Position numbers and translations under genes: made by a program. The notes beneath the pieces are model-generated. The model was not told where the DNA came from, did no database searches, and saw only the letters and a program-made list of their open reading frames with translations. A stretch of 34,757 nucleotides of DNA, taken from assembly GCA_964543975.1 (NCBI GenBank), contig CAZJBZ010000002.1, positions 1-34,757 on the forward strand. Reading direction: 5' to 3'. Shown piece by piece: positions 1-34,757 of the stretch. This DNA comes from an uncultured Spirochaetales bacterium. Its GTDB lineage: Bacteria; Spirochaetota; Spirochaetia; SPDA01; CAZJBZ01. The first letter of the stretch is position 1. Each line of letters begins with the position of its first letter.

Positions 1-1
1 G

Positions 2-262
2 TATAAGATATTCACGTTTCCCGGGCGCGGCGGGGCGTCACAAACCATACGCTGGATCAGACCCGATATTCTTCTGGACACCAATTATTCCGAGCGGAAC
101 GGCAAAGAGACCTATCCCCATTCCGTGCTCGATTTTGTCTTTGCGGCAAACGGGGCCGAGGAATGGGACATCACCTCGACCATCATTCAGTGGAAAGATG
201 ATTTTCCCGACAACGAAAAGACGAGCGACCACCGGCCGGTGGCCGCAATCATGCGCCAATGA
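2..262 (+). CDS. 3' end of an endonuclease/exonuclease/phosphatase (EEP)-fold protein; the 5' end lies outside the window
   Basis: The frame is open from the window edge to TGA at 260-262. It is absent from the ORF track because it has no start in the window. The translation ...TYPHSVLDFVFAANGAEEWDITSTIIQWKDDFPDNEKTSDHRPVAAIMRQ ends with the SDHxPV signature typical of EEP-family C-termini. Confidence 0.55.
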   Translation, partial: YKIFTFPGRGGASQTIRWIRPDILLDTNYSERNGKETYPHSVLDFVFAANGAEEWDITSTIIQWKDDFPDNEKTSDHRPVAAIMRQ

Positions 263-370
263 GGGCAGACCGGCGGCCGGCGATTATCGATCGCTGAGGG
301 CGGAACGGCGGCGGCAATCATTGACCGGCAGTCCCGGGCGGTCCGGGGCGACGTGCGCGGGCCCGCCCTC

Positions 371-1660
371 TCACCCTTCTCTGAACCTGACCGGCACGTA
401 GCCGGGCAGCTTCTTGTCGGCCAATTTCATCTCGAAGCGGGCGAACCGCTGCAGTCCGTTCTCTATGCGGATGTCCGGGTTTCCCTCACCGATGAGCGGC
501 CGTGCATAGGTGATAAAATCATCGGTAACGTCGAGACCGTCTTCCGTAATCCAGTTTTTCGGAAGCTGCCGTGCGGTGTTGGCCACCGTTTCCAAAGGCA
601 CCTTATCGAAGTACGGTTGATAATCGGGGCCGGGTTTTCGAAGAATCGTAGCCATATACCCGCTCCCTTCGTTGATACCGATTTCTACCGCCTTCCGGGC
701 CACGCTGTACGCCTCATCGATATCCACGACCGAGGCGTAGAGTGAAGTCCCCCGCTGCAGGACCCCCGGCACCTGTCCCGTGGCCTGGCCTCGGGCTTTC
801 AGGCCGCTGTCGTTCAAGTAGTTGACCACAGTCTGCGCCACCGTCTGTCTGCTGGCCCCGTATTCGATGTGGCCGAACCCGTCGTGCCGTTCCCCTAATG
901 AGCCGACGTTGAATCCTTCGCTGACCACCACGATGCACCGACCGCTGCGGGCGAGTTCGTCGTTCACGTTTTCCGCCATCGATTCCAGCGTGTGGTCGGT
1001 CTCCGCTAAGTAGAGCTGGAGCGGCATCCGGCGGTCGGGGTCGGCAAGACGGGCCGCTGCCGGGATGTAGCCTGAGGTCCGGCCCATGGCCTGGAGGACG
1101 GCCACCGGTTCCGAAGGGTACATCCCCCGGTTTTCCTCGTTGGTGTTCTGGATGATGTAGGTCCAATACCGGGCGGTACTTCCGTAACCGGGTGTATGGT
1201 CGATTATGGTAAACCGGTCGTCGCCTAAGTCGTTGTCGATTGTTTTCGGTACCCCAACAGCAGTTAGTTCGTAGTTTTCGGAGTGGGCGAGATCGGCCAC
1301 CTTTTTCGCCGTGTCCATGGAATCGTTTCCGCCGATGTAAAAGAAGTAGCCGATATCGTGGGCCTGAAAAACATCGATGATCCGCTGAAAATCTTCCTGC
1401 TGCCCTTCTTTGAGCTTGTACCGGCAGGTCCCCACTACTCCGGCAGCCGGAGTTCCTCGCAGCAGCGCGATCTCCGAACGGTCCTGCGCTCCGGCATCGA
1501 TCAACTCCTCCAAAAGAATGCCTTCCACACCGTGGCGTGCCGCGTAGATGGACCCGAACCGGTCAGGATAATCCAAACACGCCTCGATGACCCCCTGCAG
1601 GGAAGAGTTGATGACGGGTGAAGGTCCGCCCGATTGCGCTACAATGACGTTTCGTTTCAT
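371..1660 (-). CDS. pfp: Pyrophosphate-dependent 6-phosphofructokinase (PfkA family)
   Basis: ORF 371..1693. I trim the start to ATG at 1660 (MKRNVIVAQSGGPSPVIN, GGAG about 9 nt upstream). PFK motifs present: GGPSPVIN, YFFYIGGNDS, GVPKTIDNDL, MGRTSG. The Asp in GGNDS and the Lys in PKTIDND sit at the two positions (E. coli PfkA G104/G124) that separate PPi- from ATP-dependent enzymes. Confidence 0.85.
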   Translation of the reverse strand: MKRNVIVAQSGGPSPVINSSLQGVIEACLDYPDRFGSIYAARHGVEGILLEELIDAGAQDRSEIALLRGTPAAGVVGTCRYKLKEGQQEDFQRIIDVFQAHDIGYFFYIGGNDSMDTAKKVADLAHSENYELTAVGVPKTIDNDLGDDRFTIIDHTPGYGSTARYWTYIIQNTNEENRGMYPSEPVAVLQAMGRTSGYIPAAARLADPDRRMPLQLYLAETDHTLESMAENVNDELARSGRCIVVVSEGFNVGSLGERHDGFGHIEYGASRQTVAQTVVNYLNDSGLKARGQATGQVPGVLQRGTSLYASVVDIDEAYSVARKAVEIGINEGSGYMATILRKPGPDYQPYFDKVPLETVANTARQLPKNWITEDGLDVTDDFITYARPLIGEGNPDIRIENGLQRFARFEMKLADKKLPGYVPVRFREG

Positions 1661-1747
1661 GAATCTGCTCCAGGTTAACTTTGCTAGTGCCACATATCCC
1701 TATTTTAAAAGAGTTTTTCATGCCGCCTTTAAAGCGGCACACAAAAC

Positions 1748-1784
1748 CATGAAAATAGAGCGGCGTCGCCGATCTATTTTCATG
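1748..1784. promoter_or_regulatory. 37-bp near-perfect palindrome about 90 bp upstream of the pfp start (candidate operator or 5' hairpin)
   Basis: catgaaaataga-g-cggcg-t-cgccg-a-tctattttcatg: 18-nt arms with a single mismatch around a central T. A second small hairpin, gccgc-ctttaaa-gcggc, lies at about 1722-1738. Confidence 0.4.
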
Positions 1785-2039
1785 ATAGGCTCAACTTTTT
1801 TTGCGGCAGAACGTACCGTGACGCCGCGTTCACTCTTTTCGCGTAGACTATAGCATAAAAATCGAGCATTCGGCCAGGGCGGCCTACTGGTGTTCCTCCC
1901 CGGCCTCGGCTCCGGATGGGGACGGAGCAGGCGATGTTTCTCGTTCTTTTGAAAAGCCTGCAAGCGGACGGATCGCCGTGAAAGTAATCAATCACTTAGG
2001 TGATGAGGTTATGAAGGTGTTCCGGGTGGGATAATACCC

Positions 2040-2084
2040 TTAGTTGACAATTATCAATGATATTATGTTGACAATTAGTTGACA
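2040..2084. repeat. Three closely spaced GTTGACA boxes (GTTGACAATTA x2 and TTAGTTGACA x2, overlapping)
   Basis: GTTGACA occurs at 2043-2049, 2067-2073 and 2078-2084, in the non-coding stretch just 3' of the Rpn-like gene. The sequence reads ttagttgacaattatcaatgatattatgttgacaattagttgaca. Confidence 0.5.
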
Positions 2085-2123
2085 TAAGTGAGTTTGCCGA
2101 ATAGTGTTTTTTCTCCTGCTGAA

Positions 2124-3155
2124 TTACTTTAGCATCTTGAATATTTCTTCTTTGTTTTCAGCGAATAGAACAGCGTCAATGGCGGCATCCAGTTTCGCCA
2201 CATCTTCTACCTTTCTGATAAATGCCCTCTCTTGCGGGGTAAGGTCGAACTTCCGGGTAGTCAGCCGTGTCAGCACTTCCCGCTTCTCCTCAATCCTTCC
2301 TTTAATCTCACCTTCTTTCTTCCCTCTTTCCATTCCCTTCTCCAAACCTCTTTCCATTCCGATCCGTTCCCAACTTGTTATATACGGCATAACTTTTCCT
2401 CCCGTTTCTTCGGCTATCTCGTCAATCAGTTTATGTTCGAGCTCTTTCGGCAACTGAACAATCCAATCGAGAAACAGTAGCAAGGAGCGAATGTAATCAG
2501 CGCCGTAGCCACAGCGGTACAGCCGCAGAACAAGCCGCTTCTTACACGCATACCGTTCCTCCACATCGTCCGACCGTTTTTCTCGACGACGGCGGAGTGC
2601 GTTCATCTCCAGCTGCGCCGCGGTGATGAACGCAAATGGATTGTCCCGATTCTCCGCAGTTTTTATCTTCTCTTTTAAGTATAATAGCTTTGCCGTGTGG
2701 AATTCCACCCGCATATACCTCTTTGCGTCCGATATTTCAAAAGAGGAGGGATGAAAGGAGTGATCATCGTCGGTAAGCACGACGAGAGTGACAGGGAAGC
2801 TGTGGAAGCGGTCGTAGATGCGGTACGCGTACTGAAACAGTCGATCGGCAAACCCCGGTTCCTTTCTGCCCTGCACTTCCACGTGGGTGTAGATGTGCTG
2901 ATGTACGTCTGAACGATGGTGTACTTTTACAAGAAGGTCGGCCAGCCGCCCGGGACCGATGTTGTGTGGGCTGAGTTTCTGAAGCTCTTTTTCCAGAAAC
3001 TCGGGCGGATAGGTGAGGTCGATCTCCTCCCCTACATCGGGGAAGTAGAAGCTGAGAAAGGAGGCGAAGTGGGCTTTTATGATGTCTTTCCACGCATTAT
3101 CGTAGTTGTCCAAAAGAGATTTCTCCTGTAATAGTGCCGATAATTTTCCCCGCAC
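2124..3155 (-). CDS. Rpn-family recombination-promoting nuclease / putative transposase-like protein (PD-(D/E)XK core with a DUF4351-like C-terminal tail)
   Basis: 343-aa ORF. The N-terminal half has the pattern I associate with this family (...ADLLVKV...HIYTHVEVQGRKEPGFADRLFQYAYRIYDRF...). The C-terminus carries a charged ERG/MERG repeat and a ...LTRLTTRKFDLTPQERAFIRKVEDVAKLDAAIDAV tail. Assigned from memory of the family, not from a search. Confidence 0.55.
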   Translation of the reverse strand: MRGKLSALLQEKSLLDNYDNAWKDIIKAHFASFLSFYFPDVGEEIDLTYPPEFLEKELQKLSPHNIGPGRLADLLVKVHHRSDVHQHIYTHVEVQGRKEPGFADRLFQYAYRIYDRFHSFPVTLVVLTDDDHSFHPSSFEISDAKRYMRVEFHTAKLLYLKEKIKTAENRDNPFAFITAAQLEMNALRRRREKRSDDVEERYACKKRLVLRLYRCGYGADYIRSLLLFLDWIVQLPKELEHKLIDEIAEETGGKVMPYITSWERIGMERGLEKGMERGKKEGEIKGRIEEKREVLTRLTTRKFDLTPQERAFIRKVEDVAKLDAAIDAVLFAENKEEIFKMLK

Positions 3156-3276
3156 TGCTCGATGTTTTTCTTTATGCTCGTTTGACTAAAGCAAAAGCCA
3201 CCACCTCTTAATACACATGGATTTTTCCTGCTGCTTCAAAAATCTGGGAAAAAGAAATTAATTCGCGAAAAAAAAG

Positions 3277-3305
3277 TTGACAGCCCCCTCTTTATACTTT
3301 AAGAT
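3277..3305 (+). promoter_or_regulatory. Sigma70-like promoter of the ABC/sulfatase operon
   Basis: TTGACA (3277-3282), 17-nt spacer, TAAGAT (3300-3305). It lies about 50 nt upstream of the ATG at 3356. Confidence 0.55.
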
Positions 3306-3345
3306 AATTAGTTAGTAAGAGTTTCTTACTAACTAATTATCTTAA
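3299..3345. promoter_or_regulatory. Perfect 22-bp-arm inverted repeat (47 bp) overlapping the -10 box and abutting the SD; candidate operator and/or 5'-UTR hairpin
   Basis: ttaagataattagttagtaaga-gtt-tcttactaactaattatcttaa. All 22 arm positions were checked base by base. It is followed directly by GGAGGAAGGA and ATG (3356). Confidence 0.7.
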
Positions 3346-3355
3346 GGAGGAAGGA

Positions 3356-4711
3356 ATGTTAATAAAACGTTTCGTCTCGAAATTTTTCATTTTGGTTTTC
3401 TCTTTGGTCCTCGTATCTACATTTGTTTTTGCCGGAGGTCAAAGTGAAGAGGCTGCCGATGATTCAAAACAGTTCAGCGGTACTGAAATCAATATCTTGA
3501 TGCTTGAACAGGCTTACGCGAAAGGATTTCAACAGCTTGCCCCTCAATTGGAGGAAGAAACAGGCATAAAGGCTGAAGTTGAGACTCTCGCGCAGGTCGC
3601 CTTGATGCAGAAAGTCGGAGTAGAACTCGCTTCAAGAAGCAAGGCGTACGATCTTCTCTTCGTTGAGGCGGATAGACTGCCGCGTTTTGCCGGAGAATAT
3701 CTTCAGTCTTTGGATGGTTATATTGAAGATCCCAATTTAGCCGATCCGGATTTGGATATTGAAGATTTCATTGAACCATGTCGGAACGCTTTTACTTACA
3801 ATGGGAAACTGTATTCATTGCCTTTTTTCGCCGCGTGCCAGATGTTCTATTACCGGTTCGATATATTAGAAGATCACGGTTTTGACAGCGGACCGAAGAC
3901 TTTCGTGGAAATGCTGGAAGTGGCTAAAAAAGTACACAACGATCCCGTTCCCGCGATCGCGTTACGCGGTCAGGCCGGTACACACAACATTTGGGTGTGG
4001 TCTCAATTCCTCTATGGTTACGGCGGCCACTTTTTTAAGAACTATCCGGATGATCTAACGCCGACCATCAATTCTCCGGAAGCTGTCGAGGCATTAAAAA
4101 TCTATGTCGATATGATGCAAAACTACAGTATTCCGGGAGCAGCATCAGGTCATTATGATGATGTTGTCATCGCTATGCAGCAAGGTAAGGTAGCAATGGC
4201 AATCGAGGGAGGTCCTTTGGGAGGAAGAATATTGGACCCGGAAAAAACAAAAGTACACGGCAAAGTCGGCTTTTCCGTCTCACCCGGCGGTCCTGAAGGG
4301 CAGTTTCCTCCGTTTACCTCGCAGGGGCTTTCGATAAACGCGGCTTCCGAAAATAAAGAAGCGGCCTTTGTCGCGATGCAATGGGGAACAAGCAAGGAAA
4401 TTCTAAAGCAGATCGCCTTAGATCAGCTTCATGTTGCCGTTACACGAAATTCCGTATGGCAGGATGAGGATTTCAAAGCTAAATACGATTTTGATTGGGG
4501 ACATGGTTCCTTCACAGACGCGTATCAGGAAACATTACAGGTTGCGCCGCCGAAATACCGGCCCGCGTTTGAACATTGGGCCGAAGTAAGAGACCTCGTC
4601 GGTATTTCCGTTCAAGAGGCTGTTGTCGATAAGAAGAGTCCTAAAGCTGCTTTGGACGATGCTCAGGCAAAAATCACTAACGTATTGCAGGAACACGGTT
4701 ACATAGACTAA
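3356..4711 (+). CDS. ABC transporter extracellular solute-binding protein (family 1, carbohydrate type)
   Basis: 451-aa ORF with an N-terminal hydrophobic signal (FILVFSLVLVSTFVFAGG) and a strong SD (AAGGAGG). It is followed by two MalF/MalG-type permease genes. Confidence 0.8.
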   Translation: MLIKRFVSKFFILVFSLVLVSTFVFAGGQSEEAADDSKQFSGTEINILMLEQAYAKGFQQLAPQLEEETGIKAEVETLAQVALMQKVGVELASRSKAYDLLFVEADRLPRFAGEYLQSLDGYIEDPNLADPDLDIEDFIEPCRNAFTYNGKLYSLPFFAACQMFYYRFDILEDHGFDSGPKTFVEMLEVAKKVHNDPVPAIALRGQAGTHNIWVWSQFLYGYGGHFFKNYPDDLTPTINSPEAVEALKIYVDMMQNYSIPGAASGHYDDVVIAMQQGKVAMAIEGGPLGGRILDPEKTKVHGKVGFSVSPGGPEGQFPPFTSQGLSINAASENKEAAFVAMQWGTSKEILKQIALDQLHVAVTRNSVWQDEDFKAKYDFDWGHGSFTDAYQETLQVAPPKYRPAFEHWAEVRDLVGISVQEAVVDKKSPKAALDDAQAKITNVLQEHGYID

Positions 4712-4717
4712 TGTCTT

Positions 4718-4740
4718 GGGGGAGGAATTCCTCCCCCTTT
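4718..4740 (+). terminator. Intra-operon hairpin after the binding-protein gene (partial terminator or mRNA stabiliser)
   Basis: Perfect 20-nt palindrome gggggaggaattcctccccc (4718-4737), followed by only TTT. Confidence 0.5.
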
Positions 4741-4774
4741 CAATCCTATATCATTTAAAAGGGATGGAACATCA

Positions 4775-5641
4775 TTGATAAAAAGAGGAAATTATTTGCT
4801 GTTCGTACTGCCGGCGCTGGTTTTTATTGTGTTAATAACCGTCATTCCGCTGCTCGGTACAACATCTCTCAGTTTTGTTAAATACGAAATTACGCGGCCT
4901 GACGAAATCCATTTTGTTGGGTTTAAAAATTACATCAATCTCGTTCATGATGCACGATTTTTAAATTCCGTAAAAGTAATGTTTTTATTGATCGTTATTC
5001 CTGTCACCATTCAGTTGCTTTTTGGTCTTTCGTTGGCTGTCGCGTTAAATGAAAGGCTGAAAGGAACGCGCTGGATGCGTCTATTTTTCTTAACTCCCGC
5101 GATAATGCCTCCTATTGTGATCGGGTTGGTATGGAAACTCTTTATTATCCCTCAACAGGGGGGGCTCGCGTATTTTTTACAACTCTTCGGCGCGCGGAGT
5201 CCGGACCTACTGAGCACTCCGATCGGCGCGTTATCGGTCATCATGGTTGCGGCGGTATGGACCGGTACACCGTTTGTTACTATCATGTATTTATCGGCAA
5301 TAGAGTCGATTTCAAACTCATATTATGAAGCTGCCGAAATAGACGGTGCAAGCTGGTTTCAAAGACATCGAGTAATTACGCTGCCTTTGGTGACTTCCGT
5401 CACAAAGACCCTCATTATTTTCAGAATGCTCGAGGCCCTCGCGATATTCCCGGTTATTTTCATCTTGACCGGCGGCGGGCCCGCAAGTGCCACGGAGCCC
5501 ATCAATTTTTACGCGTATGTAACCGGTTTCGATTATCTGCAGCTGGATTACGCGGCAGCTATTATCGTTGTCTTCTTTTTACTCTTGATGCTTATCAGTT
5601 TTCCGTTTTTAAGAAGTCTTGTAAGAAAGGGCAGGAGCTAA
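4775..5641 (+). CDS. Carbohydrate ABC transporter permease (MalF/UgpA-like)
   Basis: 288-aa polytopic membrane ORF with the EAA-loop motif YEAAEIDGASWFQRHRVITLPL. The start is apparently TTG at 4775, which is uncertain. Confidence 0.8.
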   Translation: MIKRGNYLLFVLPALVFIVLITVIPLLGTTSLSFVKYEITRPDEIHFVGFKNYINLVHDARFLNSVKVMFLLIVIPVTIQLLFGLSLAVALNERLKGTRWMRLFFLTPAIMPPIVIGLVWKLFIIPQQGGLAYFLQLFGARSPDLLSTPIGALSVIMVAAVWTGTPFVTIMYLSAIESISNSYYEAAEIDGASWFQRHRVITLPLVTSVTKTLIIFRMLEALAIFPVIFILTGGGPASATEPINFYAYVTGFDYLQLDYAAAIIVVFFLLLMLISFPFLRSLVRKGRS

Positions 5642-5645
5642 TAAT

Positions 5646-6473
5646 ATGCTGAAACGTTCAACGGATTCAATCGTTTATACATATATTGTGACCTTCTTTT
5701 TTGCCCTCTTCTTCGCGTTGCCGATTATTTGGATGATCTCTACGGCTTTTAAATCGCAGCTCGAAATATTCGAATCTCCGCCGATTCTTTTTGTAAAGCC
5801 TAAGCTGGTCAATTTCCGTGAGGTTCTTCTCGATCAAAAATTCATGCGCGCGCTCAGGAACAGTGTATTCACGGCGATAGGGACCGTCATTTTGACGGTT
5901 ATCATCGCGGTGCCCGCTTCATATGGGCTGTCCAGATTACGCGGAGCCATAAAAACGAATATCCTTGCATGGCTGCTTCTCACCCGTTCCGCTCCCGGTA
6001 TGATTTACGTGATACCCTATTTTATCGTCTATTCCCGCATAGGGTTGATCGACACGACGTTAGGACTGGTCATAATCAACCTCATTTTTACCATACCGTT
6101 GATGATTTGGCTTTTGCTCAGTTTTTTTGAGGAGATACCGGCAAGCATCGAGGAAGCCGCGTTTGTAGACGGGGCGAGTATATTTCAGGTATTCACCCGA
6201 ATAGCAATCCCGCTTGTCCGATCAGGACTCTCGGCAAGCGCGATTCTCGTCTTTATATTTTCATGGAATGAGTTCCTGTTCGCGCTGATTATCACAAGGC
6301 GAGAAGCAGTTACCGCGCCCATATCAATCGTTAATTTTATGGCGTATGCCGGTACCGAATGGGGTAAAGTTGCCGCGGGTGGTATTTTTATTCTCTTACC
6401 TGTCCTCATATTTTCACTTATAATCAGAAAATACCTCATTCGTGGAATGGCGGCCGGTGCCGTCAAAGAATGA
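5646..6473 (+). CDS. Carbohydrate ABC transporter permease (MalG/UgpE-like)
   Basis: 275-aa membrane ORF with the EAA-loop motif EEAAFVDGASIFQVFTRIAIPL. GGAG lies 8 nt upstream of the ATG. Confidence 0.8.
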   Translation: MLKRSTDSIVYTYIVTFFFALFFALPIIWMISTAFKSQLEIFESPPILFVKPKLVNFREVLLDQKFMRALRNSVFTAIGTVILTVIIAVPASYGLSRLRGAIKTNILAWLLLTRSAPGMIYVIPYFIVYSRIGLIDTTLGLVIINLIFTIPLMIWLLLSFFEEIPASIEEAAFVDGASIFQVFTRIAIPLVRSGLSASAILVFIFSWNEFLFALIITRREAVTAPISIVNFMAYAGTEWGKVAAGGIFILLPVLIFSLIIRKYLIRGMAAGAVKE

Positions 6474-6507
6474 TTTAACAAACATCAAGAGACGAAGGGA
6501 GAAAGTT

Positions 6508-7998
6508 TTGCCGAATAAAAAAAGTACACCTAACATTTTGTGGTTTTGCACCGATCAGCAAAGATGGGATACAATACGCTCATTAGGTAATAAATACATC
6601 AACACTCCAAATATCGATAGACTCTGCAGAGAAGGGGTGGCGTTTCAAAGGGCTTATACACAATGTCCTATTTGTACACCGAGCAGGGCAACATTTTTAA
6701 CCGGCCGATATCCTGCTACACACCACGTTTACAGAAATGGAATTGATTATTTCCCTCCAAGCGAAAAATTAATAACGAAAATGATTTCTGAAAACGGATA
6801 TCACTGCGGATTGGTCGGTAAGCTTCATTTATCGCGTGCTCAGGACAGAGTCGAGATTAGACCTGATGACGGTTATGACGAGTTTTATTGGAGTCAGCAT
6901 CCGTTTCCCGACATCGGGCCGGACGATGATTACCGGGAGTGGCTTCGTAAAAAGCATAATGTCGATCCGTTGGAACTGACGAAGGGACTGAATGCTTCCT
7001 ACGGTGCCGGAGTGCCGACGAAATACCACCATACAACGTGGTGCGGTGAGACGTCGGTCGAGTTTATTAAACGAAACAGCGGCAAACCCTGGCTCCTCAG
7101 TGTCAACTGTTTTGATCCTCATCCTCCGTTCGATCCGCCTGAAGAATATCTGTCAAAATACGATAAAGAAAAACTCCCCTATCCGATATTCCAAGAGAGT
7201 GATATCGACCACCAGAAATTGTTCAGAAATATCGATCAACAGTCGGTAGAAGCGGCAAATCCTTACAGTAATGGATCCGAGGAGGCGGTGTATGATAAAG
7301 AGATCGATTACAGCAATACACATGACAAGCCCCCTCTGAATTACGATGCCCGTGAAGTAAAAGCGTGTTATTATGCTTCGATCGAACTTGTCGACGCGCA
7401 ATTGGGCAAGATGCTGGATGCGCTAGAAGAGACGGGCCAAAGAGAAAATACCGTCATCATTTTCATGAGTGATCACGGTGAATTGTTGGGTGATCACGGT
7501 CTTTTGTACAAAGGATGCAGATTCTATGAATCTCTTGTACGCGTGCCCTTGATCATTGCCGGTACGGAAGAATACCTTGCGGATGTTAGAACGGACGCTC
7601 TTGTCGAGCTGATCGATTGTGCCCCCACCGTATTGGATATCGCGGGTGTCGTAACTCCCTCTTTCATCCAAGGAGAATCGCTCTATAATCTTTTAACCGG
7701 CAAGCATAATATCAATAGACATAAAACGCATGTCATATCGGAGTTCAGCGACACCTTGGGCTTCGACGGGGCCAAGGGAAGCAGAGGCACCATGTATTTT
7801 GACGGTAAATATAAGATGTGCCGCTATCCTAACGAGGGTATCGGCGAGTTGTATGACCTTGAAAACGATCCGAATGAGTTTATCGATCTATGGAACAACG
7901 ATGAATACAAAGATGTAAAAATGGAAATAACCGAAAAACACTTTGACGCCATGATTAATACAATAAGCACCGGAATAGAGAGAACGGGTGATTACTGA
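6508..7998 (+). CDS. Cys-type sulfatase (formylglycine-dependent family) with no signal peptide
   Basis: ORF 6442..7998. I prefer the TTG at 6508, preceded by GAAGGGAG, giving LPNKKSTPNILWFCTDQQRWD. The catalytic signature is CTPSRATFLTGR (C-x-P-x-R). Downstream sulfatase blocks are FMSDHGELLGDHG and the C-terminal LYDLENDPNEF. Confidence 0.85.
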   Translation: MPNKKSTPNILWFCTDQQRWDTIRSLGNKYINTPNIDRLCREGVAFQRAYTQCPICTPSRATFLTGRYPATHHVYRNGIDYFPPSEKLITKMISENGYHCGLVGKLHLSRAQDRVEIRPDDGYDEFYWSQHPFPDIGPDDDYREWLRKKHNVDPLELTKGLNASYGAGVPTKYHHTTWCGETSVEFIKRNSGKPWLLSVNCFDPHPPFDPPEEYLSKYDKEKLPYPIFQESDIDHQKLFRNIDQQSVEAANPYSNGSEEAVYDKEIDYSNTHDKPPLNYDAREVKACYYASIELVDAQLGKMLDALEETGQRENTVIIFMSDHGELLGDHGLLYKGCRFYESLVRVPLIIAGTEEYLADVRTDALVELIDCAPTVLDIAGVVTPSFIQGESLYNLLTGKHNINRHKTHVISEFSDTLGFDGAKGSRGTMYFDGKYKMCRYPNEGIGELYDLENDPNEFIDLWNNDEYKDVKMEITEKHFDAMINTISTGIERTGDY

Positions 7999-8016
7999 TT
8001 ACCGTACTATGTAAAA

Positions 8017-9225
8017 ATGAAATATTCAGGCGTAAGAAACAGAAACTTGAGTGTCATCTTAAAAGCCGTTAAGAGAAATCCCGTTGTAAACAGGACCCAA
8101 TTAGCGAAGATGACGGGCCTAACGAAAACCACGATCAGCAGCACGATTAATGAGTTAATGGATTTCGATCTTATTCGTGTGGAAGGAGAGGGTGGCGCTT
8201 CCTCCAAAGGCGGAAGGAAGCCGGTCCTTTTAAGTCTGAAAGAGGATTCATACAAAGCAATCGGAATAGATATACGACGGGAAAAACTTATTGTCGTATT
8301 GGTAGACTTAGGGGGCAATGTCATCCACTCGAACTCTTTGATGATTCCTCCTCATCCTGAAAAGAAGAGTATTTTATCTCTGATAAGAGAAACCCTGCAA
8401 AATTATGTGGAGATTGCCGGTGAAAAAATATTGGGAATCGGGCTGGGTGTTCCGGGTCCTTTAGATTTAGTTGAAAAAAAAATATTGAACCCGATCGATT
8501 TCGACTGTCTGAGAGATACCCCGATAAAGGATATTGTCTATGAATGGTTTGGATTACCAACTTTTGTGGAAACAGGTTCCGATTGCGGAGCTATGTCGGA
8601 ATATTATCAGAAGAACAGTGTGAGGCGGTTGGTAGGACTATTGGTGTTCGTTGAAGTCGATTACGGTTTGGGATTTACGTTGATGGACCGAGGTAAAATC
8701 ATTCAGGGGGTGACCTCCGCCGGCGAAATCGGACACATCGTCATCAATGTGGATGGGAAAAATTGTGACTGCGGAAGAAGAGGTTGTCTGTATGATTATG
8801 CTTCCGGAGAAGCGCTGTTAAAAACAATGAGGGAGTCCGGGAATATCGATGAGAAGCAATATGAAAGTTTCGGAGTGTTCTTTGAGAATTTTGTAAAGGA
8901 ATATAATAACGGCTCGGAGTTGCACGGAAGCATCATGGAAAAAACCGGTTATTACATGGCTGTGGGGATTGCGAATATATTCAACTTATTCAGTCCGAAC
9001 ATACTGCTTATCGGCAGCAGTCTGGACGGCGTTGCCGATATGTATGTCAATAATATAAAAGCGTGTGTTGATAACCTGGGGGGGATGGAAAAAAATATCG
9101 GACCGCGGATTTTCGCTGCCCATTACGGTCCGAACGCGATAGCTGTCGGAGCGGCAATGCTGGTGCTGCAGGATTTCTTAGAAACGCCGAGAACGTATTT
9201 GAAGAAACGACAACTAAATCGCTGA
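8017..9225 (+). CDS. ROK-family transcriptional regulator (NagC/XylR-like)
   Basis: 402-aa ORF. It has an N-terminal wHTH (RTQLAKMTGLTKTTISSTINELM), glycine-rich ROK motifs, and the Zn motif GHIVINVDGKNCDCGRRGCL. Confidence 0.8.
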   Translation: MKYSGVRNRNLSVILKAVKRNPVVNRTQLAKMTGLTKTTISSTINELMDFDLIRVEGEGGASSKGGRKPVLLSLKEDSYKAIGIDIRREKLIVVLVDLGGNVIHSNSLMIPPHPEKKSILSLIRETLQNYVEIAGEKILGIGLGVPGPLDLVEKKILNPIDFDCLRDTPIKDIVYEWFGLPTFVETGSDCGAMSEYYQKNSVRRLVGLLVFVEVDYGLGFTLMDRGKIIQGVTSAGEIGHIVINVDGKNCDCGRRGCLYDYASGEALLKTMRESGNIDEKQYESFGVFFENFVKEYNNGSELHGSIMEKTGYYMAVGIANIFNLFSPNILLIGSSLDGVADMYVNNIKACVDNLGGMEKNIGPRIFAAHYGPNAIAVGAAMLVLQDFLETPRTYLKKRQLNR

Positions 9226-9240
9226 CCGGCGCGACGAGAT

Positions 9241-9748
9241 TTGGCCGGTTATTACGCTATGATCGAGAACCTGGACCACAACATCGGACGTGTCATAGAA
9301 AAACTTCGCGAGAAAGGGATGCTGAATAATACATACGTTATCTTTTTCAGCGACCACGGTGATATGCTCGGCTCTCACGGCCAATTCAGAAAAACCGTCC
9401 CGTACGAGGAAGCGGTGAGGGTCCCTGCTCTCATCAACCATGTTGATATTGCTCCGACCACACTTGGGTTGTGTGATATTGATGTTCCTCAATGGATGGA
9501 AGGGACCGATTATTCGTTTTATCGTCTGTTAGATAAAGAGAATACGAATGAGCCCGACTCCGCGTTTATCCAGTCTGTCGTTGCGACAGGACATCCCAAT
9601 AGCATCGATAAACCGTGGCGGGGTCTTGTTACACGAAACGGCTGGAAATATGTCTGTTTTGAAAACATGCCCTGGCTGCTCTTCAATGCATGAACGATTA
9701 CGCGGATGGATTTCTTCTACCGAAGATACGTTTGCTTTGGATAACTAG
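9241..9748 (+). pseudogene. Remnant of a second sulfatase gene: N-terminal catalytic half missing, internal deletions, frameshifted tail
   Basis: ORF 9241..9693 begins directly after the ROK stop with the mid-sulfatase block AGYYAMIENLDHNIGRVIEKL...VIFFSDHGDMLGSHG and has no CxPxR region. The usual ...PWLLF(D)L.NDP... tail is cut (LLFNA*). A sulfatase-like C-terminal piece (ERLRGWISSTEDTFAL) continues in another frame within ORF 9548..9748. Confidence 0.7.
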
Positions 9749-9900
9749 ATATGAACTCGTTGTGAAAGAGGCATCGGTGCCGAATGGTTGATAAAAAGTA
9801 TCATGAGGAAATGTTCAATAATCCTCTGCCGTGAGAGGTTTATAGGATAAAAGAAAAGGTATCTTTCAATTTAAGGATTTGTGAATCAAATGTTTTTAAT

Positions 9901-10170
9901 CTAAGTCGATGCCGGACGGCATATCCGTTGTCTCTTCCGGCCCGCATCTCGTAGGCTGATTAGTTCTTCAATTGTAAAATCTTTACAGATATTCCGTAAT
10001 CGGGAAAGTGAGGTAAGCGGATCGGTTGAAGGTATTTCTTCCTCTTTTTTCAACACAGCGACAGGTTTGCCCCGTCTGGTAATATGTATGACCGTTCCTT
10101 TCTCAACCTCACGGAGAAGATTGCTTAAGTTCGTTTTCGCTTCAAACGCACCGACTTGGATAGTGTTCAT
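9901..10170 (-). CDS. Phd/YefM-family type II antitoxin with no cognate toxin gene
   Basis: ORF 9901..10257, trimmed to the ATG at 10170. MNTIQVGAFEAKTNLSNLLREVEKGTVIHITRRGKPVAVL is the classic Phd/YefM N-terminus. I found no plausible toxin ORF in the 200 bp downstream. Confidence 0.7.
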   Translation of the reverse strand: MNTIQVGAFEAKTNLSNLLREVEKGTVIHITRRGKPVAVLKKEEEIPSTDPLTSLSRLRNICKDFTIEELISLRDAGRKRQRICRPAST

Positions 10171-10176
10171 AGAAAA

Positions 10177-10205
10177 ACAATACATCTGATGAACCGGTCT
10201 GTCAA
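10177..10205 (-). promoter_or_regulatory. Promoter placing the transcription start at or next to the antitoxin ATG (leaderless arrangement)
   Basis: On the minus strand: TTGACA (10205-10200), 17 nt, TATTGT (10182-10177), 6 nt, ATG (10170). There is no SD. Confidence 0.45.
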
Positions 10206-10210
10206 ATAGT

Positions 10211-11737
10211 TTATGCCATCCCGAACCGTTCCCTGTTGAGTGCGGCGATCTGATCACTACAACGGTTAAAGTGCTTCAGCAGCTTTGGATCGAAGTGGCT
10301 TGGTTGTACCCGCTCATCCCCGTTGTTGATGATATCCATTGCTTCCTGATGTGAGAAACCGGACCGGTAACTTTTTGTGCCCCGCAGCGCGTCGTAGACG
10401 TTGGCAAGGGAGACGACGCGGGCGGAGAGCGGTATCTCTTCACCCGTGCGTCCGTTCGGATAGCCGCTTCCGTCCCAATGTTCGTACAGTCCGCCGGCAA
10501 TCTCTTTGACGAGTGAAAACCTCGGCAGATCGCTCAGGATCGAATGGACATACTCGGGGATTTTTTTGATAATTTCCCATTCACGGTCCGAAAGCGGCTG
10601 CTGTTTTACCAAGATATTATGGTCGATAAGGAGTTTTCCCATATCGTAGAGACCGACGGCGTCGGTTATCTGATTGACAAACCCTTCGCTGCATCCGAAT
10701 TGTTTACAGAGAAGGCCGCTTAGCTCTTTTACACGAATATGCTTTCCGGTTGCATCGTCCTTGATTTCGGCGATACGGCTTAGCGAATTGGCCAATGCCG
10801 TATACTCCATCTCTTTCCGCCTCATTCGGTCGAGAATTGCCGATATGGTATGGGAATAGTGGATAAGGTGGGAAAACCAGGTGAGGGCGAAGGTGCTGAT
10901 CTCTTTTTCGAAATTGAGAAACATTATTTTCTGTTCGTCATCTTCATAATAGATGAAATTTCTGACCTCCCCCACGGCTGTCGTCAGCTCTCTCGGAAGT
11001 TTTTCCTGATATTCCTCGAGAGAGTGTTCTGCCTGCTGCCAATTCGATACCAGCATTCCTTTCTGTTTGCGGCAAAGCGGCTCGAGGGTACTGCTTGCGA
11101 AGGGGAACGAGCACTGCCCGCGGACGATACCGCCTATCTTCGGTGAGATAACTGTCTCCGGTATAACGATACCGTCTGAAATGAACGAGTAGTAGACCGC
11201 TTCCGGTTTGTTTATTTCACCCCTGTAACGCTTCAGGTTCATCTCCAATACCGTCAGGATGATGTTTTCAATGTCTTTCCCTTCAATGGGGAACTCTTCG
11301 ATAAGTGAGTCGGTCAACGAATGGACCTTCTCGAAGAGAAGCTGGTTTTTATTAAAATATTCGTTTAGGTTTTTTATTTGAATGAGTGAACGAATACGGA
11401 TGAGAAGTTCATCGTTGTTACACGGTTTGGTAATAAACTCATCGGCGCCCGCTTCAACACCTTTGGCGATATCGTCTCTGCCGCTTAAGGCGGTCAACAT
11501 GATCACCGGGATGTTCTTTGTTTCTTCCCTGTCCTTCAGTTGTGCACACACTTCGAAACCGGATATCCCCGGCATCATGATGTCAAGGAGGAGCAGATCG
11601 GGCTTCTGTTTTTCTATGCTTGTTAAGGCGTCACTGCCGTTTTTTTCCAGTATGACATGATACCCCTGTTTTGATAAAGTTTTCTCGACTATCATCCGAT
11701 TAAGAGCTTCGTCATCGACGACCATGATAGTCTCCAT
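10211..11737 (-). CDS. Response regulator: REC domain, an unassigned domain of about 200 aa, and a degenerate HD-GYP domain
   Basis: ORF 10211..11800, trimmed to the ATG at 11737 (AGGAGG 5 nt upstream; the longer start falls inside the predicted promoter). REC: MVVDDEALNR...DLLLLDIMMPGISG...TKP. C-terminal region: GKHIRVKEL...GLYDMGKL...LYEHWDGSGYPNG...NVYDALRGTKSYR. Confidence 0.8.
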   Translation of the reverse strand: METIMVVDDEALNRMIVEKTLSKQGYHVILEKNGSDALTSIEKQKPDLLLLDIMMPGISGFEVCAQLKDREETKNIPVIMLTALSGRDDIAKGVEAGADEFITKPCNNDELLIRIRSLIQIKNLNEYFNKNQLLFEKVHSLTDSLIEEFPIEGKDIENIILTVLEMNLKRYRGEINKPEAVYYSFISDGIVIPETVISPKIGGIVRGQCSFPFASSTLEPLCRKQKGMLVSNWQQAEHSLEEYQEKLPRELTTAVGEVRNFIYYEDDEQKIMFLNFEKEISTFALTWFSHLIHYSHTISAILDRMRRKEMEYTALANSLSRIAEIKDDATGKHIRVKELSGLLCKQFGCSEGFVNQITDAVGLYDMGKLLIDHNILVKQQPLSDREWEIIKKIPEYVHSILSDLPRFSLVKEIAGGLYEHWDGSGYPNGRTGEEIPLSARVVSLANVYDALRGTKSYRSGFSHQEAMDIINNGDERVQPSHFDPKLLKHFNRCSDQIAALNRERFGMA

Positions 11738-11791
11738 TGTTTCCTCCTGCTGAAAATCTTTGCTTATGATACGATATCGTGCGCTTGCTGT

Positions 11792-11819
11792 ATTGTACAT
11801 GATTTGTTGATTTTCGCAA
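11792..11819 (-). promoter_or_regulatory. Sigma70-like promoter of the response-regulator gene
   Basis: On the minus strand: TTGCGA (11819-11814), 16 nt, TACAAT (11797-11792). Confidence 0.45.
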
Positions 11820-11900
11820 TATGTATTTTAGGCCGGCAGTGTCGTCCCCGGCCCGGAAGGGTGCCTATCGGTGCGGGGTCGCGTAATCCTTAACGCCGGT

Positions 11901-12896
11901 TCAGTTCGGGTCCCCGGCGGTGTAATACTGTTCCGGCTGCAGATCAGCTGAATGGATGTTCTTTTCGACTACGAGATAACGTCGGATTGAATAACACAGT
12001 TGACATTTGGACACGTAGCTATCTTCCGGTGTAAACCCGTACTTCTCTTGCACGTGTGACAGAAGTCCGTCTGTTCCTTTTTTCATCAATAGAAAGAGGA
12101 AAGGATATTTGTCGCTATCGATCGGGGAGCCCAAATCGGTGTGTTCGACGGATAAGCCGGTGCAGAGACCGGGAATATAGTTCCCGTATAAATCGATATG
12201 AAAGTGGGATGTCTCGAACAGTTCGTAACAGCCTCCGCTATTTTCGGCAAGGAGACGGCTTAACGGCTTCGGTTCCATAAAGCGGGAATAGGTTTCGAGG
12301 GCCCGTCCGCGCATGGTAATCCAGTAATTGCGGGGAAGGTTTTCGATATACCCGTCTCCGAACCGTTCTTCGTACTGTTCCAGCGTATGCGGTTTGGACG
12401 GTCCGAACTGCTGCAGATCGGAGAGAAATCGTTCCACCCAGGGAAATATCCCGATGCCCGCTTCTCCTGCCGCTTGTATCACTCCCAACGTCTTGTTAAG
12501 GGGGATGTACTCGTTATGGAAGGGAGAGATGGAAACTAAGATCGTATTCAATCCTGCCTGCCGAAGCTCCTTCAGCCTGTTGACCGCGGTTTTCCGGTTG
12601 GTGTACCAGGAGCAGTTTGTCTCGACGTAATCCAGTCCCATACGTGCCTGCTTAAAAACAGCGAGCACTTTCAAAAGTCCTTCATGATCGAGAAACGGTT
12701 CCCCTCCCCCGATATGAACGGAATAGCAGCCCATTCTTCTCACCGATGAGAGGACCGAGTCTGTAGCAGCTTCATCGATATACTCTTTCGTCCAAAAGGG
12801 GCTGCAGAAATAGAGGCAGTGCCTGCACCGGGAACTGCAGTAGTAGTTGGTCATGAGCCCGCCCGAGTTGAGTCGTTCTATAACAGCTCCTTTCAT
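11901..12896 (-). CDS. Radical SAM protein of unassigned subfamily
   Basis: ORF 11901..13025, trimmed to the ATG at 12896 (GGGAG 5 nt upstream), giving MKGAVIERLNSGGLMTNYYCSSRCRHCLY with the CX3CX2C cluster motif. A GGGEPF glycine-rich motif follows. Extra Cys residues in the C-terminal half (GGC, GLC, KCQLC). I recognised no obvious SPASM Cx2Cx5Cx3C motif. Confidence 0.75.
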   Translation of the reverse strand: MKGAVIERLNSGGLMTNYYCSSRCRHCLYFCSPFWTKEYIDEAATDSVLSSVRRMGCYSVHIGGGEPFLDHEGLLKVLAVFKQARMGLDYVETNCSWYTNRKTAVNRLKELRQAGLNTILVSISPFHNEYIPLNKTLGVIQAAGEAGIGIFPWVERFLSDLQQFGPSKPHTLEQYEERFGDGYIENLPRNYWITMRGRALETYSRFMEPKPLSRLLAENSGGCYELFETSHFHIDLYGNYIPGLCTGLSVEHTDLGSPIDSDKYPFLFLLMKKGTDGLLSHVQEKYGFTPEDSYVSKCQLCYSIRRYLVVEKNIHSADLQPEQYYTAGDPN

Positions 12897-12955
12897 ACCG
12901 TCTCCCGGATTATCTGTTCGGTACAGATAAAAAGCACCTTGGTTTTGGCTTTCAT
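12893..12955 (-). CDS. Unannotated 20-codon ORF (MKAKTKVLFICTEQIIRETV) translationally coupled to the radical SAM gene
   Basis: ATG at 12955, preceded by AGGAGG (12969-12964) at 8-nt spacing. Its TGA stop (12895-12893) overlaps the radical SAM ATG (12896-12894) as ATGA. The strong SD has no start codon at suitable spacing in the radical SAM frame, so it best serves this ORF. Translated by hand; below the ORF-track length cut-off. Confidence 0.5.
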   Translation of the reverse strand: MKAKTKVLFICTEQIIRETV

Positions 12956-12970
12956 TTTGTACTCCTCCTA

Positions 12971-13003
12971 TAAAAAGGCACCGAAGCCTTGTGACGCCTC
13001 GGT
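12971..13003 (-). terminator. Terminator-like hairpin plus U-tract inside the leader of the small-ORF/radical SAM unit (possible attenuator)
   Basis: On the minus strand: ACCGAGGC-gtcacaag-GCTTCGGT (8-bp stem with one G.U) followed by GCCTTTTTATAGGAGG. The U-tract runs straight into the SD. Confidence 0.45.
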
Positions 13004-13027
13004 AACGATGTAATAGTGCATACAATT

Positions 13028-13055
13028 ACTATACCATGGATGACGGTTTTTCCAA
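13028..13055 (-). promoter_or_regulatory. Candidate sigma70-like promoter for the small-ORF/radical SAM unit
   Basis: On the minus strand: TTGGAA (13055-13050), 16 nt, TATAGT (13033-13028). It lies 38 bp from the MITE end. Confidence 0.4.
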
Positions 13056-13092
13056 CATCCGTACCGTTTTGAAGATCGTTTTACACCGCGGT

Positions 13093-13266
13093 CAGGGATT
13101 CGAAATGTGATCGTAATTTGCTGTGAAAGGTTATGAAGACCGTCAATTTGTTGACGATTTTCTATGCAGATAGGTCTTTTCTATAGCAGAATCATCAAAT
13201 TGACGGTCTCTTATCAATACAATCGTTCACATTTCGAATCCCCAAAGCTTACTTTTCGAATTGCTG
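13093..13266. mobile_element. 174-bp MITE, copy 1, flanked by the 9-bp direct repeat CACCGCGGT
   Basis: CACCGCGGT occurs at 13084-13092 and again at 13267-13275. The left end is CAGGGATTCGAAATGTGA. The right end, reverse-complemented, is CAGCAATTCGAAAAGTAA (14/18 match). A perfect internal copy of the left TIR (tcacatttcgaatcccc) makes a hairpin of about 150 nt. There is no coding capacity. A second copy lies at 33176-33349. Confidence 0.8.
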
Positions 13267-13280
13267 CACCGCGGTACTGT

Positions 13281-14165
13281 TTATGAGAAGCTAATCAGGA
13301 TAACACCAACAAGCATGATGGTCCCGGCGGCTATGTTCCGCCACAGATGTTTTTCCCGAAAGATGAGGCTGCCGAGTATAACGGAGAGGAGTATACTGAT
13401 TCTTTTGACACTGACCGCGTAGGCTACCAGAGTCAGGTTCATGGCCATGAACAGGAAAATCGCCTGCAGATAAATAAGAACTCCGCTTCCGATTACTAGG
13501 GCGAGATGGCGGGTCATTGTCTTAAAAACCGTTTTCAGCCGACGTCTGGCGATGAAATAGACGGTTAAGTAAAGGGAAGAGAGAACTTGAGAAAATGCCA
13601 AGGCAAAAAAGATGGATGAGTTGGCCATCGCCAACTTGAACAGAGGGCCTAAAAAACTAAACAGGAGTGCTGCCACGATCATAAACCGAGGTCCCTTATC
13701 GGTAAAAAGAAGCCGAAACGGCTTTAATACACCGGCACGGGCTTCCGTGATTTTCAGGACGTATGAGCCTAGCGCAATGACCAGCACCCCCGCTAATCCC
13801 AGCAGTGAGGGGACCTCACCTAAAATGAGGAATGAAGTACCGAGGAGGAAAGCAGGGGTGAATGAAGTAATGGGATAGACGGCGGAAACCTCGCCGAAAG
13901 AGAAAGCCATGATCAACGATCCCACGGCAATGACGTCGATAAGTGACGCGCCGATTATCGCGGGATAAAACATCGGTTTTATTTCCGGTATTCCGATTAT
14001 CGACACCACACTCCAGCTGCATACCAGCACAACCAGGAAACCGGAATAGAGCACGGCGAGCCTGCCGGTTACCAGTACCAGTTTACGAGTAAACATGTTT
14101 TTCACGGTTACGAAGAGAGCACTTGAAACAGCAAAAAGAAGCCACAACATTGTCAATACCGCCAA
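13281..14165 (-). CDS. EamA/DMT-family transporter
   Basis: 294-aa protein with about 10 predicted TM helices and two-fold internal EamA-like organisation. The start is uncertain (TTG at 14165 or ATG at 14150). Confidence 0.7.
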   Translation of the reverse strand: MAVLTMLWLLFAVSSALFVTVKNMFTRKLVLVTGRLAVLYSGFLVVLVCSWSVVSIIGIPEIKPMFYPAIIGASLIDVIAVGSLIMAFSFGEVSAVYPITSFTPAFLLGTSFLILGEVPSLLGLAGVLVIALGSYVLKITEARAGVLKPFRLLFTDKGPRFMIVAALLFSFLGPLFKLAMANSSIFFALAFSQVLSSLYLTVYFIARRRLKTVFKTMTRHLALVIGSGVLIYLQAIFLFMAMNLTLVAYAVSVKRISILLSVILGSLIFREKHLWRNIAAGTIMLVGVILISFS

Positions 14166-14256
14166 AAGGTCGAGATAGTATACTGTAAAGGTACCAGTAT
14201 ATTATCGGGACGACAACTAATTGACGTCGGGAACTACGACAATGTTCGGAATTTAT

Positions 14257-15051
14257 TTACGAGGCGGGCACGATTTCTCCTACCTCTTCTAAGATTATAT
14301 CAGGTGCGTAGGCATACGCTTGGACTTCATCCCGTTTCGTGGCACCGGAGAGGACCAAGACGGTATCTATTTCCGCTTCGATTCCGGCGATTATATCGGT
14401 ATCCATCCTGTCCCCGACAATGACGGTATCTTCCCGCCGCGTACCTAGTTTTTTAAGGGCGTGACGCATCATCAAAGGATTCGGTTTCCCCACGAAATAG
14501 GCCTTCTTGTTTGTTGCCAGTTCAATCGGAGAGATGAGGGCCCCCGTCGCCGGCATGATCCCTTTTTCCACCGGCCCGTTGACGTCGGGATTTGTCCCGA
14601 TGAGCTTGGCACCGCCCTGCACTAGATTCACCGCGTGAACAAGAGCATCCAAGTTGTAGGAACGGGCTTCGCCCACAACCACATAGTCCGGATTTACATC
14701 GTCCATCGTTATCCCCGCCGTATAGAGGGCATTGATCAGTCCCGCCTCACCGATGACGTACGCCCTCCCGTTAGGACATTGGGTTCCGAGGAATGTGGCC
14801 GTGGCCAGAGCGCTGGTATAGAAGTGCTCCTTTCCAACCTCGACTCCCATCCGGCCCAACTTCTGCATCAATTCCTGCGGGGACCGTTCGCTGCTGTTGG
14901 TAAGGAAGAGAAAGGACCTCTGTTCTTGTTTCAGCCATGAAACGAAATCAGCCGCTCCGGGAAGCAGACGGTTGCCGTGATAGAGGACACCGTCCATATC
15001 ACAGATAAACGCCTCTTTTTTTCTAATATTCTCTATAATATTTCCCGCCAT
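14257..15051 (-). CDS. HAD-superfamily subfamily IIA hydrolase (NagD-like sugar phosphatase)
   Basis: ORF 14257..15057; I prefer the ATG at 15051 (AGGAAAGG 7 nt upstream). Motif I is FICDMDGVLY. Other blocks are LTNSS and the late GDRMDTDI. Confidence 0.8.
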   Translation of the reverse strand: MAGNIIENIRKKEAFICDMDGVLYHGNRLLPGAADFVSWLKQEQRSFLFLTNSSERSPQELMQKLGRMGVEVGKEHFYTSALATATFLGTQCPNGRAYVIGEAGLINALYTAGITMDDVNPDYVVVGEARSYNLDALVHAVNLVQGGAKLIGTNPDVNGPVEKGIMPATGALISPIELATNKKAYFVGKPNPLMMRHALKKLGTRREDTVIVGDRMDTDIIAGIEAEIDTVLVLSGATKRDEVQAYAYAPDIILEEVGEIVPAS

Positions 15052-15136
15052 AATCACACCTTTCCTGGGATTCCCTGCTATGCGTGGGGCTACGGCAACT
15101 ATAGACCATCAGTTGTAAGATTGCAATCGGATTGTG

Positions 15137-15201
15137 CAGTTGAACAGTGAAGCCGCAGCACGTGAGTTCGAGGATCTTTGTTCACACTTTGCGGGAGAAT
15201 C
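15137..15201 (+). pseudogene. 5'-truncated duplicate of the 3' half of the vapB-like antitoxin gene
   Basis: The 65 nt at 15137-15201 match 15450-15514 with 5 mismatches by hand alignment. It encodes QLNSEAAAREFEDLCSHFAGES versus QLDSESAAREFEDICSHFAGES in the intact gene. Confidence 0.75.
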
Positions 15202-15233
15202 AGGGAACCGGGCTACCGAAAAGGCTTGCAAGA

Positions 15234-15251
15234 CAGCAATTCGAATCCCTT
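15234..15251 (+). repeat. Solo MITE-end-like sequence (both termini collapsed onto the shared TTCGAA core)
   Basis: cagcaattcgaatccctt. Its first 12 nt equal the reverse complement of the MITE copy-1 right end (ttcgaattgctg). Its reverse complement, aagggattcgaattgctg, matches left end plus right end fused (17/18 against cagggattcgaattgctg). Confidence 0.5.
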
Positions 15252-15268
15252 GGCGCCAGGATAAAATC

Positions 15269-15297
15269 TTGACGTTTCCAACCAGCCAAAATATAAT
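15269..15297 (+). promoter_or_regulatory. Near-consensus sigma70 promoter of vapBC
   Basis: TTGACG (15269-15274), 17 nt, TATAAT (15292-15297). The palindrome GTGTACAC lies just downstream (about 15302-15309), and the SD is AGAGGAAAG. Confidence 0.6.
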
Positions 15298-15332
15298 TAA
15301 GTGTACACATATCACACATAGAGGAAAGACAG

Positions 15333-15563
15333 ATGAATATTACATTATCTGCGGATGAAGAACTGATCAAAAAGGCCCGTGAATACGCAAAACGGCATAA
15401 TTCTTCTCTCAATAATCTTATACGGAATTATCTCGAACAGATTACCAACCAATTGGACAGTGAATCGGCAGCACGTGAGTTCGAGGATATTTGTTCACAC
15501 TTTGCGGGAGAATCGCCCCCCGGATATCGTTTTAATCGGACTGAAGAATACAAGAGAGGATAA
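15333..15563 (+). CDS. vapB: VapB-like antitoxin (small RHH/DUF6364-like protein)
   Basis: 76-aa ORF, MNITLSADEELIKKAREYAKRHNSSLNNLIRNYLEQI, immediately upstream of a PIN-domain gene. Confidence 0.65.
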   Translation: MNITLSADEELIKKAREYAKRHNSSLNNLIRNYLEQITNQLDSESAAREFEDICSHFAGESPPGYRFNRTEEYKRG

Positions 15564-15571
15564 GGCTCTCT

Positions 15572-15985
15572 GTGGCAAAATACTTTCTCGATACAAACAT
15601 ACTCATATACGCTAACGACAAACGAATTCCTGATAAACAGAAAATGGCGGTACACCTCATTTCTCAACTCTTGAAAGGCGGTGGGGGAGTAGTTTCAACC
15701 CAAGTATTACAGGAGTATGCTCATGTCGCTATGAGTAAACTGGGACAAAAAGAAGAGGTGGTCCTTCGGCAGCTTCATTTTCTTGAGAAGATGGAGGTAG
15801 TTTACCAAACTCCAGCAATGATTCGACGAGCGGTAGAAATAAAAAAAACGTACGGCATCAATTTTTGGGATGCATGTATCGTGAGTAACGCCGAATATGC
15901 CCGTTGCGACATGATCTACTCGGAAGACCTCAATACCGGCCAGTTTTATTCAGGAATACGGATACACAATCCCTTCTCCGGATAA
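15572..15985 (+). CDS. vapC: PIN-domain ribonuclease toxin VapC
   Basis: 137-aa ORF with a GTG start. MAKYFLDTNILIYAND carries the conserved N-terminal Asp. Later acidic positions include ...FWDACIV... and ...YSEDL.... The gene sits 8 nt after the antitoxin stop. Confidence 0.8.
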   Translation: MAKYFLDTNILIYANDKRIPDKQKMAVHLISQLLKGGGGVVSTQVLQEYAHVAMSKLGQKEEVVLRQLHFLEKMEVVYQTPAMIRRAVEIKKTYGINFWDACIVSNAEYARCDMIYSEDLNTGQFYSGIRIHNPFSG

Positions 15986-16082
15986 TCTATTATCTTCCAC
16001 TTTGTTACTGCCACGAAGACAATATGAAGTGCCACCCTTTACATGCAAAACTTGTTGAAAATCATTGTTGCCGGACCATTTA

Positions 16083-17275
16083 TTATACGCTGCTCTTTAT
16101 CAATTCCATCACACCGTCTTTTAAAGATGAAAAATCATCAAAGCTCCAGAGCAGTTCGATATCGGGGCGGAGTGTGCTGGTATCTTTTTTGTATCGAGAG
16201 AAATATTTCGTCGAGTATGAGAGGGTAAGACCTGAATGAGGAAGGGTCACCCTTTTCACCTCCCCGTAGTGGTTCGGTTTACCGCCTGTCGGTTCTCCGA
16301 TTAAAACGGCACCGGCTTTCTGTTTTAAGTCGATAGCGTTGAGCACCGCAGATCGATTACCACTTTTTCAACCGGTCGGGTCCGCATTATCTTTTTTATT
16401 TCTTCGAAAAACGGATAGAACGGTTTATCAGGATCATTCCTGCACTGGTTGTACTGGATATAGAGGATTTTTTCATCGCTTAAGTACTGCATTCGGTACG
16501 GGGTTCGGGTGTTAAAAATGTAGAGCGGAATTTCATTTTGATCATCGGGGAACGGTACCGCGCCTCCAAGAAGCCTGTACCAATCGATTTCGCTGTTTTT
16601 CGAAACAGTCGAGACTGTTATCGACTGTTCGCCGCCCTTCTCATCAAGAAGTCGGTAGGTTGCCTCATCGGTTTCAATAACATCCAGGGCACGCAAATAA
16701 TCCGAAAGGACCAGGAAATCGGTATACCGTTTCCACAGTTGTGCTTCATTCTCATGCGGCACAATGTCGGCGATCTTTTGTTTTATCTCTTGGACAGAAA
16801 CACCATTGATTGCTGTGAGTTTCATCCCTACATAGTCGGCATACTCCTCCGGCGCGACACGGAGAAAAACCCCTTCTTTGAAATGGGTAAAGGTTAAGGG
16901 AAAAAGTTCCTCGACCTGCAACGAGAGGTCGGTGTGGGCGTCTCCCACGTCGCTCAGCAGGCGGCGCAGTTCTATTTCGATTTCTCTATCGGAGAGATTC
17001 GGCACCTCTTTTCGTAACGCGGCAAGTCGGTCCATGTACTCTTTTTCACCTATCGCAAAAAAGAGGTTTTTATGCAGCTTCGGCAACCTGGTTTCAAAAA
17101 CTTCGATGTCGGTATCCCATGTAGTGGAGGTGTTCTCCTGTTCGGTTCGGTATCGAGAATCTTGTACGATAGGTCCCGACGCACAGCCGCCTGAGAACAG
17201 TATTACGGTTCCAACAACGATTAAGAAACTGACTATTGTGTGGATGATTCTTGATAGTGATAACGTACTTTTCAT
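16083..17275 (-). pseudogene. S41-family peptidase lipoprotein gene disrupted by an internal deletion and frameshift
   Basis: Two same-strand ORFs in different frames (16325..17323 and 16083..16346). The N-terminal part has a lipobox signal (VILFSGGC; start trimmed to the ATG at 17275 with AGGAGGG) and ends ...VEKVVIDLR then stops. The C-terminal part reads (S)AVLNAIDLKQKAGAVLIGEPTGGKPNHYGE...RPDIEL. The roughly 60 aa normally found between DLRxNxGG and the Ser-containing block are absent. Confidence 0.65.
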
Positions 17276-17335
17276 TTCCTTTCCCTCCTGCATTCTCTGT
17301 TGGTGATTGTGAATTCCATCCATTTCAGGGGCCCG

Positions 17336-18241
17336 TTATGACTGTGCTGCCAACCTCTCGAAAGACGTCTGACTTCGTTTTTCTTTGGCGTGAGTGAAAA
17401 CAGTAATCAGAATTGCCGCAGCGGAAACGACGAGAAGACCCGAATCTCCAAGCCATAAAAATGCACCTTCACCGCCTGTGTGTCCGTCGAAAGGATTCTG
17501 AATAACCGAATTCCAGGCGCTATGGGCGATTATGGCCGGCCAAAGGGAACCTGTAAGAATTCGCCATCGGGACCATAAAGAGTGCAGCGCAACAGCTAAG
17601 ACGGCAAATGTCAGCGCGGATACTATCGGATAGGGACCGCTTGTATATTGGCCGCTTAGTATAAGCGGTGTGTGCCACAGGGACCAGATGAGACCCCCTA
17701 TCAGATTCGGCGCATTCCATCCTGATTCCATAAGTTTACCGGTCATGTAGCCACGCCAGCCTATTTCTTCACCAGTGACAATTACTATACCGAAAAGCGT
17801 TGCGACAGTTACAGCCTTTGCTACCCCAGTCAGCAATCCTATGACTGGATTTTGACCGGTTGTCAGGGGTCGGAACTCGGCTAATCCGGTGAGCCACGCC
17901 CCTCCATACGAGAGAAATCCTACAATAAGAGGAAAAAGCAGTGCAATCCCGATGCTTTTCCATATAGAACGCCCACGAAGCGTGAATCCGATTCCTCGGA
18001 AACCTTCCTTCCGGATCAGACGAATGACAAGCGAGGCAGCCGCGGGAGTCCACATTAAAAGAATGATAAGTATCTGATTTTCATAGACGGAGCGTCCCGT
18101 AAGAAATATAAGCAAATAGAGCGGCGTTGAAAGTGCAAAAACCGCAATAAGATAGTAGATGAGACTTTTACGGGCCTTTTGTTGCTTGGTAAGTCCTTTG
18201 AAGCTCTTTGTCGTTTTGTCGTACATTGTGTCGGTTCGCAT
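17336..18241 (-). CDS. CPBP-family intramembrane glutamic endopeptidase (CAAX protease / Abi family)
   Basis: ORF 17336..18274, trimmed to the ATG at 18241 (AAGGAG 6 nt upstream). Motifs: EEIGWRGY, SLWHTP, HSAWN. Multiple TM helices. Confidence 0.8.
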   Translation of the reverse strand: MRTDTMYDKTTKSFKGLTKQQKARKSLIYYLIAVFALSTPLYLLIFLTGRSVYENQILIILLMWTPAAASLVIRLIRKEGFRGIGFTLRGRSIWKSIGIALLFPLIVGFLSYGGAWLTGLAEFRPLTTGQNPVIGLLTGVAKAVTVATLFGIVIVTGEEIGWRGYMTGKLMESGWNAPNLIGGLIWSLWHTPLILSGQYTSGPYPIVSALTFAVLAVALHSLWSRWRILTGSLWPAIIAHSAWNSVIQNPFDGHTGGEGAFLWLGDSGLLVVSAAAILITVFTHAKEKRSQTSFERLAAQS

Positions 18242-18321
18242 TTTTTTCTCCTTAATAAGGCTGTTTGAATACAACCTTTAAAAATAAATAATCTATTAGA
18301 AGATGATTGATATAAAACAGA

Positions 18322-18477
18322 TTATTCCGACGATGCCGAGACAGAAAATAAACCAAACTGATTGTCGCAGCTCACTGTTTTCCATACTACATAGAGTAGG
18401 ACTGCCGCGGCAGAGAAAACCATAGCGGCTACAATCGATGCAATACTAAGAAACTGTACGGTGTAGTCTGAATCCAT
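18322..18477 (-). CDS. Unannotated 52-codon single-pass membrane peptide upstream of the CPBP protease gene
   Basis: Hand translation: MDSDYTVQFLSIASIVAAMVFSAAAVLLYVVWKTVSCDNQFGLFSVSASSE*. The ATG at 18477 is preceded by TAGGAGGAACAG. It lies 80 bp upstream of the CPBP start on the same strand, after the terminator of the preceding gene. Confidence 0.5.
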   Translation of the reverse strand: MDSDYTVQFLSIASIVAAMVFSAAAVLLYVVWKTVSCDNQFGLFSVSASSE

Positions 18478-18625
18478 CTGTTCCTCCTAACGGTAACAAA
18501 AATAGGGAAACAGCAGAGAAAAGACTATCCGAGAAAATACTTAATTTTGTCGGTTTTCTAGAAATAGGTATTTATACTCAGAGATTTGGTTCTATTTCCA
18601 ATCTGATTTCATAAACGGGAAAGTA

Positions 18626-18674
18626 TAAAAACCTGCCGCCGTAGAAGTGTTTCCGGGCATAATCCGACGGCAGG
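18626..18674 (-). terminator. Rho-independent terminator of the GyrI-like gene
   Basis: On the minus strand: CCTGCCG (18674-18668), about 29 nt with internal pairing, CGGCAGG (18638-18632), then TTTTTATAC. Confidence 0.55.
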
Positions 18675-18720
18675 CCTATTCTCTGCGATATCAAGTATGG
18701 TGTAACAACTTGCCCAATTT

Positions 18721-19173
18721 TTAGTTCTTCAGCGGGAAGTATATCTCGGTTTTCAAATCTTCCGGTTTTGTCTCCGTAGGATCGGTGAGGTAGACCTCAT
18801 AGCTTATTCCCACCGGCTCCTTGCCCTGTTCTTTGGCAAACGCTATTAACTTGTTGTATGTTTCCTCGATGGTATCGTAAGGCCCTTCATGCATTCCTAC
18901 CACCGTTTTTCCGCCGGGGATCGTCCCTTCCTGTACTCTTCCTCCCAGCCCGGACACAGACTGGGCGACCGGAAAACCGAATTCAATCCGGAGATTGCTC
19001 ATGTCATCGTTCAAATAGAGCGCGTAGGGAGCTCCTGTCGGTTGAACTCCCGCCTTGCCCGCTTCCTGCATAATCTCTCCGTACCCTTCTCCGAACACCT
19101 GAGACAGCTTCTCAACCGGTGTTGTCGCTTTAATACACATCGACTTTTGTTCTTTTACTTCTCTAATTTCCAT
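18721..19173 (-). CDS. GyrI-like small-molecule-binding domain protein (AraC effector-binding fold)
   Basis: ORF 18721..19215, trimmed to the ATG at 19173 (AAGGAG upstream). MEIREVKEQKSMCIKATTP...GAPYALYLND...EFGFPV...GGKTVVGMHEGPYDTIEETYNKL...YEVYLTDP is the typical GyrI-like pattern. Confidence 0.7.
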   Translation of the reverse strand: MEIREVKEQKSMCIKATTPVEKLSQVFGEGYGEIMQEAGKAGVQPTGAPYALYLNDDMSNLRIEFGFPVAQSVSGLGGRVQEGTIPGGKTVVGMHEGPYDTIEETYNKLIAFAKEQGKEPVGISYEVYLTDPTETKPEDLKTEIYFPLKN

Positions 19174-19278
19174 ATCATTACTCCTTACTTTTGGTGCTTG
19201 TTTTTCTCCAGCCACCGTTTGTTTTGGGGTTCAGGATCCAGCGGTTATCCTTTGCACCCCCTATTGTTGTCCTTACTA

Positions 19279-19310
19279 TACGACGGGAAATACGACAGCA
19301 GTATGTCGTA
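19279..19310. promoter_or_regulatory. TACGAC repeats including a perfect inverted repeat, overlapping the putative promoter of the GyrI-like gene (candidate operator)
   Basis: TACGAC (19279-19284), then TACGACA (19291-19297), gcagta, TGTCGTA (19304-19310). On the minus strand, TATAGT sits at 19280-19275. A T10-G-T8 tract lies at 19317-19335. Confidence 0.45.
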
Positions 19311-19453
19311 ATTAAATTTTTTTTTTGTTTTTTTTGGTGATTGGCCGGAAAACCAAAAGGGGAGTGCCGTTTTTCCGGGAAACCCAACCGGGGGGTGACC
19401 CTTTGCCGGCACCGACTATTGTGCTGGTAGTGGTGTGAGTCGTGCGGCACTGC

Positions 19454-20389
19454 CTATTCGTAGAGGTGAACGATTTCTTGCGCCGCATCCTTGATGAGCG
19501 TACGGATCCGCTCGGGTGAGAGCACCTCAACATATTTACCATAACTCAAAATAAGTCCGTAGACCCAGCCGTCTTCCGGCATCCGGCTTTTAACGATCAG
19601 CGAACCGTCGGGCTGTTCGTGAAGCTCATCCGCCGGGTAATACTCTTCGACAACGGGTCTGATAAAGGGATCGAACTTCAGGATGAGCTCGATCCAATCC
19701 GCCGTGTTCCACTGACCGGTCTCTTGGGAGAATTCCTGTAAATTCTTTTTGCGTCGTGAAAATCGGCGGTCAAATGTCCGAACATCCCGGATGCGCCCTA
19801 ATCGGAAAATCCTGAAATCGTTTCTCAATCGGCAGAACCCGAACAGGTACCACGATCGCCATTTGAACGAGAGGGTCATTGGTTCCACCGTTCGTTCCGT
19901 CCGTTCCAGCCTGTTGCTGCTGTAGGAAAAAGAGACCAGCCGCTGCTGTTCGATGGCCTGTTCGAGTACGCGGAACAGCTGCCGTTGTTTTTCCGAACCC
20001 CCGAATGCGCTGAAATCGATCGAAAGTTTTTCGCTTTTCTGTTCCAGAATAGAAGCCCCCTCTCGGGGGAGCAGGTTTTTCATTTTCTCTATTGTCGAAC
20101 GGATGGTTCCTCCCGGAAGAGAGGAGTCGATACTGTGTAAAGCGGTAATGATGAAAAAGAGGTCGTCGGCCGATACATACTGGCGGTCGAGTTTAAAGCT
20201 GTTCATGATGGAATAGCCGCCGGATGGGCCCTGGATGGTTACGATAGGAATACCGGCCAATTCGATTGCATCCATGTCCCGTTGTATAGTCCTCACCGAC
20301 ACTTCGAATTTCTCCGCCAATTCACGTGCCGTTACCAGATCACGGTTCAATAGATATATTATGATTGAAAGAAGTCTGTCCGTTTTCAT
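19454..20389 (-). CDS. YafY-type transcriptional regulator (DeoR-like HTH plus WYL domain)
   Basis: 311-aa ORF. MKTDRLLSIIIYLLNRDLVTARELAEKFEVSVRTIQRDMDAIE is the HTH. WRSWYLFGFCRLRNDFRIFRLGRI is the WYL-domain signature. Confidence 0.8.
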   Translation of the reverse strand: MKTDRLLSIIIYLLNRDLVTARELAEKFEVSVRTIQRDMDAIELAGIPIVTIQGPSGGYSIMNSFKLDRQYVSADDLFFIITALHSIDSSLPGGTIRSTIEKMKNLLPREGASILEQKSEKLSIDFSAFGGSEKQRQLFRVLEQAIEQQRLVSFSYSSNRLERTERTVEPMTLSFKWRSWYLFGFCRLRNDFRIFRLGRIRDVRTFDRRFSRRKKNLQEFSQETGQWNTADWIELILKFDPFIRPVVEEYYPADELHEQPDGSLIVKSRMPEDGWVYGLILSYGKYVEVLSPERIRTLIKDAAQEIVHLYE

Positions 20390-20559
20390 GGTTTCTTAAT
20401 AGTAGCATGCAGTTGTGTGCTCTTCCAGCCGATATTCATACCATTATTGACAGCAGGGTAAAAACCGATACAAGATGGCCACAGGAGAGCATGCCGGTAA
20501 AGTGTGTCGGCAGCAGGCGTGACGTCCGAGAAAAACGTCCGATAGAGAGGAGGCGAAGC

Positions 20560-21903
20560 GTGGGAGCGTTCAAAGCGTACGATATACGAGGCATCTACAA
20601 TAAAGATTTTAATAAAGACGATGTGTATAAAATCGGCAGGTTCCTTCCGGGGCTTCTGAAGGCGGACAAGGTATTGGTAGGAAGGGATGTACGGGAGACG
20701 TCACCCGAAGTGTACGACTATCTGACAGGTGGAATTACCGACAGCGGGACCGACGTCTACGACATGGGATTGGCCACCACCCCCATGGTCTATTTCACGA
20801 CGGCGAGACACGAGTTTCCCGCTTCCGTACAAATCACTGCCTCCCACAATCCGAAAGAGTACAACGGGCTCAAAATATCGAAAACCGGGGCGCTTCCGGT
20901 CGGCTACGAATCCGGCCTGGCCGAGCTCGAACAGTTAGTCCGTTCCGGGCCTCTCGGTGCTCCGGCTGCATCGAAGGGAAAAATTCGAGAGCACGACGTG
21001 AGGCAGGAGTATATCGATTACATGAAACAGTTCGCTCCCGCCGGCGGGATGCAGGTCGGTGTCGACTGCTCCAACGGAATGGCCGCGTTGGTGATCAAGG
21101 ATATCTTAGGAACAGGGCCGCACTACATCTACGACACCTTGGACGGGACCTTTCCCAATCATGAACCGAATCCGCTTATAGAGGAAAACGTTGCCGATCT
21201 CAAACAGCTGGTAAAAGCAAACGGTCTGGATGCAGGCATCATCTTTGACGGAGATGCCGATCGGGTCATGTTTACCGATGAACGGGGTCGGTTTATTTCA
21301 CCGGACCTCATTATCGGAGTCATCGCGCACTTCTATCTGAAGAAGGAGAGCGGTTACGTGCTCCATGATATCCGCGCCTCCCGAAGTGTTTCCGAATATA
21401 TACGCTCCTTCGGCAGTACCCCCTACATGTGGAAGGTCGGCCACGCCTACGCCAAGGTGAAACTCCGCGAGCTGAAGGCGATTTTCGGAGGGGAGCTGGC
21501 CGGCCACTACTATTTCAGGGATTTTTACCACTGCGATTCGGGAATTCTCGCCGCCCTCATTGTTTTGGACGTTCTCGAGCAGATGAATGCGGAGGGAAAG
21601 ACATTTTCTCAATTAATCGCGGAGATATCGAAATACGCCTACTCCGGAGAAATCAACTTCAAGATTGAAGAAAAGGAGAAGGCGATGGAAGCGCTGAAAG
21701 CAACGTTTACCGAAAAAGAAGAACCAACGGCAGTCCACGACTTCGACGGTTACCGGATAGAGTTCCCCGACTGGTGGTTCAATGTCCGTCCCTCGAATAC
21801 GGAACCATACCTTCGTCTGGTGGCGGAGGCTGAGAATGAAGAGATGCTTTCGGAGAAACTCGACCTGCTGCTGGAAGCGCTTGCACCGTTTCTCACCGGG
21901 TAG
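20560..21903 (+). CDS. Phosphomannomutase/phosphoglucomutase (alpha-D-phosphohexomutase family)
   Basis: ORF 20365..21903, trimmed to the GTG at 20560 (GAGGAGG 6 nt upstream), giving (M)GAFKAYDIRGIY. Active-site Ser loop ITASHNPKEYNG; metal loop FDGDADR. Confidence 0.85.
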   Translation: MGAFKAYDIRGIYNKDFNKDDVYKIGRFLPGLLKADKVLVGRDVRETSPEVYDYLTGGITDSGTDVYDMGLATTPMVYFTTARHEFPASVQITASHNPKEYNGLKISKTGALPVGYESGLAELEQLVRSGPLGAPAASKGKIREHDVRQEYIDYMKQFAPAGGMQVGVDCSNGMAALVIKDILGTGPHYIYDTLDGTFPNHEPNPLIEENVADLKQLVKANGLDAGIIFDGDADRVMFTDERGRFISPDLIIGVIAHFYLKKESGYVLHDIRASRSVSEYIRSFGSTPYMWKVGHAYAKVKLRELKAIFGGELAGHYYFRDFYHCDSGILAALIVLDVLEQMNAEGKTFSQLIAEISKYAYSGEINFKIEEKEKAMEALKATFTEKEEPTAVHDFDGYRIEFPDWWFNVRPSNTEPYLRLVAEAENEEMLSEKLDLLLEALAPFLTG

Positions 21904-21909
21904 TTTCTC

Positions 21910-22938
21910 ATGAAACCGCGGCTTTCCGTCTATTTTTCCCGATCGTACAATCCCTACCTCAATCTCGCCATTGAAGATCATATCTTCAAAAACATGCGTC
22001 CGGATGAACAGATTCTCTATCTGTGGCGCAACGATAATGCGGTGGTCATCGGTCGGTTTCAAAATCCGTGGGTCGAATGCAGGGTGAAAGAGATCGAGCA
22101 TGACGGTGTGTTCCTTGCCCGGCGACAGAGCGGCGGCGGGGCGGTGTATCACGATTTAGGGAACACCAACTTCACCTTCTTTTCACCGAAGACACAATAT
22201 GATAAAGAGCGAAACATCAAAATCATAATCGACAGTCTGGCCCGGTTTGATATCGAGGCGGTAATGTCGGGGAGAAATGATATTCTGGTTGAGGGGAAAA
22301 AAGTCTCCGGAAGCGCGTTCAAATTAGCCTCGTCCAAGGCATTTCATCACGGTACCCTCCTTGTGAATACCGATTTGGAAAAACTTGAATATTATCTGAA
22401 TCCGGACCGGGGGAAATTGGAATCCAAAGGTATCGCCTCTATCCGTTCCCGTGTTGTCAACATAACGGACATCAATCCGTATGTGACCCATGAACAGTTG
22501 TGCGATTCTATTGTAACACGGTTTGTCGCGGAATACGGGGGCACCGTTAAAACCGGCGGACAGGGCCCCGCCGCCACCGTTCTGACCGAAGAAGCGGTCA
22601 TGGCGAATCCTTTGATACGGGCAACGTATGAAAAGTACGCGGATTGGGATTGGAGAATAGGAAAAACCCCCCGGTTTACCGTCCGTTATACAACGCGGTT
22701 CCCGTGGGGAGGTGTCGATGTTCTGCTTTCAACCCGGCACGGATCCATAGAAGAGGCCACTGTCTACTCCGATTCTTTGGATGAAGGGCCCCTTTCCGTT
22801 ATCAGGACGACCCTTCAAGGAAGCCGTTGTACCGGTAACAGGGAGGAATGGGTCCGTCGCGCCTGCTCTCTCGGGGGCGGCAGACGGTGGAAGGACCGTT
22901 TTGAAGACTTTTTTTCTTGGTTTTCTGAAAAAATGTGA
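21910..22938 (+). CDS. lplA: Lipoate-protein ligase A
   Basis: 342-aa ORF. NPYLNLAIEDHIF..., RRQSGGGAVYHDLGN and KVSGSAFK (catalytic Lys region) are typical of LplA. Confidence 0.8.
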   Translation: MKPRLSVYFSRSYNPYLNLAIEDHIFKNMRPDEQILYLWRNDNAVVIGRFQNPWVECRVKEIEHDGVFLARRQSGGGAVYHDLGNTNFTFFSPKTQYDKERNIKIIIDSLARFDIEAVMSGRNDILVEGKKVSGSAFKLASSKAFHHGTLLVNTDLEKLEYYLNPDRGKLESKGIASIRSRVVNITDINPYVTHEQLCDSIVTRFVAEYGGTVKTGGQGPAATVLTEEAVMANPLIRATYEKYADWDWRIGKTPRFTVRYTTRFPWGGVDVLLSTRHGSIEEATVYSDSLDEGPLSVIRTTLQGSRCTGNREEWVRRACSLGGGRRWKDRFEDFFSWFSEKM

Positions 22939-22942
22939 CCGT

Positions 22943-23701
22943 CTAAAACCCCCGCTCCTTCCGGATGGTTTCGTAGGCTTGCTGTATTTCGCTGAACTTT
23001 TTATTTGCGTATTCGACAAACTCTTCCGGCAGCCCTTTGGATGCTATGGTGTCCGGATGATGTTCGAAGACCAGCTGCTTATACTTTTTTTTGATGGTCT
23101 CGTTAGAGTCGTCGCTCGAACACCCCAGAATCGCGTATGCAGTATCGTGCGCCTTTGAATAACGCTGCTTGATGACCCGATAGTAGTCCGCTGTAAAACC
23201 GAAAATCCGTACTGCCTGCAGTATCAGCTCTTCTTCGTTTCGGGTGATGTTGCCGTCCGCGGCGGCGACTCGGATCAAAATATCGATGAGCAGCTCCAGA
23301 AGCTGGGGGTTGGAACGAAACTGACCGTAAAACTGCGAAGCTAAACTCTCGAATGTCTCATTCGATTCAAGGGCGGTTTGAAAAATACGAGAGGCAACCT
23401 GTCTGCTTTGGAAATCGAGATGGAGATCATGCACCATGAAGGTCTCAATGGTAGAAATTTCTTCTCTGCTGATATTTTTGTCCGCCTTGACCAGCTTCGC
23501 GAGCATGGAAAAGGTGGCCACAAAAAAGGTCAGCTGTGCCTTTTGTTCAGGATTGTGAAACGGAGATCTCATCGTGGTGCCGGAGTGCTGGTCCCTTGCA
23601 ACATCGAGACCATGACCGAGAGCGACCCCCGCAATTGCGCCGAGGGGACCGCCTAAGAAGAGACCGATGGTACCTCCGACTATCTTCCCTATCCAACCCA
23701 T
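22943..23701 (-). CDS. djlA: DjlA-like co-chaperone (N-terminal TM segment, TerB-like domain, C-terminal J domain)
   Basis: 252-aa ORF. Glycine-rich TM start MGWIGKIVGGTIGLFLGGPLGAIAG. C-terminal J domain AYAILGCSSDDSNETIKKKYKQLVFEHHPD. Confidence 0.75.
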   Translation of the reverse strand: MGWIGKIVGGTIGLFLGGPLGAIAGVALGHGLDVARDQHSGTTMRSPFHNPEQKAQLTFFVATFSMLAKLVKADKNISREEISTIETFMVHDLHLDFQSRQVASRIFQTALESNETFESLASQFYGQFRSNPQLLELLIDILIRVAAADGNITRNEEELILQAVRIFGFTADYYRVIKQRYSKAHDTAYAILGCSSDDSNETIKKKYKQLVFEHHPDTIASKGLPEEFVEYANKKFSEIQQAYETIRKERGF

Positions 23702-23713
23702 CTGTAGTGTACC

Positions 23714-25135
23714 CTATAGTTTATCGATAAGCATGGAACATTTCCCCGAGGGAATGGGAAGGGTCTTCTTTTTCTCCCCCAAAAGATTGAAGGTAAAATA
23801 GTAGAGTTTTTCCGATTCAAGCCGGATTTCCCATCCCCTTCCGCTCTTGTTGCTCAAAATGGTAATCATGTTCCGTTTGAGGGAGAGGCCTTCGATACCC
23901 ATAATTTCGAGTGTGGGGACAATCCAGTCCACCGTCTTCCGAGGCAGACTGATATAGAGTCCGATTACATTTTCTATCATAAGAGTGATTGAAGAGAGAG
24001 CGGCATACTGCAGGTAGAGAGGTTTCGGAAAACCTTCTTTGCCGGGCCATTGGGACGGCCCTTCACTTTTCGGGAGATAGGCTTCATAAAGATTGCCCTG
24101 CTTTTTCCCTTCGGGATGGAGTGTGTCGAGAATATAGTAGAGATGCCTGATCGAGCATTCTCGGGCAAAATCGTATCTGGCGAATTTTTCCAGCCCTTTG
24201 ATTACCATAAAGGTGTAGCACGGGAAAACCGATCCTCTGGCCCCTTTCCCTTTTTCGTCGAACATCGGTTCGGAGGATGCCAGACTGGGAAACGGGTTTT
24301 CCGTACCGAAACTCTCAGGCCTTTTTAGATGGTCGATAAGCGCGTTTGCCTTGTTTTCATTGGGAATCTCCGCCAATAAGGTCCAAAACGAAGCGATCGT
24401 TTTGACCTGGATCTGGTTCTCTTTTCGGTCCAAATCGTAATAGAACTGGTCCTCTTCATTCCACATCAGAGAGTTGATTCTGGTTTTAAGGGAGAAATAT
24501 TTCTTTTTGTAGGTAAAGCTGATCTCTTTATCGTTTAGGACGTCGCCTAACGCGGACATGTAGAGAGAGTTTATCGCTGCCTGCGCGTTAAAATCGATGG
24601 GATAGTAGAGCTTTTTCCTTGGAGAATTGTACATCATCGTCGCTTCCGTAGGGACCGCGTACAGCCCGTTTTCCTGCTGAAAGGTGGATTCCAACCAGAC
24701 AAAATACTTCTCCAATATCGGCATAATATCTTTTATTCGTTTTTTAAGGCCGATCTTGTGATAAATGTTGTACTCCGCCCAGGCAAAGAGCGGGGGAGGG
24801 ACCCCTTCCGGGTTTTTATCGCTAACCACCGTTTCTCCGGTAACCTCACTGTATTCCCCCCGAATGGCCCCGTTCGGTTCCTGTTTGGAATAAAAGTTTT
24901 CAAGAAGAGAAGTGACGGGATAGTTTTTATTGCTGTACACCAAGAAAAAGGTAGAGAGGATGGTTTCAAATTGGTTGATTGTTTCGCTTTCCGGGTAATT
25001 AAAATATTTGGCCTGTAAACCGTTTCTTTTGGTCCCTTTCTTCCAAAAATCTTGAATCCACGCCCAGGTGCGATCGTAGAGATCTACAAAGTCCTGATCG
25101 TAAAAATGAATTGTCGGAAAATCTTTTTTAACCAC
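23714..25135 (-). CDS. Six-hairpin (alpha/alpha-toroid) glycoside hydrolase, GH63/MGH1/trehalase-like
   Basis: 473-aa ORF with a GTG start and AGGAG upstream; no signal peptide. Blocks such as MWNEEDQFYYDLD and GSVFPCYTFMVIKGLEKF resemble this superfamily. The family assignment is tentative. Confidence 0.45.
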   Translation of the reverse strand: MVKKDFPTIHFYDQDFVDLYDRTWAWIQDFWKKGTKRNGLQAKYFNYPESETINQFETILSTFFLVYSNKNYPVTSLLENFYSKQEPNGAIRGEYSEVTGETVVSDKNPEGVPPPLFAWAEYNIYHKIGLKKRIKDIMPILEKYFVWLESTFQQENGLYAVPTEATMMYNSPRKKLYYPIDFNAQAAINSLYMSALGDVLNDKEISFTYKKKYFSLKTRINSLMWNEEDQFYYDLDRKENQIQVKTIASFWTLLAEIPNENKANALIDHLKRPESFGTENPFPSLASSEPMFDEKGKGARGSVFPCYTFMVIKGLEKFARYDFARECSIRHLYYILDTLHPEGKKQGNLYEAYLPKSEGPSQWPGKEGFPKPLYLQYAALSSITLMIENVIGLYISLPRKTVDWIVPTLEIMGIEGLSLKRNMITILSNKSGRGWEIRLESEKLYYFTFNLLGEKKKTLPIPSGKCSMLIDKL

Positions 25136-25362
25136 TACTGCTCCTCTGAAAGAAAAAAAGAATGGAATCCGTCTTCCTCTGCCTGATCGGACCGTTTCAT
25201 ATTCTCACTGTAACAAGCCCCATGCAAAAGAGGAATATATGGCAACTGCCCATGGGTTTATCAGGTTAATTATCTTCATGTAATTCGCATTTGAACGAGG
25301 TTCATATAGGTATACTCGTTAATAATAAAATGAAATTATGGTGAAGTCAAATAATTTAATTT

Positions 25363-25377
25363 CAGCAATTCGAAATG
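25363..25377 (+). repeat. Solo MITE-TIR-like 15-mer abutting the gatC promoter
   Basis: cagcaattcgaaatg. CAGCAATTCGAA equals the reverse complement of the MITE right end, and ATTCGAAATG equals the left TIR. It is followed by cGGCGCC and then TTGACA. Confidence 0.45.
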
Positions 25378-25384
25378 CGGCGCC

Positions 25385-25411
25385 TTGACATGTTTCGTCC
25401 CTCTCGATAAT
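25385..25411 (+). promoter_or_regulatory. Candidate promoter of the gatCAB-aspS operon
   Basis: TTGACA (25385-25390), 15 nt, GATAAT (25406-25411), 12 nt before the ATG at 25424. There is no clear SD. Confidence 0.45.
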
Positions 25412-25423
25412 GTGCTTCAATAT

Positions 25424-25747
25424 ATGGAAAGAAGGGAGCTGTTTCTAACCGCGGAATTGGCGATGCTCGAATTGAGTGAATTCGAGGTTAAAAAACTTCA
25501 GGAAGCCGTGACTGAGATGCTCGATTATTTCGATAAGATGAACGAAATGGATGTTGAAGATCTCGAACCAACCACCCACGCGTTGGCAAAACATAATCGG
25601 CTGCGAGAGGATATTTCCGGCGAAGCGGTAGAGACTATTCCCGACGGACGGCGCATGGTAATTCACTTACCGGTCGTCGCGGATGCCATACTATCGAATA
25701 GTCCGGAATCCGACGATCGATTTATTACAATACCGAACGTCCTGTAG
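25424..25747 (+). CDS. gatC: Asp-tRNA(Asn)/Glu-tRNA(Gln) amidotransferase subunit C
   Basis: ORF 25385..25747, trimmed to the ATG at 25424 (the longer form begins inside the -35 box). ...[45 protein letters not shown] fits the GatC pattern. Its position is directly upstream of gatA and gatB. Confidence 0.75.
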
Positions 25748-25787
25748 CTTTATCATTCCCGCACCATTACATCATGAGGTTTTTAAA

Positions 25788-27277
25788 GTGACTGTCGATT
25801 TATCCCCTTGGGTAAGGATACTGCGCGACACGGAAATACGCGAGAGGTATCTCTCCTATGTTGCGGAGTGGGAAGAAAAGATACACAGTTTTCTCGAATT
25901 CGATATCGATAAGGGGGTGGGGCTCAGCGTTGGACCCAAAACCGAGAAGGGTGCCGGTCCGCAGGCTGTACCGGTGGGCGGTACAGAAAAAAACGACGAG
26001 TTCGCGGGCATGCCGTTTGCCGTAAAAGACAACATAGCGGTCCAAGGCTTTCGCTTTACCTGCGGTTCAAAAATGCTGGAAAATCTGATTGCTCCTTATA
26101 CGGCGACATGCGTTCAAAAACTTCTCGACGCGGGGGCCGTTGTATTCGGAAAAACGAATTTGGATGAATTCGGAATGGGATCGTCCACCGACAATTCCGC
26201 GCTCTTGCAGACGAATAATCCGTGGGATGTCTCCCGCGTTGCCGGCGGTTCGAGCGGCGGTTCGGCCGCGGCGGTTGCCGCCGGACTGGTGCCCTTTGCC
26301 TTGGGCACCGATACCGGAGGTTCGGTCCGTCAACCGGCGGCTTTTTGCGGAGTATACGGGCTGAAACCGACCTACGGTTCCGTATCGCGATACGGCCTTA
26401 CCGCCTACGCATCTTCCCTGGAAGTACCGGGGATCATCACCAAATCGATCCCTTTGATGGAAGCTGTATTCAAGGTTGTACGAGGGACCGATCCTCTCGA
26501 CCATTCGACGGTCCCCTGCGAACCGGCAGGGCCCTCGGAATCGGAGGAATCGGTTGGTCGCGGCGATGTTGCCCGCGAAGACCGGTGCGGACGATAGGGA
26601 TTCTCTCTTCCCCGCTTTCTCTCGATCCGGATATTGAAAGCGGATATCTTTTGTGCATCGATACGTTGAAAAAGTTGGGTTACGACATCCGTGAGGTGGA
26701 ATTGCCGACTCTGGAATACGTGGTCCCTGCCTATTATACCATTGCGACGGCGGAGGCGAGCGCGAATCTGGCCAGATTCAACGGAATTCGATACGGAGCG
26801 CGGCCGGAAGCGTGTTCCGGACATGAGGAGCTGGTTAAAAAAGCACGAGACCACGGTTTCGGCGATGAGGTGAAACTGCGGATTTTACTCGGCACTTACG
26901 TTTTGCGCTCCGGTTTTCAGGACCAGTACTACCTGCGGGCGCAAAAAATCAGAACCGCCATTCGAAACGATTTTGCATCAATTTTTACCGAAGTAGACGC
27001 GCTGCTCACGCCCGCCTTTCCGACCTCCGCCTTCCAACACGGAAGCGCGGAAATGGACCCGTTCCGGCAAAAACTGGCCGACAAGTTTACCGGGACGGCA
27101 AATTTGGCCGGAATCCCGGCCCTCTCATTTCCCGTCGGTGTAGAGGCGGGGGTCCCCATCGGAATGCAGCTCCTGGCCCCGTTTTTCGCGGAAGAAAAAC
27201 TTTTCGAGGTCGCCGCGCGGTACGCGGAGGTGTATCCTGTGCCCGGTTGCCCCGGCTGCAGTGAGAAGTGGAGCTGA
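25788..27277 (+). pseudogene. gatA: Amidotransferase subunit A (gatA) interrupted by a -1-type frameshift between about 26515 and 26585; either a true pseudogene or a sequence error
   Basis: The N-terminal two-thirds is in ORF 25683..26597 (start probably GTG at 25788): [49 protein letters not shown], the amidase signature. The C-terminal third is in ORF 26222..27277, in a different frame: ...RTIGILSSP...YYTIATAEASANLARFNGIRYG...NLAGIPALSFPVG. The frame-0 stop is at 26595-26597. Confidence 0.8.
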
Positions 27278-27280
27278 ACC

Positions 27281-28714
27281 ATGTACACCTCTTTTATCGG
27301 ATTGGAGATTCATATTCGCCTCTTGACCGACACCAAGGTTTTTTGCAGCTGTAAGGCCGCCTTCGGGGATGAACCGAATACCAACATCTGTCCCGTCTGC
27401 ATGGGGTATCCCGGTGTTCTCCCTTCACTCAATCGTGAAGCGATGACAATGGCCTACCTGGTCGCACGCGCCCTCAACTGCAGTCTCAGCAGCCGCACCT
27501 ATTTCGAACGGAAAAACTATTTCTATCCCGACATGCCGAAGAACTATCAGATTTCGCAATTCGCCGCTCCCGTGGGTACGGACGGTTTTCTGAATCTTCA
27601 ATTGGGCGGAGAAATGAAAAAGGTCCGCGTCCACGACGTCCATGTGGAAGAGGACGCGGGGAAGATGATCCATTCGGGCGACACCTCTTATCTCGATTAC
27701 AACAGGGCGGGGACCTCACTCTTGGAAATCGTTACCATGCCCGATCTGACCACCGGAGAGGAAGCGGAGCAGTTTATTAGAGAGTTCCGCTCGATGGTCC
27801 GGTTCCTCGGCGTGTGCGACGGCAATATGGAGGAAGGATCGTTAAAATGTGACGCGAACGTATCGGTAAACGAGAAGGGGAAGGGGCTGGGAATAAAAAC
27901 CGAGGTAAAGAACATGAACTCTTCCCGGTTCATTAAACAGGCGCTTCAGTATGAGATTGAACGACAGATCGAACTGTTAGGTGAAAGGGAAACGCTCTCC
28001 CAGGAAACACGCCTCTGGAATGAGTCGACCGGTACGACCGAATTGATGCGCCGGAAGGAGAGTTCGCACGATTATCGTTACTTTCCCGAACCGGACCTCC
28101 CTCCGTTCGAGCCGAATGAGGAATTTCTGCAGTCGGTCGATGGGCTTTTAGTGGAACTGCCGTGGGAGCGGCGGAAACGCATGCGGGAGCAGTACGGGCT
28201 CTCCGAGGGCCAGGCGGAGTTCATCTGCGGGGAGAAGGAGAGTGCCGATTTTTATGAAGAGACGGTGGAACACGGCGCGGACGCGCAGCGGACTGCCGTG
28301 TGGTTGTGCGGAGACATCCAAAAAATAATCAACAGGGAAAGTATCCTTCTTGCCGACGGTCCCTTTACACCTGAGAGGGTGGCGGAGTTGATTTCATTGA
28401 TTGATGAAGGTACAATCAGCGGAAGAATCGCCAAAGATGTGGTTGAAGCCGTCTTCAGCGAAGACAAAGCGCCCCGCCTGATCGTCAAAGAGCACGGGTG
28501 GGAGCGGATCGGTGATGAATCAGCCGTCGAAACCATGGTCGATCAGGTGATGACCGAACAGGAGAAGGCGGTCGAACAGATAAAAGCCGGCAATACCAAA
28601 CCGGTCGGTTTTCTCGTGGGTCAGGTAATGAAGCTTTCTTCCGGCAAGGCGGACCCGAAGCTTGTCCGGCAGCTGATATGCCGGAAACTCAATATAAAAG
28701 AAGATAGACAATAG
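27281..28714 (+). CDS. gatB: Asp-tRNA(Asn)/Glu-tRNA(Gln) amidotransferase subunit B
   Basis: 477-aa ORF. IGLEIHIRL, CPVCMGYPGVLP and NYFYPDMPKNYQISQ are typical GatB blocks. Confidence 0.9.
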   Translation: MYTSFIGLEIHIRLLTDTKVFCSCKAAFGDEPNTNICPVCMGYPGVLPSLNREAMTMAYLVARALNCSLSSRTYFERKNYFYPDMPKNYQISQFAAPVGTDGFLNLQLGGEMKKVRVHDVHVEEDAGKMIHSGDTSYLDYNRAGTSLLEIVTMPDLTTGEEAEQFIREFRSMVRFLGVCDGNMEEGSLKCDANVSVNEKGKGLGIKTEVKNMNSSRFIKQALQYEIERQIELLGERETLSQETRLWNESTGTTELMRRKESSHDYRYFPEPDLPPFEPNEEFLQSVDGLLVELPWERRKRMREQYGLSEGQAEFICGEKESADFYEETVEHGADAQRTAVWLCGDIQKIINRESILLADGPFTPERVAELISLIDEGTISGRIAKDVVEAVFSEDKAPRLIVKEHGWERIGDESAVETMVDQVMTEQEKAVEQIKAGNTKPVGFLVGQVMKLSSGKADPKLVRQLICRKLNIKEDRQ

Positions 28715-28728
28715 GACGGACTTCCATC

Positions 28729-30513
28729 ATGAACTATTTTAGAACTCACGCGTGTAATGAATTACGTAGGGAGGATGTGGGAAAGCAGGTGAGGCTCTCC
28801 GGTTGGGTCCACAACAAAAGGGACCACGGCGGAGTCACGTTCATCGACCTTCGGGACCACTATGGTATTACCCAGGCGGTCAGCAATCCCGATTCTCCGG
28901 TCCATGATGAAGTGACCAGGCTTCCGAAAGAGACCGTTATCCGAATCGACGGGGTTGTTGTCCCCCGGTCGGAGGATACGATTAATACGAAGCTGGAAAC
29001 CGGAGAGGTGGAAGTAGTCATCGACTCGTATGAGATTTTGAGTTACTGTGACCACCTTCCGTTTCAGGTGTTTCCCGAGGAACAGGCACCCGAGGAGACG
29101 CGGCTGAAATACCGTTATATCGATCTGAGGCGGAAGAAACTACACGATACCATCATTTTTCGCTCCCGCGTTACCCAACGGGTACGGGAACTGATGACCG
29201 GTATGGGGTTCAGCGAAATTCAGACCCCCATCTTGACCAGCTCCAGTCCGGAGGGCGCGCGAGACTATTTGGTCCCATCCCGACTTCACCCCGGGAATTT
29301 TTACGCGCTCCCCCAGGCGCCCCAGCAATATAAACAGCTGTTGATGGTTGCCGGGTTTGATAAGTATTTTCAAATAGCTCCCTGTTTTCGGGATGAAGAC
29401 GCCCGTGCCAATAGAAGCCCGGGGGAGTTTTATCAGATTGATATGGAGATGTCTTTTGTCACCCAGGATGATGTATTTGGCGTGGTGGAAAACCTTTTTC
29501 ACACTCTCTTTACCGAGTTTACCGACTGTACTGTTGATGAAAAGCCGTTCACCCGTGTTCCGTACAGAGAAGCGCTCCTCAGGTACGGAACGGATAAACC
29601 GGACCTCCGTAATCCGATCGTTATCCGTGACGTGACCGAGGCGTTCAGAGGCTCCGAGTTTCAGGCATTCGCGCGGGTGATTGAAAAGGGCGGGGTGGTC
29701 CGGGCGATTCCGGTGCCGGGCATCGCGGACAAACCGAGAAGTTTTTTCGACGGTATGATCGAGTATGCTCAATCGATCGGTTCGAAAGGATTGGCCTATA
29801 TGATGTGGAACGGGGAGGAGGTGAAGAGCCCCATTGCAAAGTTTCTCACCTCCGAACGGATCGCCGCGATTAAGTCCGACTGCCAAGCCGATAACGGAGA
29901 CGTGGTTTTCTTTGTCTGTTCGGATGAAAAGGCCGCCGTTCGGATCGCCGGTGAGGTCCGCGTCAAATTGGGTGAAGACCTCGGTTTAATCGAGAAAAAT
30001 TGTTATCGGTTCTGCTGGATCGTCGATTATCCCCTCTTCGAATATAACAGGGAGTCCCGAACCATCTCCTTTTCCCACAATCCGTTTTCCATGCCGCAGG
30101 GAGGTTTGGAAGCCCTCAACAGTAAGGACCCGCTGGAGATTAATGCCTACCAGTACGATATCGTCTGCAACGGAGAAGAGCTCTCTTCCGGTGCCGTCCG
30201 GAACCATCGGCCCGATATCATGTACAAGGCCTTCAGCATCGCCGGATATCCGAAGGAAGAGGTCGATGAAAAGTTCGGCGGAATGATAAACGCATTCAAG
30301 CACGGTTCCCCGCCTCACGGCGGTATTGCTCCCGGGTTGGACAGAATAATCATGCTCCTGAGGGATGAGAAGAACTTACGGGAGGTAGTGGCGTTTCCTC
30401 TCAATCAACGGGCGCAGGACCCCATGATGGGCACACCGCGGGAAGCTTCGAAGAAGCAGCTGGACGAACTGCACCTTAAAATAAGCAAGAAGCATGAAGC
30501 AAAGCGGGTGTAG
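28729..30513 (+). CDS. aspS: Aspartate-tRNA ligase (bacterial type; probably non-discriminating, given its linkage to gatCAB)
   Basis: 594-aa ORF. Class II motifs: FYALPQAPQQYKQLLM, FRDEDARANRSPGEFYQIDMEMSF, GGIAPGLDRIIMLL. The non-discriminating status is an inference from gene context only. Confidence 0.9.
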   Translation: MNYFRTHACNELRREDVGKQVRLSGWVHNKRDHGGVTFIDLRDHYGITQAVSNPDSPVHDEVTRLPKETVIRIDGVVVPRSEDTINTKLETGEVEVVIDSYEILSYCDHLPFQVFPEEQAPEETRLKYRYIDLRRKKLHDTIIFRSRVTQRVRELMTGMGFSEIQTPILTSSSPEGARDYLVPSRLHPGNFYALPQAPQQYKQLLMVAGFDKYFQIAPCFRDEDARANRSPGEFYQIDMEMSFVTQDDVFGVVENLFHTLFTEFTDCTVDEKPFTRVPYREALLRYGTDKPDLRNPIVIRDVTEAFRGSEFQAFARVIEKGGVVRAIPVPGIADKPRSFFDGMIEYAQSIGSKGLAYMMWNGEEVKSPIAKFLTSERIAAIKSDCQADNGDVVFFVCSDEKAAVRIAGEVRVKLGEDLGLIEKNCYRFCWIVDYPLFEYNRESRTISFSHNPFSMPQGGLEALNSKDPLEINAYQYDIVCNGEELSSGAVRNHRPDIMYKAFSIAGYPKEEVDEKFGGMINAFKHGSPPHGGIAPGLDRIIMLLRDEKNLREVVAFPLNQRAQDPMMGTPREASKKQLDELHLKISKKHEAKRV

Positions 30514-31681
30514 CCGGCTCGGACGCTGTGTGCAGCGAGTGACGGTGTTCCCGTGGGTCGGCCTTCTTGTGCTGCTCACAACTCTTTCGGTTACCGGTTG
30601 CAAGGAGAATGTTAAGCCGGTTACGACTAGAACGGAGTTCTACCTCGGAACAAGCTGCACCCTAACACTCTATGACGGAACAAAGAAATCGCTGTTAGAC
30701 GATGTTTTTAACCGGATCGGAGAGATTGAAGCAATGATGAGCTTTCAGCGTCCGGACAGCGAGGTCTCTCTCATTAACCGTAATGCCGGGGTCCGGCCGG
30801 TTTCGGTCTCGGAGGAGACGCTGTGGGTGTGTGAACAGGCTGTACGGTTCGCCGCCCTCTCCGAGGGGGCCTTCGACATCACCATCGGGCCTCTTGTTGA
30901 ATTGTGGGGGATCGGAACGGAAGATGCCGCGATGCCTGAAACGGATCAGATCGAGTCGCTTCTTCCTCTCGTCGATTATCGAAAGATCCAAATCGATTCG
31001 AAAAACGGAACGATATATCTGCCGGAGGAAGGGATGAAGATCGACCTCGGGGGTATCGCGAAAGGGTATGCCGCGGATGAAGCGGGCCGGATTCTCCTGG
31101 ACGGCGGAATTTCCAGGGCAATAATCGATTTCGGCGGCAATGTCTACGCTCTGGGATCGAAGAGCGGAGAACAGCCGTGGCGGGTGGGCATTCAGCATCC
31201 GCGGGCGGGCAGGGGCAGTTACATCGGGATCGCGGAGGCTGAAGACAAGGCTTTCGTCAGCTCGGGAGATTACGAGCGCTACTTCATGGAATCGGGGACC
31301 AGATACCACCACATTCTGGATACCGAAACCGGCTATCCGGTGAGAAACGATGTCATCGGCGTAACGATTATCAGCGGCGATGCCCTTACGGCGGACGCTC
31401 TTTCTACCGCCGTTTTTTCTTTAGGGGCGGAGAAGGGGACGCGGCTGCTCTCATCGATTGGAGATGCCGGGACAACGGCCGGGGAGACGAACAGCGGTCC
31501 GCCTGCATCGGGGACCGGTCCGGAAGGAAGCGGAGGGATCATCGTGACCGAAGAGAAACTGATCTATCTTGTAGGTTCGATTGAGGGGGAATTCGATCTT
31601 GTCGACAACAGCTTTACGGTAGAGGATTATTCAATCAGCCCGGCAGTCGAAGAGAAAGCAGAAAAGAACACCAGTGAATAA
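30494..31681 (+). CDS. apbE: FAD:protein FMN transferase (ApbE/Ftp family) lipoprotein
   Basis: 395-aa ORF. Lipobox LSVTGC; GGIAKGYAADE motif; SGDYERYF. It carries a Gly/Pro/Thr-rich insertion near the C-terminus. The start overlaps the aspS end by 20 nt, so the start is uncertain. Confidence 0.8.
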   Translation: MKQSGCSRLGRCVQRVTVFPWVGLLVLLTTLSVTGCKENVKPVTTRTEFYLGTSCTLTLYDGTKKSLLDDVFNRIGEIEAMMSFQRPDSEVSLINRNAGVRPVSVSEETLWVCEQAVRFAALSEGAFDITIGPLVELWGIGTEDAAMPETDQIESLLPLVDYRKIQIDSKNGTIYLPEEGMKIDLGGIAKGYAADEAGRILLDGGISRAIIDFGGNVYALGSKSGEQPWRVGIQHPRAGRGSYIGIAEAEDKAFVSSGDYERYFMESGTRYHHILDTETGYPVRNDVIGVTIISGDALTADALSTAVFSLGAEKGTRLLSSIGDAGTTAGETNSGPPASGTGPEGSGGIIVTEEKLIYLVGSIEGEFDLVDNSFTVEDYSISPAVEEKAEKNTSE

Positions 31682-32255
31682 TGATCAAGAGGGCCAGGAA
31701 AAGCAGCCCGTCGATAGTAGTTATTATGGTATTTATTGCCGCTTTTTTCACCTTCGTGTCATCTTCGGTTAGCGTAAGCAGGAGAGTATCGAGTTTTCCA
31801 ATGGCCGATCCGCCGTCCACCGTTTTCCACCGTTCCGTGATCTGTTCGAAATAGAAAAAAGTCTTTCCCAAGAGCGTTCCCAGCGTGCCGGGTAGGCTGA
31901 TCGTGGGACGGACAAAAAACTTGGAACAGTAGATCAGCCCGATGAGGGTCGCCCCTTTGTTGACACCCGATTCGAGAGCACCACGCGTTATCCGCAGACC
32001 AAAAACAGAGAAAAAAAGTTCCCCGTAGGGCCGAAACAGGTTTACGATTACAATCGAGGCGAAGATGACCAGAGAGGGTAAAATTCGGACTGTCTTGCCG
32101 CAGAGAAGGACAAGCAGGAGAAACAGGACCAGATGCGCGGATTTAACCACCGGGTTCCCCGGAAGGAGGAACGGAGGGATAATCAGCAGTCCGCCTGCAA
32201 GAAGAAGTCTGTCCGAGATGTTTTTACGCAGGAAAGAGGAGAACCGCTCGGTCAT
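31635..32255 (-). CDS. Integral membrane protein of unknown function, last gene of the NusG_II / Gx-transporter operon
   Basis: ORF 31635..32288, trimmed to the ATG at 32255, which overlaps the upstream gene's TGA as ATGA. Several hydrophobic helices. Its 3' end overlaps the convergent apbE 3' end by 47 nt. Confidence 0.55.
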   Translation of the reverse strand: MTERFSSFLRKNISDRLLLAGGLLIIPPFLLPGNPVVKSAHLVLFLLLVLLCGKTVRILPSLVIFASIVIVNLFRPYGELFFSVFGLRITRGALESGVNKGATLIGLIYCSKFFVRPTISLPGTLGTLLGKTFFYFEQITERWKTVDGGSAIGKLDTLLLTLTEDDTKVKKAAINTIITTIDGLLFLALLIIIHWCSFLLSLRLPG

Positions 32256-32779
32256 ATCCAGTCCCTTCGCGAGGCGGCAGCTGCCCACTGTGATTTCTCA
32301 AGAAACCGGTAGGCGAACAGACCGAGCAGCAGGGAGCTCACCAAACCGATTGCTAAAAGCGGAGGTGCCGTCATCCACACCCCCTTTCCGAAGATAAGAA
32401 ACCGGGCCAAAACAAGCTGGGTACAGTTGCTTGCCAACGCGCCGAAAACACTCACTCCGATGACCGAAATATGTGCTTTGAACAGCCGTCGTGCTCCTAT
32501 CATGGTCAGGGCGGCGGCGTAGGTCCCGCAGCAGGAGAAGAGAAACACATATGAAAAGAGGGTCCCGTTGACCAATCCTTGGCCCAGCACTTTTAAAAGT
32601 GCGAGGAGAAGGACCGAGCGAAAGTCGAGAAAAAAGACGGCAAGAAGAATCGGCAGGTTCGCAATGCCCAGCCGGATGAACGGCAGCGGTTTGGGAACCA
32701 TATACTCTATTGTCGAGAGGAAGAGCGACATCGCCGCCATAACGGCGATGATCTCATATCGTTTAGTAGGTCCCGGCAT
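32252..32779 (-). CDS. Gx transporter family protein (Pfam Hpre_diP_synt_I-type membrane protein)
   Basis: 175-aa ORF. ...LSTIEYMVPKPLPFIRLGIANLPILLAVFFLD... matches the family's hallmark E-x-x-P-x-P-x-P-x-(K/R)-LG-(L/I)-AN block, as I remember it. Confidence 0.65.
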   Translation of the reverse strand: MPGPTKRYEIIAVMAAMSLFLSTIEYMVPKPLPFIRLGIANLPILLAVFFLDFRSVLLLALLKVLGQGLVNGTLFSYVFLFSCCGTYAAALTMIGARRLFKAHISVIGVSVFGALASNCTQLVLARFLIFGKGVWMTAPPLLAIGLVSSLLLGLFAYRFLEKSQWAAAASRRDWI

Positions 32780-33131
32780 CGGTCCCTTCCTCCGTTTCTC
32801 CCGTAATCCGGATAAAAACTCTGTTCGGCAGGCACGCGATCCAGGCCCCCGGTTTGGACACGGCCCCCATGGTTATGCAGTTTTTTCCCCGGCAGGGGGA
32901 TGCCTCTATCCTTACAGTACCATCCTTTATGACCACCTCGGTCGTTCCAAGCGGACCCGGGACAGAGAGGTTTTCTTCGGAATCCAACGGATAGTACCAA
33001 TCGCCGGTGTAAGAGTGTATGTGGATTTGCTTCGCTTCGACAGGTTCCCCGTAAGAAACGACCGCGATTATCACAATGCATGCGACGGAGAGAAGCAGCG
33101 CGGCAATATCGAAGGGGCGTGGCCGATACAT
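32763..33131 (-). CDS. NusG domain II-containing membrane-anchored protein
   Basis: 122-aa ORF with an N-terminal TM anchor. ...VVIKDGTVRIEASPCRGKNCITMGAVSKPGAWIACLPNRVFIRI resembles the NusG_II family block C-x-x-x-x-C ... CLPN. Confidence 0.65.
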   Translation of the reverse strand: MYRPRPFDIAALLLSVACIVIIAVVSYGEPVEAKQIHIHSYTGDWYYPLDSEENLSVPGPLGTTEVVIKDGTVRIEASPCRGKNCITMGAVSKPGAWIACLPNRVFIRITGETEEGTDAGTY

Positions 33132-33175
33132 GGTACCACTATAGTAAAAAAATGTTGTTGTAAAAAGAGTGCGGG

Positions 33176-33349
33176 CAGGGATTCGAAATGTGATCGTAAT
33201 TTGCTGTAAAGGGTTATGAGGGCCGTGAATTTGATGACGATTTTCCCTTCAGAGAGACCTTTTGCAAAGGATAATCATCAAATTTACGGCCTATTATCAC
33301 TACAATCGTTCACATTTCGAATCCCCACAGCTCACATTTGGAATTGCTG
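33176..33349. mobile_element. 174-bp MITE, copy 2, flanked by the 9-bp direct repeat GAGTGCGGG
   Basis: GAGTGCGGG occurs at 33167-33175 and 33350-33358. The copy has the same length and orientation as copy 1, with 149/174 identity by hand alignment and no indels. The first 32 nt and the internal TIR copy are identical to copy 1. The right end, reverse-complemented, is CAGCAATTCCAAATGTGA (15/18 against the left TIR). Confidence 0.8.
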
Positions 33350-33405
33350 GAGTGCGGGCAGGCCTTTCTCCTTTCTAAGCGCCGTCAATTTATCGTCTCT
33401 TTCCC

Positions 33406-34020
33406 TTAACGCTTCCCTTTTCCTATATAGTAAGTTTCAAATGACGGTTTCCTGCTGGCCTTCGGTTTATGGGCTTTGACCGATACAAAAAGGGCTTTCA
33501 TCGAATCGAGAATTTCTTTTTCATCACCCCCTTGAAAAACCTTTATCACCATAGTGCCTCCTGAATGAAGGAGGTTTGCAGCCGCTTCGAGAATACGCGT
33601 AACGAGTGAATAAGAACGGCCGGCATCGACTGTTCTATTTCCTGTTGTAGAGGGTGCGGCGTCACTGAGAATACAATCATACGGTCCCGCCTGCGCCAGC
33701 TGCTTACGGACCGGCCCATCGAAAATGTCGCCTTCGATAAAAAGCGCATTATTAATTCGACCGGCAATTTCCTTACGGATGGGGCCGTCTAAAGGGTTGA
33801 GGTCCACACTCACCACTCCGCCTTGCGTGAGTTTTGAAACGTAGAGCGACCAGCTCCCGGGAGCGGCGCCGATATCCAAGACCCGGTCCTTTTTCCCGAT
33901 GACCGAGTACTTTTGCTGAATTTCCGCCAGCTTATACACCGACCGGGCAGGATAGCCCTCTTTTTTTGCCTTGTGTGTTAGATGATCGCGTGTTCGCTTC
34001 GATCCATGCTTTTTACTCAT
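33406..34020 (-). CDS. rlmE: 23S rRNA (uridine2552-2'-O)-methyltransferase RlmE/FtsJ
   Basis: 204-aa ORF. RSVYKLAEIQQKY, VLDIGAAPGSWS (SAM-binding motif), ILSDAAP, VIKVFQG. Confidence 0.85.
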   Translation of the reverse strand: MSKKHGSKRTRDHLTHKAKKEGYPARSVYKLAEIQQKYSVIGKKDRVLDIGAAPGSWSLYVSKLTQGGVVSVDLNPLDGPIRKEIAGRINNALFIEGDIFDGPVRKQLAQAGPYDCILSDAAPSTTGNRTVDAGRSYSLVTRILEAAANLLHSGGTMVIKVFQGGDEKEILDSMKALFVSVKAHKPKASRKPSFETYYIGKGKR

Positions 34021-34102
34021 TAACCCTCCCTTCTCTCACTATAACGATCGATTACCAAAGAGAGAAGACAGGAATTCGCTCTTGAGAAGGGCAAAAAGTT
34101 GG

Positions 34103-34131
34103 TTGACCTTTCCTTTCAATCCTCGTACTTT
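34103..34131 (+). promoter_or_regulatory. Candidate promoter giving a leaderless rhomboid transcript
   Basis: TTGACC (34103-34108), 17 nt, TACTTT (34126-34131), 6 nt, ATG (34138). There is no SD. Confidence 0.35.
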
Positions 34132-34137
34132 TTATAC

Positions 34138-34757
34138 ATGCGTAATTCCGTAATAAAACGACCATTTCAATTCGATTATTTTAACGCGGCATTTATTATA
34201 ATCGGTATTAATGTCGCGATATTTCTCATCAACACGATTGCACCCTCCACTCGGGGATATTTGGCATTAAATCCCGTTCTGGTATTGAGAAAGGGATTCA
34301 TCTGGCAGCTGGTTACCTACATGTTTGCCCATGCCGGAATCTCACATATCCTGTTCAATATGCTGGGTTTGTTCTTTTTCGGTGTCCAGCTGGAAAGAAG
34401 AATCGGCAGCAGGGAGTTTCTCCTCTTCTACCTGCTTACCGGTACGTTGGCGGGGGTCTTTTCTCTGCTCGTGTATTGGTTCACCGGTGCCTATAATGTA
34501 TGGCTCTTAGGCGCTTCCGGCGCGGTGTTCGCCGTTCTGCTCGCGTTTGCCACCTATTTCCCGGATTCACGAATTTTCGTCTTCGGTATTCTGCCTATCA
34601 GAGCTCCGCTGCTGGTAACCATCTACGCGGCTATCGAACTATTCTCGCAGTTTACCAGTACCGCCTCCGGGGTGGCCCATCTGACCCATTTAGCGGGGTT
34701 CGGTTTCGCTTTTTTCTATTTCCTCGTCAGGCTGGATATCAATCCCGTGAAAGTTTT
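34138..34757 (+). CDS. Rhomboid-family intramembrane serine protease (3' end outside the window)
   Basis: Hand-translated open frame from the ATG at 34138 to the window edge; it is not in the ORF track because it has no stop. ...WQLVTYMFAHAGISHILFNMLGLFFFG..., catalytic GASGAVF and AHLTHLAGF motifs. Confidence 0.8.
   Translation, partial: MRNSVIKRPFQFDYFNAAFIIIGINVAIFLINTIAPSTRGYLALNPVLVLRKGFIWQLVTYMFAHAGISHILFNMLGLFFFGVQLERRIGSREFLLFYLLTGTLAGVFSLLVYWFTGAYNVWLLGASGAVFAVLLAFATYFPDSRIFVFGILPIRAPLLVTIYAAIELFSQFTSTASGVAHLTHLAGFGFAFFYFLVRLDINPVKV

Follow-up and report, generated by a model that had tools for sequence, protein, structure and literature searches.

A 174-bp MITE with 9-bp target duplications in two intergenic spacers of an uncultured Spirochaetales bacterium

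Two intergenic spacers of this Spirochaetales DNA each contain a 174-bp element that carries no gene, has inverted ends and is flanked by a perfect 9-bp direct repeat, the sequence of which differs from one site to the other. The element is a real MITE, and represents a new sequence family among the ordinary bacterial repeats. It is very probably a gene-less derivative of an insertion sequence (IS), which would be mobilised in trans by a DDE-type transposase whose gene lies elsewhere in the genome. Both spacers lack the element in a close relative. In what follows, the window refers to the whole stretch of DNA that was analysed, 34,757 bp in length, and coordinates are those of the window.

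Copies, target duplications and empty sites

Direct reading of the sequence places copy 1 at positions 13093-13266 (+ strand), where it begins CAGGGATTCGAAATGTGA and finishes TTACTTTTCGAATTGCTG. It is bracketed by a perfect copy of CACCGCGGT on either side, at 13084-13092 and 13267-13275, as the original prediction, made from the letters alone, had stated. A repeat finder identified one other full copy within the window, and reading of that region showed it to be likewise 174 bp long (33176-33349, + strand) and to lie 20,083 bp from copy 1. Copy 2 is bracketed by a different perfect repeat, GAGTGCGGG, at 33167-33175 and 33350-33358, which confirms the earlier claim of a second copy ∼20 kb away with a 9-bp duplication of its own. 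The chance of finding a perfect 9-bp repeat at fixed positions is P ∼4e-6 per copy. At 174 bp, the element falls within the size range of prokaryotic MITEs (roughly 50-800 bp). Neither copy has coding capacity; their longest internal ORFs span 24-44 codons, and none of these matches a protein family.

A gap-free alignment of the two copies shows identity at 149 of 174 positions (86%). Beyond the duplications, their flanks are unrelated, with 20-33% identity. These unrelated flanks, together with the differing duplications, rule out segmental duplication as the source of the second copy.

Evidence bearing on the history of the two sites comes from a relative represented in Logan run SRR28370467, which was found via exact-cluster look-ups, several window proteins being at least 90% identical. 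Four contigs of this run (L009, L010, L025 and L026) match the window at 89-95% nucleotide identity. The FtsJ-NusG_II spacer, which harbours copy 2 in the window, is 91 bp long in L010 versus 274 bp in the window, and the difference is exactly 183 bp, the length of the element plus one duplication (174 + 9). On the - strand, CCCGCACTC occurs twice at this place in the window, and L010 has TACGCACTC once. The EamA-radical SAM spacer, the location of copy 1, measures 197 bp in L009 versus 384 bp in the window; here the relative has a single related 9-mer, GACGCGGTA, compared to two occurrences of ACCGCGGTG in the window (again on the - strand). When the element and one duplication are excised in silico, both spacers align to the relative, and the junction is free of gaps. 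Thus, the element is polymorphic for presence and absence at both loci, the relative being empty at each.

These data provide strong evidence for two independent transpositions, which would postdate the split of the window lineage from its closest sampled relative. To explain the empty sites otherwise, one would have to invoke two precise deletions, each taking out the element together with one of the two 9-mers peculiar to that locus, and this is far less likely; hence both copies appear to have arrived by transposition after the split. The original prediction had favoured independent transposition over segmental duplication and had proposed a search for the empty site; its reading is supported by the unrelated flanks and the two empty sites, and the alternative that it held would refute it, an ancient structured intergenic region, is defeated by the latter. 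The comparison involves a single relative at the 90% level, beyond which the best identities fall to 57% for the radical SAM protein and 77% for AspRS.

Ends, fold and pattern of divergence

The terminal inverted repeats of the element exceed the minimum of 10-15 bp by which a MITE is recognised. When the right end is reverse-complemented and compared with the left end, 15 of 20 positions agree in copy 1 and 16 of 20 in copy 2. In copy 1, the left repeat, CAGGGATTCGAAATGTGATC, is contained in a 32-nt block (13093-13124, + strand) that shows no difference between copies, and the right repeat (reverse complement CAGCAATTCGAAAAGTAAGC) occupies 13246-13266 on the + strand. A 16-mer of the left end, GGGATTCGAAATGTGA, recurs in inverted form inside the element: its + strand occurrence covers 13095-13110 and its - strand occurrence 13227-13242, and the same arrangement is seen in copy 2. 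This inverted occurrence corresponds to element positions 135-150 and is present once per copy; none of 100 shuffles reached 5 matches. It is part of an invariant stretch, 13218-13244 (+ strand; element positions 126-152), that pairs with positions 3-18 and so closes a hairpin of ∼150 nt. The predicted folding energy for positions 3-150 is -60.9 kcal/mol, versus -34.1 +/- 3.6 kcal/mol for shuffled sequences (z = -7.5, both strands), with positions 3-18 paired to 135-150. Within this hairpin, the fold includes a central stem-loop (13137-13209, + strand), the arms of which (13137-13154 and 13192-13209) are separated by a variable loop. The original prediction had described the imperfect inverted ends, a second, inverted and perfect occurrence of the left end inside the element, and a long hairpin, and each could be verified.

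The 25 differences between the two copies are unevenly distributed. There are none among element positions 1-32 (0/32) or 126-152 (0/27), 21 among positions 33-125 (21/93) and four among positions 153-174 (4/22). In other words, the left 32 nt and the internal inverted copy together show 0 differences in 59 positions versus 25 in 115 elsewhere (P = 1.2e-5). Such invariance is as expected for sites needed in mobilisation.

The right side of the element contains two tandem versions of the end motif, ∼22 nt apart, of which the subterminal version is invariant and the terminal version has diverged. Despite the 4/22 differences in this region, the last 9 nt, GAATTGCTG, are conserved between copies. 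A right end in which the terminal copy of the motif is less conserved than the subterminal one is unusual.

In the central stem, where positions 45-62 pair with 100-117, differences between the copies retain or improve pairing. The pair 47/115 changes from A-T to G-C and 52/110 from C-G to G-T; position 45 goes from A-T to G-T, and position 59 from T-T to A-T. The resulting G-T pairs are valid for the + strand alone, and this strand is antisense to the genes on either side. Based on two sequences only, G-T pairing on the + strand can be taken as a hint of an RNA, not as evidence for one.

The route of mobilisation proposed for the element is that of other bacterial MITEs. The transposase would recognise both ends, on the left the invariant 32 nt starting CAGGGATTCGAAATGTGA, and on the right the subterminal copy of the motif, followed by 3 nt and then by the diverged terminal copy ending GAATTGCTG. 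The ends would be joined to target DNA with a 9-bp staggered cut, and repair of the gaps would produce the 9-bp duplication. Both full copies would have been inserted after the split from the closest sampled relative and, in each case, into a spacer between co-directional genes, where the insertion follows a stop codon and closely precedes the promoter of the next gene. The family would already have been present before that split, if the degraded fragments described below are real.

Several properties of the element could be read differently. The strong fold (z = -7.5), the differences in the stem that keep pairing (including the G-T pairs available on the + strand only) and the similar position and orientation of the two copies, each after a stop codon and before a promoter, might be those of a structured intergenic module of long standing, for instance a small RNA gene or a hairpin with a regulatory or terminating role, that was deleted at both loci in the relative. 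This is highly improbable. It needs two exact deletions of the element plus one copy of a locus-specific 9-bp repeat, and the flanks of the two copies are unrelated. Moreover, the element has no Rfam match and no intrinsic-terminator signature on the strand of the flanking genes, and the contigs examined from more distant relatives are without it. Even less credible is an artefact in which a repeat was misplaced during assembly. The window is a whole contig, presumably from a metagenome assembly, and includes a probable frameshift in gatA; however, the copies differ at 25 positions, the 9-mer of each perfect duplication exists once in the relative, and the flanks are colinear with independent assemblies.

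A MITE might also have been co-opted by its host, the hairpin, when co-transcribed with EamA or FtsJ, serving to stabilise RNA, to direct its processing or to insulate adjacent transcription units, and the two copies persisting for that reason. The copies lie 5 and 47 nt past stop codons, upstream of promoters and in the same orientation among co-directional genes, their stem pairing is kept despite 14% divergence, and such roles have been described for other bacterial MITEs (review PMC10969869). On the other hand, two copies share an orientation by chance with a probability of 0.5, purifying selection alone would leave MITEs in intergenic locations, and the requirements of transposition explain conservation of the stem equally well. 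We consider co-option unlikely.

Other classes of small repeat were considered and rejected. IS200/IS605-derived PATEs and REP/BIME sequences have subterminal hairpins, no terminal inverted repeats and no target-site duplication, and depend on a Y1 transposase; the clear inverted ends and 9-bp duplications of the present element argue against both. Tn3-derived TIMEs make a 5-bp duplication and have GGGG ends of ∼38 bp, and IS630-derived MITEs duplicate TA, whereas the element studied here has a 9-bp duplication and CAG ends. Integron attC sites were likewise rejected.

Parentage, further copies and older traces

The left end of the element begins with CAGGG, and the original prediction, which gave CAGGG ends and duplications of 8-10 bp as traits of the ISAs1 family, had suggested an ISAs1-like transposase as the likely mobilising enzyme. 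According to published descriptions, ISAs1-family elements carry inverted repeats 14-22 bp long that start with CAGGG, and they duplicate 10 bp of target (PMC11946415); one of them, ISArsp11, has CAGGGCTGATGCAAAGTCG and a 10-bp repeat (PMC6305408). We surveyed 10 such elements, namely ISEc1 and nine plasmid-borne elements from Proteobacteria and Streptomyces. E. coli yhhI/ISEc1 matches the NCBIfam model NF033564 (ISAs1 family transposase) with 412 bits, and the ISEc1 element spans CAGGGAAAGATC to GATCTTGCCCTG, a length of 1,291 bp. The nine plasmid elements are 1,166-1,441 bp long and have CAGGG ends, with CACGG or CAAGG occasionally found at one end. The duplication was 10 bp in all seven of the insertions in which it could be read (7/7). 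The description of the family in the original prediction is correct, literature and survey both showing CAGGG ends and 10-bp duplications, but no test that was run supports the proposed enzyme.

Against these elements, the MITE has only the left-end pentamer in common with the family. Its right end is CAGCA in both copies, such that CAGGG is present at the left end only. Since genuine ISAs1 members tolerate CACGG or CAAGG at one end, we view the CAGCA end as a departure from the family pattern rather than grounds for exclusion. Its duplication is 9 bp at both sites, as compared to 10 bp in the surveyed members. Finally, past the terminal pentamer, its repeat is no more similar to ISAs1 repeats than shuffled sequence is (mean best score of 6.75/16 versus 6.72 +/- 0.38), although this comparison is low-powered because ISAs1 repeats are very diverse and score 7.18 even among themselves. 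In addition, there is no ISAs1 transposase in the window, and none that can be linked to these ends.

On the side of an ISAs1 origin, CAGGG at the left end is the signature of the family (PMC11946415, PMC6305408), and the repeat of ∼20 nt falls within the published 14-22 nt. In these two respects the MITE resembles ISAs1, ISEc1/H-repeat, ISKpn31 and ISAzs5. Duplications in the family range from 8 to 10 bp in the ISfinder table, and 9 bp lies inside this range. Overall, an ISAs1-family derivative moved by an ISAs1-type DDE transposase is the best single guess as to what the element is, albeit a tentative one; another family that makes 9-bp duplications, possibly undescribed, is at least as likely. 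A more elaborate version of the latter view strikes us as improbable. It holds that the parent IS belongs to an undescribed or unusual lineage with 9-bp duplications, asymmetric CAGGG/CAGCA ends and two tandem motifs on one side, and that the element acts as a mobile module of structured RNA inserting just upstream of promoters, its hairpin being under selection on the + strand transcript or single strand.

Searches for further copies and for a parent IS covered several collections. An exact-word scan of GTDB representative genomes with CAGGGATTCGAAATGTGA gave eight matches, all of 18-21 nt, in unrelated phyla and attributable to chance. The 11 matches obtained with GGGATTCGAAATGTGAWCG in JGI metagenome contigs were each due to chance as well; the contig with two of them (L019) is high-GC coding DNA and not a copy. 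A scan of IMG/VR yielded chance matches only, such matches measuring 16-21 nt across the three collections, and BLASTN against plasmids and phages returned nothing relevant. These exact-word scans required 16-19-mers, so that diverged relatives would escape them. At the protein level, six-frame peptides of the two concatenated copies had no match at E <= 10 among 5.8 billion clustered proteins. A phmmer search of 1.84 billion representatives with a 46-aa open frame of copy 2 gave a single match (P0263), an unrelated protein with 20-aa tandem repeats that was rejected as a relative. Using nhmmer with a two-copy profile, we found no element in contigs L027-L030 of distant relatives (72-77% AspRS identity). 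Neither the window nor the exact-word scans of public collections revealed an autonomous IS or transposase with these ends, and we found no mention of the end sequence in the literature.

Shorter pieces of possibly related sequence were detected in the window and in the close relative. Upstream of gatC in L025, BLAST and nhmmer found CAATACAATCCTTCACATTTCGAAT, in which 25 of 26 nt agree with element positions 123-148. This fragment is followed by TGCGTG, which resembles the element's terminal TGCTG. The right end of the full element has 22 nt between its two TTTCGAAT motifs, and these are absent from the fragment. The window has, at the corresponding place, an 18-nt piece, CAGCAATTCGAAATGCGG (25363-25380, + strand), that contains the exact 12-mer of the element terminus and lies directly 5' of the gatC -35 hexamer, TTGACA; its orientation is ambiguous and its homology to the element uncertain. 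A second 18-nt piece, CAGCAATTCGAATCCCTT (15234-15251, + strand), has the start of the right end fused to the start of the left end via the palindrome TTCGAA, an end-to-end arrangement of which only AATTGCT remains at the corresponding site of L009. The terminal 12-mer, CAGCAATTCGAA, is present at these two sites besides copy 1, and no shuffle matched this count.

Judged from sequence, the pieces upstream of gatC look like an old insertion in the common ancestor that may have decayed differently in the two lineages; neither the fragment nor the 18-nt piece is found in L027 or L028, which belong to more distant relatives. The two 18-nt pieces are possible remnants, perhaps of a deletion across the hairpin between two TTCGAA cores. 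No recognisable duplication accompanies either, and for this reason the case for the piece at 15234 as a remnant is weak. With these included, the family is represented within 35 kb by two intact copies and two possible remnants, and in the relative by one fragment. If the degraded fragments are real, the family predates the split of the window lineage and the relative.

Genomic setting and relation to known elements

Copy 1 has the EamA stop codon on one side and, on the other, the promoter that precedes a 20-codon ORF and the radical SAM gene, which form one unit. The right duplication stops 5 nt short of the EamA stop codon (13281-13283), and a distance of 38 bp separates the left end of the element from the -35 hexamer of the only promoter-like site (13055-13028, - strand). 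Both distances agree with the original prediction. The same prediction held that the insertion parts the EamA stop from a downstream hairpin, which is doubtful: the terminator-like hairpin (13004-12979) is situated past the predicted promoter and, as judged from the alignment, is not conserved in the relative, and hence it is not clearly the EamA terminator. Copy 2 lies 47 nt past the FtsJ stop and 35 nt ahead of the NusG_II start, directly upstream of a promoter-like sequence (TTTACA...TATAGT) that would serve a unit of NusG_II and heptaprenyl diphosphate synthase. Both copies are found between co-directional genes of the - strand, in the same orientation relative to their neighbours. With both copies directly upstream of promoters, the insertions could alter read-through from the upstream genes, a speculative remark, as is any concerning function of the MITE.

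Searches of the element itself for known features gave little. Rfam showed no match at gathering thresholds and only spurious matches to miRNA hairpins (E ∼1). No tRNA was found in the element, and a tRNA-like origin of its TTCGAATCC motif was rejected for want of a T-arm stem. There was no promoter-like site common to the two copies, and on the strand that carries the flanking genes the element showed no intrinsic-terminator signature.

The rest of the window consists of ordinary chromosomal genes. A Pfam scan of its 37 ORFs identified PFK, a sugar ABC transporter, a sulfatase, a ROK regulator, radical SAM, EamA and HAD proteins, a response regulator with an HD domain, toxin-antitoxin pairs, gatCAB, aspS, ApbE, heptaprenyl diphosphate synthase, NusG_II and FtsJ. 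The scan detected no transposase domain in any of the 37, bearing out the earlier remark that the window has no transposase gene. The gatA gene has a probable frameshift. The closest matches to AspRS are metagenomic proteins (72-77% identity); among named organisms they are Marispirochaeta aestuarii (68%) and MAGs of Spirochaetales and Chitinivibrionales. By this protein, too, the source is probably a spirochaete without a cultured representative.

Elements of this kind are known from other bacteria. MITEAba12 of Acinetobacter is 113 bp long, with 16-bp inverted repeats, 9-bp duplications and a known parent, ISAba12 (PMC6382973), and QMITE2 of Coxiella has direct repeats of 7-9 bp, inverted repeats of 23-29 bp and a strong hairpin (PMC10969869). 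A census of MITEs in 183,232 genomes found spirochaetes (Leptospira, Sediminispirochaeta and Treponema) to be unusually rich in them, with ∼145 per genome, mostly in intergenic positions (PMC11602168). The present element shares with MITEAba12 and QMITE2 its size class (113-200 bp), the lack of a gene, imperfect ends of ∼16-29 nt, duplications of 9 bp (or 7-9 bp), a mostly intergenic location and a strong predicted hairpin. It has no sequence similarity to either, however, and differs from both in the extra subterminal copy of its end motif, on one side only. Furthermore, ISAba12 resides in the same genome as MITEAba12, whereas no parent was found for the MITE of the window. Two full copies and remnants in 35 kb fit the richness reported for spirochaetes.

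Correia elements of Neisseria, RUP of Streptococcus pneumoniae and ERIC/IRU of enterobacteria are 100-160 bp long, with inverted ends and long hairpins; they are intergenic and can be co-transcribed with their neighbours. Correia and RUP duplicate TA and use other types of transposase (IS630-like in the case of RUP), and ERIC shows little evidence of recent mobility. The element described here is distinguished from all three by its 9-bp duplication and its lineage-specific insertions.

MITEs of comparable size and with duplications of this length are common, and spirochaetes are known to be rich in them, so the element opens no new question. For annotation, its recognition means that the two spacers are not native regulatory sequence. 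The insertions also provide two presence/absence markers that separate the window lineage from its closest sampled relative, and they mark recent transposase activity in the source genome, a member of a poorly sampled lineage.

Comparison with annotated ISAs1-family elements

For comparison with the family proposed to mobilize the MITE, we used a sample of 10 annotated ISAs1-family insertion sequences (L031 and L032-L041). Target duplications in this sample were exactly 10 bp in all seven readable cases, and CAGGG was replaced by CACGG or CAAGG at one or both ends in three of the 10 elements.

Surroundings of the two MITE copies

MITE copy 2 lies directly upstream of a -35-like element, TTTACA, which pairs with the -10-like hexamer TATAGT of NusG_II (start region TACTATAGTGGTACCATG, 33132-33166, minus strand). 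Because the apparent NusG_II start is located only 7 nt past TATAGT, this predicted promoter suggests that the transcript is leaderless or nearly so. The hairpin at the FtsJ 3' end (CCGTCAATTT...AAATGACGG, 33378-33448) does not belong to the MITE, since a relative carries this hairpin too (L010, 5496-5565). The 10-nt word that it has in common with the central stem of the MITE is probably a chance match.

Near copy 1, a 20-codon ORF with a good ribosome-binding site (MKAKTKVLFICTEQIIRETV, 12893-12955, minus strand) ends in a stop codon that overlaps the radical SAM start codon, ATG, within the tetranucleotide ATGA. The same ORF, with four amino-acid changes, is found in L009, a contig of a relative ~90% identical. 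Between the predicted promoter (13055-13028) and this ORF is a terminator-like hairpin with a T-run (12979-13004, minus strand), a candidate leader, attenuator or EamA terminator, the stem of which, as read from the alignment, is not conserved in L009.

Other loci of the contig

A direct repeat of 65 nt (92% identity) occupies 15137-15201 and 15450-15514, and its upstream copy partially duplicates the 3' end of a small ORF (15333-15563) that adjoins a PIN-domain gene (15572-15985). This partial duplicate is also present in L009, where the counterpart of the small ORF carries Pfam DUF6364. The match of the 150-aa ORF at 9241-9693 to the sulfatase family covers just the middle and C-terminal part of that family. 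The full sulfatase is encoded at 6442-7998, and the short ORF is probably a truncated paralogue of it. The gatA gene (25683-27277) is broken into two ORFs that overlap. In a Pfam scan, the first (25683-26597) corresponds to Amidase positions 44-222 and the second (26222-27277) to positions 239-444. In L027 and L028, contigs of more distant relatives, gatA is one undivided gene of 472 aa; the split is a frameshift or assembly error.

The radical SAM gene and its upstream ORF

The radical SAM protein has ~1,500 homologues in many phyla, the closest with 57% identity. Together, the 20-codon ORF and the radical SAM gene may constitute a small-peptide/maturase pair.

What the first reader, a model, noticed from the sequence alone, without database searches (positions are those of the whole stretch)
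33167..33358. Second MITE copy: exactly the same length, conserved arms, diverged apex, and pair-preserving substitutions in the stem
Copy 2 (33176-33349, TSD GAGTGCGGG) aligns to copy 1 without indels, with 25 mismatches in 174 nt. Eleven of the 25 mismatches fall in the central 27 nt (element positions 71-97), which form the hairpin apex. The first 32 nt and positions 126-152 are identical.

In the 13-bp stem segment (positions 46-58 pairing with 104-116), pairing is maintained:
- An A-T pair in copy 1 (positions 47/115) is G-C in copy 2.
- A C-G pair (52/110) becomes G-T, which pairs only as G.U in RNA.
- A T-T mismatch (59/103) becomes A-T.

With only two copies this is weak evidence. It does hint that the hairpin itself is under selection, either as the DNA substrate for transposition or as an RNA structure.

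The copy lies 57 nt after the rlmE stop. It directly abuts the apparently leaderless promoter region of the NusG_II operon (TATAGT, 6 nt, ATG at 33131).
Basis: seen in the sequence. Interest (0 to 1): 0.55.

Follow-up and report, generated by a model that had tools for sequence, protein, structure and literature searches.

The report
Hairpin-forming miniature transposon, second copy
This 174-base repeat is one of about 45 copies of a small gene-less jumping element in this genome. The two arms of its hairpin really do change together, but this looks like ordinary upkeep of a DNA palindrome and not a sign of a hidden RNA gene.

Summary
Copy 2 (33176-33349, 9-bp duplication GAGTGCGGG) aligns to copy 1 without gaps, with 25 mismatches, 11 of them in positions 71-97.

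It belongs to a MITE family of about 45 loci in this MAG: 14 long copies, about 10 short 103-nt copies, and fragments. Nearly all have their own 9-bp target duplication.

The termini, CAG(G/C)(G/A)ATTCGAAATGTGA, match those of a 1456-bp insertion sequence with a 9-bp duplication in same-class genomes. Its 439-aa DDE_Tnp_1 transposase has homologues that NCBI names "ISNCY family". This MAG holds only a remnant of such a gene.

With more copies the arms do co-vary. This is strong in the outer stem (left end against an internal inverted copy of the end). It is marginal in the inner 18-bp stem, with about 3 independent double events.

RNA function has no support:
- no Rfam family, terminator or conserved promoter;
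- no orientation bias to neighbouring genes or to GC skew;
- the apex is unstructured;
- the inner hairpin was deleted repeatedly.

One hint remains: the inner stem shows G·T but almost no A·C mismatches.

An earlier agent of this scan had already called copy 1 an ordinary MITE.

The parts
33167..33175 (.). Left 9-bp target-site duplication (GAGTGCGGG)
   Evidence: Identical to 33350-33358. 9-bp duplications flank about 20 other copies.
33176..33349 (+). MITE copy 2, long form, 174 nt
   Evidence: It is 97% identical to the copy on contig C283 and 86% identical to copy 1.
33176..33193 (+). Left terminal inverted repeat. Positions 3-18 also form the 5' arm of the outer stem.
   Evidence: Matches the ends of the 1456-bp IS in L043. 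Pairs with 33310-33325.
33220..33237 (+). 5' arm of the inner 18-bp stem (element positions 45-62)
   Evidence: 98% of alignment cells are paired in 14 long copies.
33238..33274 (+). Diverged apex (element positions 63-99)
   Evidence: Mean pairwise difference is 0.35. It is no more structured than shuffled sequence (mean z -0.14).
33275..33292 (+). 3' arm of the inner stem (element positions 100-117)
   Evidence: This is the most conserved segment (difference 0.07).
33310..33325 (+). Internal inverted copy of the left end; 3' arm of the outer stem (element positions 135-150)
   Evidence: Together with the 5 nt inside it, it matches the subterminal right end of the IS in L041 at 18 of 19 positions.
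33332..33349 (+). Right terminal inverted repeat (element positions 157-174)
   Evidence: Its reverse complement matches the IS terminus in L043 at 17 of 18 positions. The target duplication begins directly after it.
33350..33358 (.). Right 9-bp target-site duplication (GAGTGCGGG)
13093..13266 (+). MITE copy 1, long form, flanked by CACCGCGGT at 13084-13092 and 13267-13275
33406..34020 (-). rlmE/FtsJ-type methyltransferase gene, whose 3' end faces the element
   Evidence: PF01728, E 2.8e-42.
32763..33131 (-). NusG_II-domain gene, first gene of the downstream operon
   Evidence: PF07009, E 4e-20.
33138..33143 (-). Candidate -10 hexamer TATAGT, 6 nt before the ATG. The weak -35 position (33161-33166) abuts the duplication.
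   Evidence: Read from the sequence. The consensus scan did not call it. No TSS data are available.

Best explanation
Copy 2 is an insertion of a non-autonomous DNA transposon (MITE).

**How it moves (inferred).** The element carries the terminal inverted repeats of a roughly 1.46-kb insertion sequence. A 439-aa DDE_Tnp_1 transposase encoded by that IS moves it in trans and makes 9-bp target duplications.

**What the hairpin is (shown).** It is built from DNA repeats. The outer stem is the left end paired with an internal inverted copy of an IS end. That internal copy sits just inside the real right terminus. The inner stem is an 18-bp palindrome around a free-drifting 37-nt apex.

**Why the arms stay complementary (inferred).** This happens at the DNA level in two ways:
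- Selection on mobile source elements keeps the end sequences, which are the transposase sites.
- Arm-to-arm copying during replication (template switching or conversion in quasi-palindromes) transfers a change from one arm to the other. Compensated pairs then arise in one step.

**Instability (shown).** The same palindromy makes the inner hairpin unstable. It has been removed repeatedly by deletion between two TCAAT direct repeats, giving the 103-nt short form.

**Local context (shown).** At this locus the element landed between rlmE and the NusG_II operon, immediately upstream of the native promoter's -35 position. It does not supply promoter hexamers.

Shown here: family membership, duplications, IS-type ends, co-variation, recurrent deletion, and the lack of orientation bias. 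Inferred: the mobilising enzyme, and template switching as the cause of co-variation.
For: **Family and duplications.** About 45 loci carry the element, and nearly every complete copy has its own 9-bp duplication.

**Partner IS.**
- L043:65-1520 has the same 18-nt termini at both ends, a 9-bp duplication (GTTTCATGC) and a DDE_Tnp_1 ORF.
- An intact 439-aa gene lies in L041. It has more than 7800 homologues, and NCBI names some of them 'ISNCY family transposase'.
- The element's termini match the IS ends at 17 of 18 positions.
- G000 holds a remnant of such a gene beside an assembly gap.

**Co-variation.**
- In 14 long copies, 97.4% of cells are paired, 5 pairs have double changes, and 0 of 500 shuffles reach the covariation score.
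- In 26 copies the outer stem has 399 of 416 Watson-Crick cells.
- Excluding the subfamily-marker pair at columns 5/150, 10 cells are changed on both sides. All 10 are complementary, against 0.64 expected (p about 2e-9).

**DNA-level signature.**
- The outer stem shows no strand asymmetry (G.T 4 against A.C 7).
- Copy C192 carries 3-4 concerted arm changes while the rest of the copy is typical of the family.
- Related MITEs in two other genomes show compensated changes in both end hairpins, plus a loop that reads TAAA in one and TTTA in the other. Arm homogenisation and spacer inversion are the marks described for template switching between inverted repeats (PMC8604942; also PMC8794818, PMC7202029).

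**Not an RNA gene.**
- There is no Rfam match and no terminator-like site.
- The promoter-like hits fall in variable, non-conserved segments.
- In tandem gene contexts, 6 copies are sense and 5 antisense to the flanking genes.
- 12 copies have the top strand on the G-rich side and 10 on the C-rich side.
- The apex is unstructured.

**Inner hairpin dispensable in situ.** Short forms are interleaved among the long subfamilies, and monophyly is rejected (AU p about 1e-4).
Against: - Unbiased arm-to-arm copying alone does not explain why stems are 2-4 times less diverged between copies than linkers and apex (0.07-0.15 against 0.18-0.35). Some constraint, or hypermutable loops, must be added.
- For the inner stem no function in transposition is known.
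- Inner-stem single changes are almost all G.T on the top strand. Counting all cells gives 17 against 1 A.C. Dropping pair 45/118 gives 8 against 1. In the 14 long copies alone, without that pair, it is 7 against 0.
- The top-strand RNA fold of the inner hairpin is more stable than the bottom-strand fold in 11 of 14 copies. A strand-symmetric DNA process does not predict either asymmetry.
- No intact partner transposase was found in this MAG.
- No empty site or orthologous copy in a close relative could be obtained here.
- No transcript data could be examined.
Confidence: 0.62

Rival explanations
1. The hairpin is selected as a DNA structure that the transposition reaction needs. For example, a fold-back or cruciform might bring the two ends together or present an extra transposase site. 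Only masters that keep pairing would then produce copies.
For: - Stems are conserved 2-4 times better than loops.
- The internal arm of the outer stem is itself an IS-end-like sequence.
- Unrelated MITEs with the same termini in other genomes also carry an inverted copy of the end next to the end.
- Co-variation is strong.
Against: - DDE_Tnp_1 (IS4-type) enzymes act on double-stranded ends and are not known to need a fold-back of the whole element (established knowledge, not tested here).
- Short and other deletion variants lacking the inner hairpin exist in several sub-lineages, each with its own duplication. Deletion in place after insertion cannot be excluded.
- The 3-4 concerted changes in copy C192 fit one copying event better than stepwise selection.
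Confidence: 0.2
2. The element, or its inner hairpin, works as RNA. It could be a dispersed small RNA or a cis-acting mRNA hairpin affecting stability or processing, as reported for bcr1, Correia, ERIC and RUP elements. Pairing would then be kept by selection on the transcript of the top strand.
For: - The inner stem tolerates G.U-type changes but almost never A.C. Without pair 45/118 the counts are 8 against 1 in all copies and 7 against 0 in the 14 long copies, binomial p about 0.02-0.04.
- The top-strand RNA fold of the inner hairpin is more stable in 11 of 14 copies.
- The fold is very stable (z about -7.5).
- Transcribed MITE-like repeats with compensatory changes are documented (Delihas 2011, PMC3184786, on bcr1).
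Against: - No Rfam family matches.
- There is no conserved promoter or terminator in the element.
- Orientation relative to flanking genes is random, and about half of the copies sit between divergent genes where no read-through occurs.
- In both window copies, read-through from the flanking genes would yield the bottom strand, where the wobble pairs become C.A mismatches.
- The inner hairpin was lost repeatedly.
- The asymmetry rests on fewer than 10 events and was found post hoc.
Confidence: 0.12
3. There is no constraint at all. The two copies are simply recent, and the pair-preserving changes are chance.
For: With only the two window copies there is just one true double change (47/115).
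Against: - With 14-26 copies, pairing holds in 96-98% of cells despite 15-35% divergence elsewhere.
- 10 of 10 doubly changed outer-stem cells are complementary, against 0.64 expected.
Confidence: 0.02

Closest known systems
Prokaryotic MITEs derived from DDE insertion sequences (e.g. Nezha of Anabaena/Nostoc with ISNpu3; MITEAba12; MaeMITEs of Microcystis)
   Same: - Small and gene-less, with terminal inverted repeats matching those of an intact IS found in other genomes.
- Flanking direct repeats, many dispersed intergenic copies, and a very stable predicted fold. This is the description of Nezha in PMC3184786.
- The partner IS is absent or broken in the host genome.
   Different: - The sequence family is confined to this MAG among about 440 genomes searched.
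- The right end carries two tandem end-like motifs, one internal and one terminal.
- The partner is a 439-aa DDE_Tnp_1 transposase with no NCBIfam model hit.
bcr1 repeats of the Bacillus cereus group (MITE-like, transcribed, compensatory changes; Klevan 2007 and Kristoffersen 2011 as summarised in PMC3184786)
   Same: - About 155-174 nt, with target duplications and a non-conserved genomic distribution.
- Compensatory base changes keep a long stem.
- Structure was lost in some copies.
   Different: bcr1 is shown to be transcribed and makes 5-bp duplications. Here transcription is untested, the duplication is 9 bp, and context gives no sign of a transcript.
Quasi-palindrome template-switch mutagenesis (PMC8794818, PMC7202029, PMC8604942)
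   Same: Arm homogenisation, several neighbouring positions changed in concert (C192), and a possible loop inversion in a related MITE.
   Different: This is a mutational process, not an element family. It is only inferred here from patterns, and it does not by itself explain the lower divergence of stems.
ISAs1-family elements (recalled from ISfinder: CAGGG ends, 8-10-bp duplications)
   Same: Ends begin CAGG(G/A), and the duplication is 9 bp.
   Different: The partner transposase does not hit the ISAs1 model NF033564, and the genome has no ISAs1 gene. This is a resemblance in end sequence only.

Membership tests
MITE (non-autonomous DDE transposon) | Terminal inverted repeats | tested here: met
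   The left end and the reverse complement of the right end agree at 15 of 18 positions in copy 2. Both match the IS ends.
MITE (non-autonomous DDE transposon) | Target-site duplication of fixed length at each copy | tested here: met
   9-bp duplications, different at each locus, flank about 20 copies.
MITE (non-autonomous DDE transposon) | Short, without a transposase gene, and multi-copy at unrelated loci | tested here: met
   Copies are 103-174 nt at about 45 loci on different contigs, nearly all intergenic.
MITE (non-autonomous DDE transposon) | Ends shared with an autonomous IS | tested here: met
   A 1456-bp IS with the same ends and a 9-bp duplication lies in L043. An intact transposase gene lies in L041. 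These are in other genomes of the class. G000 has only a remnant.
MITE (non-autonomous DDE transposon) | Empty site in a relative, or polymorphic insertion | tested here: inconclusive
   The nearest available relatives share only about 57% RlmE identity and lack synteny. An earlier agent reported empty sites (e1-4654594); this was not re-verified.
ISAs1-derived element | Partner transposase matches the ISAs1 model (NF033564) | tested here: not met
   The 439-aa protein has no NCBIfam hit. The genome-wide search gave only 21.7 bits against a cut-off of 70.
IS4-like / 'ISNCY' DDE_Tnp_1 element | DDE_Tnp_1 (PF01609) catalytic domain | tested here: inconclusive
   The L043 ORF scores 29.2 bits (cut-off 23). 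The intact L041 protein scores 21.2 bits, just below the cut-off. Some homologues are named ISNCY by NCBI.
Structured non-coding RNA gene | Match to a curated RNA family | tested here: not met
   Nothing at gathering threshold. The only other hit is a sub-threshold snoRNA match that is chance.
Structured non-coding RNA gene | Statistically supported covariation | tested here: met
   The result is equally expected for a DNA palindrome, and the inner stem has only about 3 independent events.
Structured non-coding RNA gene | Own promoter or terminator, or a fixed orientation to transcription | tested here: not met
Structured non-coding RNA gene | Discrete transcript | not testable with these tools
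REP/REPIN-type single-strand elements | No target duplication, and strand-locked orientation | tested here: not met
   The element has 9-bp duplications and no GC-skew orientation bias (12 to 10).
Intrinsic terminator | GC-rich stem directly followed by a T run | tested here: not met
   No site was found on either strand. On the rlmE strand the T run starts about 11 nt after the stem.

The most novel reading that the evidence does not exclude
The conserved inner 18-bp hairpin is kept on one strand only: G.U is tolerated and A.C is avoided. Long copies of this MITE would then act as dispersed structured RNAs or strand-specific single-strand DNA signals that the host or the element uses, a spirochaete-class counterpart of bcr1.
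Probability: 0.1. Interest if true: 0.45.

Novelty: new member of a known kind. Interest (0 to 1): 0.25.

Why it matters
This mainly matters for annotation and as a caution.

- **Assembly.** The repeat explains several contig breaks in this MAG.
- **Partner IS.** It marks an uncharacterised but very large insertion-sequence group: 439-aa transposase, 9-bp duplication, CAG(G/C)AATTCGAAATGTGA ends. This group has spawned many different MITEs in the bacterial class.
- **Caution.** Compensatory changes in a mobile palindrome are not evidence for an RNA gene by themselves.
- **If the hint holds.** If the strand asymmetry of the inner stem held up, the family would be a useful case of a MITE-borne structured RNA.

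Tried and rejected
- **Element outside this genome.**
  - BLAST in 40 relatives gave nothing.
  - An exact 21-mer in genome contigs gave one chance hit inside a coding region of a Methylococcaceae MAG.
  - The same 21-mer gave none in metagenome contigs, and there was no match in plasmids.
- **Empty site or orthologous copy.**
  - There is no exact NusG_II protein elsewhere.
  - Same-family genomes share 57% RlmE identity and have a different downstream gene.
  - The metagenome search gave at most 58% identity, and only one locus had both genes, in convergent orientation.
- **ISAs1 parentage.** Rejected.
- **Structured apex.** Rejected: it is no better than shuffled sequence.
- **Small second hairpin (positions 19-44).** It appears in single-sequence folds but is not conserved across subfamilies.
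- **Promoter inside the element.** The two promoter-like hits lie in the variable apex and linker. An outward -35 at the left end does not line up with a -10 in copy 2.
- **Internal similarity to the IS beyond the ends.** None was found.
- **Replication-strand lock.** Rejected.
- **R-scape.** It is not installed. Pair counting with shuffles, slid controls and a Poisson expectation were used instead.

Full report
**1. Check of the observation**

The window holds two 174-nt copies of one repeat, at 13093-13266 and 33176-33349. A script reproduced every figure in the finding:
- There are 25 mismatches without gaps. Eleven lie in positions 71-97, none in 1-32 and none in 126-152.
- The flanking 9-bp duplications are CACCGCGGT and GAGTGCGGG.
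- The three quoted pair states are as described.

Each copy folds into a three-part structure:
- an outer 16-bp stem, positions 3-18 with 135-150;
- an inner 18-bp stem, positions 45-62 with 100-117, around a 37-nt apex;
- an unpaired 24-nt 3' tail.

The fold energy is about 7.5 standard deviations below shuffled sequence.

An FtsJ/RlmE gene (33406-34020, minus strand) ends 56-57 nt from the element. A NusG_II-domain gene starts at 33131 on the minus strand, followed by a heptaprenyl-diphosphate-synthase-I-like gene.

**2. What it is**

The window's genome is a 4.4-Mb MAG of 506 contigs, 91% complete. BLAST and nhmmer find about 45 loci:
- 14 long copies;
- about 10 short copies of 103 nt;
- about 20 truncated or rearranged copies, several at contig ends.

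Nearly every complete copy has its own 9-bp direct repeat. The copies are almost all intergenic. This is a MITE family.

It was not found elsewhere:
- not by BLAST in 40 relatives;
- not in the genome and metagenome collections by an exact 21-mer, apart from one chance hit;
- not in plasmids.

*The ends are shared more widely.* The 20-nt left end, allowing two mismatches, occurs in several copies in 11 other genomes of the same class. The reversed control pattern gave a single hit in those 400 genomes. Two kinds of element carry it.

- **Full-length insertion sequences.**
  - L043:65-1520 is 1456 bp. It has CAGCAATTCGAAATGTGA at both ends, the 9-bp duplication GTTTCATGC and a frameshifted DDE_Tnp_1 gene.
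  - L041 has an intact 439-aa gene next to the same end.
  - The protein has more than 7800 homologues of the same length. Most are unnamed; a few are named 'ISNCY family transposase' by NCBI, one of them from a Spirochaetales MAG.
  - It hits no NCBIfam model, including ISAs1.
- **Other MITEs.** These are 50, 68, 141 and about 155 nt long, with the same ends and 9-bp duplications but unrelated interiors.

The right terminus of copy 2 matches the IS end at 17 of 18 positions. Similarity to the IS does not extend beyond the ends.

The MAG itself has only a 120-residue remnant of such a transposase (53% identity), next to a run of N on contig C44.

*Anatomy.* The 3' arm of the outer stem is an inverted copy of an IS end. 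With the 5 nt inside it, it matches the subterminal right end of the L041 IS at 18 of 19 positions. It lies directly inside the real right terminus, so the right side carries two tandem end-like motifs. Related MITEs also carry an inverted copy of the end beside the end.

**3. Do the arms co-vary?**

Yes.

*Fourteen long copies (alignment A2).*
- The consensus fold keeps both stems.
- 97.4% of the 462 cells are standard pairs, and five pairs show changes on both sides.
- None of 500 shuffles reaches the covariation score. Sliding the partner by 1-3 columns drops pairing to 29-54%.

*Outer stem, 26 copies (short and variant copies added).*
- 399 of 416 cells are Watson-Crick.
- Leaving out the subfamily-marker pair (columns 5/150), 10 cells are changed on both sides.
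- All 10 are complementary, against 0.64 expected (Poisson p about 2e-9).
- These come from about 8 independent events.

*Inner stem.* The evidence here is thinner. There are three independent double events: columns 52/111 twice and 47/116 once. About 0.74 are expected, so p is about 0.04 at the level of events.

- 47/115 is one true double change shared with the C283 twin.
- 52/110 is a double change followed by a wobble transition.
- 59/103 is a private disruptive mutation in copy 1.

*Divergence is uneven.*
- The four stem arms differ by 0.07-0.15 between copies.
- The second linker and the tail differ by 0.18.
- The first linker and the apex differ by 0.32-0.35.

The apex is no more self-complementary than shuffled sequence (mean z -0.14).

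**4. What keeps the pairing?**

Co-variation in a mobile palindrome has three possible sources:
- selection on an RNA;
- selection on a DNA structure or on protein-binding ends;
- a mutational process that copies one arm onto the other.

The third is well documented. Template switching in quasi-palindromes homogenises arms, inverts spacers and creates 'compensatory' pairs in one step (PMC8794818, PMC7202029, PMC8604942).

Three patterns here fit a DNA-level, strand-symmetric process.
- **Unpaired cells in the outer stem.** They show no strand preference (G.T 4, A.C 7).
- **Copy C192.** It has 3-4 complementary changes clustered in positions 3-12 and their partners, while the rest of the copy is typical of the family.
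- **Related MITE in two other genomes.** Two copies of the 141-nt MITE differ by compensated changes in both end hairpins. They also differ by a loop reading TAAA in one and TTTA in the other, which are reverse complements.

*Evidence against an RNA role.*
- **Families and signals.** There is no Rfam family, even at permissive thresholds. There is no terminator-like site. The only two promoter-like matches fall in variable segments.
- **Gene context.** About 12 copies lie between divergent genes, 5 are antisense and 6 sense within tandem genes, and 2-3 lie between convergent genes. Orientation to transcription is therefore random.
- **Replication strand.** Orientation to local GC skew is also random, 12 to 10. 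This also argues against a strand-locked single-strand DNA element.

*The inner hairpin is not retained everywhere.*
- The short form equals positions 1-55 joined to 122-174 at a TCAAT direct repeat.
- Short copies have their closest relatives among different long subfamilies.
- A tree with all short copies held together is rejected (log-likelihood lower by 48, AU p about 1e-4).
- So the palindrome was deleted several times, in place or in different source elements.
- Other deletions between or within repeats occur in the copies on C200, C169 and C4.

*Two observations do not fit a purely mutational, strand-symmetric account.*
- **Conserved stem sequence.** Unbiased arm copying does not lower divergence between copies, yet the stems are 2-4 times more conserved than the loops. 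For the ends, selection on transposase sites in source elements suffices. For the inner stem I have no tested explanation. A binding site or hypermutable single-stranded loops are guesses.
- **Strand asymmetry in the inner stem.**
  - Single changes there are G.T on the top strand in 17 cells against one A.C.
  - Dropping the pair that is G.T in most copies gives 8 against 1, or 7 against 0 in the 14 long copies.
  - The top-strand RNA fold of the inner hairpin is the more stable one in 11 of 14 copies.
  - This is what an RNA or single-strand constraint on the top strand would give. It rests on fewer than ten events and was seen after splitting the data by helix.
  - In both window copies, read-through from the flanking genes would produce the other strand.
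  - I treat it as an unexplained hint.

**5. The promoter question**

On the minus strand the order is: rlmE stop, 47 nt, duplication, element (reverse orientation), duplication, then TTTTTACAACAACATTTTTTTAC, TATAGT, GGTACC, ATG.
- A -35 hexamer 17 nt upstream of TATAGT would read TTTTTA and starts right after the duplication. TTTACA lies at a 15-nt spacing.
- The element therefore sits just upstream of the -35 position and supplies neither hexamer.
- The consensus scan did not call this promoter, because it reaches only 8 of 12 matches.
- No Shine-Dalgarno-like sequence precedes the ATG, so a leaderless transcript is plausible. It remains untested.
- The element's hairpin is not followed by a T run on the rlmE strand, so it is not a canonical terminator.

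**6. Comparison with known systems, and novelty**

This is a new sequence family of an ordinary kind: a prokaryotic MITE whose ends match an IS found in other genomes, as for Nezha and ISNpu3 (PMC3184786).

MITE-like repeats with compensatory stem changes are known. bcr1 of the Bacillus cereus group is transcribed and also lost structure in some copies (PMC3184786).

The CAGGG-type ends and the 9-bp duplication recall ISAs1. That is my recollection of ISfinder, and the transposase test for ISAs1 failed. Beyond NCBI's label 'ISNCY' for some homologues and a borderline DDE_Tnp_1 match, the partner IS is unclassified.

An earlier agent of this scan reached the same ordinary-MITE verdict for copy 1 but could not name the enzyme (e1-4654594). 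Another earlier report proposed self-correcting palindromes for a different ISNCY-linked MITE (e1-1432027).

**7. Verdict**

Co-variation is real, but selection on an RNA is not indicated.
- I put about 0.6 on a DNA-level explanation that combines transposase-site constraint with arm-to-arm copying.
- I put about 0.2 on the hairpin being structurally required for transposition, and about 0.1 on an RNA role.
- Interest is low to moderate.

Noticed in passing
L043:65-1520 (G015) and L041:109-1428 (G288): A 1456-bp insertion sequence has CAGCAATTCGAAATGTGA ends and a 9-bp duplication. It encodes a 439-aa DDE_Tnp_1-like transposase. That protein has more than 7800 same-length homologues, mostly unnamed, and hits no NCBIfam model. 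This looks like a large, poorly classified IS group.
   Followed up: partly
L037:1380-1520, L050:1501-1641, L049, L040, L034/L046/L053: Other genomes of the class hold MITEs of 50, 68, 141 and about 155 nt. They share the same ends and 9-bp duplications but have unrelated interiors. Several have an inverted copy of the end right beside the end. Between L037 and L050 both end hairpins carry compensated changes, and one loop reads TAAA against TTTA.
   Followed up: partly
G000 contig C44:12800-14000 (L096): This region is a cluster of IS debris. It holds a 120-residue remnant of the partner-type transposase beside a run of N, next to an IS30-like helix-turn-helix ORF.
   Followed up: partly
G000 contigs C409:3307-3524 and C18:3357-3529: These variant copies have a different palindromic segment in the interior, beginning GGAGGCACTTGCAAA. 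It may be a second small element nested in the MITE.
   Followed up: no
G000 contig C166:2385-2599: Two identical short-form copies lie in tandem and share the duplication TTGACACAG between them. This looks like a tandem duplication, not two separate insertions.
   Followed up: no
G000, all copies: Copies are enriched between divergent genes (about 12 of 25) and rare between convergent genes (2-3). Several lie within 11-25 nt of the longest-ORF start codon of a neighbour. Some neighbouring genes may therefore depend on transcription starting in or passing through the element. The start codons were not verified.
   Followed up: no
window 33138-33145: The candidate -10 region ACTATAGT is its own reverse complement, so it reads TATAGT on both strands.
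   Followed up: no
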